A stretch of DNA of 64,000 nucleotides, from NCBI GenBank assembly GCA_965203175.1, contig OZ241867.1, forward strand, positions 1,056,001 through 1,120,000, in the 5' to 3' direction. The first letter of the stretch is position 1, and every line of letters starts with the position of its first letter. This stretch comes from Candidatus Latescibacterota bacterium (GTDB lineage Bacteria; Latescibacterota; UBA2968; UBA8231). The position numbers and the translations under genes were made by a program. Positions 1-64,000 of this stretch are shown here, piece after piece. The notes beneath the pieces are model-generated. The model saw only the letters and a program-made list of their open reading frames with translations. It was not told the origin of the DNA and did no database searches.

Positions 1-588
1 GTCTGGCTGGCTCACCCCCATTGGAGTTCGATCAATATCCTGCGCGACGCGGTGCCGCTTTCAGGGTTCGCCGGCATTGAGGTCTTCAACACCACCTGTC
101 GCTGCGCCGGACGCGGCGAGTCGAGCGTGCATTGGGACGACTGGATGGACCTAGAGGATCGCCTCTACCCCGCGCTGGCCAACGACGATTCGCACGCCCT
201 CGAAGCCGACCAGCGCGACACGTACCAGGGCTGGACTTGGGTCCGAGTCAAAGAGCGCACCGCCGACGCAGTCGTCGCCGCTCTAGTCGCGGGCGCGTCG
301 TACGCCAGCACCGGTCCCGCAATCCACGACATCCAGCTCCGCCGCACCGACCGCGAGGGTGACGACCGCACCCAAGTCGAAGCCACAGTGTCCTGCTCGC
401 CGGCGCAGCGCATCGTCGGAGTGTCCGACTCTTTCGGCACCGAGTACCACCAGCACGGTGACCTCTTCGAGACCGCGACCTTTGCGCTCAGGGCCAACGC
501 CCGCTGGGTGCGCTTCGAGATCGTCGACGAACGCGGCCGCAAGGCGTGGTCCAATCCGTTTGACCTGACCGTACTCGAACGGGCCTAA
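1..588 (+). CDS. PHP-domain (CehA/McbA-like) metallohydrolase, 5'-truncated by window edge
   Basis: Open frame from base 1 (VWLAHPHWS...GIEVFN...ANDDSH), matching PHP motifs AHP, ExxN and xDxH; C-terminal beta domain ends AWSNP. Confidence 0.7.
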   Translation, partial: VWLAHPHWSSINILRDAVPLSGFAGIEVFNTTCRCAGRGESSVHWDDWMDLEDRLYPALANDDSHALEADQRDTYQGWTWVRVKERTADAVVAALVAGASYASTGPAIHDIQLRRTDREGDDRTQVEATVSCSPAQRIVGVSDSFGTEYHQHGDLFETATFALRANARWVRFEIVDERGRKAWSNPFDLTVLERA

Positions 589-594
589 TCGGAT

Positions 595-1842
595 CTATTT
601 CTGCGTCGGCACGCGGCGCGACCAATCTTGCTTGTCAACCCAGCGCTGCTGTTCAAGGGCCATTTGCTGGGCCTTGTCGTAGTAGTGGGGATTGTTCGAC
701 AAGGGATGGTTGGCGCGGATCGCCCCTTCGGGGAAGAGATACCAGTCCTCGCGGCCCACTACATAGCCGCGAATGTGGGCGCGGGGCGCATCGTCGGTGA
801 TGTAATTGACTACGTAGAGCGTCCCGTCGGGTAGTTGCACCCAGCCCGAATAGCCGCTGTCGGCCGACAGGGCGCGGTCGTTGTCCAAAAAGGCGAAGCG
901 GGCCTCAGTGTCGCCCTGGGATTGCTCTGGGTCGGCTGAAGCACTCGCCCGGGCAGGTGAGCCGCGCAAAGCCTCCGCCGCGGTCTCCACGTAGAGTCCC
1001 AAGGAAGTAGCAAGGCCGCAGGCGACCCGATAGGTAATGGCCACCTCCCCCGAGCGCAGGCGACCAACCGAGGGGCGGCCCAGACAGCGCATCATGTGCG
1101 TGCGCACCGGCACCGACCACGTCCGGCCGCCATCGCCGGAAAAGCTCTTCCAGCCGCTCAGGCCCTCGCCGTCCTCGCGCATGTAGAGCACCAAGGTGCC
1201 GTCGCCCATTTCGGCAAAATCCCCCTCGTTCAAGCGCCAAGGCCCCCCGGTGCAGGGCGCACCTTCGGGGTCGGGCACCTTGAAAGGACCTTCCCACATC
1301 TGGCCCCGGTCGGCGGACAGATAGCACGTCTGCACTTCGACGAAATCCTCAGTCCCCCGCTGGCCGGGCCACTGCTCGGTGAGGCCGACGATCAGGTCGC
1401 CGTTGGATAGTTCCTTGATGGAGGGGACGATGCCCTCAGTCATGCCGGTCTCCTCCGGCCCCTCCCACGTGGCTCCGTTGTCGTGGCTGCGCAACAGGAG
1501 GTTCATGCAGATGCCCGGCTCCAAGTATTCTTCAAAGGTATTCTTGAGTAGCAAGTCGACGATGAGCAGCAAAGTCCCGTCGCGGCAGGCGGCGATGCGC
1601 GAGCAATTGAGCCGTCCCAGCCCTTGGGCAGTTTCCCCCTCAGTGCGCTCTACCACCACTTGGCGCGGGCTCCAAGTCAGGCCGCGGTCGAAGCTGCGGC
1701 GCACGATTATGCGCGAAAAGGGACGTGAACTGTGTCCCATGCTCTCGCGATACGTGCATACCAAGGTGCCGTCGGCCGCTTGGGCCACATCGGCGAAGGC
1801 CTCATAGATCTCGTCGTTGCGCGATACAGTGATCGTCTGCAT
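595..1842 (-). CDS. BNR/Asp-box repeat sialidase-like beta-propeller protein
   Basis: Four Asp boxes (SFDRGLTW, SHDNGATW, SADRGQMW, SGDGGRTW) and DSGYSGWVQLPDG; start taken at MQTITV. Confidence 0.8.
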   Translation of the reverse strand: MQTITVSRNDEIYEAFADVAQAADGTLVCTYRESMGHSSRPFSRIIVRRSFDRGLTWSPRQVVVERTEGETAQGLGRLNCSRIAACRDGTLLLIVDLLLKNTFEEYLEPGICMNLLLRSHDNGATWEGPEETGMTEGIVPSIKELSNGDLIVGLTEQWPGQRGTEDFVEVQTCYLSADRGQMWEGPFKVPDPEGAPCTGGPWRLNEGDFAEMGDGTLVLYMREDGEGLSGWKSFSGDGGRTWSVPVRTHMMRCLGRPSVGRLRSGEVAITYRVACGLATSLGLYVETAAEALRGSPARASASADPEQSQGDTEARFAFLDNDRALSADSGYSGWVQLPDGTLYVVNYITDDAPRAHIRGYVVGREDWYLFPEGAIRANHPLSNNPHYYDKAQQMALEQQRWVDKQDWSRRVPTQK

Positions 1843-1987
1843 GGTTGCCTCTCGGTTTTGGGTGAGTGCATGACAATATACGATACGACTGGATTGCCGC
1901 CGGATGGTGGCTTGCCCCCCCAACCCCCTTCTCCTACCTTCCCTCTCCAAATCCGCTAATACCGCCCCCTGTCGAGAGACCAACATC

Positions 1988-3181
1988 ATGGCCGACCGCC
2001 CCAGAATCGCCGGCATCGTCACCGAGTACCGCAAGTACTCCCACGCCCAGCACATCTGCGACCGCTTCCTCGAAGGCTACGGCTGGAACAGCCGGCACCA
2101 CCGCCCGCCCATGGATCTGGTCTCCCTGTACGTGGATCAGCGTCCCGAAGGCGATCTAAGCCAAGATCGGGCGACCCGCTTTCCCCACATGGTGATCTAT
2201 CCCACCGTCGCCGACGCTCTGACGTTGGGCGGGTCAGATTTGGCCGTTGACGGCGTCCTACTCATCGCCGAGCACGGCACCTACGGGCGCAATGAAAAGG
2301 ACCAACACCTCTACCCGCGCTACGAGCTTTTCAAACAGATCGCCTCAGTCTATCGCACGACCGGCAAGAGCGCGCCCGTGTTCAACGATAAGCATCTCTC
2401 TTGGAATTGGGACTGGTGCCAAGAGATGTACGATGTCTCGCAAGAGCTCGACTTCGCCTTCATGGCTGGCTCGTCGCTGCCCGTTACCTGGCGCACCCCC
2501 TCGCTCGACATGCCCCTTGGTGCCGAGGTCGAAGAAGCAGTCTGCGTCTGCTATGGCGGCGTCGATAGCTACGACTTCCACGGCTTGGAGACCTTGCAGT
2601 GCATGGTCGAGCGCAGAAAGGGCGGCGAGACCGGCGTCAAATGGCTCCGGGCCTACCGCGACGATGCCTTCTGGCAAGCGCACGCCGAGGGTGTGTGGTC
2701 GCGCGAGCTTTTTGAAGCCTGCCTCTGCCGCAGCCACACGCTCACCCCAGCAAGACCCGGGTTCAACAATCCCTTCCCCACCATCGACGAACTCAAGCAC
2801 CTAGTCGAGAGCCCCGTCGCCTACCAGTACGAGCACGCCGACGGCCTCCTCTCAACCATGATGCTAATGAACGGATTAGTCCAAGATTTCAACTTCGCCG
2901 CTCGGCTCACGGGACAGGACGAGCCGCTCTCGACTCAGATGTACTTGCCCATGCCCCCGGCCCGCACCACGCTGGCCAATTTCTTCAGCCCGCTGGCCAA
3001 CAACATCGAGCAGATGTTCCTGACCGGCAAAGCAACCTATCCAGTCGAACGCACCCTGCTCACTTCGGGCTTGGTCATCGCCGGCGTCGATAGCCTTCAG
3101 CAAGATCAGATCCAAGTCGAGACGCCCCACCTAAACATCGCCTACCAAGCCACCGAAGAATCCACTTTTTGGAGGACCTAG
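1988..3181 (+). CDS. Conserved hypothetical protein, Gfo/Idh/MocA-like fold (paralog 1)
   Basis: SHAQH, IxEHGxY, FNDKHLS, AGSSLPVTWR, FHGLE, ERTLL motifs shared with the next gene. Confidence 0.65.
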   Translation: MADRPRIAGIVTEYRKYSHAQHICDRFLEGYGWNSRHHRPPMDLVSLYVDQRPEGDLSQDRATRFPHMVIYPTVADALTLGGSDLAVDGVLLIAEHGTYGRNEKDQHLYPRYELFKQIASVYRTTGKSAPVFNDKHLSWNWDWCQEMYDVSQELDFAFMAGSSLPVTWRTPSLDMPLGAEVEEAVCVCYGGVDSYDFHGLETLQCMVERRKGGETGVKWLRAYRDDAFWQAHAEGVWSRELFEACLCRSHTLTPARPGFNNPFPTIDELKHLVESPVAYQYEHADGLLSTMMLMNGLVQDFNFAARLTGQDEPLSTQMYLPMPPARTTLANFFSPLANNIEQMFLTGKATYPVERTLLTSGLVIAGVDSLQQDQIQVETPHLNIAYQATEESTFWRT

Positions 3182-3229
3182 TTTCTCTTAAGGCCCCCCT
3201 CGCCTCTTTCCCTGGAGCTTTCGTCGCCC

Positions 3230-4411
3230 ATGGCCACCAAACGCATCGCCGTCATCGCTACCATCTATCGCTACCTCTCGCACGCCCAGCACTTTGCCGA
3301 CCGCTTCGTAGTCGGCTATCCCCACGGCGGCCGCTGGCACCGTCCCGACTGCAAAATCGTCTCGCTCTACGTCGATCAGCAGCCCGAAGGCGACCAAAGC
3401 CAAGACCGGGCGCGCGAATTCGACTTCTCAGTGTACCCCACTATCGCCGAGGCCCTGCGCTGCGGCGGCGATGAGCTAGCCTGCGACGCAGTGCTGATCA
3501 TCGGCGAGCACGGCGAGTACCCCAGAAACGACAAAGGACAGGTTCTGTACCCGCGCTACGAGTTCTTCAAAGAATGCGTCGAGGTCTTTGAAGAAGACGG
3601 CCGCACCGCGCCCATCTACAACGACAAGCATCTCTCCTACAGCTTTGACAAGGCGCGAGAAATGGTCGACGACGGCCACCGGCTCGACTTTCCGATTCTC
3701 GCCGGTTCCTCGCTGCCGGTCACTTGGCGTCTGCCCGATGTCGAACTGCCCTTGGGCTGCCAAATCGAAGAGGCGCTGATGGTCGGCGTCGGCGGCTCCG
3801 ACCCCATGGATTACCACGCGCTAGAGGCCATGCAGTGCATGATCGAGCGCCGCTCAGGCGGCGAGACCGGAGTCAAATCCGTGCAATTGATCGAAGGAGA
3901 CGATGTGTGGAAGGCGGGTGAGGACGGCCGCTATTCGCTAAGATTGCTCGACTCCGCCCTCTCGCGCAGCGACTCTCCTTGCGGCAAGACCGACGAGGAC
4001 GGCCGCACCCAAGACCTGCTCGGCAACGGCGAGTTGCCCCGGCTCGTCAAAGAGCCAGCCGCGTACTTCATCGAGCACAACGACGGCCTCAAGACGACCC
4101 TCCTGATGCTCAACGGTGCCATCCGCGACTACTGCTTCGCCTGCAAGATAGCTGGCGAAGACGATCCCATCTCGACCCAATTTTTCTTGCCCCCGACGCC
4201 CAACGTCACGTACTCGGCCTGTCTGGTGGCCAAGATCTGGGAAATGATCGAAACCGGCCAAGCGCCCTTTCCCGCCGAGCGCACCCTCATCGTCAGCGGC
4301 GCGCTCGAAAGCTGCCTGACCTCCAAAGTAGAGGGCCACAAACTGCTTGAAACGCCCCACCTCAAGGTGGAGTACCAAGCGCCAGCCGAATCGCATCACG
4401 GCCGCTTCTAA
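3230..4411 (+). CDS. Conserved hypothetical protein, Gfo/Idh/MocA-like fold (paralog 2)
   Basis: Co-linear paralog of 1988-3181 with the same motifs. Confidence 0.65.
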   Translation: MATKRIAVIATIYRYLSHAQHFADRFVVGYPHGGRWHRPDCKIVSLYVDQQPEGDQSQDRAREFDFSVYPTIAEALRCGGDELACDAVLIIGEHGEYPRNDKGQVLYPRYEFFKECVEVFEEDGRTAPIYNDKHLSYSFDKAREMVDDGHRLDFPILAGSSLPVTWRLPDVELPLGCQIEEALMVGVGGSDPMDYHALEAMQCMIERRSGGETGVKSVQLIEGDDVWKAGEDGRYSLRLLDSALSRSDSPCGKTDEDGRTQDLLGNGELPRLVKEPAAYFIEHNDGLKTTLLMLNGAIRDYCFACKIAGEDDPISTQFFLPPTPNVTYSACLVAKIWEMIETGQAPFPAERTLIVSGALESCLTSKVEGHKLLETPHLKVEYQAPAESHHGRF

Positions 4412-4445
4412 CAACTTAGATCAACCTGTAGAAAGGAAGCATCCT

Positions 4446-5465
4446 ATGTCCTCCATCCCCACGCGCGCTTTGCGCACCGGCGTCGAGCTAAGCACGCTCG
4501 GCTTTGGCGGTGCCCCTTTGGGCGAGCTTTTCGACCCGGTCAGCGAAACCCAAGCCCAAGACACCCTGCAAGCGGCCTGGGACGCTGGTATCCGCTACTA
4601 CGACACCGCTCCGTTCTACGGTTACGGCAAAAGCGAACACCGCCTCGGCTACTTTCTCCGCCAGCAGGAGCGCAAGGACTTCGTCCTCTCGACTAAGGTC
4701 GGCCGAGTGCTCACAGCCACCCGCGACCTCGATTCTTTCGAGAAGGGCTTCTGGATCGGCGGCCTGCCCTTTGACTATCGCTTCGACTACGGGTACGACG
4801 GCATCATGCGCTCGTGGGAAGACAGCTTGCAGCGGCTGGGTCTCAATTCCATTGATCTACTCCTAATCCACGACCTCGACAGCTTTTTCCACGACAGCGA
4901 GCAGCGCTTCTCCGCTCACCTCAACCACCTAATCACCAGCGGCTGGCGCGCCCTCGACGAGCTGCGTTCCCAGGGACTGATCAAGGCCGTTGGCGCGGGC
5001 CTCAATCGCATGGGGGCCATGCCGCGCCTGCTCGACGGGGTTGACCTCGACTTCTGCATCGTCGCCATGCCCTATACGCTCTTGGACCAAGACTCCCTCG
5101 ACGAGGAATTCCCCCTCTGCGAGGAGCGCGACGTGCGCATCGTCATCGGCGCGGTCTTTGCTTCCGGCATCCTCGCCTCCGGCCCAGTCGAAGGTGCCCG
5201 CTACGCCTATGACACCGCCTCGCCCGAAATCCTCGCAAAGACCCGCCGCATCCAAGCCGTCTGCCAGCGGCACGACGTGCCCTTGCCCGCCGCCGCCATG
5301 CAGTTCCCGCTCGGAAACCCCCTCGTTGCGGCCATTATCCCCGGCGCGCTCACACCAGAGCATATCGAGACCAACGCACAGCGATTTCAGCACGAAATAC
5401 CAACGGACCTGTGGGCCGAGCTAAAGGCGGAAGGCCTGTTGCGCGAAGATGCGCCGACGCCGTAA
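4446..5465 (+). CDS. Aldo/keto reductase (D-threo-aldose 1-dehydrogenase-like)
   Basis: LGFGGAPLG, YYDTAPFYGYG, LSTKVGR, SLQRLG, LLIHD; AAGGA RBS upstream. Confidence 0.9.
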   Translation: MSSIPTRALRTGVELSTLGFGGAPLGELFDPVSETQAQDTLQAAWDAGIRYYDTAPFYGYGKSEHRLGYFLRQQERKDFVLSTKVGRVLTATRDLDSFEKGFWIGGLPFDYRFDYGYDGIMRSWEDSLQRLGLNSIDLLLIHDLDSFFHDSEQRFSAHLNHLITSGWRALDELRSQGLIKAVGAGLNRMGAMPRLLDGVDLDFCIVAMPYTLLDQDSLDEEFPLCEERDVRIVIGAVFASGILASGPVEGARYAYDTASPEILAKTRRIQAVCQRHDVPLPAAAMQFPLGNPLVAAIIPGALTPEHIETNAQRFQHEIPTDLWAELKAEGLLREDAPTP

Positions 5466-5492
5466 GGAATCCCAAGGCGGACGAGGTCAACG

Positions 5493-8400
5493 ATGAACCA
5501 CGCGCCCCCGAGCCAGAAGGCATTCGGGCACATCCTCGGACAGCAATACACAGTTTTCGACGGGCTGGCTGGGATGTACGTGGAAGACATCTACCAAGAC
5601 CGCCACGGCCTCCTCTGGATCGGCACAACCGACGGCGGCGTAAGCCGGTTTGACGGAGCGCATTTTGACACCTTCGGCCTGTCGGACGGGCTGCCCCATC
5701 TCACCGTAACAACTATTGTCGAAAACGCGGACGGACGGCTGTTATTCGGCACGTTCGGCGGCGGGCTGGCTGCATACGACGGGCGCGGCTTTCAGGTGTA
5801 CACCACCGAACACGGGCTGCCTTCCAACGAAATATTGGGCTTACAAACCCAAGCCGACAGCTCGGTGTGGGTGCTAACCACAGCGGGAGTGGGTCGGTTC
5901 GTCGAAGGACGGTGCGTAAAATGCACGACGGAACTAGCGGGTCAGCCTCTAGGACTGGTGTACGATATGGCGACCGACTCGGCGGGCACGACTTGGCTGG
6001 CGACGCAGGGGCGCGGAGTCCTCAGCATGGATGGCCAGCGCATGAACACAGACTCAGGCGATGATCACGACGCGATGCAATTGCAGTGGCCTTGGAATTT
6101 CGCTCAAGACGCTGCTGGCAACCTGTGGATTGCTTTCCGTTACGTAGGCGCAGAAGTAGTTGTCGGTCGCTACGGTCCCGCGAGCCAACAATTCGAGAGC
6201 ATCCGCGCGGACGATGGGGCTGAGGGGGCGGAAGTCGTCCAGCATGGAACGCGCCATGTGCGCGTGGACGACCGCGATCGGCTCTGGCTGAGCCGCCGGG
6301 GCGTGCTAATGTACGACGGAGAGAAATGGCATCCTTTCTCAGCCGGCTTACCGGATGTTCACTTTTCGGATACGCGCCTGACCTACGAGGATAGCGAGGG
6401 GAATATTTGGGTGGGGCTGTGGGGTGGCGGGCTGATCTTTTGCGATCCAATCAGTATTCAGCTATACGACAAAAAAGACGGCCTACCCGACAACGAGGTT
6501 CGGTGTCTGAGGGAAGACCAAGAGGGCCGGATCTGGATTGGCACGACCGGAGGCTTAGCCTGCTTAGAGGACAGCCGGATCCGTCCGGTGGAGGTCGGTT
6601 ATACCGTCTTATCTATGGCAGTAGATCGACAAGGGCAGGTTTGGAGTGGCGGCCCCGATGGACAAGTATTCAAGTCGGTAGGCAGAGAAACCCAAGCGAT
6701 CGCGGTGATCGCAGGGGGTGTAGAAATCGAGATGTTGTTCCAAGGCCGAGAAGGGGACTTACTCGCCTGCACTTCCAAGGGGCAACTAGGACGGATCGAA
6801 GCGAACCGCTTCATCGAGATTGAGGAGCTGCAATCTCAGGACTGTAGAGTCGTGCTACAGGATCGAGAAGGCTCCTTCTGGATCGGCCTCTATGGAATAA
6901 GGCCGGCTCTATACAATTACAAGGACGGTCATCTTTGCGCGTATGACATGGCCGGCATGGAAGCCGTCGTTTATGTGAATGCTTTGTGCGAGTACCAGGA
7001 CGCGATTTGGGTGGGAACCGTCCATGGCCTTTTCGCCATTGACTACCAAGCCAAAGAGGTGCGCCAGTTTACAGTTGACCAAGGCGATCTGTCCGCCAAT
7101 GGCATTCTGGCCTTGGTGGCCGACCCGCAGCAAGCATGCCTGTGGATTGGGACCAGCGGCGGTGGGGTGCTGAAATACGACGGTCGGACCTTCCAAAGCA
7201 TCCGTCTCGGAAAGTCCGCTCTTGAGAATGTCGTCGAAGCCATTCTGCGCGATAGCCAAGGTCGGCTGTGGTTCGGAACGCGGGCCGGTCTCATTGCGTA
7301 TCAGCCCGGGGAGACGCCGCCTCGCATCCGCATCCGCCAAATCGTGGCCGGGCGCACTTTCGACGAACCCCAAGCCGTGTCCTGCCCGGATAGCACGCCC
7401 GAGATTCAGTTCCACTTCCAAGGCCTCAGCTTCAGGAGCGGGGCCGAGCAGATGCGCTACAGCCATCGGCTCGTCGGCCACGGCCCGGCCGACGAGTGGA
7501 GCGCGTTCGCGCCTGCCAATAGAGTGACGTACCAAGACGTGCCGGCTGGCCTGTTTCACTTTGAAGTGCGGACCGTAGATCGGGATGGCTTGATGTCGGA
7601 CATAGCTCGCCTAGAAGTGCGAGTGGTACCTACCCACCTCCGGCGTCTAGAGCAAATGCTGCGGGTCTCGAATCAGGGTTTTCTCAGCCAGAGCCAAGCC
7701 ATGGCACGGCTCTTCGAACAGGTCGAATCAATGGCCGAGACGGATATGACAGTGCTGGTGCTGGGCGAGACTGGAGTCGGCAAGGGAGTGCTGGCGCGGC
7801 TCCTCCACAACCTCAGTCCGCGCCAAGCGAATCCCTTTATACCGGTCAATTGCGGAGGCCTGTCCGCCGGCCTGATCGAAAGCGAACTGTTCGGCCACGA
7901 AAAGGGAGCCTTTACCAGCGCGGATGCGCAAAAGATCGGCTACTTTGAACGAGCCGATGGCGGCACTTTGTTCCTCGACGAGGTGGGCGATCTGCCCTTA
8001 GACTCCCAACGGGCCTTGCTCCACATCTTGGAGGAGGGCCACCTGACGCGCGTCGGCGGCGAGCAGTCCATCCCGGTAGATGTGCGGGTCGTCGCCGCGA
8101 CCAACAAGGACCTGGAAGAGGCTATTCAGGCGGGGACGTTCCGCGAGGATCTGTTCTATCGGCTGAGCGTACTCTCCTTAGTACTGCCGCCCCTGCGAGA
8201 GCGTCAGGAGGACATCCCGCTCTTGGCAACGCATTTTGCGAGCCGGTGTGCCGAACAGCTCGGGCGGCCAACGCCGGTTTTGGGCGAGGAGGTGGTGGCG
8301 CATTTGCAGCAATATGCGTGGCCGGGGAACGTGCGCGAGTTGGAGCACGTAATCCAGCAGGCAGTCGTGTTGGGCGACAGGGACGTCATTCAGGTGGCGG

Positions 8401-8633
8401 ACGTGCCGTTTCAGGCTGCCGAGGCGGAGCTTGCCCTGCCTGTTGAACAAGGGTTCGACTGGAGTGCTGAAGATGAGGACGAAAAGCAGCGCATTTCGGC
8501 GGCCCTCCAAGCCACCAACTGGCGGATCTATGGCCCCCGAGGGGCGGCTCGATTGTTGGGCATGGGACCGGAGAAGCTGCGGTATCGCATGCGCAAGCAT
8601 GGATTGCAACGACCAGAGAAGCCGTCGCAGTAA
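5493..8633 (+). CDS. Sigma-54-dependent activator (bEBP) with N-terminal two-component-regulator propeller repeats and Y_Y_Y domain
   Basis: Repeated DxxGxLWxGT units and GLPxN; Y_Y_Y-like segment (MRYSHRLVG...YQDVPAGLFHFEVR); GETGVGK, ESELFGHEKGAFTSA, GTLFLDEVG, FREDLFYRL, WPGNVREL; C-terminal Fis-type HTH. Confidence 0.9.
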   Translation: MNHAPPSQKAFGHILGQQYTVFDGLAGMYVEDIYQDRHGLLWIGTTDGGVSRFDGAHFDTFGLSDGLPHLTVTTIVENADGRLLFGTFGGGLAAYDGRGFQVYTTEHGLPSNEILGLQTQADSSVWVLTTAGVGRFVEGRCVKCTTELAGQPLGLVYDMATDSAGTTWLATQGRGVLSMDGQRMNTDSGDDHDAMQLQWPWNFAQDAAGNLWIAFRYVGAEVVVGRYGPASQQFESIRADDGAEGAEVVQHGTRHVRVDDRDRLWLSRRGVLMYDGEKWHPFSAGLPDVHFSDTRLTYEDSEGNIWVGLWGGGLIFCDPISIQLYDKKDGLPDNEVRCLREDQEGRIWIGTTGGLACLEDSRIRPVEVGYTVLSMAVDRQGQVWSGGPDGQVFKSVGRETQAIAVIAGGVEIEMLFQGREGDLLACTSKGQLGRIEANRFIEIEELQSQDCRVVLQDREGSFWIGLYGIRPALYNYKDGHLCAYDMAGMEAVVYVNALCEYQDAIWVGTVHGLFAIDYQAKEVRQFTVDQGDLSANGILALVADPQQACLWIGTSGGGVLKYDGRTFQSIRLGKSALENVVEAILRDSQGRLWFGTRAGLIAYQPGETPPRIRIRQIVAGRTFDEPQAVSCPDSTPEIQFHFQGLSFRSGAEQMRYSHRLVGHGPADEWSAFAPANRVTYQDVPAGLFHFEVRTVDRDGLMSDIARLEVRVVPTHLRRLEQMLRVSNQGFLSQSQAMARLFEQVESMAETDMTVLVLGETGVGKGVLARLLHNLSPRQANPFIPVNCGGLSAGLIESELFGHEKGAFTSADAQKIGYFERADGGTLFLDEVGDLPLDSQRALLHILEEGHLTRVGGEQSIPVDVRVVAATNKDLEEAIQAGTFREDLFYRLSVLSLVLPPLRERQEDIPLLATHFASRCAEQLGRPTPVLGEEVVAHLQQYAWPGNVRELEHVIQQAVVLGDRDVIQVADVPFQAAEAELALPVEQGFDWSAEDEDEKQRISAALQATNWRIYGPRGAARLLGMGPEKLRYRMRKHGLQRPEKPSQ

Positions 8634-8673
8634 GAGCCTGTCCGAAAATCACGGACTGACGCGTTCCTCCCCT

Positions 8674-8716
8674 TGTCATACTGAGCGCAGCGGAGTCGAA
8701 GCACCCCATACCCAAG
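8674..8716. repeat. REP-like dispersed element, copy 1
   Basis: TGTCATACTGAGCGCAGCGGAGTCGAAGCACCCCATACCCAAG, similar to 25584-25631. Confidence 0.6.
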
Positions 8717-8767
8717 GGGTCTAAGCGTAACATCTATTATGGATTAGAGAGGCTGCCGCTAATCTGT

Positions 8768-8830
8768 AAAAAATCGTTCAGAGTCGTTCAAAAATCGTTC
8801 AAAAATCGTTTATTTAAACGAAAAATCGTA
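8768..8830 (+). promoter_or_regulatory. Phased repeats (AAAATCGTTC-like), candidate upstream activator sequence
   Basis: TCGTT at 8774, 8784, 8795, 8806 and TCGTA at 8826, about 130-190 bp upstream of a sigma-54 motif. Confidence 0.5.
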
Positions 8831-8904
8831 GATCAGCTTGCAACGCCATCCAATGTCTACCGCGTAGAGAAACATTTTTTTGCTATTTAAGTTCTATATT
8901 TTTC

Positions 8905-8937
8905 AATCCTTTAGGGTAACTCCTAAAGGATTTTTTT
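8905..8937 (+). terminator. Intrinsic terminator-like hairpin
   Basis: AATCCTTTAGG-gtaact-CCTAAAGGATT stem with a run of T at 8931-8937. Confidence 0.6.
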
Positions 8938-8954
8938 GTTCTCACCCCTGATAA

Positions 8955-8970
8955 TGGCACGAAATGTGCA
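8955..8970 (+). promoter_or_regulatory. Sigma-54 (-24/-12) promoter
   Basis: TGGCACGAAATGTGCA = GG-N10-GC, directly downstream of a bEBP gene and 112 bp before the next start. Confidence 0.75.
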
Positions 8971-9081
8971 TTACGTCGATTCCAAGAGCCATAAAACAGT
9001 TTACGCAGTTTGGACGAAGACCTCTTATAGAGCAACAAACCGTCCACCAACCGTCCCTAGCCTTAGCAAAGGAGGCTTCAG

Positions 9082-10428
9082 ATGAGTTTCTTTCGTTCGA
9101 TGAAGTACCAAATCTTCGCGGCGGCAGCCCTGCTCCTCAGCGGCCCCTCTATCACCGCAGCCGCAGACCCGACCGCCCAAGCCCAGTGGAGCGAGTCCAT
9201 CCCCCTTCCCGACTTTCCTCTGATCGGTCCGGGCGAGCGCATAGAGGCATATATTGTCGATGGTCTGCTTCACGCCCGCCGCCTCGACCAAAACGACAAC
9301 CTCCTTTGGCACCTCATCCTCGCCGAAGCCGATCCAAACCAACCCCCTACCCTCGAATACGTCGGTGTTGCCGTCGAAGTGCGCCACGCCAACGGCGCGT
9401 ACTTCGTCCGCGACACCTTTCCGGGCAGCACTCTAGCCGCCCATCGGCAAAAATTGACACCGGAGGCATTCGCCAGCCTTGATACCACCGCCCGCCACAA
9501 CGGCATTGACCAAAGCGGGGCACAGAGCGGTCCTCCCACTCTGGCTCAGATTCAAAAACGTTTGCCAGAGATGATCGCCAACCTCGACTCCACCGCTCTG
9601 GATCAACTCCAAAAACTGCCGCCGGAGGCGTTCGCCAGCCTCGACCCCATCACTCTGGTTATACTCCAAAAACTGAGGCCGGAGGCGTTCGCCAACCTCG
9701 ACTCCACCGCTCTGGATCAACTCCAAAAACTGCCGCCGGCAAGTGAGAGTCGCGGCATCTTTAAATGGGAGAAGGACCGGCAGCTCTGGGTGGCCTTAGG
9801 ACCGAATATGAACCATTGGGATGCGCTCATCCGCCTGACTCCGACTGTGTTCGTACCGGAAAAGCCGGCCATTGGCCCTACTTTTTTGCGCTGGGACGAT
9901 GCCCAACTCCATGAGAGTAGCGGAGTGCTGCTCGCCCGCTATGTCTCCCCTGCCGAAGCGGACCGCAAGCAGCAAGGGCACAAATTGGTCCGGGGTGCCG
10001 TACCCTTCAACATCGAGGCCCAGCGCTGGATCAACCCCATCGGGGGCGGTGACCGCATAGGCTGGTTCCTAGGCAAAGCGGTGCTGCTGCATTTTTGGGC
10101 CACTTGGTCTCCCGAATCCATTGAGCAACTCGCCCACCACGACGAGTTATACGAAAAACACAAAGACCAAGGCCTAGTCGTTATCGCCGTCCACAGTTCC
10201 GAAGGAGCCGACGATCTGGATGCCTTCATTGCAGAACGCGGCTACACGTTGCCCATTGCAGTAGATGAAGGCGCGAGCGCACAGCGCTACGGCATCTGGA
10301 ACTTTCCCCAATCCATCCTCCTCGACCGCGACTGCCGGATAGCTTGGATCAGTCAGGAGGGCGAAGCGCCGAGCCCAGCTCAACTGAAGTACTTGCTCGA
10401 CGACATCGACACTTTTCCGGCCCACTAA
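9082..10428 (+). CDS. Exported TlpA/redoxin-fold protein with cysteine-less SxxS site (type A) and internal 19-aa repeats
   Basis: Signal-peptide-like N-terminus; unknown N-terminal domain; LHFWATWSPES, GLVVIAVH, FP cis-Pro motif; GGAGG RBS. Confidence 0.8.
   Translation: MSFFRSMKYQIFAAAALLLSGPSITAAADPTAQAQWSESIPLPDFPLIGPGERIEAYIVDGLLHARRLDQNDNLLWHLILAEADPNQPPTLEYVGVAVEVRHANGAYFVRDTFPGSTLAAHRQKLTPEAFASLDTTARHNGIDQSGAQSGPPTLAQIQKRLPEMIANLDSTALDQLQKLPPEAFASLDPITLVILQKLRPEAFANLDSTALDQLQKLPPASESRGIFKWEKDRQLWVALGPNMNHWDALIRLTPTVFVPEKPAIGPTFLRWDDAQLHESSGVLLARYVSPAEADRKQQGHKLVRGAVPFNIEAQRWINPIGGGDRIGWFLGKAVLLHFWATWSPESIEQLAHHDELYEKHKDQGLVVIAVHSSEGADDLDAFIAERGYTLPIAVDEGASAQRYGIWNFPQSILLDRDCRIAWISQEGEAPSPAQLKYLLDDIDTFPAH
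9575..9739 (+). repeat. Intragenic repeat: identical 51-bp copies 114 bp apart (two 57-bp units)
   Basis: tcgccaacctcgactccaccgctctggatcaactccaaaaactgccgccgg at 9575-9625 and 9689-9739. Confidence 0.85.
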
Positions 10429-10450
10429 TCCCTAGCGAGAGGTTTTCACC

Positions 10451-11575
10451 ATGACTTGTGCTAAGATTTTCTGCACCGGCCTCGTAGCCGGACTGATCGT
10501 CGCCGCCTCAGAAGCCGCCGCGACTCCCGCTTGGCGCGATTCGGTCGATTTACCCGCCTCAATCGGCGGTTCCGTGCAGGCGCAACTGCGCCAAGGCTGG
10601 CTGCACGCTTGGCGCGCAGATGCCGATGGCCAAGAACTGTGGCATACCATCCTCGGCCGAGCGGATCAACCGGGCCGGATTGAAAAGGTCAACCCTTTTA
10701 CCGTCGTCGTTCACCACCCAGACGGCCAGTCGCATATTCGGGACGATCTTAATCGGAACCGCCTGTCGGGGCACCGCCAAGCACTGGTGGGCGAGCCTTT
10801 CTCCGGCCTAGAAACCGAGGTCGGCGATCCGCCAGATCCAGCCCAATCCACCTACCGCTCTGCCGAAAAGCCGTCCACCCACTTGACCCGCTGGCAGCGC
10901 GACCACTGGATCTGGGCTGGATCTGGCCCCTCGGACGCCCTGCTACACACCGTCGTCCGCCTCGCCCCCATCCTGACGGTCCCCCAGCGCCAAACTTTGG
11001 AAAAACCCACGGCCAATCAGGCAATCCTCCAGTGGGATCGCGCCGAATTCACCGACGACGGCCAGACCTTTGCCATCCGCTATATCAGCCCCAAGGAAAT
11101 GGAAGTCATGCACAAGCGGCACATTAAGGATCGGGGTGCCGTGCCCTTTGAAATTGACATTGAGCGCTGGCTACAGCCCATCGCCGGCCATGAGGACTTG
11201 AATAGTCTGGCGCAGCTACGGGGTAAGGTGGTGCTGATTGATTTTTGGGCTACGTGGTGTTCGCCCTGTGTAGAAAAACTGCCCTATGTCGCCGAATTGC
11301 ACGAACGCTATCGGGACCAAGGCTTTATCGTCATTGCCCTGCATTCGGCGGATATGGCCAGCAACCTAGATGATTTTGTCGGCGAGCATGACTATCCGTT
11401 CCCCATTGCTCTCGACACGGGCGAGACCGCCCGGCGCTACGGCGTCGAGGGCATCCCCCACTACATCCTAATTGGCCGGGATAACCGCATCGCCCGTGAT
11501 GGAGAGTCATTGGAATCACGACACTCACCGCCTACTGAAGAACAAATCGAGGCACTGCTGCGGGCCGGTAGCTAA
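10451..11575 (+). CDS. Exported TlpA-like thiol-disulfide oxidoreductase (type B)
   Basis: Signal peptide; N-terminal domain homologous to type A; DFWATWCSPC, GIPHY. Confidence 0.85.
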   Translation: MTCAKIFCTGLVAGLIVAASEAAATPAWRDSVDLPASIGGSVQAQLRQGWLHAWRADADGQELWHTILGRADQPGRIEKVNPFTVVVHHPDGQSHIRDDLNRNRLSGHRQALVGEPFSGLETEVGDPPDPAQSTYRSAEKPSTHLTRWQRDHWIWAGSGPSDALLHTVVRLAPILTVPQRQTLEKPTANQAILQWDRAEFTDDGQTFAIRYISPKEMEVMHKRHIKDRGAVPFEIDIERWLQPIAGHEDLNSLAQLRGKVVLIDFWATWCSPCVEKLPYVAELHERYRDQGFIVIALHSADMASNLDDFVGEHDYPFPIALDTGETARRYGVEGIPHYILIGRDNRIARDGESLESRHSPPTEEQIEALLRAGS

Positions 11576-11784
11576 AGACGAGAACGCGATTCTTGAATGG
11601 TTTAAAGACCTATGCAGACGCTGCAATTGATCGATGTGGCCTGAGATGTGCACCACGTCGATATAGAACACACCTGAATACAAGGAGGCTTGCCGTGAAA
11701 ATGAACCCCAAAAGACCGCCTCACCAACCATCTTCATCCACCAACCGCCCCGACCTGTCGGGGACACCTCACAGGAGGCTTCAG

Positions 11785-13152
11785 ATGCGTTCCTTTCGTT
11801 CGATAAAGTACCAAATCCTCGCAGCGGTAGCCCTGCTCCTCAGCGGCCCCTACATCACCGCAGCCGCAGACCCGGCCGATCAAGTCCAATGGAGCGAGTC
11901 CGTCGACTCCGGTCCGGGCGAGCGTATAGAGGCCTATATTGTCGATGGCTTGCTGCACGCCCGCCGCCTCGACCAAAACGACATCCCCTTTTGGCACCTC
12001 ATCCTCGCCGAAGCTGACCCGCAACAACCCCCTACCCTTGAACACCTAGACGACGGCATCGAAGTGCGCCACGCCAACGGCTCGTACTTCGTCCGCGACG
12101 ACCTTGGCAACGCCTTGACCGCCCACCGGCAACGACTGGCACCAGAAGCGTTCGCCAGCCTCGATACCACCGTCCGCCAGAATGGCATTGACCGAAGCGA
12201 ACGCACTATGACTAGAGGGGGTACGGGGGGTACGAGGCTACCCACTCCGGCTGAGCTCCAGCAAGTGCCGCCGGAAGCATTTGCCAGCGTTGACCCCACC
12301 CTTCTGGCGGATCTGGTCCAAAAATTGGGGCCGGAGGCGTTCGCCAGCCTCGACACGGCCACTTTGGCTCTGATCAAAAAACGGGTGCCAGAGGCGTTCG
12401 CCAATCCCGACACCACCCTCCGCCAGAGCACCATTGACCAGAGCTCGCCCACTCGGGCTTCGCAACGCGGCATCACCAAATGGGAGAAACATGGGCAACT
12501 CTGGGTGGCCTTGGGACCGCATGCGAAAGATCATTGGGATACGCTCATCCGCCTGACTCCAACGGTGTTGGTAGTGGAAAGGCCGCGCTTCGGTATAAGA
12601 GGCAGCACGGGGTTTGTGCGCTGGGACGACGCCCAACTCTTGGATAGCGGCGATGTGCTAATAGCCGACTACATCTCCCCTGCCGATGCGGACCAGACGC
12701 AGAAAAATCACAGACTGGTCCGAGGTGCCGTACCCTTCAATATAGAAGTCCAGCGTTGGCCCAACCCCATCGCTCACGGCGACCGCCTAGGCTGGTTCCT
12801 AGGCCAAGTGGTACTGCTACACTTTTGGGCCACTTGGTCGCCCGAATCCATTGACCAACTCGCCTACTATGACGAGTTGTACAAAAAACACAAAGACGAG
12901 GGCCTCGTCGTCATCGCCATCCACAGCGCCGAAGGAGCCGACGATGTGGACGCCTTCGTCGCCAAACGCGGCTATACGTTGCCCATTGCAGTAGATGAAG
13001 GCGCGAGCGCACAGCGCTATGGCATCTGGAGTTTCCCCCAATCCGTCCTTCTTGACCGCAACTGCCGGATAGCTTGGATCAGTCAGGAGAGCGAAGCACC
13101 AAGTACCACCCAACTGAAGTACTTGCTCGACGACCCGTTCCCAACCCACTAA
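11785..13152 (+). CDS. Exported TlpA-fold protein with SxxS site (type A', paralog of 9082-10428)
   Basis: LHFWATWSPES; PEAFA repeats; same GGAGGCTTCAGATG start context as type A. Confidence 0.8.
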   Translation: MRSFRSIKYQILAAVALLLSGPYITAAADPADQVQWSESVDSGPGERIEAYIVDGLLHARRLDQNDIPFWHLILAEADPQQPPTLEHLDDGIEVRHANGSYFVRDDLGNALTAHRQRLAPEAFASLDTTVRQNGIDRSERTMTRGGTGGTRLPTPAELQQVPPEAFASVDPTLLADLVQKLGPEAFASLDTATLALIKKRVPEAFANPDTTLRQSTIDQSSPTRASQRGITKWEKHGQLWVALGPHAKDHWDTLIRLTPTVLVVERPRFGIRGSTGFVRWDDAQLLDSGDVLIADYISPADADQTQKNHRLVRGAVPFNIEVQRWPNPIAHGDRLGWFLGQVVLLHFWATWSPESIDQLAYYDELYKKHKDEGLVVIAIHSAEGADDVDAFVAKRGYTLPIAVDEGASAQRYGIWSFPQSVLLDRNCRIAWISQESEAPSTTQLKYLLDDPFPTH

Positions 13153-13174
13153 CTCCTAGCGAAAGGATTTTACC

Positions 13175-14293
13175 ATGACTTGGGCTAAAACGCTCTGCAC
13201 TGGACTCGTAGCCGGACTAATCGTCGCCGCTGAGGCCACCGCGACTCCTGCTTGGCGCGATTCGGTCGATTTACCCGCCTCAATCGGCGGTTCCGTACAA
13301 GCGCAACTGCGCCAGGGATGGCTGCACGCTTGGCGCGTGGATGCCGATGGCCAAAAACTGTGGCATACTATTCTCGGCCAAGCGGATCAACCGGGCCGAG
13401 TTGAAAAAACCAACCCCTTTACCGTGGTCGTTCACCATCCAGACAGCCAGTCGCACGTTCAGGACGATACTAACCGGAATCGTCTGTCGGGGCACCGCCA
13501 AGCACTAGTGGGCGAGCCTTTCCCCGGCTTAGAAACCGAGGTTGGAGACCCGGCAGTCCAAGCCCAATCCACGTATCAATCTGCCGACGAGCCACCCCGC
13601 ACCCACTTGACCCGCTGGCAACGCGACCACTGGGTCTGGGCCGGGTCTGGACCCTCGGACGCCTTGCTACACACCGTCGTCCGCCTCGCTCCCATCCTGA
13701 CGGTTCCCCAGCGTCAAACCTTGGAAAAGCCCACGGCTGATCAGGCAATCCTCCATTGGGACCGCGCCGAATTCACCGACGACGGCCAGACCTTTGCCGT
13801 CCGCTACATTAGCCCTAGGGAAAAGGAAATCATGCACCAGCGGCACGCTGTGGAGCGGGGTGCCGTGCCCTTTGAAATTGACATTGAGCGCTGGCTACAG
13901 CCCGTCGCCGGTTATGAGGAATCCCCCTTGAACAGTCTAGGGCAATTGCAGGGCAAGGTGGTACTGCTCGACTTTTGGGCGACGTGGTGTCCGCCCTGCG
14001 TGGAAAAACTGCCCTATGTCGCCGAGCTGTACGAGCGCTATCGGGACCAAGGCTTCATCGTCATTTCCCTGCATTCGTCGTGGCGGGCCAGCAATCTAGA
14101 TGACTTTGTCGGCGAGCATGATTATTCGTTCCCCATTGCCCTCGACACGGGCGAGACCTACCGGCGCTATGGTCTCGATCCAGGAGGGCCTATACCCCAC
14201 TACATCCTGATCAACCGGGATAACCGCATCGTCCTTGTGGACGATCTGCCTACTGAAGAGCAAATCAAGGCGCTACTGCAGGCCGGTAGCTAA
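13175..14293 (+). CDS. Exported TlpA-like thiol-disulfide oxidoreductase (type B', paralog of 10451-11575)
   Basis: DFWATWCPPC; high similarity to type B. Confidence 0.85.
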   Translation: MTWAKTLCTGLVAGLIVAAEATATPAWRDSVDLPASIGGSVQAQLRQGWLHAWRVDADGQKLWHTILGQADQPGRVEKTNPFTVVVHHPDSQSHVQDDTNRNRLSGHRQALVGEPFPGLETEVGDPAVQAQSTYQSADEPPRTHLTRWQRDHWVWAGSGPSDALLHTVVRLAPILTVPQRQTLEKPTADQAILHWDRAEFTDDGQTFAVRYISPREKEIMHQRHAVERGAVPFEIDIERWLQPVAGYEESPLNSLGQLQGKVVLLDFWATWCPPCVEKLPYVAELYERYRDQGFIVISLHSSWRASNLDDFVGEHDYSFPIALDTGETYRRYGLDPGGPIPHYILINRDNRIVLVDDLPTEEQIKALLQAGS

Positions 14294-14346
14294 GTCAGAT
14301 ACAACAGTCCACTGTCTTTACGACGCTTCGCCGAAAGGATTTAGTT

Positions 14347-14523
14347 ATGCCCCTTATGACACTACCGGAGGCCGAAAAGCGGCAAATTTTGGCGGCCCTC
14401 GAAGTCACCAACTGGCGGATCTATGGCCCGAGGGGGGCTGCCCGTTTGTTGGGCATAGGCCCGGAGAAGCTGCGGTATCGCATGCGCAAGTACGGGCTGA
14501 AACGACCCAACGCCACCTCGTAA
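14347..14523 (+). CDS. Stand-alone Fis-type HTH microprotein, 58 aa (not in the ORF track)
   Basis: MPLMTLPEAEKRQILAALEVTNWRIYGPRGAARLLGIGPEKLRYRMRKYGLKRPNATS*; AAAGGA 7 nt before ATG; 37/45 identical to the bEBP C-terminus by hand alignment. Confidence 0.7.
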   Translation: MPLMTLPEAEKRQILAALEVTNWRIYGPRGAARLLGIGPEKLRYRMRKYGLKRPNATS

Positions 14524-14594
14524 ATGCCAGCCCGTAGCTTGGACAATCACCGAGGGTTTTCCTACAATCAATCACTCTCCCCAAGGAGTAACCA

Positions 14595-16811
14595 ATGTCA
14601 TATCGATTCCCAATCCGTTTAATCGCCGGTTCCTTAGCCGTTCTCGCCGTTTGTGCTAGCTACGGGACCGAGCAGCACTACTCGCTCCAAGACCTAGAAG
14701 CAGCAAAAGCGAAACTGCGCGAACACAATCGACTGTGGACGTTCGAGGCGGGAGCCATACTCGCCCAAGAATGGTTGAACCGCGTGCCTGAAGACGCCGA
14801 GTTACGGGCGCTCTACGCGCGTCAATTACACGGGCAGATCTACGGACCTAAAGAGATCCAAGAGCAAGCCGACGCGATCTTAGAACGGGATCCAGATAAT
14901 CCGTGGGGATTCTACGCGCAGGCGCTCGCGCTTCTGGCAGACTGGAATTATTCCGAGGCGGTCGAGCCCAGCCTGCGCGCTTGGAAGCTACTGCCCCATC
15001 CGGAGTTCGCCGCGACGCATCTTCAGGCGCTTAAGTCTAAAAGCGTGGAAGAGGGGCTGGCATTTCTGGACTTGCTGGATGCGGAAACACTCCAGCATCC
15101 CGAAGTCCTCCATGCCCGCGCGCAATTTGAGGCAAGTCGCGTGAGAGAGAATCCCGCCTATGCGGACACGAGCCTCGCTACCTTGGCCCTGCTGCGAGAG
15201 TGTTGGCCGGATCACGTCAGCGGCTACCGGCGCGCCGCGGAATATTTATGCCTAAAGAAGCCGCAGGAGGCGCTCACTCTGATCAAAACGGCGGTTCGCC
15301 TTGCGCCGGGCTCCGCCGATGTGCGTTACTGGCACTGGTGGATCCTTAACAAGACGGATATACTCCCCGCCGAGGAGCGACGCCCTGCCATTGAGGCCGG
15401 CATTGCCGAGTACCGGCAGGCCGTGCCGGAGGCCTTACACGGCCTAACCATGCTCGCCACGGTCTATAGCGAATTCCTAGAGAACGAAGAGAAGGCGGCA
15501 GAGTTTGAAGCGAAGCTGGTGGCGTTAGCTCCCGAGAGCAGACAGGCGTCGTGGGCCTACCAGCGAGAATACAAACGAATAGAGTCCGAGTTAGAGTCCG
15601 AACGTGACCGCATCGAGCGCGAGCATGGCGCGGACTCACAGAAATACCAAGACCAGCTTCGCCTCATCCGCGATGCAGCCTATCGGTTCGTAGAGAAGCC
15701 CCTCTACAACGACAGCTTCGGCCGCGAACGGGCGTACCGAAATCTATTCGAGGCCCTCGAAGCCATGAAGCCGATTCCGGCCGAGGAACTCGCCAATGCA
15801 GTTCGCGAGATGGTCCAGTGCGAGCAGCTCAACCCGCACTTCAAATACTCCATTGCTCCTATCTCAATGGCCAACCACACGCCATACGCCGAGGAGGCGG
15901 CCGAACTCGCTCGGGGTGGCATACAAGCCATACGCGATAAGGCCGAGGAGGAAGGGTGGGAGGAGAGTCGCCTAAACTACTACTTGACCGATGTCCACGA
16001 CGCCATCGGGTGGGCTAGTTACAAAGCAGGTCATGTCGAGGAAGGCCGCAACGAGCTTGAGCGGGCACTGGAGCTCTCGGAGACAAATACCAGTGCTCAC
16101 TACCACCTAGGCCAAGTATTCGAGCACATGGCGACCGAGGCCGAAGCTCAGGATGCAGCCGAGGCGTTCCGCAATTGGCTCGACAAGGCAGAGGAGTCCT
16201 ACATTGCTGGCCTTGATGCCCTAAGCTGGGGCCAACATCCCTGTCGGGAGGCGCTAGAGGCGCTGTACGAACGCCGGCACGGCTCGCGCGAAGGGCTCGA
16301 CGAGTATCTCGCCGCGTTTGTCGAACGGGAAAGACTCCAAAGACGCCAGCGGATTCTGGAATCACGGCTCGATACGGTCCGTACCTACGAACCGTTCTCC
16401 CTCGCTAAGCTCGACGGAGAGCGCGTCGATTCCGCCGATCTCGATGGCAAGATCGCCGTTCTGCATTTCTGGGGGACTTGGTGTGGCCCCTGCGTGGCAG
16501 AGCTGCCCGAGTATCATAAGTTCCACGCGCGCTATCTGGACGACCCCGCAGTGGAAGTGATCTCCATCAGCAACGACAAGTCGCGCGACGTACTCGATAG
16601 ATTCATGGTGGAGAATGAATACGATTTTACCGTCTTGGTGGACGACGGGTACGTGCAAAAGGCCGGTATCAATGGTTGGCCCACGACTTGGTTTGTCGAT
16701 GGCGACGGCTCGATCCAGTTCGTCAAAAGGGGGGGGAGTAGCGACTCGCATCTGGAGGAGGAGTTCGCATGGATCGTCGAGGCGCTGCGCGGTGCCGAGG
16801 AGAGCCCTTAG
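14595..16811 (+). CDS. Exported TPR/helical-repeat protein with C-terminal TlpA-like redoxin domain
   Basis: Signal peptide; TPR-like helices (DAIGWASYKAG, AHYHLGQ); LHFWGTWCGPC, WPTTW. Confidence 0.85.
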   Translation: MSYRFPIRLIAGSLAVLAVCASYGTEQHYSLQDLEAAKAKLREHNRLWTFEAGAILAQEWLNRVPEDAELRALYARQLHGQIYGPKEIQEQADAILERDPDNPWGFYAQALALLADWNYSEAVEPSLRAWKLLPHPEFAATHLQALKSKSVEEGLAFLDLLDAETLQHPEVLHARAQFEASRVRENPAYADTSLATLALLRECWPDHVSGYRRAAEYLCLKKPQEALTLIKTAVRLAPGSADVRYWHWWILNKTDILPAEERRPAIEAGIAEYRQAVPEALHGLTMLATVYSEFLENEEKAAEFEAKLVALAPESRQASWAYQREYKRIESELESERDRIEREHGADSQKYQDQLRLIRDAAYRFVEKPLYNDSFGRERAYRNLFEALEAMKPIPAEELANAVREMVQCEQLNPHFKYSIAPISMANHTPYAEEAAELARGGIQAIRDKAEEEGWEESRLNYYLTDVHDAIGWASYKAGHVEEGRNELERALELSETNTSAHYHLGQVFEHMATEAEAQDAAEAFRNWLDKAEESYIAGLDALSWGQHPCREALEALYERRHGSREGLDEYLAAFVERERLQRRQRILESRLDTVRTYEPFSLAKLDGERVDSADLDGKIAVLHFWGTWCGPCVAELPEYHKFHARYLDDPAVEVISISNDKSRDVLDRFMVENEYDFTVLVDDGYVQKAGINGWPTTWFVDGDGSIQFVKRGGSSDSHLEEEFAWIVEALRGAEESP

Positions 16812-16860
16812 TGCCCTGAAGTGCTAGTTAGTTATTACGAGGGCGGCAGAAGGGGTCGAT

Positions 16861-17316
16861 TCAAGGACTCGCGGCTTCTAAACCGATGGCTTCGATCTCT
16901 TCGAAGGAGGCGAAGTCCCCCGCATTCTCGGTGATCAGACGATCGATCCCCTCCGCGAGCATGGTCGCCACGATGTTGCCGTCGTGGACGCGCTTGCCCG
17001 TCAGGCGATGCGTCTGCACGAGATCCCGCAGACGGCGGGCCACCCTCTCTGACTCCTCGCAGAACAGGAAGGGCGGACGGGTGAAGACATCGATGTTCTT
17101 CAACGCATCTTCCGTGGCCAAACCGAGACCATTGACTTCGACAGGACGCGTGGCGACCACGAGGTATTCGCGGATTATCTGACCACTGAGGGCCAGAGTC
17201 GCTTTGCCTTCTCCTGCCGCTTGCAATAGCTCCCGAGCCTCGGCGTGGTGGCTGCGCGAACGATCTGTGGCCGACAGAAACACGTTGGTGTCGGCGAACA
17301 GGATCTCACCTGCCAT
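16861..17316 (-). CDS. vapC: PIN-domain toxin (VapC family)
   Basis: FADTNVF, IIREY, VHDGNIVATM, LITEN-DF. Confidence 0.85.
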   Translation of the reverse strand: MAGEILFADTNVFLSATDRSRSHHAEARELLQAAGEGKATLALSGQIIREYLVVATRPVEVNGLGLATEDALKNIDVFTRPPFLFCEESERVARRLRDLVQTHRLTGKRVHDGNIVATMLAEGIDRLITENAGDFASFEEIEAIGLEAASP

Positions 17317-17536
17317 CGTCATCGTAGATCTCGCTTCGAGACCATGTCGATGTGGCTCGGCCGGTCTCCACCATAATCCAAGCTATCGCCTCTGGCTGTT
17401 CGGGCGGTGCGGTGCGAGCGGCCCGCTCCAGTATTGTATGCAGTTCTCCCTGGAGCGAGCGACGGTGGCTCTTGGCCAGCCGTTTCAGGGCAGCCAGCGT
17501 GTTGGGATCCACATCCCTGATATGTAGTGATTTCAT
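17306..17536 (-). CDS. FitA-like ribbon-helix-helix antitoxin
   Basis: SLHIRDVDP...LKRLAKSHRRSLQGE; overlaps the PIN gene; ends RSEIYDD. Confidence 0.8.
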   Translation of the reverse strand: MKSLHIRDVDPNTLAALKRLAKSHRRSLQGELHTILERAARTAPPEQPEAIAWIMVETGRATSTWSRSEIYDDDGR

Positions 17537-17541
17537 ACTGT

Positions 17542-17571
17542 TATCAAAATGATACCATCACTCTCTGTCAA
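17542..17571 (-). promoter_or_regulatory. Candidate toxin-antitoxin promoter/operator
   Basis: TTGACA on the minus strand at 17566-17571 and a TATCA-AAA-TGATA palindrome just before the antitoxin ATG. Confidence 0.45.
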
Positions 17572-17630
17572 GGGCCGCGTAGGTCCGGTAGCGTATTCAT
17601 TTGAGATGCCCAGGTGCAACATCACCAATC

Positions 17631-17672
17631 CCTGCTGTCCGCTCGCGTACACCTGCTGTCCGCTCGCGTACA
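17631..17672. repeat. Perfect 21-bp tandem duplication
   Basis: CCTGCTGTCCGCTCGCGTACA x2. Confidence 0.9.
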
Positions 17673-17819
17673 GTAGAAAGATCATCAAAACGGCGGATAT
17701 TGCCAGAGTTTGAGAGGCAGATAAAAATTATCTCACTTTTAATAAAGTATTATTTAACAGGAAGTTAGATAAACAAGATAGAGTAATCAGCGCGATTGGC
17801 GACCGCTCGCTCCCTCTAT

Positions 17820-17835
17820 TGGCACGATAGTTGCG
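17820..17835 (+). promoter_or_regulatory. Sigma-54 (-24/-12) promoter
   Basis: TGGCACGATAGTTGCG = GG-N10-GC, preceded by an AT-rich tract. Confidence 0.75.
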
Positions 17836-17885
17836 GTAGTGCTTACCGAAGCAACAACCCGCACTCTTCCACAAAGGAGGGCATC

Positions 17886-18683
17886 ATGCAACCCTTAGCC
17901 ATTCGCATCCTATCTCTCGCGCTGATCGCCATCTCCAGCGCAGCAGCCGTCGAGACCAAGTATCCCCACGGCGGCTTTGAGCCCCGCCTCGACAAACTCC
18001 AGGGCTTGCTTGACTATGTCCACACCGCGAAGAAGATCAAGGTCAAAGCCGGTCCCAAGTTGTGGCAGGCCATCGAGTCTATTCCCGTCGCGACGGGCGT
18101 CCCCATCACCCCCGCGCAAGAAGCCAACCTGCGCGACTGGCTCTACGACTTTCTCGTCGCCTTCTCCGCCTCGGGCAATGACAGCCTCGCCGCCGAGTTT
18201 TATCTCCGCGAGGGCGCCAACAACCCCACGGCCTTGAAGAACATGAAAGAGACTCTAGAGAGCTGGGGCATTCCCAAAGGCGACACGCCCTTTGACCTGT
18301 TCCGTGCCATGCACCGAACCGTACTCGACGATCAAGGCTATGCATACCGCTTTGGCAACGTCTTCTTTCGCCTCAGCACGTTCAAGGTGTTCGAGATGCA
18401 GGGGCAGTACGAGAATTATCGGTCGCACCCGATGAACGTCGTCAAGGCGAGGTTCAAATTGCAAAAAGAGGTTGAATCGGCACTGCGAGCTGGCGAGAAG
18501 CGCGTTTTCACCGACATCGCGTTTGTCACCGAAGAGCCGACCGAGTTCGCCGGGTCTCAAGGGCCAATATGCACCCCCTTCTTCTGTCGGCTAGTCTGGG
18601 ATCCAGAGCGGACAATGTGGCGCTTTGTAGAGGTCTTCTACACCTCCAAACGGCCGAATCCTTTCCTATTCTCGGCCATATAA
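17886..18683 (+). CDS. Exported hypothetical protein
   Basis: AAGGAGG RBS; signal peptide MQPLAIRILSLALIAISSAAA; no recognised family. Confidence 0.75.
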   Translation: MQPLAIRILSLALIAISSAAAVETKYPHGGFEPRLDKLQGLLDYVHTAKKIKVKAGPKLWQAIESIPVATGVPITPAQEANLRDWLYDFLVAFSASGNDSLAAEFYLREGANNPTALKNMKETLESWGIPKGDTPFDLFRAMHRTVLDDQGYAYRFGNVFFRLSTFKVFEMQGQYENYRSHPMNVVKARFKLQKEVESALRAGEKRVFTDIAFVTEEPTEFAGSQGPICTPFFCRLVWDPERTMWRFVEVFYTSKRPNPFLFSAI

Positions 18684-18699
18684 CCGGCCTTTTCTCGCG

Positions 18700-18937
18700 C
18701 TTTCACACCAACAAGGGCGACACATTAAAGAAAGGGTCGGGAACAGAGCACGCTGGCGGAGCTTGCGGCCTGACCCCGGACGTGCCGCCGGGAGAATACC
18801 GGTTGGTGGCGGAGGTCAAAGTTGACGGCGTAATGGGGAAATACGCGAGTCGGAGTTCCATAGTAATAGCTGGTGCTCTTGGGACAGCGGTCGATGCCGT
18901 CACTTGGGGAGCGCTCAAATCGAGAACGACGCGCTGA
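18700..18937 (+). pseudogene. C-terminal remnant of a secreted protein ending in a TWGxLK motif
   Basis: ...PPGEYRLVAEV...GTAVDAVTWGALKSRTTR*; no convincing start after the preceding stop codon. Confidence 0.45.
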
Positions 18938-18991
18938 CCTAGTGGTGACTTCTGGCGAATTTCAAACGGACACGCTATCGCAGGTCCCCCA

Positions 18992-19170
18992 CCATTCGCG
19001 GGTCCTGAGAACCAGCAACGAATGGCAAAAGCAAACGCGACGGACCGGCCGAATTGACCTAATCCCGTCCGTCGCAACCCGGGCCGGGGGAGTGGTGGCC
19101 TCCGGCCCGGTCGGGCAAAAGCGGCGGACGGATTGGCCCAATGCCGTCCGCCGCAACTCTTTTGCGAGTT
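18992..19170. other. Array of five consecutive hairpins (candidate structured RNA or tandem terminators)
   Basis: Inverted repeats 18992-18998/19019-19025, 19037-19045/19067-19075, 19079-19087/19102-19110, 19121-19131/19144-19154, 19155-19159/19166-19170. Confidence 0.6.
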
Positions 19171-19306
19171 TGAATAAAAAAATCCCGTTTCCTTATGTTT
19201 GAATAGCGGGGCCCAAACCACCGGAGTTGCCATGTCTGTCCAGCCTACTCGCGCATCGTCTCTAAGAAGAGCCGTCTCAAAACCCGTTCTAAAGGTGTGT
19301 TGTCTT

Positions 19307-22306
19307 ATGAAGCCTCTGATCGGCAGTCTCATCGGATTGATGCTGAGCGTCAGCATCTGCACCGCGAGCGAAACCGAGCAACACTACTCGCCCCAAGAGC
19401 TAAAAGCAGCGAAATCAAAACTGCGCGAGCACAATCGGTTGTGGACGTTTGAGGAGGGAGCCATCCTCGGCCGTGAATGGACTAGCCGCGCGCCAGAGGA
19501 CGCCGAACTGCGGGCACTCTACGCGCGTCAGCTAGAGGGACAGTTGGACGGACACCGAGAGATCCAAGAGCAAGCCGACGCGATCTTGGAACGGGAGCCG
19601 GACAACCCGTGGGGACTCTACGCGCAAGCACTCGCGTTTCTGACGGACTGGCAGTATTTCGACGAGGCAGCCGAGTCTAGCTTGCGCGCTTGGAGGCTGC
19701 TGCCCCAACCGGAGTTCGCCGCAACATATCTTCAGGCGCTTCGGTTCAGAAACGCGGAAGCGGGGCTGGCATTTTTGGACTCTGTGGATGCGGAGACGCT
19801 CCAGCATCCCGAGGTCCTCCATGCCCGCGCGGAACTCGAGTACCGGGCACAGTACGCGCTGAATGATCCCGCCTATGCGGACACGAGCCTCGCTACCCTG
19901 GCCACGCTGCGAGCGCGTTGGCCCGGCCACGTCAGCGGCTACCTTAGCGCCGCGCAACAGCTACACCGGTCCGACAAGCCGCAGGAGGCACTCCCGCTGA
20001 TCGAAAAGGCTATTCGTCTCTCCCCAAGCTCCGCGGATGTGCGCTACTTGCATTGGCAGATTCTCAACGAGACGGATCAGCTCCCCGCCGACGAGCGACA
20101 CACCGCTATCGAGGCCAGCATCGCCGCCTATCGGCAGGCCGTGCCGGAGACCGTACGCGGCCTCGCCTTGCTCACCACGGCTTATAGGAATGTACTCGAG
20201 GACGAAGAGCAGGCCGCGGCGTTCGAGGCGAAGCTGATGGCGCAAGCTTCCACGAGTTGGCATGCGTCGCGGGTCCACCAAGAGAAGTTCCAACGGGAGT
20301 ACCAACGATTACAGTCCGAGTTGGAGCGCATCGTCCGCAGGGACGCGCCCGAGTACCAAAATCGGCTTCGCCTCATCTGCGACGCGGCCTATCGGTTCCT
20401 CGAAAAACCCCTCTACGACGATAGCTTCCGCGAGGGGCCGTACCGAGCGCTTCTTAGTTCCCTAAGCGCCATGAAGCCGATTCCGGCCGAAGAACTCGCC
20501 GAGGCGGTGCGCGGCTTGGTCCGGTACGAGCAACAGTCCAACCCGTACGTAACGTACGGTGCCCTTATCTTGATGACCGACCGCACGCCGTATGCCGAGG
20601 AGGCCGCCGAACTCGCTCAGGGCGTCATACAAGCCATGCTCGATAGAGCCGAAGAGGATACGTGGGGGGAGGGTCGGCTGAACTTCTACTTGGGCCTCGT
20701 CTACGACGCCCTGGGGTGGGCTCTCTACAAAGCGGGTCGCGTCGAGGAAGGCCGCAACGAGCTTGAGCGGGCACTGAAGTTTTCGCAGAGAAACACCCGT
20801 GCGCACTATCACTTAGGCCAGATGTTCGAGCACATGGCGACCGAGGCCGAGGCTCGGAATTCCGTCGAGGCAGCCGACACTTGGCTCGACAAGGCGGCGG
20901 ACGCCTATCTCGCCGGCCTCAAAGTCCGAAGCTGGGGCCCCAATCCCTGCCAAGCGGCCCTAGCCGCGCTGTACGAGCGCCGACACGGCTCGCGCGAAGG
21001 ATTCGACGAGTATCTCGCCACACTCCGCGGCGAGGACGCTCCCAGTCAGATCCGCTTAACGCCCAAGATCGACCTCCACCTCCAACCAACCCCTGTTGAG
21101 GGACTCCCCGACCGCACGCTCAACCTCCCGCCCGGCTTTAAGGTCAAACTCTTCTCCGACCAGGTAGATAAAGCCCGCTTCATGGCTTGGGACGACCAAG
21201 GCGTCCTACACGTGGCCAACATGAAGCCTCAGAGTACATGGAGCCCGGTCCCCGGCCGCCAAAGCACGGTATTGGCCTTGCCCGACAAAGACGGCGACGG
21301 TCGCGCCGACACCGTGTACATAGCGGTCAATGACCTCAACTGGCCCCACAGCATCGCCTTCTACCAAGGCGCACTCTTCGTCGCCGACGATGATGCGATC
21401 TACCGCCTCGAAGACCGCGACGCGGACGGCTTTTACGAGGAGCGCGCCGTCTTCGCCGAGGTGCCCGGTTTCATGGGTCGTCCCGTTGAGCACGTGACGC
21501 ATACGCTGGTTTTCGACGAGTCCAACGACCGGCTCTACTTCCACATTGGCTCAAGTTGCGACCTATGCCGCGAAGACGACCCGGAACGGTCCACCGTCAT
21601 GCAGATGAACGCCGACGGCACGGGTCGGCGGATCTATGCTTCAGGACTGCGCAATGCCATCGGCCTCGCCTTGCACCCGACCACCGGCGAACTCTGGGCT
21701 GCCAACACTGGGCACGACCGCGAGGGCCCAAACCTGCCGCCAGAGTGGGTCACCCCGCTCCGCGACGGCGGCTTCTATGGCTGGCCGTTGGCGTACGGGG
21801 ACAAAGTCTGGACCGATTTCTCCTCCTACGGAAGGTCCATCTTGCCGCTGACCGCTGCCGATTCGCTGTTAGTTGCCAACATGGATACTCCAGCCGTCCT
21901 CATTCCCGCCCATTTGGCACCCATGGCGCTGCATTTCTACGAGCGCGACCAGTTTCCTCCTCAGTACAAACACGCCGCGTTTGTCGCCTGCCGCGCCGGA
22001 GCTTTGGGCAACGATCCCGGCTACAAGGTCATGGTGCTCTTTGCCGAGCCGGACGGCTCCAATGCCCGCGTCGCCGATTTTCTCACCGGCTTCCGGCTCG
22101 ATTCCGACGAGGACAACGGGGATGCCGGATTGAGTGGATTATTCGGTTTTTTCTCTTTTAATTCCAGTAACGCGTGGGGTAAGCCGGTTGGGCTAACTAC
22201 GGACGAGGCCGGATACCTTTATTTGTCCAGCGACGAAGACACCCAAGCCATCTTCCGCATTGAGGCCAGCCCCGTCGAGGGTACGTGGGAAAATCCTAAA
22301 CCCTGA
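19307..22306 (+). CDS. Exported TPR protein fused to a PQQ-dependent sugar/sorbosone dehydrogenase-like propeller
   Basis: First ~570 aa paralogous to 14595; then LPPGFKVKLF, GSSCDLC, YASGLRNAIG, GGFYGWP, AHLAPMAL, WGKPVG. Confidence 0.8.
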   Translation: MKPLIGSLIGLMLSVSICTASETEQHYSPQELKAAKSKLREHNRLWTFEEGAILGREWTSRAPEDAELRALYARQLEGQLDGHREIQEQADAILEREPDNPWGLYAQALAFLTDWQYFDEAAESSLRAWRLLPQPEFAATYLQALRFRNAEAGLAFLDSVDAETLQHPEVLHARAELEYRAQYALNDPAYADTSLATLATLRARWPGHVSGYLSAAQQLHRSDKPQEALPLIEKAIRLSPSSADVRYLHWQILNETDQLPADERHTAIEASIAAYRQAVPETVRGLALLTTAYRNVLEDEEQAAAFEAKLMAQASTSWHASRVHQEKFQREYQRLQSELERIVRRDAPEYQNRLRLICDAAYRFLEKPLYDDSFREGPYRALLSSLSAMKPIPAEELAEAVRGLVRYEQQSNPYVTYGALILMTDRTPYAEEAAELAQGVIQAMLDRAEEDTWGEGRLNFYLGLVYDALGWALYKAGRVEEGRNELERALKFSQRNTRAHYHLGQMFEHMATEAEARNSVEAADTWLDKAADAYLAGLKVRSWGPNPCQAALAALYERRHGSREGFDEYLATLRGEDAPSQIRLTPKIDLHLQPTPVEGLPDRTLNLPPGFKVKLFSDQVDKARFMAWDDQGVLHVANMKPQSTWSPVPGRQSTVLALPDKDGDGRADTVYIAVNDLNWPHSIAFYQGALFVADDDAIYRLEDRDADGFYEERAVFAEVPGFMGRPVEHVTHTLVFDESNDRLYFHIGSSCDLCREDDPERSTVMQMNADGTGRRIYASGLRNAIGLALHPTTGELWAANTGHDREGPNLPPEWVTPLRDGGFYGWPLAYGDKVWTDFSSYGRSILPLTAADSLLVANMDTPAVLIPAHLAPMALHFYERDQFPPQYKHAAFVACRAGALGNDPGYKVMVLFAEPDGSNARVADFLTGFRLDSDEDNGDAGLSGLFGFFSFNSSNAWGKPVGLTTDEAGYLYLSSDEDTQAIFRIEASPVEGTWENPKP

Positions 22307-22311
22307 ATTAC

Positions 22312-23529
22312 GTGAAACGCCTCCCACTCATCGCCCTCTGCTGTGTGTCGCTGTACTCCTGCGTCAAACGCCTCGTTGACTCGGACATGCAGCCTCTGTC
22401 TGCGACAACTCCTCAAATAATGGTCCACTACATGCCCTGGTACGCGTCAAAACCGATCAGCGGCGAATGGGGCTGGCACTGGACCATGAACCACTTCGAT
22501 CCCGACACCATCGCCGACGACGGCCGCCGCGAAATAGCCTCTCATTACTACCCATTGATCGGGCCGTACGATTCAAACGACCCACACGCATTGGAGTGTC
22601 ACGTCCTGCTTATGAAGTTCGCGGGCATCGACGGCGCAATCATCGACTGGTACGGCATCAAAGACCACCGCGATTACGCCGCGATCCACCGAAATACGAA
22701 TCACCTAATCACATACATCAAAAAGGCCGGATTGAACTTCGCCATTTGTTACGAAGACCAAACGATAAAACACCTCGTCAACGATGGAGTTCTCCGCGAG
22801 AGCGAAGCCCTCAGCCACGGCCAGGAAGTCTTGCGCTGGATGCAAGACCACTGGTTTGTCGCCGACGAATACGCCAAGATCGCCGGCCGGCCTCTGCTCC
22901 TCGTATTCGGCCCGCAGTACTTCAAAGGGGCGGCGTGGAAGGAGCTGTTTTCGGGCTTGTCGCAACCTCCGTACTTCTACACTCTGAATACACTTCAAGA
23001 AGGAGCCGACGGGGTATTCGGGTGGCCTCCAGTACACGGCGGCCGCGTCGTGCCCCCTGCCACTTGGCGCGCCTACCTAAGCCAGCTCTACGAAAAGGAC
23101 GGCGTCGGCACGGCGTTCCCCAAGTTCCACGACATCTACGAGGAAGCCGGTGTGCGCGAAAGCTACGGCTACCTAGATGACCAAGAAGGCGCGGTGTTTG
23201 GGGAGACGCTAGCACGCGCCGGGGAAAGCGCGTCGCTGATCCAGATCGTCACTTGGAACGATTACGGCGAGGGCACCATAATCGAGCCGACGATAGAATA
23301 CGGCTATCGCTATCTCGAAACGTTGCAGAACTACCTCAGAAAGCACGCTGGCAAAACTTTTCCGTACAGCGCAGAAGACCTGCGGCTACCCATCGCGCTA
23401 TACCAGCTTCGCCAGCAAGCAGCAGCGGACGGGCGGGCGTCCACACATCTCGACAGCGCCGCAGCATTTCTGTTCGCGTCTAAGAATGAGGCCGCGAGAA
23501 AAATACTGCTTCGGGACGCCATTGACTAG
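22312..23529 (+). CDS. Glycoside hydrolase GH71/GH99-like, probable lipoprotein
   Basis: HYMPWY, YYPLIGPYDS, AGIDG, TWNDYGEGT-IEP; lipobox-like LYSC. Confidence 0.8.
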   Translation: MKRLPLIALCCVSLYSCVKRLVDSDMQPLSATTPQIMVHYMPWYASKPISGEWGWHWTMNHFDPDTIADDGRREIASHYYPLIGPYDSNDPHALECHVLLMKFAGIDGAIIDWYGIKDHRDYAAIHRNTNHLITYIKKAGLNFAICYEDQTIKHLVNDGVLRESEALSHGQEVLRWMQDHWFVADEYAKIAGRPLLLVFGPQYFKGAAWKELFSGLSQPPYFYTLNTLQEGADGVFGWPPVHGGRVVPPATWRAYLSQLYEKDGVGTAFPKFHDIYEEAGVRESYGYLDDQEGAVFGETLARAGESASLIQIVTWNDYGEGTIIEPTIEYGYRYLETLQNYLRKHAGKTFPYSAEDLRLPIALYQLRQQAAADGRASTHLDSAAAFLFASKNEAARKILLRDAID

Positions 23530-23577
23530 AGCGGAAAGAGGAAATACCCTTTGACGACCTTTCACTAGGAGCATGTC

Positions 23578-24552
23578 ATGGGCCTAACCATTGCCGAACG
23601 CCAGCAATTCCAAAACCTCGGCTACGTAGTCAAAGAAGACATCTACTCCCAAGCCGATCTCCAACCCCTCAAAGACGGCCTCACCGCCGTCATTGACCAG
23701 ACTTGTGCCACTCTGCAAGAAGAAGGGCTACTCGGCGCGGAGACCTTTGCCGCCGAACCCTTTGAAACCCGGCTCGGCACCCTCTTCAAAGCCAATGTCG
23801 AAGTCGGCGAGCGCGTGACCCGAACGATCATGGGGCACGGCGGCGGCGGCTTTAAAGAACAGGCCATTCTCGACTTTTTGCGCCATCCGCCGCTCGTCTC
23901 CTGCATCGAAAGCCTCGTCGGCCCCGACATCATTGGCTCGTCTGTGTACCGCATCCGTCCCAAGGCCCCCGGCTACTCGCGCGGGGCCGTGCCCTGGCAC
24001 CAAGACTCGGGCTACTTCATGCCTCATTGCGACGGAAGTCTGATCGTAACCTGCTGGATTCCCCTCGTCGATGCCACCATTGAAAACGGCTGCCTGTACG
24101 TCCTCCCCAAGACGCACCGCAGCGGCGTCTACCGCCATTACACCGGCGGGCAAGGCGGGTATCTCGAAATCGCCCGCGAAGACCTGCCCACCCCCGAGCC
24201 GGTGGCCTGCCCAATGCGCGCCGGGTCGGTGCTCTTTATGACCAATCTCACCCCGCACGCTTCCTTTGAGAACAACACCGACATCGTCCGCTGGAGCGTC
24301 GATCTCCGCTACCAAGACGCCGAGATTCCGAACAACATCGGCGAAGACCCCGCAGACTTCGACCCGGAACGCGACCCGGTCACCATGGCCTGCTGGCCTG
24401 GGGAGGGCGACTTTGTCATCAAAGACGTGCAAAACCCAGAGCGCGAAGTCACCAACGTCGCCGACTTCAAGGAAATCCGCACCCGCTACGAACAAACCCG
24501 CGTCCACAATCCCGGCCGCGGCTGGACCCCTTTTGCCGAACGCCAAGTCTAA
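23578..24552 (+). CDS. Phytanoyl-CoA dioxygenase (PhyH) family protein
   Basis: PWHQD, WIPLVDA-ENGCL, distal PH, R-SVDLRY. Confidence 0.9.
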   Translation: MGLTIAERQQFQNLGYVVKEDIYSQADLQPLKDGLTAVIDQTCATLQEEGLLGAETFAAEPFETRLGTLFKANVEVGERVTRTIMGHGGGGFKEQAILDFLRHPPLVSCIESLVGPDIIGSSVYRIRPKAPGYSRGAVPWHQDSGYFMPHCDGSLIVTCWIPLVDATIENGCLYVLPKTHRSGVYRHYTGGQGGYLEIAREDLPTPEPVACPMRAGSVLFMTNLTPHASFENNTDIVRWSVDLRYQDAEIPNNIGEDPADFDPERDPVTMACWPGEGDFVIKDVQNPEREVTNVADFKEIRTRYEQTRVHNPGRGWTPFAERQV

Positions 24553-24564
24553 AGGAATAACGCG

Positions 24565-25572
24565 ATGAAAACCTATCTCGAAGGTTGCGGCGTCCCTACA
24601 GCCCAGATCGGCCAAGCCGAGATTCCCCGCCTGATTATGGGGATCCATCCCTACGATGGCTGTTCCTATCAGAACAAGGAGCGCGACGCTGAAAATTTTC
24701 GCGCTTTTAGCCGCGTCCAATCCGTCGCCGATGTGCTGCGCTACGCGGTCGAAGAGGGCGGCATCACTGCCGTCCAAGTGGACCACATGCTGCCCGAACT
24801 CGACCGCCTGCACCTGCAGGCGATCTGGGAAACCGAACAACAGACCGACACTCAAATCGGCATGGTGGCCTACATCCTAATCCCGGTAACCTTAGACGGC
24901 GAAATCGTCTCCTATTCCGAGCGCGCCCACTCGACCTTCTACGCCCGCAACGAAGCCCTCGGCGGCGCGGCCTTCCGCGAACACTTCCACCGCGACGACA
25001 TCATCCACTACAACTTAGGCGACACTTTCGACGGCATCGTCACCCCAGAGACTGTGCCACCGTACACAGAAGAAGACGCTGCCCGCTTCGAGATCGACTA
25101 CGGCATCCTCGAACAATATCTGGGCTTCTTCGCCGGCTGCGATATCCTCATCGCCGACCCTGGTGCCGAAATCGACCTGCTGGCGATGACCGGCCGCTTC
25201 GACCTGATCCACGAGTACTTGGGCTTTCTGCGCCAGCGCTTCGACACCGTTATCACCAGCGTCCACCACGCTGGTGTCACCCTACCGCTCCTCGAAACCG
25301 AAAACATCCCCGTCGATGGCTATCTGACCACCGTCAATGCCCCGGGCACCTTCATGTTCCCCAATCGCGATATGGCCATTGACGCGATCAAAAACTCCAG
25401 CAAACCCGTCATCGCCATCAAGCCGTTGGCTGGCGGGCGCTACCTTGGCCACAAGGCATTCGAATATGTCTTCAAAGAGGTAGGCGTCTCGGCCTCGATG
25501 TTTGGGATGGGCACCCTAGGCCAAGTCCGCGAGACTACGCAGGCCGCACGGGAAGTTCTAGGAGTTGCTTAA
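24565..25572 (+). CDS. Hypothetical protein, aldo/keto-reductase-like barrel
   Basis: IPRLIMGIHP at the N-terminus and KPVIAIKPLAGGR at the C-terminus. Confidence 0.55.
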   Translation: MKTYLEGCGVPTAQIGQAEIPRLIMGIHPYDGCSYQNKERDAENFRAFSRVQSVADVLRYAVEEGGITAVQVDHMLPELDRLHLQAIWETEQQTDTQIGMVAYILIPVTLDGEIVSYSERAHSTFYARNEALGGAAFREHFHRDDIIHYNLGDTFDGIVTPETVPPYTEEDAARFEIDYGILEQYLGFFAGCDILIADPGAEIDLLAMTGRFDLIHEYLGFLRQRFDTVITSVHHAGVTLPLLETENIPVDGYLTTVNAPGTFMFPNRDMAIDAIKNSSKPVIAIKPLAGGRYLGHKAFEYVFKEVGVSASMFGMGTLGQVRETTQAAREVLGVA

Positions 25573-25583
25573 TCTGCTCAAAC

Positions 25584-25631
25584 TGTCATGCTGAGCGGAG
25601 CGCAGCGAAGTCGAAGCATCTCACACCCAAG
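25584..25631. repeat. REP-like dispersed element, copy 2
   Basis: TGTCATGCTGAGCGGAGCGCAGCGAAGTCGAAGCATCTCACACCCAAG. Confidence 0.6.
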
Positions 25632-25660
25632 AAGCCTGTGCGCAACATCGGCGACATAGT

Positions 25661-26257
25661 ATGAACTTCACCCACTGGATTTTCGATCTCGATAACACTC
25701 TGGCCGATAGCGCCATCGATTTCAATGCTATTCGCCAGGAACTGGGCCTGCCTTTGGGAAAAGGCATGCTAGAAGAAATTGACACCCGCCCCGCTGCCGA
25801 AGCGGCTGCGCTCAGACGCCGCCTTGCCGCGCTCGAACGCGAGTACGCCCTCTGCGCCCAGCCCTTACCCGGCGTCCACGCACTGCTGAGTTCACTGGTC
25901 CAACGCGGTTTTCAGCTCGGCATCCTCACCCGCAACAACCACGCCAATGCATTGCAGACGCTCGCCGTCTGCGACCTCGCCGAATTCTTCGATCCCGCCC
26001 ACGTCTTAGGCCGCGACGAAGCCGCCCCCAAGCCCGATCCCGATGGCATCCGCAAGCTGCTCGACGCTTGGGGTGCAGAGCCAGCAACCGCCGTGATGGT
26101 CGGCGACTTCCGCTACGACCTCGAAGCCGGTCGCCGCGCCGAGGTCACCACCATCTACTACGATGCTGCAGGTCAGGACCTCTGGACGGCTGAAGCCGAC
26201 ATCCGTGTCCAAAGCCACGCCGAGTTGCTCGCGCTGTTGCGTCGGGCACACGACTGA
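25661..26257 (+). CDS. HAD-superfamily hydrolase
   Basis: FDLDNTL, LTRN, KPDP, VGD-YD. Confidence 0.9.
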   Translation: MNFTHWIFDLDNTLADSAIDFNAIRQELGLPLGKGMLEEIDTRPAAEAAALRRRLAALEREYALCAQPLPGVHALLSSLVQRGFQLGILTRNNHANALQTLAVCDLAEFFDPAHVLGRDEAAPKPDPDGIRKLLDAWGAEPATAVMVGDFRYDLEAGRRAEVTTIYYDAAGQDLWTAEADIRVQSHAELLALLRRAHD

Positions 26258-26306
26258 GACCATTCCCGTCCAAGCCCTTGCTTGCCGCCAACAAAGACGG
26301 TTGACC

Positions 26307-28124
26307 ATGTTCGCTATACTCGCCAAGCTTCGCCGATCCGCTCTCTGCGCCTTTCTACTCCAATCTAGCTTTGGTGCCGTAAATGCCGACCGAGTCTTCG
26401 GCACAGACGCGGCAATCGTCGCCAACACCCCGGTACTCAGGATCTGCGAAATCCAAGGGGCTGGCCACACCTCGCCGCACAAGGACGAGCAGGTCTCGAC
26501 GCGGGGCATTGTAACGGCTGTGGCTCGCAATGGCTTCTATTTTCAAGACCCAACCGGAGACGGCGATGAACGCACATCCGACGGGATGTTCGTCTATACC
26601 AAAAAGGCCCCGAGAGTCTCCGCTGGCGACGAGGTACAGGTGACCGGCACCGTGATCGAATACATTCCCGGCGGCGCGGCCACCAACAATCTGTCGACAA
26701 CCGTGTTCTCCCAGCCCAACCGCATTCAGACCGTGTCAACCGGCAACCCCACACCAGCTCCAGTGGTCCTTGGCGCGGCCGGCCGCCAGCCGCCGACAAG
26801 GGTCATCGACGATGACCACTTCGCAGTTTTCGACCCGGCCGAGGACGGCATTGACTTTTACGAGTCGCTAGAAGGAATGCTGGTGGAGGTGCCAGACGCG
26901 GTCGCCATTAGTCCGACCAACCGCTTTGGCGAAATTGTCGTCCTCGCCGATGCTGGGGCCGGGCAGCGGCTCAATTCGCGGGGCGGGTTGAATCTAACGC
27001 CGCATACCCTGCATCCGCAGCGCATCCAGATCGACGACAGCCTGCTATCCGGCGACATGCCGGCCGCGCAGGTCGGCGATGCCCTCGGCAATGTTCGCGG
27101 CCCAGTTAGCTACCGCTTTGGCAACTTTGAGGTGCTAGTTTTGACCGAGCCGGTGGTCGAGAGCGCCGGCTTGGAGCCGGAAACGACCGCCCTCGTCGGC
27201 ACGGGCCAGCATCTGACGGTGGGCAGTTTCAACGTGTTCAACCTCGACCCCAATGACGACGACAAAAGTGCTGACCTAGCGGACGGTCAATTCGCGGCCA
27301 TTGCCGACCAAATCGTCCATCGCCTAGGCGCACCAGATGTGCTGGCTTTGCAGGAAATGCAGGACAACAGCGGCGCGGCCAACGACGGCACCACTTCAGC
27401 GGACCAAACGGCGCAAACGCTCATGGCCGCCATTGCTGCGGCCGGTGGCCCGAAGTATGCGTACGCGGACGTCGCGCCCCCAGATGGGGCCGACGGCGGC
27501 CAGCCGGGCGGCAATATCCGCGTTGCGTACCTCTACCAGCCCGCTCGGGTGGCCCTGATTGGTTCGGTAGAGCGCATTGAAGACGACGCCTTCCGCCACA
27601 GCCGCAAACCGCTCAAGGCCGCGTTCGATTTCAAGGGAACCAAGCTGACGGTGATCAACTGCCACTTCTCGTCCAAGTATGGCAGCCCACCCCTCTTCGG
27701 TCGAATCCAGCCGCCGACCAATGGCGGGCTCGCCCAGCGCCTCGCGCAGGCCGCGTTCATCCACGGCTTCGTCGCCGAGCTGCTAGCCGCCGATCCCAAC
27801 GCCAACATCGTCGTGCTCGGGGATTTAAACGAAAGCCCGTTTCCGCTCGCCCCAGTGCAACCACCGCCGGGCGACGTCCTGCAAACGCTCGCCGGCACGC
27901 CGCCGATCCTCTTCAATCTCAGCGACGCGGTGGATGGGGATTTGACCTATTCCTATAATTTTCAGGGCATTTCCCAGCAACTCGACTACCTGCTGGTCAG
28001 CTCGGCCCTGCTCGCGCTCCAGCCCGAGTTCGACCCTGTCCACGTCAACACCGAGTTCCCCAACCAAGCCAGCGACCACGACCCCATCCTCGCGCGGTTG
28101 CTGCTTTATGATCGCCCAGACTAG
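26307..28124 (+). CDS. Exported endonuclease/exonuclease/phosphatase-family nuclease with OB-fold (ExeM/NucH-like)
   Basis: ICEIQG, GFYFQD, YESLEGM, SFNVFN, LQE, GDLN, LDY, SDHDP. Confidence 0.85.
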   Translation: MFAILAKLRRSALCAFLLQSSFGAVNADRVFGTDAAIVANTPVLRICEIQGAGHTSPHKDEQVSTRGIVTAVARNGFYFQDPTGDGDERTSDGMFVYTKKAPRVSAGDEVQVTGTVIEYIPGGAATNNLSTTVFSQPNRIQTVSTGNPTPAPVVLGAAGRQPPTRVIDDDHFAVFDPAEDGIDFYESLEGMLVEVPDAVAISPTNRFGEIVVLADAGAGQRLNSRGGLNLTPHTLHPQRIQIDDSLLSGDMPAAQVGDALGNVRGPVSYRFGNFEVLVLTEPVVESAGLEPETTALVGTGQHLTVGSFNVFNLDPNDDDKSADLADGQFAAIADQIVHRLGAPDVLALQEMQDNSGAANDGTTSADQTAQTLMAAIAAAGGPKYAYADVAPPDGADGGQPGGNIRVAYLYQPARVALIGSVERIEDDAFRHSRKPLKAAFDFKGTKLTVINCHFSSKYGSPPLFGRIQPPTNGGLAQRLAQAAFIHGFVAELLAADPNANIVVLGDLNESPFPLAPVQPPPGDVLQTLAGTPPILFNLSDAVDGDLTYSYNFQGISQQLDYLLVSSALLALQPEFDPVHVNTEFPNQASDHDPILARLLLYDRPD

Positions 28125-28492
28125 GAACCCCGCCTTCCACTCCTCCGCATATTGCCTGCCCCACGCTGGCCGCCTCGGGATGAGTAAAAACTACTGCGCT
28201 GCTGGTCAAAGCGGTCGCCGCCCTTGCCCGACCCGCGCCCGGTCTTATCCTTGCGCTCGTGCGCCTCGCTCAGATGCAGCTTCTGCCCCTCAAATTCCTT
28301 GTCGTTGAGATGGGCAATGGCCTCTTCGCCCTCGTGCCGAGTAGCCATCTCCACGTAGCCGAAGCCACGCGAGGCACCGCTCTTCTTGTCTCGGGCGATG
28401 GTGGCCGCCACAACTTTTCCGTACGGTTGAAAGAGCTGGACCAGCGCCTCCTTTTTGGTCGTCTTCGCCAAATTACCTACGTATATGTTCAC
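28121..28492 (-). CDS. RRM-domain RNA-binding protein with Gly/Arg-rich tail
   Basis: RNP2 IYVGNL and RNP1 RGFGYVEM; AAGGAG RBS. Confidence 0.9.
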   Translation of the reverse strand: MNIYVGNLAKTTKKEALVQLFQPYGKVVAATIARDKKSGASRGFGYVEMATRHEGEEAIAHLNDKEFEGQKLHLSEAHERKDKTGRGSGKGGDRFDQQRSSFYSSRGGQRGAGNMRRSGRRGS

Positions 28493-28686
28493 AGTGTACT
28501 CCTTTCGCTGGCGCGGATTGTTTTCTTTCGCGCGTCTTGTCGTTCATCCCTCCGATTTGGACGCCGGTAACGCTTGGATATCCTCATCGAGTCTCGCAAG
28601 TCGGTTGATTTTCCGCAAATCGGGCCACCCACACCATAACCACGTGATCGTAGAGCACCGCTCTCTAATGGCGTCGGTTTTCCCGG

Positions 28687-30087
28687 CTAGCGCTGCATCC
28701 GCGTCTTTCCGTACCAATCCATCATCCTCTCCACCATCTCTCCCCGCGCTCCCGCATGGGCCGGATCGTCGTACAGGTTGTACAGCTCGTCCGGGTCCTC
28801 TTCTAAATGATACAACTCCCCGTAGGGTTCCCCGGGGTAAAAAACCAATTTCCACGCCTCGGTTCGCGCCATGATGCGCGGGCCGTACTCGGAAAACACA
28901 GTCTCGTGCAATGCGACCTCTTCTCCGCGCAGCAGTGCCCCCAAAGAAAGTCCCGCCGCCCCAACCAACGGCCCCAATCCCGCCATTTCTAACAGGGTCG
29001 GGCCTAGGTCAATCAACTCGACTAACGGATCGCGCACCCCCAGCCGCTCGACTCCAGGGCCGGCAAAAACCAGCGGCACCCGCGCCACTGAGTCGTAGTG
29101 GGACGAGAACTTATAGACTTGGTGATGGTCGCCGAGGCAGTCGCCGTGATCCGAGGTAAACACAAAAACCGTGTTGTCCAGCTCGCCTCGCTCGTCCATG
29201 GCCGCGACCATTGCGCCGACCCAATCGTCAATGGCCGTGATGTTGGCGTAGTAGTGCCGACGCATGCGGCGAATGCGGTCTGGGGTCGCTCGGCTCCACC
29301 AGATCGCGGCGGGCGCGCGTTTGCCGTCCATGCCCTCCATGGCTTGGCGCTGTGGCGGCGGCTTGGTATCCAGTTCGTTGGGGATCCCCACGGGGTCGGG
29401 AATGTCCACGCCCTCGTAGCGCGCCAGCGCGGACGCGGGCGCGTCAAAGGGGTCGTGCGGGCCAGCGAAGCCGCTCCACAGGAAGAGCGGCACGGCAAAG
29501 TCGTGCGTGCGAATGGCCTCCACGCTCCAGCGCCCAACGCAGTTGTCGATAAACAAGTCTTCGTCGTGTGGCCACACGGCCGCGCCCAAGTAATCCGGCC
29601 AATTGGGCACGTCGCGGTAGTAAGTCAGCGCCGGTCGCCTAAGCCCGAACTGCATCAGGTACAAGTCGTAGTCGTCCGGGGCGGGGCCGTGATGGCCCTG
29701 CCGATAGTTCTTGTTTTCGACGACCGTGCGGTGGCGGAAACCGCACGGCAGGCGGATGGGCGCGGTGTGCATCTTGCCGATGTTGACCGTGTGGTAGCCG
29801 CCGTCCCTGAGCTGCTCAATCCAATTGGGCTGTTCGGGCGTCAGCCACGCCTCGTTGCGGTCAATGCCGTGGGTGTGGACGTATTGGCCCGAGACGATGC
29901 TGTTGCGCGACGGGCCGCAGACGGCTCCTTGCACAAAGGCGCGACTGAACGCCACGCCACGGGCGGCCAGCCGGTCAATGTGCGGGGTGATGACGTGATC
30001 GTAGCCCAAGCAGCCGAGCGTGTCCCAGCGCTGCTGGTCGGTGACGATCAGGACGATATTGGGCGCGCTATTCTCTGTCTTGCTCAT
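28687..30087 (-). CDS. Sulfatase (formylglycine-dependent)
   Basis: PNIVLIVTDQQR, CGPSR, GKMH, SDHGD, ELYHL-EDP-E. Confidence 0.9.
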   Translation of the reverse strand: MSKTENSAPNIVLIVTDQQRWDTLGCLGYDHVITPHIDRLAARGVAFSRAFVQGAVCGPSRNSIVSGQYVHTHGIDRNEAWLTPEQPNWIEQLRDGGYHTVNIGKMHTAPIRLPCGFRHRTVVENKNYRQGHHGPAPDDYDLYLMQFGLRRPALTYYRDVPNWPDYLGAAVWPHDEDLFIDNCVGRWSVEAIRTHDFAVPLFLWSGFAGPHDPFDAPASALARYEGVDIPDPVGIPNELDTKPPPQRQAMEGMDGKRAPAAIWWSRATPDRIRRMRRHYYANITAIDDWVGAMVAAMDERGELDNTVFVFTSDHGDCLGDHHQVYKFSSHYDSVARVPLVFAGPGVERLGVRDPLVELIDLGPTLLEMAGLGPLVGAAGLSLGALLRGEEVALHETVFSEYGPRIMARTEAWKLVFYPGEPYGELYHLEEDPDELYNLYDDPAHAGARGEMVERMMDWYGKTRMQR

Positions 30088-30889
30088 GCTTCTCGACGGC
30101 CTTTTCCAATTCGGGTAGCAGTACGTTTTTGACCCAACTAAAATCTGGATTGATTGCAAGCGCCTTTGCAAAGGCTGCTCGCGCCAGCGCTAGCTCGCCT
30201 CGATCTTGGTAAGCAAGGCCGAGCCAAGCGTAAGTGCGGCTGTGTCCCCATACAGGATGGATGGGATCGGTCGGCTCTTCTCGGGCGAAGAGTTCGGCGG
30301 CGCGCTGGAATCCTTGCAGGCCCTTCTCCTTGCTGCCACCAAACATTCCTGGGGTGTTAAAGTCGCGGATGGCCGTGCACAGCACGACGCGCGGATTGTC
30401 GGGTGCAAGTTGTACCGCTTTTTTCAGAGCCTTCTGTGCCCTGCGCCCCAAGGCCATGCCCTTGATCGGGTTGAGGCCGATCTGTCGTCCGTACGCGCTC
30501 GATAGCAGAGCATAGGCTTCGGCCGCTTGCGGGTCGATCTCAGTAGCCTTTTGCAAATGCTCGACAGTGGTTTTGAGGTGCTCGGAAGCCGCGCTTTTGT
30601 TTTCCTCGCCCGCGGCTAACAGGTAATCGGCGATGCGGTAATCGGCCAAGGCAATGTAGTAGTGGCCCCACGCGGCCAAGGCGGTGTCGGCCAAGGCGCG
30701 CTCAAACGCAGCCCTAGCCGCGAACATCGCGTCGAGGGAACCTCCGTTTTTACCGACTCGCAGCATCTGTTTGCCGCTGACGAGCAGGCTTTCGGCGGAG
30801 CTTCCCGTCGCCAGCATTGGCGACGCTTGTGCGAATGCAGGAGCGGCGAGCGAAAAGGCGAAAGCGAGCGCAGGCAAAAAGCGCGACAT
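30068..30889 (-). CDS. Exported TPR protein
   Basis: Signal peptide; TPR helices (A-EIDP, LAPDNPR, ALAINP); PGMFGG. Confidence 0.75.
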   Translation of the reverse strand: MSRFLPALAFAFSLAAPAFAQASPMLATGSSAESLLVSGKQMLRVGKNGGSLDAMFAARAAFERALADTALAAWGHYYIALADYRIADYLLAAGEENKSAASEHLKTTVEHLQKATEIDPQAAEAYALLSSAYGRQIGLNPIKGMALGRRAQKALKKAVQLAPDNPRVVLCTAIRDFNTPGMFGGSKEKGLQGFQRAAELFAREEPTDPIHPVWGHSRTYAWLGLAYQDRGELALARAAFAKALAINPDFSWVKNVLLPELEKAVEKHEQDRE

Positions 30890-30999
30890 ACGTATCCTTC
30901 CGCCGACAGCACAGTCGGTGTTTTTAAGCAAAACTGCATGTCCCATCGGGACCACATCTCGCCGCCATCAATATTTGGAAAGTGATATCGAATTTCCCT

Positions 31000-32130
31000 T
31001 TATTCAAAGAACTGAAGTTCTCCATCCTTGACGACCATTATAATTTGGTCATACAGTGCATCTCCGTTAGGATCGAAAGAGAACGCGCCTGACTTGCCCA
31101 AAATTGTGGGAAAATCCGTCTGTGCGAGTGCGTCCCGAATGGCGGTCGGATGTGTCGATTGTGCTGTCTTAATTGCATTGGCGAGCACATAGAGGGTTGC
31201 ATACGACTGTGCCGCCCACGGTTCAGGTTCAATACCGTATTTCGCCCGATAGTTCCGAACGAAGGTTTGGTTTCCGGGGGCATCAGATATACTCGACCAT
31301 CCGATAAAACCTATTGTTCCTTCGGCACCATCACCCGCCTTTTCGACTTCATCCATGGTTAAATCCGGAGCAATAATCTGAATCGTGTAGGGGAAACCGA
31401 CCTCGGGTGTTTGGGCGAGAATCCCTGCTATTTCTTGTGAAAGCGCGGAGATAAAGAGTGCGTCCGGCACCATCGCCATTATATTGGTTAATTGCTGAGA
31501 AAAATCGGTATCGCCGGTGTGGAAGGTTTCCTCTATCAGAATCTCGACCCCGTTTGCCTCAAGCACTGTTCTTAGCATTTCGTTGCTACTTTTGGCGTAG
31601 ACATCAATCTCATCATATATCGTTGCCACTTTTTTATAGCCGAGTTTCTCCTGAGTCTCCATCACACCACTGGGAACGCTTATATTCACGGCGAGACTGG
31701 TGCGGAAGATAAAATCCCCGATCCCGCTCAAACCTGCAGCGGAGGAGACCGAACTGAAAGCTATGACCTTATTCTCCTGCGCAATTGGAGCAGCCTCTTT
31801 AAGATGCGTCGAGATAGCAAGCCCGACTATGGCAGAAACGCCTTGGTCTACCAAGTGCCGTACAGCTTCTTTCGCCCCGTCCACACTGCTCCGATCGTCC
31901 ACAGTGATAAACGTGAGATTTACATCGCCGCGGTTGTTAATTTCTTCTCGTGCCAATTCAAACCCCCGTTGCATAGGGAAACCATACGGTTCGGCATGTT
32001 TCCCTGTCAGTGCCACGACAACACCGATGGGGACGTGTCCATTTATCATCGGCGTGTCTTCGCCACAACTGGCGAGACAAAGCACGAGCAGGGCACAGGC
32101 GAGGAAGTCTATTCGTTTGCGTTTTTGCAT
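31000..32130 (-). CDS. Branched-chain amino-acid ABC-type substrate-binding lipoprotein (LivJ/LivK-like)
   Basis: Lipobox LASC; IGVVVALTG, GFELAREEIN, FRTS, TDFS-QL, FSFD. Confidence 0.85.
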   Translation of the reverse strand: MQKRKRIDFLACALLVLCLASCGEDTPMINGHVPIGVVVALTGKHAEPYGFPMQRGFELAREEINNRGDVNLTFITVDDRSSVDGAKEAVRHLVDQGVSAIVGLAISTHLKEAAPIAQENKVIAFSSVSSAAGLSGIGDFIFRTSLAVNISVPSGVMETQEKLGYKKVATIYDEIDVYAKSSNEMLRTVLEANGVEILIEETFHTGDTDFSQQLTNIMAMVPDALFISALSQEIAGILAQTPEVGFPYTIQIIAPDLTMDEVEKAGDGAEGTIGFIGWSSISDAPGNQTFVRNYRAKYGIEPEPWAAQSYATLYVLANAIKTAQSTHPTAIRDALAQTDFPTILGKSGAFSFDPNGDALYDQIIMVVKDGELQFFE

Positions 32131-32134
32131 TAGG

Positions 32135-33406
32135 CTAATTCTCCCCCGTCATGTCTAAACAGACCATTTCCTTCTTATTTCGCGCATAGAGTCTGCCGTT
32201 GGCAAGCGTCGGCACCGTCCAACACAATCCGCTCAGCACCTCTGCGCTCGCTATTTCACGATAAGCTTTGGGTGTCGCCTCGACTAACCCCAACTTGCCG
32301 CGGTCACTGAGAATAATCAGATGGTCTTCTGCAAGCATGAGCGTGCCTTCACCGAATCCGCGAGTTTTCCATTTTTCGGTGCCGGTATTTGCATCAATAC
32401 ATTTCAAAATAGCATTGTGAAAGCCGTAAAGGTGATTGCCATGCAAAACCGGAGTGGACAACCGATTCTGAAATTTTTTATTCCTCCAAACCTCCTCAAT
32501 CTCTATCTGGTTTTTCTCTCCTCCATTGTTCAGGGCACTATATTCAGGAGAATTCATTACTTTGACCTGTACGACTGCCGCTCCACTTCCGTACCCTGAT
32601 GAGATGTAAATCTTGTCCGGCGCAATGAAAATGGGAGTAGCGGCGTGAACATCAAACCGTCCTGTTCGCCACGGATAGCTCCAGAGCACCTCTCCATTGT
32701 CGATTGATACAGAGAGCAGCCGAAGACCTGCGAAGACAATGAGTTGTCGTATCCCGCCAATTGTAACACCAATAGGCGAAGCATATCCAAGTTTGTCTGT
32801 ATGGGAACTCCAGAGGACATCACCATTCGTCTTATCAAAAGCCACGATAAACTTTCCATTGTTGCCACCGACCTCAACGAGCAACAGATTGCCTTCCACC
32901 AACGGCGAAGAACTGAACCCCCACTTAGGCATATAGCTTCCGAAGTCTTTGATCAAATCGTAAGACCAGACCTTCTCTCCATTCACACTACTGAGTGCGT
33001 AAAATCTACCCTGTGCGGACACCGTGAAGAGGAACTCCCCATCGATTGTCGGTGTTGCACGTGGGCCATTACCTCCCTCGTACTCATAGTATGTGCTGTC
33101 CGATCGAAACCGCCACATCTCTTCCCCGTTCGAGGCATCAAGACAAATGACAAACTCATCATTTCCTTCCGAGAACATCGTATAGACACGTCCGCGAGCG
33201 ACGGAAATTCCGGAAAAACCCTCGCCGAGCGGCACTCTCCAGAGGACTTGAGGGCCGTCGTCAGGCCATTCTTTTAGAAGTCCCGTCTGCCGAGAGATTC
33301 CGTCCCTATTGGGCCCTCTCCACTGCGGCCAATCCGAAGCACCGGCGACTGACACGCCGCCAGAAAGCAGCAAACCTATGATTAAAAACTCTGCAATTCT
33401 TTTCAT
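32135..33406 (-). CDS. PQQ-binding-like beta-propeller repeat protein
   Basis: DWPQWRGPNRDG, GPRATP, GFSSSP, WTVPTLANGRLYARN. Confidence 0.85.
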   Translation of the reverse strand: MKRIAEFLIIGLLLSGGVSVAGASDWPQWRGPNRDGISRQTGLLKEWPDDGPQVLWRVPLGEGFSGISVARGRVYTMFSEGNDEFVICLDASNGEEMWRFRSDSTYYEYEGGNGPRATPTIDGEFLFTVSAQGRFYALSSVNGEKVWSYDLIKDFGSYMPKWGFSSSPLVEGNLLLVEVGGNNGKFIVAFDKTNGDVLWSSHTDKLGYASPIGVTIGGIRQLIVFAGLRLLSVSIDNGEVLWSYPWRTGRFDVHAATPIFIAPDKIYISSGYGSGAAVVQVKVMNSPEYSALNNGGEKNQIEIEEVWRNKKFQNRLSTPVLHGNHLYGFHNAILKCIDANTGTEKWKTRGFGEGTLMLAEDHLIILSDRGKLGLVEATPKAYREIASAEVLSGLCWTVPTLANGRLYARNKKEMVCLDMTGEN

Positions 33407-33461
33407 GAGCAATCCCGTCTATTTCAACATGCCAGAACGTCTCACCCATCAGTGCGTTTGT

Positions 33462-33782
33462 TCAGTTTTCTTCGGCCTTAGCCGCCCCACAACTCCAACA
33501 GTCCGTAAACGCCCCCGGGCACTCCTCTCCACACGCGGCGCAGGCCCACGGTGCTTCGTCTTTTGCAGCCGTTGCAAACAGAGTGTCGATGTGCAACTTC
33601 GCGGCCGCGGCCTGTTTATCGTCCAGGACCCACAACTCCGGCCAGCACTCAATCGGGGGCAATTCGCCCACGCCGCCGAGCAGATGCTGACCGCGCAAAA
33701 CGCATTCAATGCCCTGTGCAGCTAGCGAGTTTTTGAGGTGGCTAAGCATGGCCAAGTCCTGTGTAGTGTACACGCGTTCCAT
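33462..33782 (-). CDS. DUF2007 (putative signal-transducing) protein with C-terminal zinc ribbon
   Basis: GELPPIECWPELWV; WxCxxC...F-DCWSC. Confidence 0.75.
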   Translation of the reverse strand: MERVYTTQDLAMLSHLKNSLAAQGIECVLRGQHLLGGVGELPPIECWPELWVLDDKQAAAAKLHIDTLFATAAKDEAPWACAACGEECPGAFTDCWSCGAAKAEEN

Positions 33783-33803
33783 TGTCTGTCTCCTCCTTCG
33801 GCG

Positions 33804-36782
33804 TTACGCGTCAGCCGCAACCCGCTCCCGCAAAGCCGGCAGCAACCGCGCCACTTCATCCTCCAGCAACACTAGGGCTTCCTCCGCGTCGGCAAACGCT
33901 TCCTCGCGCCCGATTTTCTCCAACCGATGCGCGGCCTCGGCCGCCTCCTCTGCTCCGAAAACGTGCGCCGACCCTTTGAGCGTATGCGCGGCCCGCCGCA
34001 ATTCAGTACCGTCCTCGCTGGCGATGTGCTCGCGGATCTGCTGCATCAGCTTGGGACACTCTGCAAAAAACATCTCCGCAAGCTCGCGCAGCATGGCCTC
34101 GTCGCCGCCGACGTTTTCGAGCGCAGCATCCCACTCAAAAGGCACATCGGTTCGGCTGAGCTCACCGTCGAAGCCCACAGGCGCGGGCAGTCCGTCCTCA
34201 TCATTGGGGCCGCCACCCTCCACGGCCGCGTACAGCTCGTGCGGACGCACGGGCTTGGCCACATAACCGTCCATGCCCGCCGCCAAGAACCGGTCGCGGT
34301 CGCCTTTCATGGCGTGGGCAGTCATGGCAATGATCGGAACGTGTCCGCCGGTCTGTGCCTCTGCACGGCGAATGGCCGCCGTCGCCTCTAGGCCGTCCAT
34401 CTCCGGCATTTGCACGTCCATCAGCACCACGTCAAAGGACGGCTCGGCTGAGCTCGCCGAAGCCTGCGCGGCCACTTGCTCCACGGCCGCGCGGCCATTG
34501 TTCACTACCACTACCGAGTGACCGCGCTCCTCCAACAGCCGCACGGCCACCTGCTGGTTGATCGCCCCATCCTCGGCCAAGAGGACGCGGCGTGCTGTTC
34601 GGCCCCAACTCTCGACCGCCACCGACTCGTCCGCAGGCGCATCACCGCGCCTTGCCTCCACCGCCGGGGCAGCCTCAAGGGCCGCGCCAATGGCCTCTAG
34701 CAGATCGGACTGCTTGATCGGCTTGATCAGGCTGCGGGCAATGCCCAAGGAGCGCGCGCGCGCGCTGAATCCGGCTCGGTCGGCCGAGGAAAGCAGCAGC
34801 ACCGGCACTTGGGCAAACGCCGCATTCTCGCGGATTATCGCCACCGTTTCTAGGCCGTCCATCTCCGGCATCATCAGATCCATCAGCACGAGGTCGAAGG
34901 GCGACTCGGCTGAGCCTGCCGAAGTCTGTGCCGCGGCCTCCAAAGCTGCTATGGCAGCCGAGCCGCTCTCTACGAGCTCAGCCTCCATCTCCCAGCTTTT
35001 TAGGATCTCTTCGAGGATTCGCCGATTGGTCGCATGGTCGTCAACGACTAAGACCTTTAGCCCCTGTAGCGAGACCAGATCAGCGCGCTTAGTCTCCGGC
35101 GTTCCCAACCCTAAGCGGACCGTGCAGTAAAAGATGCTGCCTTTGCCCTCCTCGCTCTCGACCCAGATGCGGCCCCCCATCAGCTCGACTAACTGCTGCG
35201 AGATGGCTAAACCCAAGCCGCTGCCGCCAAAGCGACGCGAGGTCGATTCATCAACTTGGCTGAAAGAGTCGAATATCCGCGCCTGTTTCTCCGGCGCGAT
35301 GCCGACCCCGGTATCGCGCACCCACAGGCGCAGGCACACGGCATCCGGCAAGGCCTCTTCCACTGCAATGCCAACTTCTACTTCGCCTTCCTCGGTAAAC
35401 TTGACGGCATTGCCCACTAAGTTGATCACCACTTGGCGCAAGCGGCGCGGGTCGCCGACCAAGCGGTCGGGAACATCCGCGGGGATGTGGCACACGAGCT
35501 CTATGTTTTTGCTCGCCGCGTGCATGGCCAGTGTCTGCACGGCATTGCCCACCTCGTCGCGCAGGCCGAACTCAATCTCCTCCAGTGCCAAGCGGCCTGC
35601 TTCGACTCTGGAGAAGTCGAGGATGTCGTTGAGCAGGGACAGCAGGGATTCAGCCGACTGCTGCACCAACGTCAAGTAGTTGCGCTGTTGCGATTCGAGC
35701 TGGGTGCGCCCCAAGAGCTCGGTCATGCCGATGATGCCGTTCATTGGAGTGCGGATTTCGTGGCTCATATTGGCCAAAAACGCGCTCTTAGCCTGGTTGG
35801 CCGCTTCGGCCTGCTCCTTGGCGGCGCGCAGGGCCTCCTGCGACTCTTCAAGTGCCAACAGGGCCTCGTGCTCGGACTGCGCCGTGGCCGCGGTCAGGCG
35901 GTATTGCTCTTGTAGCTGCTCTTCCGAGCGCCGCCTTTTTGCATCGACCCGCGAAAGCGATGCGGCGTTCCACCAAATGAGCAGGGCGAAGGCCAAGATG
36001 TTGAGCAGCGTAAAAAGTGAGAAGCCAAACTCGTAGCCATAGAGGCTCTCGACCTGAATGCGCACCCAGTCGAGTAAGAGGGGAATGACAAAGGCGGCCG
36101 GCAAGAGGCGGCGCGCCACGGAACCGCCCTCTGTAGTGCTGATGATGGTCGCGACTGGCTCGCGGTGCGGACGAGCGCACAGCAGGCCAAAGCAGAGGAT
36201 GAGGAATTCGGTGGCCGTATCGGGGACGACCGGGACGAACCCGGATACTCCGTAGAGCAGCAGCACGTTGTGGAAGTAGCTGCTCATCGACAAGAGCCCA
36301 ATGGCCGTCGTCGCGAGCACGCAGATCTGCGACAGATAGGCGCGGCCCCTCACTTGCACATCCATCAACACTAAGCCCAAGCCTATCAGCAAAAAGGAAA
36401 ATGCCGCATTGGGCGACATCCGCGAGACGCCCAGCTTGAAATAAAAGAGGTACGTATCGACGCCCCGCTCCCAGTTGTATTGGTAGCCGATTAACTTGAG
36501 CACGGCGATCAGCACTACGGTCGCCCCTAACACCACGCCCGCATATCGCCGCCAGCGGCTCAGCGGCTCGGCCTGCAACAACAAAAGCGCCGCGCCGGCC
36601 AAGATAAACTGCATTGCCACGAGCGGATGCGTCGCCACCCAACTGAGGTGCATGAAGCTTTTGAGGTATTCGTCGTCGGCGTTCCAGCCCCACAGCACCA
36701 GCGCGCCCGCGAGCACGGTTGTGGAGGCTGCCAAGCGCGCCAGCCAGCCGGTCCAGCGCAGGAAGCGAGGATCGCCCTCCAT
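33804..36782 (-). CDS. Membrane hybrid histidine kinase with two REC domains and an HPt domain
   Basis: Multiple TM helices; [36 protein letters not shown]; two LMD REC motifs; AHTLKGS. Confidence 0.95.
34149..34175. repeat. In-frame palindromic insertion (27 bp) in the kinase gene
   Basis: GGTTCGGCTGAGCTCACCGTCGAAGCC, encoding GFDGELSRT. Confidence 0.7.
34441..34464. repeat. In-frame palindromic insertion (24 bp) in the second REC domain
   Basis: GGCTCGGCTGAGCTCGCCGAAGCC, encoding ASASSAEP. Confidence 0.8.
34903..34926. repeat. In-frame palindromic insertion (24 bp) in the first REC domain
   Basis: GACTCGGCTGAGCCTGCCGAAGTC, encoding TSAGSAES. Confidence 0.8.
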
Positions 36783-36784
36783 TG

Positions 36785-37153
36785 CTAACCTACGGCCGCC
36801 CGGATAGACCGGGCCAAGCTCTCGCCATCGATCTGCGTTTTGATTAGATAGTCGCAGGCACCAGCCGCTACGGCCTCTTCGGCGAGCACCTCGTCATCAA
36901 GGCCAGTTAGGACCAGTACGGGGACATTGGGGACGGTTGCTTTGACGCGCTCGAAGGTGGCCAACTCTTGGCTGTCGGGCAGTACCAGGTCGAGAAGGAT
37001 CGCGTCGATGCCGCCTTTTTCTAACCGCGCCAAGCCAGCCGCTAAATGATCGACCGCTTCCACGGCAAATTCCGGTTTTAGAAAGCCCTGCAACAGGCGA
37101 GCGTGAATGGGATTGTCCTCGACGAGTAGGACGGATATAGGGGAATCAGCCAT
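36785..37153 (-). CDS. Single-domain response regulator
   Basis: [22 protein letters not shown]. Confidence 0.9.
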
Positions 37154-37195
37154 AGCGCGTTATTTATCCATTCGGTGGGGGCCGTAATCAAAGGG

Positions 37196-37233
37196 TGTAT
37201 GAGATAGCTTCTACTTGTATGAGATAGCTTCTA
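37196..37233. repeat. 18-bp direct repeat, 20-bp period
   Basis: TGTATGAGATAGCTTCTA at 37196-37213 and 37216-37233. Confidence 0.85.
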
Positions 37234-38034
37234 GTCGTAATTGCTCGGCACGTGGTCGCCCAAAAGCCGCCGCTGCCGTGGCGTGGCCTGCGTCAACAGG
37301 GCCGGGTCAAATTGGAATTTATTCAGATAGGGTGGGTACTTCTGGGTGATGATGCGCTGGGCGTAGTGTACTTGGAGCAGGTAGCGCATCTGGTTGCTCG
37401 TATTGGCCGTGCCCCGGTGCCAAACCTCGCAGCGGAACAACACGCAGTCGCCGGCCTTGCACATGATGCTCTGCTCCTCGACGCCCTTAAAACTGGTCTC
37501 GCCCGCACGGGGCCGCCGACCCGCGCGGTGGCTGCCCGGCACAAAGCGAGTCGGCCCCAGCTCCTCGGTCAAATCGTCGAGATAATAGTGGGCCGTGGTG
37601 ATAAAAATCGGAATCTCTACCTCTGGGTGATCCATGACTTCTTCGGGCAGGGTCAGCGGCTGCCAGTCGGCGTGCAAGGTTTGGTCCGGTCGGCCCGGGC
37701 CAGTCAGCCAAGCCGTCATGCCGATGCAGTGGCAATCGTCGCCGTGTACTGCCTCGACCAAGTCGATGATTTCGGGTCGGTCCAAGTACTGGGCGAAGAT
37801 CGGTGCGCGGTTGAACGCATTGTTGATGCTCTTGTTGATAAAGCCGTGCGTGGCCGGGTCAGTGTGGCGGTCGTAGCTTTCCTCCAGCGCGGTCAGCTCG
37901 TCCATGGCCTGGCGCAACTCGGCGATCTCTTGCTCGTTGAGCACTTGGGGAAAATAGGCGTACCCGTCTTCCTTCATCGCCTGCACATAGCCCTCGAGAT
38001 CGGGCCGCGCCACCAGCGGCAACGCCGTTGTCAT
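37231..38034 (-). CDS. Phytanoyl-CoA dioxygenase (PhyH) family protein
   Basis: DGYA, LHAD, GPT-FVPGSH, AGD, WHRG-AN. Confidence 0.9.
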   Translation of the reverse strand: MTTALPLVARPDLEGYVQAMKEDGYAYFPQVLNEQEIAELRQAMDELTALEESYDRHTDPATHGFINKSINNAFNRAPIFAQYLDRPEIIDLVEAVHGDDCHCIGMTAWLTGPGRPDQTLHADWQPLTLPEEVMDHPEVEIPIFITTAHYYLDDLTEELGPTRFVPGSHRAGRRPRAGETSFKGVEEQSIMCKAGDCVLFRCEVWHRGTANTSNQMRYLLQVHYAQRIITQKYPPYLNKFQFDPALLTQATPRQRRLLGDHVPSNYD

Positions 38035-38051
38035 AGAGTCTCTCTTCGGGG

Positions 38052-38621
38052 CTAGTAGTACGGGTTTTCTCCCGCAGCGTGATCCGTCGCGTCAACCACG
38101 TCTTCCACCTCGGGCACGGCCTCCTTGATCATGCGAATGATGCCCTGTTTGAGCGTCACATCGGCTTGGCCGCAGCCCTGACAGCCCCCGCCCATCTGCA
38201 CAAATACCGTGTTGCCTTTAATGTCCACCAAGGTCACCACGCCGCCGTGCGAAGCCACGCCCGGGTTGATTTGCGTTTCGATGACGCGGTGGACGGTCTC
38301 GGCCATCGGGCCGCTCAGGTGCGCGGGCATCTTGCGCGGGCGCTCGATCTTAAAGCCCGAACCCATAAGCCCATCTACGTAATCCACCTTGGCTTCCGCC
38401 AGCAGGTCGGCACTTTCGGGATCTATGTACACGTCAAATCCCTCGAAGTGGACGACCTGATCGTCGCCGCCTACCTGTTGGTCGGATATGAATGCCAGCT
38501 TGTAGTCAACCTGCTTGGCGGGGTCGAGGCGGGCACCGATGCGCAAACCCTTGACCGGCTTGTCGCTTGCGGCGACTAGATTGGCAATTTTCTCTTCTGC
38601 TGCTTCAGTGATGGTAATCAT
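38052..38621 (-). CDS. nfuA: Fe-S cluster carrier NfuA-like (degenerate A-type carrier domain plus NifU-C domain)
   Basis: ITITEAA, DYVDGLMGSGFKI, INPGVASHGG, GGGCQGC, ATDH--GENPYY. Confidence 0.85.
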   Translation of the reverse strand: MITITEAAEEKIANLVAASDKPVKGLRIGARLDPAKQVDYKLAFISDQQVGGDDQVVHFEGFDVYIDPESADLLAEAKVDYVDGLMGSGFKIERPRKMPAHLSGPMAETVHRVIETQINPGVASHGGVVTLVDIKGNTVFVQMGGGCQGCGQADVTLKQGIIRMIKEAVPEVEDVVDATDHAAGENPYY

Positions 38622-38693
38622 GGTTTGTCCTCCGTCGAGACGTAACTGTTTGATAATACCGAGACAGTGGGCGGCGGCGCAAGCGGCCCATTC

Positions 38694-41225
38694 CTAGAAT
38701 CTCGGATCAACCGGCGCACTTTCCAACGCTAAGACCCCAAATACGCATTCGTGTACCCGGTGCAAGGGCTGCCCGGCGACAAACCGCTCCAGGCCCTCCA
38801 CCCCCAGCGCAAATTCCCGCAGGGCCAACGCCTGCTTGCCCTTGAGGTTGCGGCGGCGCAACAGCTCCATGCGCTCCGTGTACTCAGGCCCGTAGATCAG
38901 CCGCAAATACGCGCGGCCCCGGCACTTGAGCGCCGGCTGGACGAGGCCGCGTTCGCCTGTGCAGACGAAGTCTAGAGGCTTCGCGACGAATCCCTCGCTA
39001 CCGTTTGCGGTCAATTCCTCCCACCACCGAACTACTTCGCTGCTGCTGTCTATATCTTCCAAAACCACCCGTCGGCGATCTATCGCGCACAGCAAATCCA
39101 ACCCAAACGCGCAGAGCTTGTCCAAGGTCTCCAAATGCCACGCATGGGTCTGGTTGACGTGGACTTGTCCCTCTGTGGCCAAGAGATGAAAAGGAGCCAC
39201 TTTGAGATCCTTGAGCGCGCGCACCGGCCAGCAATAGGGGCGATACGCCGCGGCATAGTGTGCCACGGACTCGGCCCGACCGCGACAACGGCTCAACAGC
39301 TCACCCACGTCCACGCCCCGCGCCACCGCCTGCTCTAGGGCACTCGCGGACGCTGCCAGCGACACCCGCGCCGCCGCGCCCACCGCGGCGTACTGGTCTT
39401 CGAGTAGCTGCTGCGCCTTGGCCGACCAAGGCATGATCTCGGCGTCGAGTACCGCCCAGTCCGTCGCCAGCGCACTCCACAGCTCGCTGCGCTCAAAGGC
39501 CTGCCGCACATGATCTAAGACCCCCGCTTCCAAGCCCGCATCCGCAAAGAATCGGCGGCCCGTGCGCGTGTAACAGATGCCCGCGCTGCCGTCTTCTATT
39601 CCAAAGCGCCGCTGCGCTGTCTCCGGATCGCGGCAGACGATCAGCACGGCCCGCGAGCCCATCTGCTTCTCCTCGCAGACGAGCTCGCGCACGCCGCAGC
39701 GGCGATAGTACGCTAAGACCTCGTCTGGATGTTCGAGTAGGTCGGGGCGGGTGCTGGTTTGGGGCGGGGCCATCGTCGGCGGCAGATAGACCAGCCACCT
39801 ATGATCAACGGCAAAGCGGCTCATCACCTCCAGTGCCGCGGCCGCCCGCTCCGCATGGACGAAAACTCGCCCCATCAACCGCGTCTCCACGCGCCGGCCT
39901 CCAGCCACATCCGCTAAGTCGAGCACATCATCGCGCGTCTGTTGCGCCGCCAAGGGGCGGACCGGCTCGGCGTACTGCACCTTGGCTGGGACGGATACGA
40001 GTTCCAACTCGGGATAGCGCAGCGCCGTCAGCGCGCCGCCAAACACGCAGCCGGTGTCGATATTGATCGCGTTGTTGACCCACTCGGGCTGCGCCACAGG
40101 CGTGTGGCCATAGACGACGCGGGCGCGGCCCCGATACTCGGCCGCCCAGTCGCCGCGCACCGGCAGGCCAAACTCGTCCACCTCACCCGTCACGTCCCCG
40201 TACAGGGCAAACGAGCGCACGGCCCCAGAGGCGCGGCCAGCCATCTCCTCCTTCATGCCAGCGTGCGCTACCACCAGCGCACCCCCGTCGAGCACGTGGT
40301 GGCTGACTAGGCCGCCGAGAAAGGTCTCGACTTTTTTCTTGAACTCCGCGGTCTCGTCGTCAAGCTGGGTCAGCGTCTCCGCCAAGCCGTGCGTGCGTTG
40401 GACCTTTCTGCCCTGCAAGGCTCGGACCAAGCGCGCGTCGTGATTGCCCGGCACGCACAGGGCCGCGCCCGACTCCACCATGCGCATGACCAGCGCGAGG
40501 ACGCCGGGGGCATTGGGGCCGCGGTCCACCAAGTCGCCGACGAAGACGGCCTTGCGCCCCGGCGGCGGTTCCACCTTTTCCCCTGCGATGCGATACCCTA
40601 GCTGGTCGAGCAGGGCTTCGAGTTCGTCGCAACATCCATGTACATCGCCGATGATGTCGAATGGACCGCACTCCTCACGGCGGTCCGGCCACAGCTTCTC
40701 CCGGACCACTTCGACCCGCGCCACATCCGCGGGCGAGCGCAGCGCAAAGATGCGGCGAAAGCCCTCGCGCTTAAGGCCCTTGAGGCCGCGGCGCAGCTGG
40801 CGGTATTGCCGGGGGATTACGTGGGGTGGCAAATCGCGGTCGGAGCGCACGGCCGCGCGCTCCTCGCAGAGCGCCTGGGGCAGATCGAAGACAATGGCCA
40901 CCGGCTGGGCGTGGTAGCGCTTGGCCAGTTCCACCAGCGGCTTGCGCGCCTCGGGCTGGACATTGGTCGCATCTACCACCGTCAAAAGGCCCCGCGCCAA
41001 GCGGCGGGCAGCGACAAAGTGCAGGGCGGCGAACGCATCGTCCGTGGCCTCTAGGCTGTTTTCGTCGTCTGCGACCACGCCGCGAAAAAAGTCCGCAGAC
41101 AGCACTTCGGTCGAGAGAAAGTGCTCGCGAGCAAAGGTCGATTTGCCCGCACTAGAGACGCCGATTAGCACCACCAGCGAGAGGTCGGGTATCGAGAGGC
41201 GGATTTGCTCGTCAGCCACTGGCAC
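38694..41225 (-). CDS. pnkp: Bacterial polynucleotide kinase-phosphatase-ligase
   Basis: P-loop GVSSAGKST; phosphoesterase GDVHG, GDLVDRG, GNHD, GHTP, DTG; ligase motif EEKQMGSR; ends VDPRF. Confidence 0.95.
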   Translation of the reverse strand: MPVADEQIRLSIPDLSLVVLIGVSSAGKSTFAREHFLSTEVLSADFFRGVVADDENSLEATDDAFAALHFVAARRLARGLLTVVDATNVQPEARKPLVELAKRYHAQPVAIVFDLPQALCEERAAVRSDRDLPPHVIPRQYRQLRRGLKGLKREGFRRIFALRSPADVARVEVVREKLWPDRREECGPFDIIGDVHGCCDELEALLDQLGYRIAGEKVEPPPGRKAVFVGDLVDRGPNAPGVLALVMRMVESGAALCVPGNHDARLVRALQGRKVQRTHGLAETLTQLDDETAEFKKKVETFLGGLVSHHVLDGGALVVAHAGMKEEMAGRASGAVRSFALYGDVTGEVDEFGLPVRGDWAAEYRGRARVVYGHTPVAQPEWVNNAINIDTGCVFGGALTALRYPELELVSVPAKVQYAEPVRPLAAQQTRDDVLDLADVAGGRRVETRLMGRVFVHAERAAAALEVMSRFAVDHRWLVYLPPTMAPPQTSTRPDLLEHPDEVLAYYRRCGVRELVCEEKQMGSRAVLIVCRDPETAQRRFGIEDGSAGICYTRTGRRFFADAGLEAGVLDHVRQAFERSELWSALATDWAVLDAEIMPWSAKAQQLLEDQYAAVGAAARVSLAASASALEQAVARGVDVGELLSRCRGRAESVAHYAAAYRPYCWPVRALKDLKVAPFHLLATEGQVHVNQTHAWHLETLDKLCAFGLDLLCAIDRRRVVLEDIDSSSEVVRWWEELTANGSEGFVAKPLDFVCTGERGLVQPALKCRGRAYLRLIYGPEYTERMELLRRRNLKGKQALALREFALGVEGLERFVAGQPLHRVHECVFGVLALESAPVDPRF

Positions 41226-42591
41226 CCCCCACAGAGAAAATCGCCATCTGCGTCGGCGCGCCTAGCTCGGGGTCTTCCGGGCCGACGGGCGCGATGCGCA
41301 CGGCATATCCACAGCGCTTCCCTACCTCCTCGGCCCACGCCCCGAATTCCGCCCGCCGCCACTCAAAGCGGTGGTCGGGATGGCGAAATGCACCGGCTGG
41401 CAGCGCGTCCCAATGGGCGTTGTATTCGGCGTTGGGAGTAGTTATCACTACCGTAGCAGGACGGGCGAACTCGAACACGGCGCGCTCGCAGGCCCGTAGC
41501 TGCGGCGGATCCAAGTGCTCGACGACCTCCACCAGCACCGCGGCGTCGTACCCGCTCAACCGGGCGTCGCGATAGGCCAGCGACCCCTGAAAAACCGCGA
41601 CCTGCTCGCCGCGCGGCAACCTCTCTAACCGCTGGCGAGCGCGCGACAGGGCTTGCGGCGACACATCCATTCCCGCCACTTCAGTGAACTGCGCTTCCGC
41701 CGCCAACCGCGCGAGCAGCCGTCCCTCCCCACAGCCGAGGTCCAGCACTCGCCGGGCACCGCTCGCCTTGAGTTTCTCGAACACGGCGGTCAAGCGCTGT
41801 TGATTCAAGCTCAGTTCCGCTTCAAGAGCCTCTTCGCCCGCGTGATCTTCGGCCTCCCCGGCTTCCTCTACCAACAGTCGCGACAGCGCGGCCTGCTTGA
41901 GACCTCGCTGGTGCTTTAGGTAGCGCTCGACGACTAGGTCGCGCAGGGGGTGGCCTGCCAGCCATTCCCCACCTCGCCGCATCAGCTTGTCGATCTCCTC
42001 CTCGCCCACGTAGTAGTGCTTTTCGTCGTCGAGCACCGGTATCAGAACATACAGATGCGCCAGCACTTCTTTTAATGGCCGCACGCACTGCAGCTCCACC
42101 TCGTAATAGGGACTGTTCCCCCACTCTGGAAAATGTTCGTCGAGCCAGAAGCTTCTGGCCTCTACCGCATATCCCAACGGCTCAAAGAGACCGCGCAACA
42201 AGTCCTCGCCTCCCCGGCAGGGCAGTGCGCTAACGCCCACTCGCAATGGCAGGGCTTTTTCTACTAGCTCGGCCCGTTCTCGGGACTGTCCATTCAAGGC
42301 CGAGGTAAACACTCGGGCAATGGCCACGCTGGTAAAGGAAGAGGCCGCGTAGGGACGGTCGTTGACATAGGACGCCAACGCGAAGTCGGGAGACGCCGAG
42401 CGCCGCTTGAGCGCGGTTGGATCTACGTCGAGGAGCAACGCGGCCGTGCATCGCTCAGACGAGACTTCTGGATAGAAGACGTGCGCCGTCCCAAAGGGCA
42501 GTTCAAGGGCTTGGGCGCGATCTGGGTGCTTGTGCAGGAGATAGCCCAAGTCAGTGGCGGGTTGGTAGGTTGTGGAGATCGTCAGAAGCAT
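41212..42591 (-). CDS. hen1: 3'-terminal RNA ribose 2'-O-methyltransferase Hen1
   Basis: MLLTISTT..ATDLGYLLHKHP, YVNDRPY, LDLGCGEG, EVVEH, FRHPDHRFEW; overlaps the pnkp start. Confidence 0.95.
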   Translation of the reverse strand: MLLTISTTYQPATDLGYLLHKHPDRAQALELPFGTAHVFYPEVSSERCTAALLLDVDPTALKRRSASPDFALASYVNDRPYAASSFTSVAIARVFTSALNGQSRERAELVEKALPLRVGVSALPCRGGEDLLRGLFEPLGYAVEARSFWLDEHFPEWGNSPYYEVELQCVRPLKEVLAHLYVLIPVLDDEKHYYVGEEEIDKLMRRGGEWLAGHPLRDLVVERYLKHQRGLKQAALSRLLVEEAGEAEDHAGEEALEAELSLNQQRLTAVFEKLKASGARRVLDLGCGEGRLLARLAAEAQFTEVAGMDVSPQALSRARQRLERLPRGEQVAVFQGSLAYRDARLSGYDAAVLVEVVEHLDPPQLRACERAVFEFARPATVVITTPNAEYNAHWDALPAGAFRHPDHRFEWRRAEFGAWAEEVGKRCGYAVRIAPVGPEDPELGAPTQMAIFSVGGASG

Positions 42592-42836
42592 GGGCCATCG
42601 GTCGAATTGCTCAATGTAGAAACGAACCATAAGGAGATCATGTCAACCCCATTTTATTATTGAACCCATAGAGCAAGATGCTCCGGATCGGCATAATTGA
42701 CGGCACTTTTGCCCGGCGATACGTTCTGGCGACACGTGGATTCTTGCTAGTGATCGATGAATTCATGGGAACCGGGGCTGCCGACGCACTGTCACCGGCA
42801 AATTCGTCTGCCGAAACAACAGAAAAGATACAATCA

Positions 42837-43712
42837 ATGCCCACAATGACTGTGAATGGCGCGTCCATTGTATATGAAGTCTTTGGTAACGGACCGCTGC
42901 TGGTATGGACGGAAGGGGGCCGCTTTGGTCGCAACGAATTGAGCTATTTGGTGGCCGGTCATTTTGCTCGTCAGTACTCCGTGCTGATTTGGGATCGGCG
43001 CAATGGATTTGGCGCGTCTGACGTCGCACTGGCGGATAGTCCGAGCTATGTGACTACAGACGTAGAGGATCTTCACGCTCTCCTGCGGAACTTAGAGCTA
43101 GGTCCCGCTTGTTTCGCTGGCGCGTCGGCCGGTAGCAGTTTATCGCTTTGGATGGCGCATCGATACCCGGAAGATGTAAAGTCGCTCATTCTATTTTCCG
43201 TACCCACTGACGATGTCGCATTGTTTAGACCAAGTGTACATAAGCACTGTTTTAGTCTCGCAGAAGTAGCGGAACGTAGCGGTATGCAAGCCGCGATTGA
43301 TGCGTCAACAGAGTCGTGGATCTGTGAACTGCAGGGGCAACCCTCTGAACGAGGCACTTGGTTGGCACAAACAATCTATCGGAATCCGAGCAATCGAGCG
43401 CGCGTCCTAGCGATAGATCCGCAGCTATTTGCCGCAACACTTCGTCGCTGGGGTACCTTCTTTTTCTCGATGAGCTGGCCCGCAGGACTGACCGAAGATG
43501 AGATACGCTCGATTTCTTTTCCCGTTATGATTGTGCCGGGTGACGATGAAATACATCCTCGACGAAGCGCTGAGCGACTCCTGTCTCTTTTAGATCAAGC
43601 GGAAATGGTAGAGTTTCCCGCTACAGTCCCTGCGGAAGCTGCGGTGATTGAGAAGTTTTATTCCGTCTTTCCAGCAATGGATGAATTTCTGACGCGGACA
43701 TTGTTTGATTGA
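42837..43712 (+). CDS. Alpha/beta hydrolase
   Basis: WDRRN-GAS, nucleophile elbow GASAG, GDD-IHP; start position uncertain. Confidence 0.8.
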   Translation: MPTMTVNGASIVYEVFGNGPLLVWTEGGRFGRNELSYLVAGHFARQYSVLIWDRRNGFGASDVALADSPSYVTTDVEDLHALLRNLELGPACFAGASAGSSLSLWMAHRYPEDVKSLILFSVPTDDVALFRPSVHKHCFSLAEVAERSGMQAAIDASTESWICELQGQPSERGTWLAQTIYRNPSNRARVLAIDPQLFAATLRRWGTFFFSMSWPAGLTEDEIRSISFPVMIVPGDDEIHPRRSAERLLSLLDQAEMVEFPATVPAEAAVIEKFYSVFPAMDEFLTRTLFD

Positions 43713-43792
43713 GCAATGATAAACCTTGCGTCATTTACAGGCCCCAAGGCTTTCGGCAAAGCATATCAATCACAGGCTGTATTTTCGTCCAG

Positions 43793-43825
43793 TATAACGT
43801 TTGTCGTTTAATGATAAGCGTTATA
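43793..43825. promoter_or_regulatory. Candidate higBA operator (inverted repeat)
   Basis: TATAACG...CGTTATA immediately upstream of higB. Confidence 0.45.
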
Positions 43826-43835
43826 TATTGTACGC

Positions 43836-44117
43836 ATGATACGATCCTTCAGAGATCGGGAAACCGAACGGATATTCCAGCGCATCCGATCGGGGAAGCT
43901 GCCTAGCGATATTCAACAGGTCGCCGTTCGCAAGCTTCGCATGCTCAATCGTTCAGTTACACTAGCTGATCTTCGAGTGCCACCAGCCAATCGCCTTGAA
44001 AAACTCCGCGGCGATCGGGCCGGCCAATACAGTATTCGCATCAATGATCAATGGTGTATCTGTTTCACTTGGCGAAATGGCGATGCCTACAACATTGAGA
44101 TCGTAGACTATCACTAG
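43836..44117 (+). CDS. higB: HigB (RelE-family) toxin
   Basis: MIRSFRD, PPANRLEKL-G, YSIRINDQW-ICF, EIVDYH. Confidence 0.95.
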   Translation: MIRSFRDRETERIFQRIRSGKLPSDIQQVAVRKLRMLNRSVTLADLRVPPANRLEKLRGDRAGQYSIRINDQWCICFTWRNGDAYNIEIVDYH

Positions 44118-44129
44118 GGAGATAGACGT

Positions 44130-44435
44130 ATGTGTGCTCAGAAATTGGCTCCTGTTCATCCGGGAGAGGTCTTGTTGGAAGAGTTCCTCAAGCCGATGAG
44201 TCTCAGTCAGAACCACCTCGCACTTTCTATCGGTGTACCACCCCGACGTATCAATGAGATCGTGTTAGGGAAAAGAGGCATTACTGCTGACACCGCCCTG
44301 AGACTCGCTCGCTACTTCAACATGTCCCCCCAATTCTGGATGGGCATTCAGATGGACTATGCACTAGATATCGCAGAAGACGAGCTGGCGGACCGCTTGG
44401 AGCGAGAGGTGCGGCCGCGCCTAGAGAAGGGATAG
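44130..44435 (+). CDS. higA: HigA antitoxin (HTH)
   Basis: HPGEVLLEEFL, RINEIV-GKR-IT-DTALRL, FW--Q. Confidence 0.95.
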   Translation: MCAQKLAPVHPGEVLLEEFLKPMSLSQNHLALSIGVPPRRINEIVLGKRGITADTALRLARYFNMSPQFWMGIQMDYALDIAEDELADRLEREVRPRLEKG

Positions 44436-44478
44436 GGCTATAATGGGAGGGTATCTGTAGTGCATAGGACCAACCAAC

Positions 44479-45225
44479 ATGAAGTCGCATAGATTCGTTG
44501 ACTATACATATCTGGAAATCAAGTCGCTTATTGACGCTGGGTGTTTGGCGATTGTACCCACTGGATGCACGGAGCAGCAGGGGCCACATTTGGCGGTGGA
44601 TTTCGACACTTGGTTTGCGGAAGCAGTCTCCCTAGAAGCTGCACAGCACGCGGCACGATGTCACGATGTGCGTGCTTTGGTTTTGCCGGCCATGCCTTTT
44701 GGACCCACGCCCGAGCATCGGGGCTTTGGCTCGGGCTATGTCAACATCCCACACTCTGTGCATGAAGAGTGCGTCTATTTCGTCCTTAAATCACTTGCAG
44801 AGCAGGGCTTTGATACTATCGTTGTCTGGCGCGGCTGCGGCGAGCATCGACTAGAGGAGGCAGTGGACAGGTTTAACGCAAAATTCCGCCCTCCATGTGT
44901 GGTCCATCTTCCTCCTCTGCCGTACCATGACATTTGGTGCCGTGTAGCTGATCCAAGTGTCTTGGGGGGACACGCCGACAGCTTCACGACCTCGATCGCT
45001 CTGTATCGGCGTCCAAACACGGTCCGACTCGACAGGATCCCGTCAACTAGCTCAAGGGAGGTGGACTGGAACGATCCGCATCTCGATTTCACGAAATATT
45101 CAGACACTGGTGTCATAGGCGACGCGAGCCAAGCGAGTGCCGAGTTGGGACGCCGGCTTTGGCAAGAGGTCATATCGACTACGGCAGCGATATTCAGAGA
45201 TTGTGGCTCGAATATAGAGCGTTGA
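44479..45225 (+). CDS. Creatininase-family amidohydrolase
   Basis: PTGCTEQQGPHL--D, GHAD--TS, GVIGD; some canonical metal ligands appear substituted. Confidence 0.8.
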   Translation: MKSHRFVDYTYLEIKSLIDAGCLAIVPTGCTEQQGPHLAVDFDTWFAEAVSLEAAQHAARCHDVRALVLPAMPFGPTPEHRGFGSGYVNIPHSVHEECVYFVLKSLAEQGFDTIVVWRGCGEHRLEEAVDRFNAKFRPPCVVHLPPLPYHDIWCRVADPSVLGGHADSFTTSIALYRRPNTVRLDRIPSTSSREVDWNDPHLDFTKYSDTGVIGDASQASAELGRRLWQEVISTTAAIFRDCGSNIER

Positions 45226-45282
45226 CACCGCACGCCTGCCGATCTATACTGCACGCGTCTCGATTACATCATTGAAAAGCTC

Positions 45283-46293
45283 ATGATTATATCCCGAATA
45301 GCTATACATCAGCCCGCTGGTCTGTTGCGCATTCTGACCGATGCGGGCCTAGAAGGTCGCTGTACCGGAGTTGCGGCCACGGTCGCCGGGGCCGACGTGG
45401 CCGGAGCGGCCTCCATCCTCATCAATGCAAATCCCGTCGATCGCGAACGGATATGGTTGGCGTTCAACGAGGCGGACGGGAGCGTGCCTGCTGCTCTTCG
45501 CGCCTGTATCGATGTCGCCTTGTGGGACCTCACGGCTAGGATCGCTGGCCAACCGGTTCACCGACACGTCAACAGCTTTCGCAATCGCATTCCGGTGTGC
45601 AGAAGGTCGGAGCGCAATTCGGCGGAGGAGATCGTCGAGGAAGCACAGGAAGCGCAAGGTGCAGGCTTCCAAGCTTACAAATTCGACGCCCTTTTGGACG
45701 AAGAATCGCTCATCAGCCTGATACGCGACGTGCGCAGGGCCGTCGGACCAGATTTCTGCCTGTTGCTCGACGGCCGGGCGCGGTGGATTCTCGATCAAGC
45801 AATACGGATCGGCCGGGCGCTCGACGCTGCGGACTTTTTCTGTTTCGACCGGCCGCGGCCGGACAACGACATGTCCGGTGGCCGGCAGCTAGCCGCCGAG
45901 CTAGATACCCCGACCAGCACAGGCGTGTCCAGTCCCATGGAAACAGCCCAAGTCATGGCGGCCCAAGCAGCTGACCACGTTCGCACAGAAGTAGCCCGGG
46001 CCGGTGGCATGACGGATGTGTTCAAGGCCGCCCGCTGCGCCGAAGCCTTCGGGGCATACTGTCATCTAGACGGTTTAGGGACATGCGACGGTTTCGCCCA
46101 TCTGCATCTCGCAGGTGCCATCCGGAATACGCCTTTTCTGGAGGTGGCCGACGACACATCCGCTGCGCCGTTCATCGAGAATCCGCTGCAGATATGCGAT
46201 GGGTACATCGAGATTCCCGCTGCGCCGGGACTGGGCATGGAGATCGACATGGGCACCGTCAACGAGCACACCACAGAACTGATTGAGATCTGA
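45283..46293 (+). CDS. Mandelate racemase/enolase-superfamily protein (divergent)
   Basis: IDVALWDL, GFQAYK, GGMT, P--PGLG. Confidence 0.8.
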   Translation: MIISRIAIHQPAGLLRILTDAGLEGRCTGVAATVAGADVAGAASILINANPVDRERIWLAFNEADGSVPAALRACIDVALWDLTARIAGQPVHRHVNSFRNRIPVCRRSERNSAEEIVEEAQEAQGAGFQAYKFDALLDEESLISLIRDVRRAVGPDFCLLLDGRARWILDQAIRIGRALDAADFFCFDRPRPDNDMSGGRQLAAELDTPTSTGVSSPMETAQVMAAQAADHVRTEVARAGGMTDVFKAARCAEAFGAYCHLDGLGTCDGFAHLHLAGAIRNTPFLEVADDTSAAPFIENPLQICDGYIEIPAAPGLGMEIDMGTVNEHTTELIEI

Positions 46294-46311
46294 GGCGGAC
46301 TAGGACACCCT

Positions 46312-47499
46312 ATGCAGATTCGAGATGTTAAGTGTTACCTGTTGAAGGGCGAACCCGCGACGCGGCAGGAAAATTGCGGGGCCAGAGGAAGCATTGCCCC
46401 TGTGCCACCGGGTATCTCCGGCCTGCTTACCCACGACCAGGGATTTGGTGCCGCCGATCCCGAGGGATTTACGTTCACCGGGGAAGAGCCCGAGCCAACG
46501 TATAGCCTGATGCTCCGGCTCGTGACGGATGGAGACTTGGATGCATACGCCAACTATGCCACGGGTTTCGATCCCCGGGAACTAGAATGGCAGGCCAAGG
46601 CGTTTTTGGCCCGGTATGCCCACATGCTCATCGGCGTGGATGCCTTTGACCGGGAATACATCTGGCAGCGTTTCTGGATGGCCCAGCGATTCATGTACAC
46701 GGGCAGGGGGCTGCTCGACACCATCGACCGGATGTTGTGGGATCTGGCGAGTCGAAGCGCCCGTCTGCCGATCTACAAGCTGCTCGGGGCCTGCCGCGAA
46801 AGCGTCCCCGCCTACTGCAACGTCGGCGGCCGGACCATTGATGATCTGGTGGCCCACGCAGTGAAACGCGTGGAAGAAGAGGGATTCATCGGCTGCAAAG
46901 ATCACTCGTACCGAGGGGTAAAAGGCAACGGGGAGATGGCCAGGAAGCTGCGGGAGACGCTGGGCGACGATATCCTGCTCTTCCACGATGCCGTCGAGTC
47001 GTACACGGTCGAGGAGGCTATAAAAATCGGCCGTATCCTAGAAAAGTATCATTACAGGTGGATCGAAGAGCCCCTGCAGGACTACGATATCATGGGTCTG
47101 AAGAAGCTGTGCGACGCCCTCGATCTGCCGGTTCTGACTCTCGAGTGGATCGGAGCTATCGGCGGCCAACCCTACAATACGGCACCGTATTTGGCGCTAC
47201 AGGCCGCCGATATCGTCCGGCAGCGGGGTATAGGCATCACGGGCCAAGTCAAACAGGCCCAACTGGCCGAGAGCTTCGGCGTCGAGGTCCACGGTGGCGA
47301 TCCCCAGGTCATCTTGGCCATTGGCAACGATCCCGTCTTTGAAGCTATGGGCGTGCTGCCGCGTCCTCCCGAGGAGGAACTAGACTGCCGGGGTACGGTC
47401 GTCGTAGAAAATGGCACCTTATCGATAGCTTGGAGCGACCGTCCCGCGGTGGAACCAGACTGGGACGAACTGGCCCGGAGCGCCGTTGCCGTCATTTGA
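46312..47499 (+). CDS. Mandelate racemase/enolase-superfamily dehydratase
   Basis: D--LWDL, PIYKLLG, CKDH, HDA, WIEEP. Confidence 0.85.
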   Translation: MQIRDVKCYLLKGEPATRQENCGARGSIAPVPPGISGLLTHDQGFGAADPEGFTFTGEEPEPTYSLMLRLVTDGDLDAYANYATGFDPRELEWQAKAFLARYAHMLIGVDAFDREYIWQRFWMAQRFMYTGRGLLDTIDRMLWDLASRSARLPIYKLLGACRESVPAYCNVGGRTIDDLVAHAVKRVEEEGFIGCKDHSYRGVKGNGEMARKLRETLGDDILLFHDAVESYTVEEAIKIGRILEKYHYRWIEEPLQDYDIMGLKKLCDALDLPVLTLEWIGAIGGQPYNTAPYLALQAADIVRQRGIGITGQVKQAQLAESFGVEVHGGDPQVILAIGNDPVFEAMGVLPRPPEEELDCRGTVVVENGTLSIAWSDRPAVEPDWDELARSAVAVI

Positions 47500-47677
47500 C
47501 TGCGGAACCATCCTACTAATCCGACTAAAGCCAACACGACCGAACCTGTTCGATCTAGGAGACTGCTGTGTCATAACAGCGAAGGCCTCCGATTTATCCC
47601 ACGCCCGCCAAAGCCTCGCCCAATTCCCGCATCTACCCCTCGTCCTCAGATTATTTCATTTGCAATAGGAGGGTATT

Positions 47678-48310
47678 ATGAGCAAGATCAACACAGCGGT
47701 GATAACCGGACAACATGCCTTTGATGTGCCGGGATTCCACGGGTTGTTCAGGAGCATTCCCGAAATTGATTTTTATCTACAGGATTTGGAGAACTTCGCG
47801 GCAGATGCTGGCAAAGTCCGGGAGCAGTACGACGTCCTCGTATTCTATAACTTCCATCGGCAGACGCCCGACGAGGGGAGAATCAGGGAAGCCATTGAAC
47901 AACTGGGTGAAAATCAGGCCGGTATATTAGTGCTGCACCACGCCATCCTTGCGTTTCCGCAGTGGCAATTGTGGTCGGATCTGTGCGGCATTCAAGATCG
48001 CAGTTTCGATTTTAAGGTTAACCAAAACCTGCATGTTGACGTCGTGGGTCCGCAGCATCCGATCCTCCGGGGATTGGCTCCGTGGGAAATGGTGGATGAG
48101 ACATATATCATGGCGGACCCAGGGGATGACAGCGATCTGTTGTTGACTACCGATCACCCTGAGAGTATGAAAACGCTGGCGTGGGCTCGACAGTACAAGA
48201 ACGCCCGCGTGTTCTGTTGTCAGTCGGGGCACGATAATCAGGTCTTTGCCGACCCAAATTTTCGCACGGTTATTGCGCAGGGAATTCAGTGGCTGGCGGG
48301 GAGGATTTAG
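47678..48310 (+). CDS. ThuA-like (trehalose utilisation) domain protein
   Basis: TGQHAFD, LHH, DETY, RVF---GH, GIQW. Confidence 0.85.
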   Translation: MSKINTAVITGQHAFDVPGFHGLFRSIPEIDFYLQDLENFAADAGKVREQYDVLVFYNFHRQTPDEGRIREAIEQLGENQAGILVLHHAILAFPQWQLWSDLCGIQDRSFDFKVNQNLHVDVVGPQHPILRGLAPWEMVDETYIMADPGDDSDLLLTTDHPESMKTLAWARQYKNARVFCCQSGHDNQVFADPNFRTVIAQGIQWLAGRI

Positions 48311-48317
48311 GGGCGGA

Positions 48318-49268
48318 ATGCGGACGTTGAGTATTCAAGGCTTACCTGATAAGAGCAGGCAGAAAGTCCTCGTCCACGATTGGCCTGAGCCGGAGGGCCC
48401 AACCGGCAACGAAGTCAAGACCGAGACGATCTACTCCGGGATAACAAACGGCACGGAACGCAATCAACTGATTGGCGGCAACTACGCTCCCAAAGATGAA
48501 CAACTGCCCACCGGCGGCAATGGCTACCAAAATGTGGGACGGGTGATTGAGGTGGGATCCGATGTCAGCAGACTACAGATTGGGGATGTGCTGTACATGA
48601 GTGCCCTCCACGCAGAGTACGTCGTGATGCCAGAAGACGGCTTGCTCATCAAGCTGCCCGACTCGATCGACCGCAAGGAGGCGGCGCTTTTCGGGATGAC
48701 CAGTGTCGCCATGCGCACCTGCCGCAATGCCGAGTTGCAGATGGGAGACCGGGTGTTAATCGTGGGGGCTGGCATCATCGGCCAGGTCGCCGCACAGATT
48801 GCTACTGGCATGGGAGCGCGCGTCGCGCTTTGCGACATCAATGCCAACCGTCTGGAGATTGCTAGGCAGATTGGTGCGGCTGAGACAGTTGTGAATGTTG
48901 CAGGGGACGGATGGGGAAAAGAGATCGCCGACGGGACGTTCGACGCGGTGATTGACTTTGCCGGCGTGCCGGGCATGGAGGATCAACTTATCAGTGCTGT
49001 GCGCCAGCGCGGCAGGGTGGTATTCATCGCTGGACGGGACAAAGTGACCTATACCTTTAACCTCGGTCAGGGACGCGAGATCCAGCTAAAACAAAACAGT
49101 CATTTTGATCGCGATGACCTGCAAAATCTGTGTCGTCTGGTCGATCGCGGGTCGGTGCAGATTGCGCCCTTAATCCGCGATGTCGTCCCGGTGAGCGAGG
49201 CCAAGCGCATCTATAATACACTGCGGGATACACCCGATGAACTGTTGGGGACGGTGTTTGTATGGTGA
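48318..49268 (+). CDS. MDR-family (zinc-binding-type) dehydrogenase
   Basis: SGITNGTE, GYQNVG-V-EVG, GAGIIG Rossmann motif. Confidence 0.85.
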   Translation: MRTLSIQGLPDKSRQKVLVHDWPEPEGPTGNEVKTETIYSGITNGTERNQLIGGNYAPKDEQLPTGGNGYQNVGRVIEVGSDVSRLQIGDVLYMSALHAEYVVMPEDGLLIKLPDSIDRKEAALFGMTSVAMRTCRNAELQMGDRVLIVGAGIIGQVAAQIATGMGARVALCDINANRLEIARQIGAAETVVNVAGDGWGKEIADGTFDAVIDFAGVPGMEDQLISAVRQRGRVVFIAGRDKVTYTFNLGQGREIQLKQNSHFDRDDLQNLCRLVDRGSVQIAPLIRDVVPVSEAKRIYNTLRDTPDELLGTVFVW

Positions 49269-49307
49269 GGGGATTTGGTTGCCTCGCTTCTGGAGATTCA
49301 TGCCGTC

Positions 49308-49754
49308 ATGGTTGAGCTACCTTCGCACAAGCCGACCGGTTATCGCTGCCCGTTCTGTGCAATAGCAGGCGGCGCGGAATCCGAGTTCACGGCTTGGCGC
49401 GACGAGCATGTTCTGGTGCAGATTGCGCTGCACTGGAGTCCGGCCAACCCCGGCAAGGCGCTGGTGATCCCGCTGGCACACATTGAGAATGTCTACACGC
49501 TGCCCGACGAACTGGCTGGCCGCATCGCCCGCATGGTGCGCCGCGTGGCGGTTGCCATTCGCACTGGGTATCCCTGCGACGGCGTGACAGTGCGACAAAA
49601 CAACGAGCCGGCTGGCGGCCAAGACGTCTGGCATCTGCACACGCACGTGATCCCGCGGCACATCGGTGATGGAATGTATCTGGGAGTGCCCGTGCGGGCC
49701 GACGACCGCGACCGGGCGCGCTACGCGGACCGCCTGCGCGAGCTTCTTGGGTAG
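49308..49754 (+). CDS. HIT-family hydrolase
   Basis: CPFC and GQDVWHLHTHVIPR. Confidence 0.9.
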   Translation: MVELPSHKPTGYRCPFCAIAGGAESEFTAWRDEHVLVQIALHWSPANPGKALVIPLAHIENVYTLPDELAGRIARMVRRVAVAIRTGYPCDGVTVRQNNEPAGGQDVWHLHTHVIPRHIGDGMYLGVPVRADDRDRARYADRLRELLG

Positions 49755-49870
49755 GACGCTGGCTGGGAGCTGATTAAGGGAGTACGTTGATGGACACTGG
49801 TTCTATAGACGCAAAGACGCTCCAACCGTACAGCGACGGTTGGAGCGTCTTTATGCGGGCTAGTGAGCCC

Positions 49871-50329
49871 CTATTCATTGCTGAGGGTAACTATGCCTGT
49901 CTTACCCTCGTACCCCATAGTAAAGTCTTTCAAAAAGGTCCTACCGATAAGGGCAGAATGAGGCTGACCTCCGGCGCGTAGATGGACACCTGCAAACCGG
50001 CCATATACCGTAAAGTTCAGGGTCGGTACGTAAATCTGAGCGAGATGAATATTGACTGTATCGGCCCCATGAACTCCGGCCACGTTTTGTCTATCGACAA
50101 CGGGTAGGTTGAGTACAAGAGCGAGGTGGGAATCGATACAGCTTTCTGTCGCGCCCGTATCCACTAAAGCAGGATGCTGATCAGGCGGTAGATTGGGTTT
50201 AGCACTGGCAATAGGTTGAAAGGCTGAATCGAAGCCGATATGTATCCATAGTGTGGGCCCGTAGAGTATTAATGCATCCCGACCAGACTGTCCCGTTTGG
50301 TCGTCAAACCCGCATTTAACCGTCGGCAT
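49871..50329 (-). CDS. Retropepsin-like (clan AA) aspartic protease
   Basis: ALVDTGA--SCI and ALIGR-FL. Confidence 0.85.
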   Translation of the reverse strand: MPTVKCGFDDQTGQSGRDALILYGPTLWIHIGFDSAFQPIASAKPNLPPDQHPALVDTGATESCIDSHLALVLNLPVVDRQNVAGVHGADTVNIHLAQIYVPTLNFTVYGRFAGVHLRAGGQPHSALIGRTFLKDFTMGYEGKTGIVTLSNE

Positions 50330-50567
50330 GGACGGGCCTATACAGCACGGAGGCAGGCAGTGTCATCGGTGGCTCTCCGACCCGCTTGATCAGGTATGGA
50401 CCGCGCCCGAAACGCTCTACGGCGTCTTGAGCGGCCTCTTCAAAAGACGAGTATATCTCGACTAGCTTCTCGTCATGAACCAAAACCCACTTACCGAAGT
50501 GGTCGGTTTCAAGCGCATCGCGAATGCGCTCATAGGCGGCAATTTCTTTGCTCAAAGTGGTGGTCAT
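50316..50567 (-). CDS. Small DUF5678-like protein
   Basis: E--AY...HFGKWVLVH...GPYLIKRVG; overlaps the protease start. Confidence 0.65.
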   Translation of the reverse strand: MTTTLSKEIAAYERIRDALETDHFGKWVLVHDEKLVEIYSSFEEAAQDAVERFGRGPYLIKRVGEPPMTLPASVLYRPVHADG

Positions 50568-50739
50568 GGCGGGGTCTCCTACTCTCGGTGTACCGTGAAG
50601 GTACTGGACGAGATAGAGGGGTGTCAATAAAAAGCAAGAACAAGAGAAAAGGACTTCGGGATATTTAGAGCAATATCCGTGCCTGTTTTGCGTACCAGTG
50701 CCAATACCTCGCTCTCGTCTAGTTGTCCGACCAGCCTCA

Positions 50740-52089
50740 TCAGGGCGCGACGACCCGCTTGAGTCGATCTTCGAAGTTATCGCTTATCCTGTATATCCAT
50801 TTGCGCCTACCCGTGTACTTGACGATTAATCCCAGCCCGTCGAGAGCACGGAGGTCGGTGCGTGCTGTCTCGTATGTGACGTTGTGGGATCGCCGGTGCC
50901 CATCTATGGTGTACGAGGCGTCGGGGTGCTTCAGCATGTGCCCCAACAGGGCCACTTGGCGATGGTTTAGCACCAAGGCCGCATCAGAACCGCGCAGCAT
51001 GGCCTCCAATCTGCTCGTCTCTCCGGTTTTGCGTGCCAAGTACGTGTGTAAGAAGTGGATCGAGTCTAGGATTACCCGCAGGTTGTAGTCGAGGAAATAC
51101 GTGACGTCGTTGTCGTCGATTTCGGAGAACACGTACGCGCGAACGTACTGAGCGGGTGCTCTCTGAATGACCGCTGAAATGGAAAGAAATTCGGTCAGCC
51201 AGTACCCCGATCTCGTCATGGACCAGTAGAACAGTGCTCGTGCGGTCCGTCCGTTTCCATCTACAAACGGATGGTCGTAGCCGACCATGAAGTGAAGGAG
51301 GATGGCCTTGACGACTGGATGCAGGAATGGATCGTCCCCTGTGCGTCCATTGGCGAAATCCAAGAGCAGTTCGACGCGGTCGCTGAGCTGACTAGCGTCC
51401 GGGGGCGTATGAACGACCTCGCCGTCGCGCTGGTCCACCACAGCGACCACGTCGGCCGGCCGCCGGAGCCGCCCGACTACATCCGGATCGAGTGTCCCTT
51501 CTATCAATGTCCTCTGCAGGTCCATGAACATAGGGACTGTCAGGTCTTCGTCGATGTTCTCGCGTAGAAACTCCATGCCCGAGTAGTTGTTGACGATCAT
51601 CCGTTCGCTGTTGTCGCGTGGCGGGCGGCCTGATCTCAGCATCTCCTTGGCAACCCGGCGGGTCGTGACGGCCCCCTCTAGCTGGCTCGACGTGATCGCC
51701 TCTTCGATTAGAGAGTTCATCAGATACCGTTCGCGGGAGCCGCTGTTGACCATGTCGCCGTGGGGGACCTCGATTCTCCCGCTCGCATCCCGGTCCACCT
51801 GATGAAGCTGGCGGTACAGGTTCCCTGTGTCGCTGAATGAGAATGGCCTGCCGCGAGTGTCCTTGAATGGCAGTTCGTGCCGCGAAACCATGCGCTTGAA
51901 CTTGACGGCAGTCCACCAGTCGAGGCTCGTAAACCCTTCCGGCGGGGGCAGGTGACGAAGCTGGTCCCAATGCAGGTACCTGTCCTTGGTCAGGCTGCCG
52001 ATGTCCGACCCCAGCAGCCTGACCAAATCATTTGGTTCGTACGACGAGACCAACTCGTCGAAAGGCTGCGGGTTTTGGGGCATTCTCAT
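50740..52089 (-). CDS. Fic-family protein with C-terminal winged HTH
   Basis: HPFVDGNGRTAR; inhibitory-type TSSQLEG motif; TAR-DL C-terminal HTH. Confidence 0.9.
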   Translation of the reverse strand: MRMPQNPQPFDELVSSYEPNDLVRLLGSDIGSLTKDRYLHWDQLRHLPPPEGFTSLDWWTAVKFKRMVSRHELPFKDTRGRPFSFSDTGNLYRQLHQVDRDASGRIEVPHGDMVNSGSRERYLMNSLIEEAITSSQLEGAVTTRRVAKEMLRSGRPPRDNSERMIVNNYSGMEFLRENIDEDLTVPMFMDLQRTLIEGTLDPDVVGRLRRPADVVAVVDQRDGEVVHTPPDASQLSDRVELLLDFANGRTGDDPFLHPVVKAILLHFMVGYDHPFVDGNGRTARALFYWSMTRSGYWLTEFLSISAVIQRAPAQYVRAYVFSEIDDNDVTYFLDYNLRVILDSIHFLHTYLARKTGETSRLEAMLRGSDAALVLNHRQVALLGHMLKHPDASYTIDGHRRSHNVTYETARTDLRALDGLGLIVKYTGRRKWIYRISDNFEDRLKRVVAP

Positions 52090-52169
52090 GGCCGAAGTCG
52101 CGCTTCTATCTGATGGGGATCGGCGGCGAAATGGCGTGAGTTGCTACTTCAGGAGGACGAAATACTAAT

Positions 52170-52200
52170 TAATTACTAATTTAGTCAAAATTAGTAATTA
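52170..52200. promoter_or_regulatory. Perfect 13-bp AT-rich inverted repeat (candidate operator)
   Basis: TAATTACTAATTT-agtca-AAATTAGTAATTA between the divergent fic and thioesterase genes. Confidence 0.6.
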
Positions 52201-52236
52201 GCACAAGCGACGGTCTTGTGCTACTGTTGGGTTAGT

Positions 52237-52650
52237 ATGAAAAAGATCGAGTACATAAAGCCTATCTATACGTATGAGATCGATTTTGGGCAGCACGTCA
52301 GCAACATTGCATATGTCCAGTGGATGGAAGTGGGCCGTCTCAAGTTGCTGGAAGAGGTGGGGCTTCCCGTTCACGAAGTTAAACTGAAAGGCTTCGTTCC
52401 GGCCTTAATACGAACCGAAATCCGCTATAAGAAGCCTTTATTCATAGGTGATGAGGTCAGGGTGGTTTTGTGGATATCGGAGCTGAAAAACGCGTCGGCT
52501 ACGATGCGCTTTGAGTTTTATAACCAACTGAATGATATCGTGGCAGAAGGGGAACAAGTGGGGTTATTCATTAAGGTGGATAGCCAGCGGCCGCATAAGC
52601 TATCAGCGTCGGACCGCGCGCGATTCGAGCCTTACGTTGCAAAGGGTTAG
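52237..52650 (+). CDS. Acyl-CoA thioesterase (4HBT/YbgC family)
   Basis: EIDFGQHVSNIAYVQWME-GR, I-YKKPL-GD. Confidence 0.9.
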   Translation: MKKIEYIKPIYTYEIDFGQHVSNIAYVQWMEVGRLKLLEEVGLPVHEVKLKGFVPALIRTEIRYKKPLFIGDEVRVVLWISELKNASATMRFEFYNQLNDIVAEGEQVGLFIKVDSQRPHKLSASDRARFEPYVAKG

Positions 52651-52683
52651 AACCGGCTGGGCCCTCGTCCCTAGGAAGCAGTC

Positions 52684-54042
52684 TCACCCAACGCCTACCA
52701 AAGCCTCGCCCAATACCCGCACCTGCTCCTCGTCCTCGGCATTGACCGTAAACAAACACCCGTCGCACCCGTGCCCAGCCACCGCCTCGCCCAAAGCCCG
52801 CACCAGTTCGGGGGACGCTCCCGCTGAAAGAGGCGGATACAGCGGTACCGCCCCACTGGTCTGCGCTTTTAAGCGGGCTACTTCTCGCTCGTACAGGGCG
52901 GCGATGGGCAAAGGCCCTTCCGCTACTCCCGCCGCAGTCTCCGGCAAGTCCAGATCCTCTACTCCGAACATGCGCCACACCAGAGCCAATACCTCGCTTT
53001 CGTCCAGCCCTTGAGCATGACGGCACAAAGCCGCAGTCCACTCCCGCGCCAAGTTGGTCACCCCAGTTGCCCAACCCACCACACCTCCGTGCGAACTCCC
53101 TCCCGTGAGAAAATCCGTCGCCTCTTCCCACTTGCCGTGCCAATGCCCACCCAACAGCCCTGTAGAGGCGGGAAACACATCGCTGCCAAAAACTTTATCG
53201 CGACCTCCTGCCTCCTGCACGGCGGCGCGAAATTCCCCCATGCGCTCGGCTAGTATATGGGCGCGGAACTGCACCCAATCGAGCACGGCTCCATCTTGGG
53301 CCAACAACCCCAGAAAGTCCATCAAACCCGGACGACCCGCTGCCAAGGCCCGCACCTCGGCCAAAGTCAATCGCTCTAGGCGTTGGCGCAGGGCCAGTAC
53401 TCCGCGCCGCATAGCCGCAAAATCGTAGCCCAAACGGACGGCTTCTTCCTCGCAGTTAGTACAGCCGCAGGCCATCAAGCTGTGCACATTGGCCGGAGCC
53501 GGATAGCGAGCGTGATCTACGTCAAAGCCGTCGATAGCATAGCGCTGAATCGCTTCCACCAAGCAGTCGCGCGTCCACTCGTTGACCGCCTTGTGGCTCG
53601 GACACAGGCCAATGCCCCACTCCTGATAGCGCCGGTCCAATGGCCGCCCCTCCAGATCGCGCAGGGCAAATTCGGGATAGACCTCGCCGCCATAGCTCCA
53701 CAAGCCAATGTGTCCCCACACCTCAATCCCCGTGCTTTTACACGCTTCTATGACGCGCTGCAAAGGCGCATCGTCAAAGCCGCTGATAATCCCCGCCACC
53801 GGCGGGTAGATGCCCTCCGCGCCGCTCGGCCAAGCATCGAGACGCTCGCGCCAGTCCTCAAAAGGCCCCCGCTGGGCCAACTCCGCCGAGGCGCTAAAGC
53901 CCGAGGTATGGCACACCGGACTTTCGGGCATAATCGTCGTCAGGCCGACGGCGTCCTTGAGCTTTTGCAGGGATTCGGGATGCTCGGCCACGTATTCTGT
54001 CTGGCAAAACCAGATGCGGCGAGATTTATGCGTGGACGTCAT
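52684..54042 (-). CDS. Hypothetical TIM-barrel protein (glycoside-hydrolase-like)
   Basis: LCPS, Y-IDG-D--RY, CGC--C pattern. Confidence 0.5.
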   Translation of the reverse strand: MTSTHKSRRIWFCQTEYVAEHPESLQKLKDAVGLTTIMPESPVCHTSGFSASAELAQRGPFEDWRERLDAWPSGAEGIYPPVAGIISGFDDAPLQRVIEACKSTGIEVWGHIGLWSYGGEVYPEFALRDLEGRPLDRRYQEWGIGLCPSHKAVNEWTRDCLVEAIQRYAIDGFDVDHARYPAPANVHSLMACGCTNCEEEAVRLGYDFAAMRRGVLALRQRLERLTLAEVRALAAGRPGLMDFLGLLAQDGAVLDWVQFRAHILAERMGEFRAAVQEAGGRDKVFGSDVFPASTGLLGGHWHGKWEEATDFLTGGSSHGGVVGWATGVTNLAREWTAALCRHAQGLDESEVLALVWRMFGVEDLDLPETAAGVAEGPLPIAALYEREVARLKAQTSGAVPLYPPLSAGASPELVRALGEAVAGHGCDGCLFTVNAEDEEQVRVLGEALVGVG

Positions 54043-54638
54043 ATTTTGTCTGGCTCCATCCAAGCGACCAACTGGCGCACAATGCGAAAGGTTATCCCCC
54101 ACAACAGCGGGCGGTTCGGCCCCAACAGGTCGAGCGCTGGAAATGTCTGCTCTTCGCCGCGGCGTTGTAGTCGGTACTGGGTTCGCTTACCGGGGTCGCG
54201 CAATTGGTCGGCTCCTACCCAAAAAGCCGATTCGATCTCGTGGTTGAGGGTCAAGGGCCCTGGCGTCTCCAAGCGATAGACGAAACCAGACACCACCACC
54301 GGCAGCATATGCCCGGTCAAGTCGTCTACCCGGCCCCAATACTCAGCCGTGGACAGATCGAGCCCGACCTCCTCCAAGGTCTCGCGCTCGGCCGCAGCCC
54401 GCAGCGATGGGTCGTCTGTCTCAATGCGGCCGCCGGGAAAGGCGATGTGCCCAGACCAAGGATCGTCCGGGTGCTGGGCGCGTTCGATAAAGAGCAACTG
54501 CAAGCCCTCTGGCGTCGGCCCCAAGACCGCAGCCACGGCGGCTCGCGTCTTGTCCGTAGAGCCGACCAAGTAGGGTTGGTGCTGGGCGAGCCCGACCTGC
54601 ACCGCGGCCCAAGCATCTAGATCCACGACCGCTTCCAA
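54039..54638 (-). CDS. Nudix CoA pyrophosphatase-like hydrolase
   Basis: WSGHIAFPGG, AAERETLEEVG, LWGIT. Confidence 0.9.
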   Translation of the reverse strand: MEAVVDLDAWAAVQVGLAQHQPYLVGSTDKTRAAVAAVLGPTPEGLQLLFIERAQHPDDPWSGHIAFPGGRIETDDPSLRAAAERETLEEVGLDLSTAEYWGRVDDLTGHMLPVVVSGFVYRLETPGPLTLNHEIESAFWVGADQLRDPGKRTQYRLQRRGEEQTFPALDLLGPNRPLLWGITFRIVRQLVAWMEPDKI

Positions 54639-54641
54639 TCG

Positions 54642-56105
54642 CTAAATGTCGTCAAAAGGATACAGTTTGCGGCCCAGCCGCTTAAAGGCCAGTTTGGCAT
54701 CGGACGGAGCGTGTACCGACGGTTCGGAGATCACTTGGATCTGGCCAGCCCACGGCTCAAAACCAGCGCGAAAGTGGGCTGCGGACTTGACGCCGACATA
54801 GCGCATCTGCTTTGGGTCCAAACCCAAGGTGCGGGAAAACGCCGTGCAAAACGGTTGCTCGCGCTTGTTCACCAACAGCACGTGTACCCCGCCCTGGCGG
54901 ATGTGAGCCGAGGGGCCCATGGTGCCATCTAGGCCGGCGTACATCGGCCCGTCGTAGCGAAAGGACCCGTCGCTCAAGGCCACCACTTCGGCTCGCATAG
55001 AGCAAGGCTCGCCTTGCAACGAGGACGCCTTGCCGCCCACCTCTAAACCGATCACCGCACCGACGCCTGCTTGGTAGCAAGCAGCCACCGCTTCGGGATC
55101 GACGATGTACAGCACGCAGGCATCTTGCAGATCAGCTTCTAAAAAAGTCTGCAACAGCCCGGTGCTGTCGCCGGGCGAACCGCCGCCAGTGTTGTCGTTG
55201 CGATCGGCCAAGACCACGGGATAATGCCCCGTCTTGTCGGCCTCTCGCAGTGCCTCTGCGGTAGAGGGCATGGGTGCCTGCCAATCGGCCCGGCGCTCCC
55301 AGATCCAAGCGGCCAACTCGTCGACGCAGGATTGGGCTAGGTCGGGATCGTTGTCCGTGGCCACGTACACGGAAGCACCCATATCGGGAATGTCGGCTAG
55401 GGGGAAACAGGTGGCGATGGAGCCGCAGATCACGCCGGGCCGCGCCTCAATTCGGTGCAGGTATTCGATGGCCTGGCGCATGGGCGGATGGGCCGTCACT
55501 TGGTTCATGCCCCAGACTAGGGGCAGTTGGTGCAAGGCCATGGTCGGCCGCACGCCTTCGCGCACTATACTCACCAGCACATCGGCGCACTCGCGGCCTC
55601 TCGGTGCCATATCAACCTCTGGATAGGTCTCCCGCCCAATCAGCACATCCGCGGTCTCAATCATGGCGTGGGAGACATTGGAGTGGATGTCCAACTGCCC
55701 GACGATGGGCATATCCGGGCCGACCAAACGGCGCACTGCGGCTAGGATATGCCCTTCGGCGTCGTCAATGCCCTCGGCCACCATGGCCCCGTGCAATTCC
55801 AATAAAACCCCGTCGATAGCCCCAGCCGCTTCGATGCCGTCGAGCAGTTCGCCCACGAGCCTGTCGAAAATGGGGCGAGGCGTCGGGGCGCTAGGAAAAG
55901 CCTCGGCTAACATCGTCGGCACTGCTTCAAAGCCGTGCGCTGCGGCCCCTTCGATAAACCCGCCGATGGGCGTATTGACCCCGGTAAAGCGCTCGACGAT
56001 TGCCGCTCCGTGGAGATAGCTGCGCTCCCGAAAACTGTCCAACGTGGTGGCTACGTTCGTGAAGGTGCTGCTCTCGTGGGAAATACCTCCGATTGCTACG
56101 CGCAT
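54642..56105 (-). CDS. M81-family metallopeptidase (MlrC-like)
   Basis: HESSTF, LHGAM, LDIH-N, TYP-VD, DNTGGG, KS-AHFRA. Confidence 0.9.
   Translation of the reverse strand: MRVAIGGISHESSTFTNVATTLDSFRERSYLHGAAIVERFTGVNTPIGGFIEGAAAHGFEAVPTMLAEAFPSAPTPRPIFDRLVGELLDGIEAAGAIDGVLLELHGAMVAEGIDDAEGHILAAVRRLVGPDMPIVGQLDIHSNVSHAMIETADVLIGRETYPEVDMAPRGRECADVLVSIVREGVRPTMALHQLPLVWGMNQVTAHPPMRQAIEYLHRIEARPGVICGSIATCFPLADIPDMGASVYVATDNDPDLAQSCVDELAAWIWERRADWQAPMPSTAEALREADKTGHYPVVLADRNDNTGGGSPGDSTGLLQTFLEADLQDACVLYIVDPEAVAACYQAGVGAVIGLEVGGKASSLQGEPCSMRAEVVALSDGSFRYDGPMYAGLDGTMGPSAHIRQGGVHVLLVNKREQPFCTAFSRTLGLDPKQMRYVGVKSAAHFRAGFEPWAGQIQVISEPSVHAPSDAKLAFKRLGRKLYPFDDI
56018..56052. repeat. 35-bp imperfect direct repeat, copy 1 (inside the mlrC-like 5' region)
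   Basis: AGCTGCGCTCCCGAAAACTGTCCAACGTGGTGGCT. Confidence 0.8.
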
Positions 56106-56298
56106 CTACTGCTCCTTTCGGTTTTTTCTGCCTTTATCACTTATCACTTCGATTCCGACAGACGGGCGAAGACTTTGCCTGTCGCCATGCCCCCAATGTG
56201 CAGCCACTTGAATTTATATATATATTAACAAGCTTTATGAATATAGGGCCTTAATACTTCTGAAGGCATTTCGCTCACTTTCAAAGGAGCAATAATTT

Positions 56299-58674
56299 AT
56301 GCGCAAGGTAGTCTATCTGTCGATCTTGGCGTCCTTGTTGGTCGCCCGCCCTCTAACCGCCCAGACGGAGGCCAGCCTAAGTGGCGAGGTAGCCGATGAG
56401 ACTACTGGCGAACCGCTGCCCGGGGCCAACATTCGCCTCGTGGACACCCTGCTGGGGGCTGTCACGGATTTGGAAGGTCAGTTCGTATTGCCGGCCGTGC
56501 CTGTAGGCACCCACCAAGTGGAAATCAGTATGATTGGTTATGCCACCCGCACCGAGACCTTACAGGTGGTCTCTGGCGAGCAAGCTCGCTTGACCGCCGC
56601 CCTGACTCCCAGCCCCGTACACATGGGCGAAATGCTGATTCAAGCCGACCGGGCCTTTTCCGCGGCCTCCTCGCGGGCGGTGCGCCAATTCGACCTACAA
56701 ACCCGGCCCAGCCGCACGGCCCATCAGATGCTGCAACTGGCCCCTGGCCTCATCATCGCCCAACACGCTGGCGGCGGTAAAGCCGAACAGATTTTTCTGC
56801 GCGGTTTTGACGCCGACCACGGCACGGATGTGGCCATTTCGGTGGATGGGGTGCCCGTGAATATGGTCTCCCACGGCCACGGGCAAGGCTACGCCGACCT
56901 GCACTTCCTCGTTCCCGAAGTCGTTGAGGAACTGGACGTCAAGAAAGGGCCGTACTTTGCCGAATTCGGCAATTTGGCTACGGCCGGGGCCATCGCCTAT
57001 CGGACCCGCGATCACCTCGACGGCAACGCCATTCACCTCGAAGGGGGCGGGTTCAATACGGCCGAGTACACCATGCTCTACCAGATTCCGCTGGCCGATA
57101 CTAGGCAAAGCGCCTATTTCGCGGGCAAGTACTACCAGACCGATGGCCCGGTCAAGCGGCCTCAAGGCCTGCAGCGCCTCAGTCTCTTCGGCAAGTACCA
57201 CAACCACCTCTCCGACCGCTCCACCCTTACCTTGACCACCAGCGGGTTTAGTTCGGCTTGGGACGCCTCCGGACAGATCCCGCAACGGGCCGTGGAACAG
57301 GGCCTCATTGACCGCTGGGATGCCATTGATGATCTGGAAGGAGGCACCACCGGCCGCCAAGATTTCCACATCAATTTCCACGTTGAAGAGGCCGGCACGA
57401 GCACCTTTGATCTGCAGGCCTACTTGGTTAGCTATCAGTTTAAGCTGTTTTCCAACTTCACCTTCTTCCTCGACGACCCCGAGCGCGGCGACACCATCGA
57501 ACAGACCGATGATCGCCAAGTTACCGGGATCAACAGCCGCTATTCTTTCTTCCACAACTGGGGCCCGTACTTGGCTCATACTTCGATAGGAGGCGGCTTG
57601 CGCGCTGATAATGCGGCCGTGGGTTTGTGGAAAAGCCCCGACCGCCAACGCCTAGCGTCGCTGGTCAATGCCGATGTGGTGGAGCGCAACCTGTTCCTGT
57701 GGGCCCAAGAGGAACTTGCTTTCACCCCGCGCTTGAAAATGATCATAGGGCTGCGCGGCGATTATTTCACTTTCAATGTTGACGACTACCGCGAAGGGCA
57801 CCCCAGCGAGTTGCCCCACGCTTCGGGCTTTGCCCAAGCCTCCATACTCAGCCCGAAAGCAACCTTGGTGTATAGCCCCAGCCGCGTCGTGGATCTTTTT
57901 GCCAATGTCGGCACTGGCTTCCATTCCAACGACGCCCGCAACAACGTCATTGACGCTCGGGCCTCACAAATTCGTCGGGTCATGCGGCGCGATGGGCACA
58001 GCGAGGCCGACATCGCCGTCGAGTTAGCGGGACGCTACATCGATCCGGGCCACCTCGAAGAAGGGACCTTGCCGCGGGCGGTGGGGGCCGAAACCGGCCT
58101 GCGGACTCGGTTGTTTGAGCGGTTGAACGTGGGAGCGGCTCTGTGGTGGCTGGATCTGGAGAGCGAATTCGTTTTTGTCGGCGATGCCGGCACTACCGAA
58201 GCCAGCGGAAGAACCCGGCGGGCGGGGCTAGATCTGGAAGCCCGTCTGCAACTGCATCCTTGGCTGTGGGCCGATGTGGACCTCAATCTCGCCCGTGGTG
58301 AGGCTGTGGACGAACCCGACGATGCCAATGAGATCCCGCTGGCTCCCCAACGGACCTCTACCGGAGGCTTAACTTGGTACCATCCCAATGGCTTGGAAGG
58401 CAGCTTGCGCTACCGCCACATCGGCGACCGGCCCGCCAACGAGGACGGCAGTATCACAGCCGAGGGCTACACTGTCGTCGATTTCAACGGAGCCTATCGC
58501 CTAGGGGCTTGGCGGTTTAATTTGGGCGTAGAGAACGCGCTTGACACGATGTGGAACGAGGCGCAATTCGACACTGAATCGCGCCTGCGGGACGAAGAGC
58601 AACCTGTTTCAGAGATCCACTTCACCCCGGGAAATCCCATCAATATGCGCCTCGGGGTGAGTTTCCTGTTTTAA
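56299..58674 (+). CDS. TonB-dependent receptor with N-terminal carboxypeptidase-regulatory-like domain
   Basis: Signal peptide; QHAGGGKAEQIFLRGF-DHGTD, HGHGQGYAD, KGPY; C-terminal Phe. Confidence 0.9.
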   Translation: MRKVVYLSILASLLVARPLTAQTEASLSGEVADETTGEPLPGANIRLVDTLLGAVTDLEGQFVLPAVPVGTHQVEISMIGYATRTETLQVVSGEQARLTAALTPSPVHMGEMLIQADRAFSAASSRAVRQFDLQTRPSRTAHQMLQLAPGLIIAQHAGGGKAEQIFLRGFDADHGTDVAISVDGVPVNMVSHGHGQGYADLHFLVPEVVEELDVKKGPYFAEFGNLATAGAIAYRTRDHLDGNAIHLEGGGFNTAEYTMLYQIPLADTRQSAYFAGKYYQTDGPVKRPQGLQRLSLFGKYHNHLSDRSTLTLTTSGFSSAWDASGQIPQRAVEQGLIDRWDAIDDLEGGTTGRQDFHINFHVEEAGTSTFDLQAYLVSYQFKLFSNFTFFLDDPERGDTIEQTDDRQVTGINSRYSFFHNWGPYLAHTSIGGGLRADNAAVGLWKSPDRQRLASLVNADVVERNLFLWAQEELAFTPRLKMIIGLRGDYFTFNVDDYREGHPSELPHASGFAQASILSPKATLVYSPSRVVDLFANVGTGFHSNDARNNVIDARASQIRRVMRRDGHSEADIAVELAGRYIDPGHLEEGTLPRAVGAETGLRTRLFERLNVGAALWWLDLESEFVFVGDAGTTEASGRTRRAGLDLEARLQLHPWLWADVDLNLARGEAVDEPDDANEIPLAPQRTSTGGLTWYHPNGLEGSLRYRHIGDRPANEDGSITAEGYTVVDFNGAYRLGAWRFNLGVENALDTMWNEAQFDTESRLRDEEQPVSEIHFTPGNPINMRLGVSFLF

Positions 58675-58678
58675 GGAA

Positions 58679-58713
58679 AGCTGCACTCTCGGAAACTGTC
58701 CAACGTGGTGGCT
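58679..58713. repeat. 35-bp imperfect direct repeat, copy 2 (intergenic)
   Basis: AGCTGCACTCTCGGAAACTGTCCAACGTGGTGGCT, 3 mismatches to 56018-56052. Confidence 0.8.
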
Positions 58714-58774
58714 TCTTTGGGTTAATAACCACGCTTATTTTGTGGTATTGTGATTCGCCAAAGAAAACCAATCA

Positions 58775-59767
58775 ATGAGCCGCCACATGCCCCAAATCGT
58801 CGTTGAAAACCTAGTCAAAACCTACCGCATTGCCGAGCGCCGCCCCGGGCTTTGGGGTGCCTTTCGGGGCATTGTGCAGCGCTCGCACCGCACAATTCGG
58901 GCGTTGGACGGCATCTCTTTTTCGCTGGAAGCCGGCGAACTAGTTGGCTATATCGGTCCCAACGGTGCCGGCAAATCTACTACAGTCAAAATCCTCTCCG
59001 GTATCGTCGTACCCGATTCGGGCCGCTGCGAGGTCCAAGGCCGCATCCCCTGGCAGGATCGCATTGGCCACGTCAGTCGCATTGGCGTGGTCTTCGGCCA
59101 GCGCACCCAATTGTGGTGGGATCTGCCGGCCATTGAATCCTTTGACCTGCTGCGCGACATCTACAAAGTGCCCTCCAACCTCTACCGGCGGCGGCGCGAC
59201 GCGCTCATCGCCATGCTGGAACTCGACTCCTTCCTCGACGTGCCCGTGCGCCAGCTCAGCTTGGGCCAGCGCATGCGCTGCGATTTAGTAGCGGCTCTGC
59301 TCCACGGCCCCGGCCTGCTCTTTTTGGACGAGCCGACCATTGGCCTCGACGCGGTTTCCAAACTGGCGATGCGCGACTTTATCAAAGAACTCAATCGCCG
59401 AGAGGGCACCACCGTCATCTTGACCACCCACGACATGGACGATATCGAAGCCCTGTGCGACCGAGTCATGGTCATCGGCGACGGCACCATCCTCTCCGAC
59501 GGCAACCTCACCGACCTGCGCGCCCGCGTCTCGTCCGAGCGCCGCCTCATCGTCGATTTAGTCGATGCCACAGCGACCATCGAAGACGAAGCTGCCCGCG
59601 TCGTGCAGCGCGACGGGCCCCGAGTGCATCTCAGCTTTGCGCCCGAACGCATTTCAGCCCCAGCCCTCATCAGCCGCATCACCGCCCGCCACGAGGTGCG
59701 CGACCTCTTTGTAGAAAATCCGCCCATTGAGGAAGTCATCGCCCAACTCTACCGGAACCGCCCTTGA
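58775..59767 (+). CDS. ABC-2-type exporter ATP-binding protein
   Basis: GPNGAGKST, GQRTQLWWDLP, LSLGQRMR, LDEPT. Confidence 0.95.
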   Translation: MSRHMPQIVVENLVKTYRIAERRPGLWGAFRGIVQRSHRTIRALDGISFSLEAGELVGYIGPNGAGKSTTVKILSGIVVPDSGRCEVQGRIPWQDRIGHVSRIGVVFGQRTQLWWDLPAIESFDLLRDIYKVPSNLYRRRRDALIAMLELDSFLDVPVRQLSLGQRMRCDLVAALLHGPGLLFLDEPTIGLDAVSKLAMRDFIKELNRREGTTVILTTHDMDDIEALCDRVMVIGDGTILSDGNLTDLRARVSSERRLIVDLVDATATIEDEAARVVQRDGPRVHLSFAPERISAPALISRITARHEVRDLFVENPPIEEVIAQLYRNRP

Positions 59768-60558
59768 TGCGGCCCTATCTGTCCGTTCTCAGTGCCCGCA
59801 TCCGCATGTTGCTGCAGTACCGGGCTGCGGCCCTAGCCGGCATGAGTACCCAGCTATTTTGGGGACTCATTCGGGTAATGATCTTCGAAGCGTTTTACCG
59901 CACGGCGACCCAAGCGCAGCCCATGACCTACGCCGAGGTGGTCAACTATGTCTGGCTCGGTCAAGCCCTGTTCGCTCTCTTGCCTTGGAATCCCGACGAC
60001 GACGTGCGCATCATGGTGCGCACGGGCACAGTGGCCTACGAATTAGTGCGCCCCGTCGATTTATACGCCTTCTGGTACAGCCGAGCCCTCGCCAATCGCA
60101 TCGCCCCCACCCTGCTGCGCTCCGCGCCGTTGTTTTGCCTGGCCTTCCTCTTCTTCGACCTGCAAGCTCCCGCTTCCCCGGCGGCGGCGGCGGCGTGGGC
60201 CTTGGCCATGGTAGGCGCAATCCTGCTGGGCGGGGCTTTGTCCAACTTGGTCAACATCTCCTTGTTGTGGACCATCGCCGGAGAGGGCTCCATGCAAATA
60301 CTGGCGGTGTGTATCTACGTCTTTTCGGGCATGGTGGTCCCTTTGCCGCTGTTTCCCGACGCGTTCCAACCCATACTCGACTTCCTGCCTTTTCGCGGCT
60401 TGGCCGACACCCCTTTTCGTCTCTACATGGGGCACATTCCCGCGTCGCAAGTCTGGTCGGTGGTGGGTCATCAGTTCGCGTGGACGCTAGTACTGGTGGG
60501 ACTGGGCCGCTACCTCCTCTACCGAGGCACCCGCCGCTTAGTCGTCCAGGGAGGCTGA
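59767..60558 (+). CDS. ABC-2-family permease
   Basis: QYR, G-VAYEL-RP, SG--VPL-LFP, ends VVQGG; multiple TM segments. Confidence 0.85.
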   Translation: MRPYLSVLSARIRMLLQYRAAALAGMSTQLFWGLIRVMIFEAFYRTATQAQPMTYAEVVNYVWLGQALFALLPWNPDDDVRIMVRTGTVAYELVRPVDLYAFWYSRALANRIAPTLLRSAPLFCLAFLFFDLQAPASPAAAAAWALAMVGAILLGGALSNLVNISLLWTIAGEGSMQILAVCIYVFSGMVVPLPLFPDAFQPILDFLPFRGLADTPFRLYMGHIPASQVWSVVGHQFAWTLVLVGLGRYLLYRGTRRLVVQGG

Positions 60559-60562
60559 AACC

Positions 60563-61366
60563 GTGCTCAATGCCCTATGCCTGTACGGCCGCTATATCGG
60601 CATTTCCTTCCGCAGCCAAATGCAGTACCGGGCTTCTTTTATCATGCTGTCCGTGGGCCACGGCGTGATGACCGGCTTGGAATTCTTGGGCATTTGGGTG
60701 CTCTTCGACCGCTTCACCGCCCTCGACACCTGGAGTCTGCCCGAAGTGGCCTTCTTCTACGGCCTGATCAATATCGCCTTTGCCCTGTGCGACGCCTTCT
60801 CGCGCGGCTTTGACTTATTTGCCTCCACGGTCAAAAGCGGCGACTTCGACCGCCTACTGCTGCGCCCCCGCAGCACGGCTTTGCAATTGGCCGGACAAGA
60901 ACTCACCCTCAAGCGCATTGGCCGCATCACCCAAGGCTTGGTCGTCTTGCTGTGGGCCTCACATGCCCTAGAGCTAGCCTGGACGCCGGACAAGCTGCTC
61001 CTCGTCTTGCTCACCATTCTCGGCGGCGCTTGCCTGTTTTACGGTCTCATAGTCCTGCAGGCGACGCTGGCTTTTTGGACCACCGAGAGCTTGGAAATCG
61101 TCAATACCGTAACCTATGGCGGTGTGGAGACTGCCCAGTATCCGCTAGCGATTTACCGCGAGTGGTTCCGCCGCTTTTTCACCTACGTCATCCCCCTTGC
61201 CTGCGTCAGCTACTACCCGGCCTTGGGAATCTTGGAGCGCCCCGACCCCTTGGGTTCAGGCCCGTTGTTCCAATGGCTGGCCCCGGTCGTGGGACTGCTC
61301 TTTTTCGCGATCTGTCTGCGCGTCTGGCAAGTGGGCGTGCGGCACTACCGCTCTACGGGAAGCTGA
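60563..61366 (+). CDS. ABC-2-family permease
   Basis: QYR--F, GDFDR-LLRP, QYPL-IY, ends YRSTGS. Confidence 0.85.
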   Translation: MLNALCLYGRYIGISFRSQMQYRASFIMLSVGHGVMTGLEFLGIWVLFDRFTALDTWSLPEVAFFYGLINIAFALCDAFSRGFDLFASTVKSGDFDRLLLRPRSTALQLAGQELTLKRIGRITQGLVVLLWASHALELAWTPDKLLLVLLTILGGACLFYGLIVLQATLAFWTTESLEIVNTVTYGGVETAQYPLAIYREWFRRFFTYVIPLACVSYYPALGILERPDPLGSGPLFQWLAPVVGLLFFAICLRVWQVGVRHYRSTGS

Positions 61367-61454
61367 CGTTGGCTTTGGCACCTGCCGAGCCATCTCACTT
61401 ACCTTGACGCGACCCGGCAGACATGTACCTTTGCCCTCCCATCGGAGAGACCAA

Positions 61455-62435
61455 ATGGCCGCACACACCATCGCCCAACGGCTCCACAACGGCGATGCGC
61501 TTCTGCTGGACGGCGGGACCGGCTCGGAGTTGCAGCGCCGCGGAGCCGATGTCCTCAAAGACGCCGAAGACCGACTCAAGGCGTGGTCGGCGACGGCGAA
61601 CCTCGAGTACGCCGACGTGGTCCGTCAAGTGCACTCAGACTACCTTCGCGTCGGGGCCGACATTATCACCAGTAACAACTTCTGGACGACGCCTACCCGG
61701 CTCGACTCTATCGGTAAACGCCACGCCTGGCGCACCTATGCGACCGCCGCGATCCGCAACGCTGTCGAGGCCCGCAACGCCATGCGCCAAGAGGCGTACG
61801 TCGCCGGCGGTATCGCCGCCCCCAGCCTCCAAGGAGCGATGTCATCTACCAGGCCAGTCTCAGACGCCCGCGCCTTGGGTCTTGAAGCGTACCGCAGGGA
61901 GTGGGCCGACCACGCCAAGCTTCTGGCCGACGAGGGTGCCGACCTGATCCTGGCCGAGTACGTCGGCTTCATCGAGGACTGCGTCGAGGCTGTCGATGGC
62001 TGTGCCGAGGCAGGCGTGCCGGTCTTCTTAGGAGTTCGGCACATCCAAGACGACGGCGCAATGCAGTATGGCGAGAGCCTGATCAATCTCGCCAGCGCCC
62101 TCGAAGGCCATCCCGTCGATGCCGTTCTGCTCATGTGCAGCAACCCGGAAAACATCTCCGTCGGCCTCCCCATACTCCGTGAGGCATTTGCCGGTCCCGT
62201 CGGCGCGTACCCCAACCTCGGCTACAACCCGACCGGCCCCATTGCCAACAGGCCGACGCTCACGAACCAAAAACCCAGTGCCGGCGTGGACATCCTGCAA
62301 AACGCCGACTACTACCCCTCCCGCATGGCGGAATTTGCCGGCGAGTGGAAGCGGGTGGGTGCCCAGATCATCGGCGGCTGCTGCGCCTCAGGGCCAGAGC
62401 ACATTGCGGCCATGTACCCGGTCGTTAAGGAGTGA
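61455..62435 (+). CDS. Homocysteine S-methyltransferase-family protein
   Basis: LLDGGTGSEL, H-DY-R-GADII, YPN-G, IIGGCC. Confidence 0.9.
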   Translation: MAAHTIAQRLHNGDALLLDGGTGSELQRRGADVLKDAEDRLKAWSATANLEYADVVRQVHSDYLRVGADIITSNNFWTTPTRLDSIGKRHAWRTYATAAIRNAVEARNAMRQEAYVAGGIAAPSLQGAMSSTRPVSDARALGLEAYRREWADHAKLLADEGADLILAEYVGFIEDCVEAVDGCAEAGVPVFLGVRHIQDDGAMQYGESLINLASALEGHPVDAVLLMCSNPENISVGLPILREAFAGPVGAYPNLGYNPTGPIANRPTLTNQKPSAGVDILQNADYYPSRMAEFAGEWKRVGAQIIGGCCASGPEHIAAMYPVVKE

Positions 62436-62446
62436 GGAACAAAGAC

Positions 62447-63676
62447 ATGAAAGTCCGACCTGACCTCGTCCCCGAGCCCGAGTGGGACAATCTCGAAATC
62501 ATTCAGCTCACGGAGGAGTCGATCCCCTCATCGCATGTCTATATGGAGGCGCAGATCTTCACGCCCGATTCACAGCGGCTGATCCTCCACCGCTCAGCGC
62601 ACCCTCACGGCTCAGATCCCAAGGACCCCAAGCACCAGTTTCTGGTTTGCAACCTAGAAGACAATTGCAGCCTGACGCCGATCACCACCGAGCTTGGTAC
62701 GACGGGGCCGTCTATCTCACCAGATGGCGACTACCTGTACTACTTCGTCAATGAAACAGAGCACGGAAGAGGTGGACGACTGACGCTGAAGCGGGTCGGG
62801 CTGGATGGGTCTGAACGCGAGATCATCTACGTTCTCGATCACGCGATTCCGGAGACCGATTTCAGGCTGAGCCGACCGTATCCGCTTTCGACGATTTCAT
62901 CCGATGGCGGGCGCATCTCCATCTCGGGATACCTCGGGGAAGGCAAAAGCGCAGGGGAGCCTTGGGGGCTGCTCGTCTTCGAGATCGAAGAGCCATCCGT
63001 GCGGTTGGTCTTGCACGGTCCCACCTGGTGCAACCTGCATCCGCAGTACACGCGTCAAGCAGACCCCGTGGCTTCCCACGCCATCATGATCCAGGAAAAT
63101 CACGGGAATATCATTACAGCCGATGGCAAGGTGGAAAAGCTCACCAGCGGACTAGGCGCGGACATCCACCTGATTCGGGACGATGGAACAAATCTGCGCG
63201 ACTTCCCCTGGGGCAGGGATGGCAACGAGTTCTGTCAGGGGCATCAGTGCTGGCAGGGGAAAAGCGACATTGCCATCACCAGCACCTCGGCGCGCAAACA
63301 GGACGAAAGACAGCTCATATCGGGCAGATCGGCAGCGCACGTCGGCGATGAAGGCATCAACACGCCGGACGGCTGGCGCAACGACCTGTCCCGCTCCTTT
63401 GCCGGGCCCGATTTCTGGCATTTCGCAACGGACATAGACGGGACCCGTTTGATAACAGATGCAGGCCCAAAAGACGGGGGCGGCGCGGTCTGGTTGTTCG
63501 ACCTTCCCGAGGAAGAGGAAGGCGCGCTCGCGAATGCGCGGAAGATCGCAAACCCCGGATCGTCCTGGCAGAAGGACACCCACATCCATCCTTTCCTCTC
63601 GCCGGATGGAGAATCGGGTTTCTTCAATTCCGATGAAAGTGGCCTGTTGCAGGCCTATATGGTACGCGGCTGGTAA
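62447..63676 (+). CDS. Oligogalacturonate-lyase/TolB-like beta-propeller protein
   Basis: FTPDS, SPDG, HIHPFLSPDG--FFNSD. Confidence 0.6.
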   Translation: MKVRPDLVPEPEWDNLEIIQLTEESIPSSHVYMEAQIFTPDSQRLILHRSAHPHGSDPKDPKHQFLVCNLEDNCSLTPITTELGTTGPSISPDGDYLYYFVNETEHGRGGRLTLKRVGLDGSEREIIYVLDHAIPETDFRLSRPYPLSTISSDGGRISISGYLGEGKSAGEPWGLLVFEIEEPSVRLVLHGPTWCNLHPQYTRQADPVASHAIMIQENHGNIITADGKVEKLTSGLGADIHLIRDDGTNLRDFPWGRDGNEFCQGHQCWQGKSDIAITSTSARKQDERQLISGRSAAHVGDEGINTPDGWRNDLSRSFAGPDFWHFATDIDGTRLITDAGPKDGGGAVWLFDLPEEEEGALANARKIANPGSSWQKDTHIHPFLSPDGESGFFNSDESGLLQAYMVRGW

Positions 63677-63695
63677 GTGACTTAAAGCGATGACC

Positions 63696-64000
63696 ATGAG
63701 CCAGCCCAAGCGCATCGCCCACGCCAACCTAGAACAATTCTTCCTCGACGCCCTCGCAGCCGCAGGCGTACCGCTGCACGTAGCCGCAGTCGAAGCCCAA
63801 ATCGGTGCTGAAGTGGACCTGTACGGCGGCCACACCCACGGCGTCGCCCTGTTGCCCGCAGCGATCGATTACATCCGCCAAGGGATTTTGGCACCCGACC
63901 CCCACTTTGAAACCATCGTCGAGTACCCAGCCTCCCGGCTGATCGATGCCGACGGCGGCATTGGCCGCTTCTCTTCGGCGCAGGGCATAGATTGGGCACT
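63696..64000 (+). CDS. Ldh_2 (malate/L-lactate/sulfolactate dehydrogenase) family protein, 3'-truncated
   Basis: MSQPKRI...AGVP...VDLYGGHTHGV...IDADGGIG; runs off the window edge. Confidence 0.8.
   Translation, partial: MSQPKRIAHANLEQFFLDALAAAGVPLHVAAVEAQIGAEVDLYGGHTHGVALLPAAIDYIRQGILAPDPHFETIVEYPASRLIDADGGIGRFSSAQGIDWA

Follow-up and report, generated by a model that had tools for sequence, protein, structure and literature searches.

Why would a bacterium keep an exported thioredoxin-like protein that has lost both catalytic cysteines directly beside a paralog that has retained them, and carry the two as a duplicated pair? This question is raised by a locus of Candidatus Latescibacterota, which we analysed within a window of 64,000 nucleotides (the whole stretch of DNA under study). 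Some of the DNA runs containing this stretch are labelled sponge metagenome (X3: 0.65 of words). To our knowledge, pairs of a pseudoenzyme and its active paralog are well studied in kinases and proteases, but hardly in bacterial envelope oxidoreductases. In this regard, the locus offers a clean case in which to ask what function a thioredoxin fold has after redox chemistry stops, as the dead partner is under selection, the pairing can be counted and the cysteines have been lost several times independently. We are highly confident that the cysteine-less proteins (A and A' below) are dead but maintained paralogs with an additional N-terminal domain and a TlpA/ResA-type fold, that the pair was duplicated as a unit and that it resides in a sigma-54 island, these points being taken apart from any partner role of A. 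For the whole account, including the inferred partner role for A, we consider the chances to be about even.

Two pairs of exported paralogs and their domains

The window encodes four exported paralogs in two adjoining pairs, with the gene order A-B-A'-B':

9082-10428, + strand: A, 448 aa; cysteine-less motif WATWSPES; predicted exported; N-terminal domain and TlpA-like thioredoxin fold
10451-11575, + strand: B, 374 aa; WATWCSPC; predicted exported; N-terminal domain and TlpA/ResA-like thioredoxin
11785-13152, + strand: A', 455 aa; second cysteine-less copy; WATWSPES, Cys427
13175-14293, + strand: B', 372 aa; second CxxC copy; WATWCPPC

The start of A' was placed at ATG 11785, although the reading frame opens at TTG 11593, on account of an AGGAGG ribosome-binding site and the alignment with the N-terminus of A. 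Spacers are 22 nt in both pairs, from A to B and from A' to B', and protein identity is 71% for A and A', 84% for B and B', 37% for A and B and 38% for A and B'. The A-B pair was duplicated as one unit. The CxxC motif is absent from A and A' (SPES in each) and present in B (CSPC) and B' (CPPC), with both cysteines kept in every B-family row of the alignment; A has a lone cysteine at position 418. The first motif serine is encoded by TCT at 10108 in A and by TCG at 12838 in A'. The loop proline, a putative cis-Pro by alignment, falls in one alignment column and does not vary among the four proteins or across both lineages; it lies within FPQS in A and A' and IPHY in B and B'. Additionally, all four proteins carry a hydrophobic signal-like segment at the N-terminus (judged by simple hydropathy rather than a dedicated predictor), share the invariant or near-invariant N-terminal columns LHAxR, LWHxIL, GP, RLxP and RGAVPF in alignments of the paralogs, and have Pfam matches to Redoxin, AhpC-TSA and Thioredoxin_8 that are confined to the last ~130 residues. 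A preliminary description of this DNA had reported the four exported paralogs, their SxxS and CxxC motifs, the shared N-terminal motifs, the differing serine codons and the FP motif, and all of these were confirmed in every detail. As 17 of the 31 genus genomes contain the same proteins, the pattern at this locus is far beyond chance.

In fold searches with predicted structures, residues 303-445 of A matched 3eyt (Z 16.4, rmsd 2.8, 141 residues aligned) and ResA 2f9s (Z 14.4), within an overall range of Z 13.9-16.4, while the B model (pLDDT 75.8) matched 3gl3 (Z 18.6, rmsd 1.8, 133 residues aligned), ResA 2f9s (Z 16.6) and TlpA 1jfu (Z 14.7). Judging from its model, A is still of TlpA/ResA-like fold despite the loss of its cysteines. 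A and B resemble TlpA/ResA/CcmG (DsbE) in the fold of their C-terminal ~135 residues, and the likeness extends to the Redoxin/AhpC-TSA matches, the predicted export and a DsbD-type transporter in the genome (one DsbD_TM gene, 78 bits, above cut-off), as well as to WxxWCxPC and the presumed cis-Pro in B. In contrast to these proteins, A and B add an all-beta N-terminal domain of ~220 residues, and A is without either cysteine. The curated NCBIfam cut-offs for ResA, TlpA, DsbE and StoA were reached by neither A nor B; ResA scored best for each, at 56.4 bits for A and 83.6 bits for B against a cut-off of 170. The neighbouring genes examined include none for cytochrome c or Cu-centre maturation.

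The N-terminal domain, common to A, B, A' and B', is two-lobed, all-beta and undescribed. It had been noted as unrecognised from the outset, and this holds: there was no sequence match in Pfam, NCBIfam or PDB, with a best E of 1.3 in a profile search against PDB sequences, scattered single matches only in Pfam at E<=5 and no usable ESM Atlas match. All listed fold matches of the full-length A and B models fall on the thioredoxin domain and none on the N-terminal domain. The claim of an unrecognised architecture stands in so far as the family is unnamed, but other loci share the architecture: the N-terminal domain followed by a TlpA-like module occurs in 141 representative clusters (profile, E<=1e-3), of which 60 are found at <=1e-10. 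A ~220-residue domain present in at least 141 sequence clusters is described by no curated library. When 44 family clusters were scanned with Pfam, AhpC-TSA, Redoxin or Thioredoxin_8 followed the N-terminal domain in 38, and none of the 44 had a Pfam family on the domain itself. Further, the same module forms the outer part, after a hydrophobic segment, of ECF-sigma, BlaR1-like and Ser/Thr-kinase membrane proteins. Within the family, cysteine loss occurred at least four times.

A variable island next to a sigma-54 activator gene

By their sequence context, the A-B pairs reside in a variable island behind a conserved, putative sigma-54 promoter and adjoin the gene of a sigma-54 enhancer-binding protein (EBP). 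The features of the island and its surroundings are:

5493-8633, + strand: EBP, 1046 aa; N-terminal Reg_prop propeller, AAA+ Sigma54_activat, HTH_8
8768-8848, + strand: TCGTTCAAAA-type tandem repeats and an inverted copy; candidate EBP enhancer (UAS), putative function
8905-8942, + strand: 12 bp stem-loop followed by a T run; terminator-like, 3' of the EBP gene, conserved in the aligned genomes
8955-8969, + strand: sigma-54 promoter-like element TGGCACGAAATGTGC; -24 GG, -12 GC; 1 mismatch; 113 nt upstream of A
9575-9739, + strand: 57-bp tandem repeat inside A, 2.9 copies; 19-residue LxPEAFAxLDxxxLxxLQK units
14368-14523, + strand: EBP gene relic; 3' end with the HTH region; precedes the TPR-thioredoxin gene
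14595-16811, + strand: TPR protein with a C-terminal CGPC TlpA-like thioredoxin domain (Pfam), 738 aa, exported; variable island member
17820-17834, + strand: perfect sigma-54 consensus TGGCACGATAGTTGC, 0 mismatches; upstream of orf17886
17886-18683, + strand: orf17886, exported, 265 aa; CTPFFC cysteine pair
19199-22306, + strand: fusion of TPR and a glucose/sorbosone-dehydrogenase-like propeller (TPR-SGDH); Pfam GSDH, DUF7133, TPR

The EBP, with Pfam E-values of 4.5e-67 (Sigma54_activat), 7.1e-41 (Reg_prop) and 1.2e-6 (HTH_8), is likely the regulator of the A-B operon. Seven loci of relatives were read across the region from EBP to TPR-SGDH, and the EBP gene lies directly upstream of the first A in six of them; the seventh (G011) has the EBP and no A. 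The TCGTTCAAAA-type repeats, in 3-6 copies, are conserved in all six aligned genomes, and the promoter core TGGCAC.AAATGTGC is invariant in the same number (6/6). Across the whole window, sigma-54 patterns with <=2 mismatches were not above chance (64 found, 70 expected), and the putative promoter upstream of A was assigned from its position and conservation, not from the pattern count.

The 19-residue repeat units of A interrupt the linker that joins the two beta subdomains, and the insert is predicted to be helical (pLDDT about 80; omega 0.41-0.90). Downstream of B', the EBP relic has 76% identity over 51 residues to EBP positions 995-1045 (tblastn, E 1.4e-25) and 86% nucleotide identity over 140 nt. 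The TPR-thioredoxin gene that follows it is found directly after an A copy in G003 and, in G011, after the EBP gene with a short B relic between. The orf17886 product had no Pfam or NCBIfam match. In relatives, its gene accompanies the A, B and C-type genes, and five of the six copies from relatives have CxxxxC. TPR-SGDH is the conserved downstream border of the island, and its TPR is paralogous to that of the protein at 14595-16811. Other neighbours are a PIN protein, an aldo-keto reductase and a GH99-like protein (Pfam).

Cysteine loss, linkage and the role of A

The motif could be read in 98 A-type clusters, none of which has a cysteine in it; 89 read SPES, three APES and two SPEA, and there are four single variants. 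The sister lineage of A, P0158, is likewise dead (motif QQDS) at 38% identity, and its grouping with A is well supported (100/99 in one tree, 98.4 in another), with B grouping with the CxxC proteins P0157 and P0164. With this sister, the dead lineage is older than the genus. Around the dead site, the A lineage has a set of conserved residues of its own; here A has H337, S343, E345, S346, A398, W406, Q410 and S411. In all six comparisons, omega for the thioredoxin domain of A, which is the best-conserved part of the protein, was 0.13-0.30, well below 1 and in the same range as that of B (0.10-0.31). This bears out the earlier proposal that SxxS is older than the A/A' duplication and has been maintained. 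Judged by motif and selection, A and A' are pseudo-oxidoreductases, maintained but catalytically dead paralogs of the CxxC proteins next to them, B and B'.

As A is under selection despite the cysteine loss, it probably assists its active neighbour in a non-catalytic role and is not a decaying copy. That A and A' are B duplicates turning into pseudogenes might be suggested by the absence of both catalytic cysteines and by an internal TGA in one G006 copy of A, but the frame is intact in 29 of 30 copies, omega for the whole A gene is 0.24-0.41 in addition to the low values of the thioredoxin domain, and the A-type is represented by about 100 full-length clusters at 90% identity and by a dead sister lineage. 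We consider decay extremely improbable, and refuted by these selection and conservation data. A gain of other chemistry, either through Cys418 (mixed disulfide or covalent dimer) or through the Glu and Ser of SPES (metal or ligand), is also improbable, if less so. It would fit the presence of Cys418 in 96% of A-type sequences and of the motif glutamate Glu345 in 98/98 clusters, with Asp at that position in P0158. However, P0158 has Met at the Cys418 position, the full-length clusters P0039, P0046 and P0047 lack this cysteine, the first motif serine is Ala in three clusters, and no family with such chemistry was matched in Pfam or NCBIfam. Further, from thioredoxin topology and the secondary structure of the A model, Cys418 would be at a distance from the former active site, in the hairpin that follows the cis-Pro strand.

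A more serious alternative, possible although we doubt it, is that A has a binding or sensing function independent of B and of redox chemistry, and sits beside B only through tandem duplication and a shared promoter. With its remodelled groove and helical repeat insert, it might then be a holdase or a ligand receptor. Tandem duplicates do remain adjacent for a time without a functional tie, and CxxC members with the same N-terminal domain work without a dead counterpart, namely the C-type, which 6 of 31 genus genomes have, and those of genus g19. In the genus genomes, A lies directly upstream of B in 26 of 29 decidable copies; the next gene is TPR-thioredoxin, orf17886 or TPR-SGDH in the other three, which shows that 1:1 adjacency is not obligatory. 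In addition, a separate cysteine-less clade of Planctomycetota stands alone, with no family member in the flanks of 6/6 loci and no thioredoxin-type Pfam match in 28 neighbouring ORFs. Independence would also fit the outer position of the module in the ECF-sigma, BlaR1-like and Ser/Thr-kinase membrane proteins, which suits sensing or docking, and the conserved residues that the A lineage keeps around its dead site. On the other hand, the split between A and B is old, as their 37% identity indicates, yet order and 22-nt spacing persist in those 26 copies. No genome has A without B: the two co-occur in all 17 genus genomes with either, and both are absent from the other 14 of the 31. The distant family member P0197 even unites the N-terminal domain with two thioredoxins, one dead and one active, in a single chain; fused A-type proteins of >=785 residues were not found, which is weak evidence. 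The preliminary expectation that an SxxS homolog always stands upstream of a CxxC paralog is therefore upheld for most copies and for co-occurrence in every genome with either, but not for the three exceptional copies, and the pairing described earlier as obligate is not supported as such, given these copies, the solitary CxxC relatives and the Planctomycetota clade. Orthologous pair types are common to G000 and G021. G009 pairs a type-1 A with a type-2 B, so that partners are interchangeable or non-specific.

Under the partner reading, an ancestral CxxC protein of the family would have been duplicated, and one copy would have been left without either cysteine and with a remodelled surface around its former active site, at the residues listed above. 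A would then act as the non-catalytic partner of B, presenting or holding a client or tuning B, and the two might pair through their homologous N-terminal domains. B would perform the thiol-disulfide chemistry with electrons from the single DsbD/CcdA-type transporter of the genome, and the EBP, through its propeller domain, would sense a cytoplasmic signal and then activate the operon.

The A-B system may be viewed as a maintained pair of pseudo-oxidoreductase and oxidoreductase, comparable to TraF/TrbB and to the b and a domains of PDI. In PDI, the redox-dead thioredoxin folds of the b/b' domains act as client-binding modules beside active ones. P0197 resembles this arrangement in that a single polypeptide carries both a dead and an active domain, whereas the two folds of the window are separate gene products and belong to the bacterial envelope, not the ER. 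In F-like type IV secretion, TraF is a periplasmic thioredoxin fold without CXXC beside its active CXXC relative TrbB, and the dead TraF is never seen alone (PMC11315126), as A is never seen without B. Unlike TraF/TrbB, A and B have no conjugation context, as their neighbours are not a conjugative transfer cluster; the added domains differ, and the genes of A and B lie next to each other and were duplicated together. The likeness is hence one of working logic only. Among the matches listed for literature on periplasmic thioredoxin-like TlpA/SXXS proteins, none described a dead/active TlpA pair.

A broader and rather speculative reading, which we think unlikely to hold in full, is that the N-terminal domain and TlpA-like module form an undescribed extracytoplasmic recognition module that was split at least four times into enzyme and pseudoenzyme. 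A and B would form heterodimers via their N-terminal domains, the dead subunit would set client or signal specificity with the helical insert as a variable arm, and the same module would serve as the sensor end of the ECF-sigma, BlaR1-like and Ser/Thr-kinase membrane proteins. If true, this would be a bacterial envelope counterpart of PDI a/b logic, wired into signalling.

Outside the genus, no relatives of P0158 were found in the genome or metagenome contigs searched, and a search of contigs with P0303 gave only distant matches, to the thioredoxin domain. Clusters P0158 (dead) and P0164/P0303 (CxxC) were twice found on same-sized contigs (50,997 and 3,436), and P0158 and P0303 may be co-located, to go by equal contig sizes only.

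The duplicated A-B locus

A is a conserved, exported pseudo-oxidoreductase, and its gene lies immediately upstream of the gene for the active paralog B. The A-B pair has been duplicated as a unit and stands behind a conserved sigma-54 promoter. The gene positions in the preliminary description were confirmed, with four open reading frames across 9082-14293:

9082-10428, A, 448 aa
10451-11575, B, 374 aa
11785-13152, A', 455 aa (start at ATG 11785, with an AGGAGG site and alignment to the first residues of A)
13175-14293, B', 372 aa

The mechanical reading frame of A' opens at TTG 11593, as opposed to the chosen ATG 11785, and the spacer is 22 nt both from A to B and from A' to B'. Identity is 71% for A and A', 84% for B and B', and 37-38% for A against B and B'. 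The motifs and first serine codons are exactly as previously described, with WATWSPES in A (TCT at 10108) and A' (TCG at 12838), WATWCSPC in B and WATWCPPC in B'. All four proteins start with a hydrophobic, signal-like segment and retain the proline of the cis-Pro loop. Pfam matches (Redoxin, AhpC-TSA, Thioredoxin_8) are confined to the last ~130 residues, and matches to the NCBIfam ResA, TlpA and DsbE models fall far under their cut-offs. Over the signal peptides of A and A' (9082-9171 vs 11785-11874) dS is 0.09, compared with 0.44 for the whole genes, reflecting either homogenisation by gene conversion or constraint at the RNA level. Additionally, the dipeptide within the B-type CxxC differs among the copies in the window and in L024-L028 (CSPC, CPPC, CNPC, CQPC), a variety that would confer differing redox properties on the tandem B copies.

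The four proteins have in common an N-terminal domain of about 220 residues (N-domain), which, as noted earlier, is unrecognised, searches of Pfam, NCBIfam, PDB sequences and the ESM Atlas having given no match. In the model of B (pLDDT 75.8) this region is all-beta, with two lobes (residues 28-108 and 133-224) joined by a disordered linker and followed by a TlpA-like fold. The linker of A is enlarged by 19-residue units, predicted to be helical in the structure model and partly encoded by a 57-bp tandem repeat (9575-9739). In this insert, a segment (L.PE.F..LDT) that is single in B and in the C-type (a third type, with CxxC and the same N-domain) has been tandemly expanded. The copy number varies among A copies, L024 12241-13188 included, the A1 copy of genome G021 being longer, and evolution of the insert is near-neutral (omega up to 0.9).

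The pairs reside in a conserved frame consisting of an aldo-keto reductase gene, the gene for a sigma-54 enhancer-binding protein (EBP; 5493-8633, forward strand), a variable set, a TPR-dehydrogenase-like gene (19199-22306) and a GH99-like gene. The variable set is drawn from A, B, orf17886, the TPR-thioredoxin gene (14595-16811) and a PIN gene. Three elements upstream of the first A copy are kept in all six aligned genomes:

tandem TCGTTCAAAA repeats
a stem-loop with a T run
TGGCAC-N5-TGTGC

In front of orf17886 (17886-18683) lies a perfect match to the sigma-54 consensus (17820-17834). The orf17886 product is exported, has 265 aa and is without a Pfam or NCBIfam match; its homologues adjoin A, B or C-type genes in five genomes (G010, G012, G013, G021, G022). 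A CTPFFC cysteine pair is present in five of the six copies in relatives, making orf17886 a candidate client for the CxxC proteins. A 156-nt relic (14368-14523) directly ahead of the TPR-thioredoxin gene holds the last 51 codons (HTH region) of an EBP gene, with 76% protein and 86% DNA identity to the intact gene's 3' end, which suggests past recombination between two EBP-led loci in the assembly of the island. The exported proteins of 14595-16811 and 19199-22306 have a paralogous TPR domain of about 600 residues in common, and end in a CGPC thioredoxin domain and a glucose/sorbosone-dehydrogenase-like propeller, respectively. A single DsbD-type transporter is encoded in the genome, well away from the A-B locus.

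Maintenance of the cysteine-less state

A search with A gave 111 A-type clusters at >=61% identity, including the window's own two, and additionally two distant CxxC proteins that matched the thioredoxin part only. After exclusion of 12 fragments and one spurious regex match, 98 clusters had a readable motif, and in none of these did the motif contain a cysteine (SPES 89, APES 3, SPEA 2, SSES 1, SLES 1, SPEV 1, SSEA 1), while all 98 kept the glutamate. Compared with A' and five orthologues, A gave Nei-Gojobori dN/dS values of 0.24-0.41 for the whole gene, 0.13-0.30 for the thioredoxin domain and 0.41-0.90 for the repeat insert, the thioredoxin domain being the most conserved portion of A. For comparison, B gave 0.19-0.33 overall and 0.10-0.31 for the thioredoxin domain, and thus the constraint on the domain without catalytic cysteines (hereafter dead) equals that on the live one. 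The model of A is weak overall (pLDDT 60) but confident in its thioredoxin part, which matches TlpA/ResA-type structures (3eyt Z 16.4, ResA Z 14.4, TlpA Z 13.9). Motif conservation and dN/dS together rule out A as a decaying copy, and bear out the earlier suggestion that SxxS is maintained.

Linkage of A to B

A may be a non-catalytic partner working with B, a reading to which we give about an even chance, the main rival being that A, as part of the same regulon, has a binding or sensing role of its own. Among the 31 genomes of the genus, A is present in 17 and B in the same 17, one further genome having only an 85-residue B relic. The position upstream of a CxxC paralog that had been proposed as a check in other genomes holds for 26 of the 30 A copies (two of the following B copies are contig-end fragments), with one copy undecidable at a contig edge, and wherever it could be judged no intact B lacked an upstream A. 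It fails for three copies, which are followed by the TPR-thioredoxin gene (G003), orf17886 (third A of G013) or the TPR-dehydrogenase gene (second A of G010). Between one and three pairs make up an array. Both pair types of the window (1 and 2) have orthologues in G021, which places the duplication of the pair as a unit before the divergence of these species, and in G009 a type-1 A stands with a type-2 B.

Outside the genus the indications are indirect. The clusters of dead P0158 and of CxxC P0164/P0303 have the same longest contig (50,997), and contigs of 3,436 bases hold pieces of both. P0180 (CGSS) and P0306 (CGPC) likewise each list a contig of 4,835. A nine-cluster dead clade from Planctomycetota, however, stands alone, with no second family member in the flanks of six loci and no thioredoxin-type family among 28 neighbouring ORFs at the five loci scanned, which speaks against dead/active pairing as a general rule. 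The textbook analogue of active/dead thioredoxin pairing is found in the a and b domains of PDI. In working logic, the closest precedent for A/B is TraF/TrbB of F-like conjugation systems, where CXXC-less TraF is never seen without active TrbB (PMC11315126).

Origin of the pair and the wider N-domain family

In a maximum-likelihood tree of 39 rows, with long branches and provisional deep nodes, A-type proteins cluster with dead P0158 (387 residues, motif QQDS; support 100/99, and 98.4 in a second tree) and B-type proteins with the CxxC proteins P0157 and P0164, so that, subject to those nodes, the A/B split predates the genus. The next branch holds the C-type and the related genus g19, which has C-like CxxC proteins only. 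The C-type (about 372 residues, CTPC) is found in 6 of the 31 genomes apart from the A-B locus, adjoining an orf17886 homologue in the two loci checked (G012, G021) and an ECF sigma/anti-sigma pair in G023. At 36 aligned sites, the A and B lineages are each >=95% conserved for different residues. Around the active site, D264, C270, P272, C273, E325 and Y338 of B correspond to H, S, E, S, A and S in A, and P0158 has A's Ala and last Ser, the third position of its motif being acidic. By these residues, A's former active-site surface appears rebuilt, not eroded. A 253-residue ORF on 20 contigs (P0107) is an A/B chimera, in which the second lobe of A's N-domain, with most of A's dead thioredoxin domain, runs at a common DDG into the end of the N-domain of B and B's active CSLC domain. 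The chimera reflects either recombination of the genes or a join made in assembly.

A profile of 17 sequences, built from the N-domain alone and run against 1.84 billion representatives, matched 141 clusters at E<=1e-3, of which 60 reached <=1e-10 and 12 reached <=1e-30. Among 44 longer members scanned with Pfam, the N-domain is followed by a Redoxin-type domain in 38 and bears no Pfam family itself in any. In eight of nine membrane-protein representatives examined, the module of N-domain and thioredoxin domain is the C-terminal, outer part behind a hydrophobic segment, the exception being P0226, which has an N-domain match only. The carriers are of three kinds: ECF sigma factors (P0177, P0223, P0233, P0251 and P0305, the last lying outside the Pfam scan and assigned from its source name and cluster membership with P0182), Ser/Thr kinases (P0249, P0289) and BlaR1-type M56 proteins (P0171 with the module, and P0226). 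Its appearance is that of a sensor or docking unit facing outward.

The N-domain family is undescribed, and cysteines have been lost in it repeatedly. An aligned thioredoxin motif is available for 63 representatives of >=300 residues, of which 43 have CxxC, 7 the first cysteine only and 13 neither. In two quick trees the degenerate forms split, with good support, into at least four separate clades that lie within the CxxC members. In P0197 a single chain carries the N-domain, a dead thioredoxin domain and an active thioredoxin domain, in that order.
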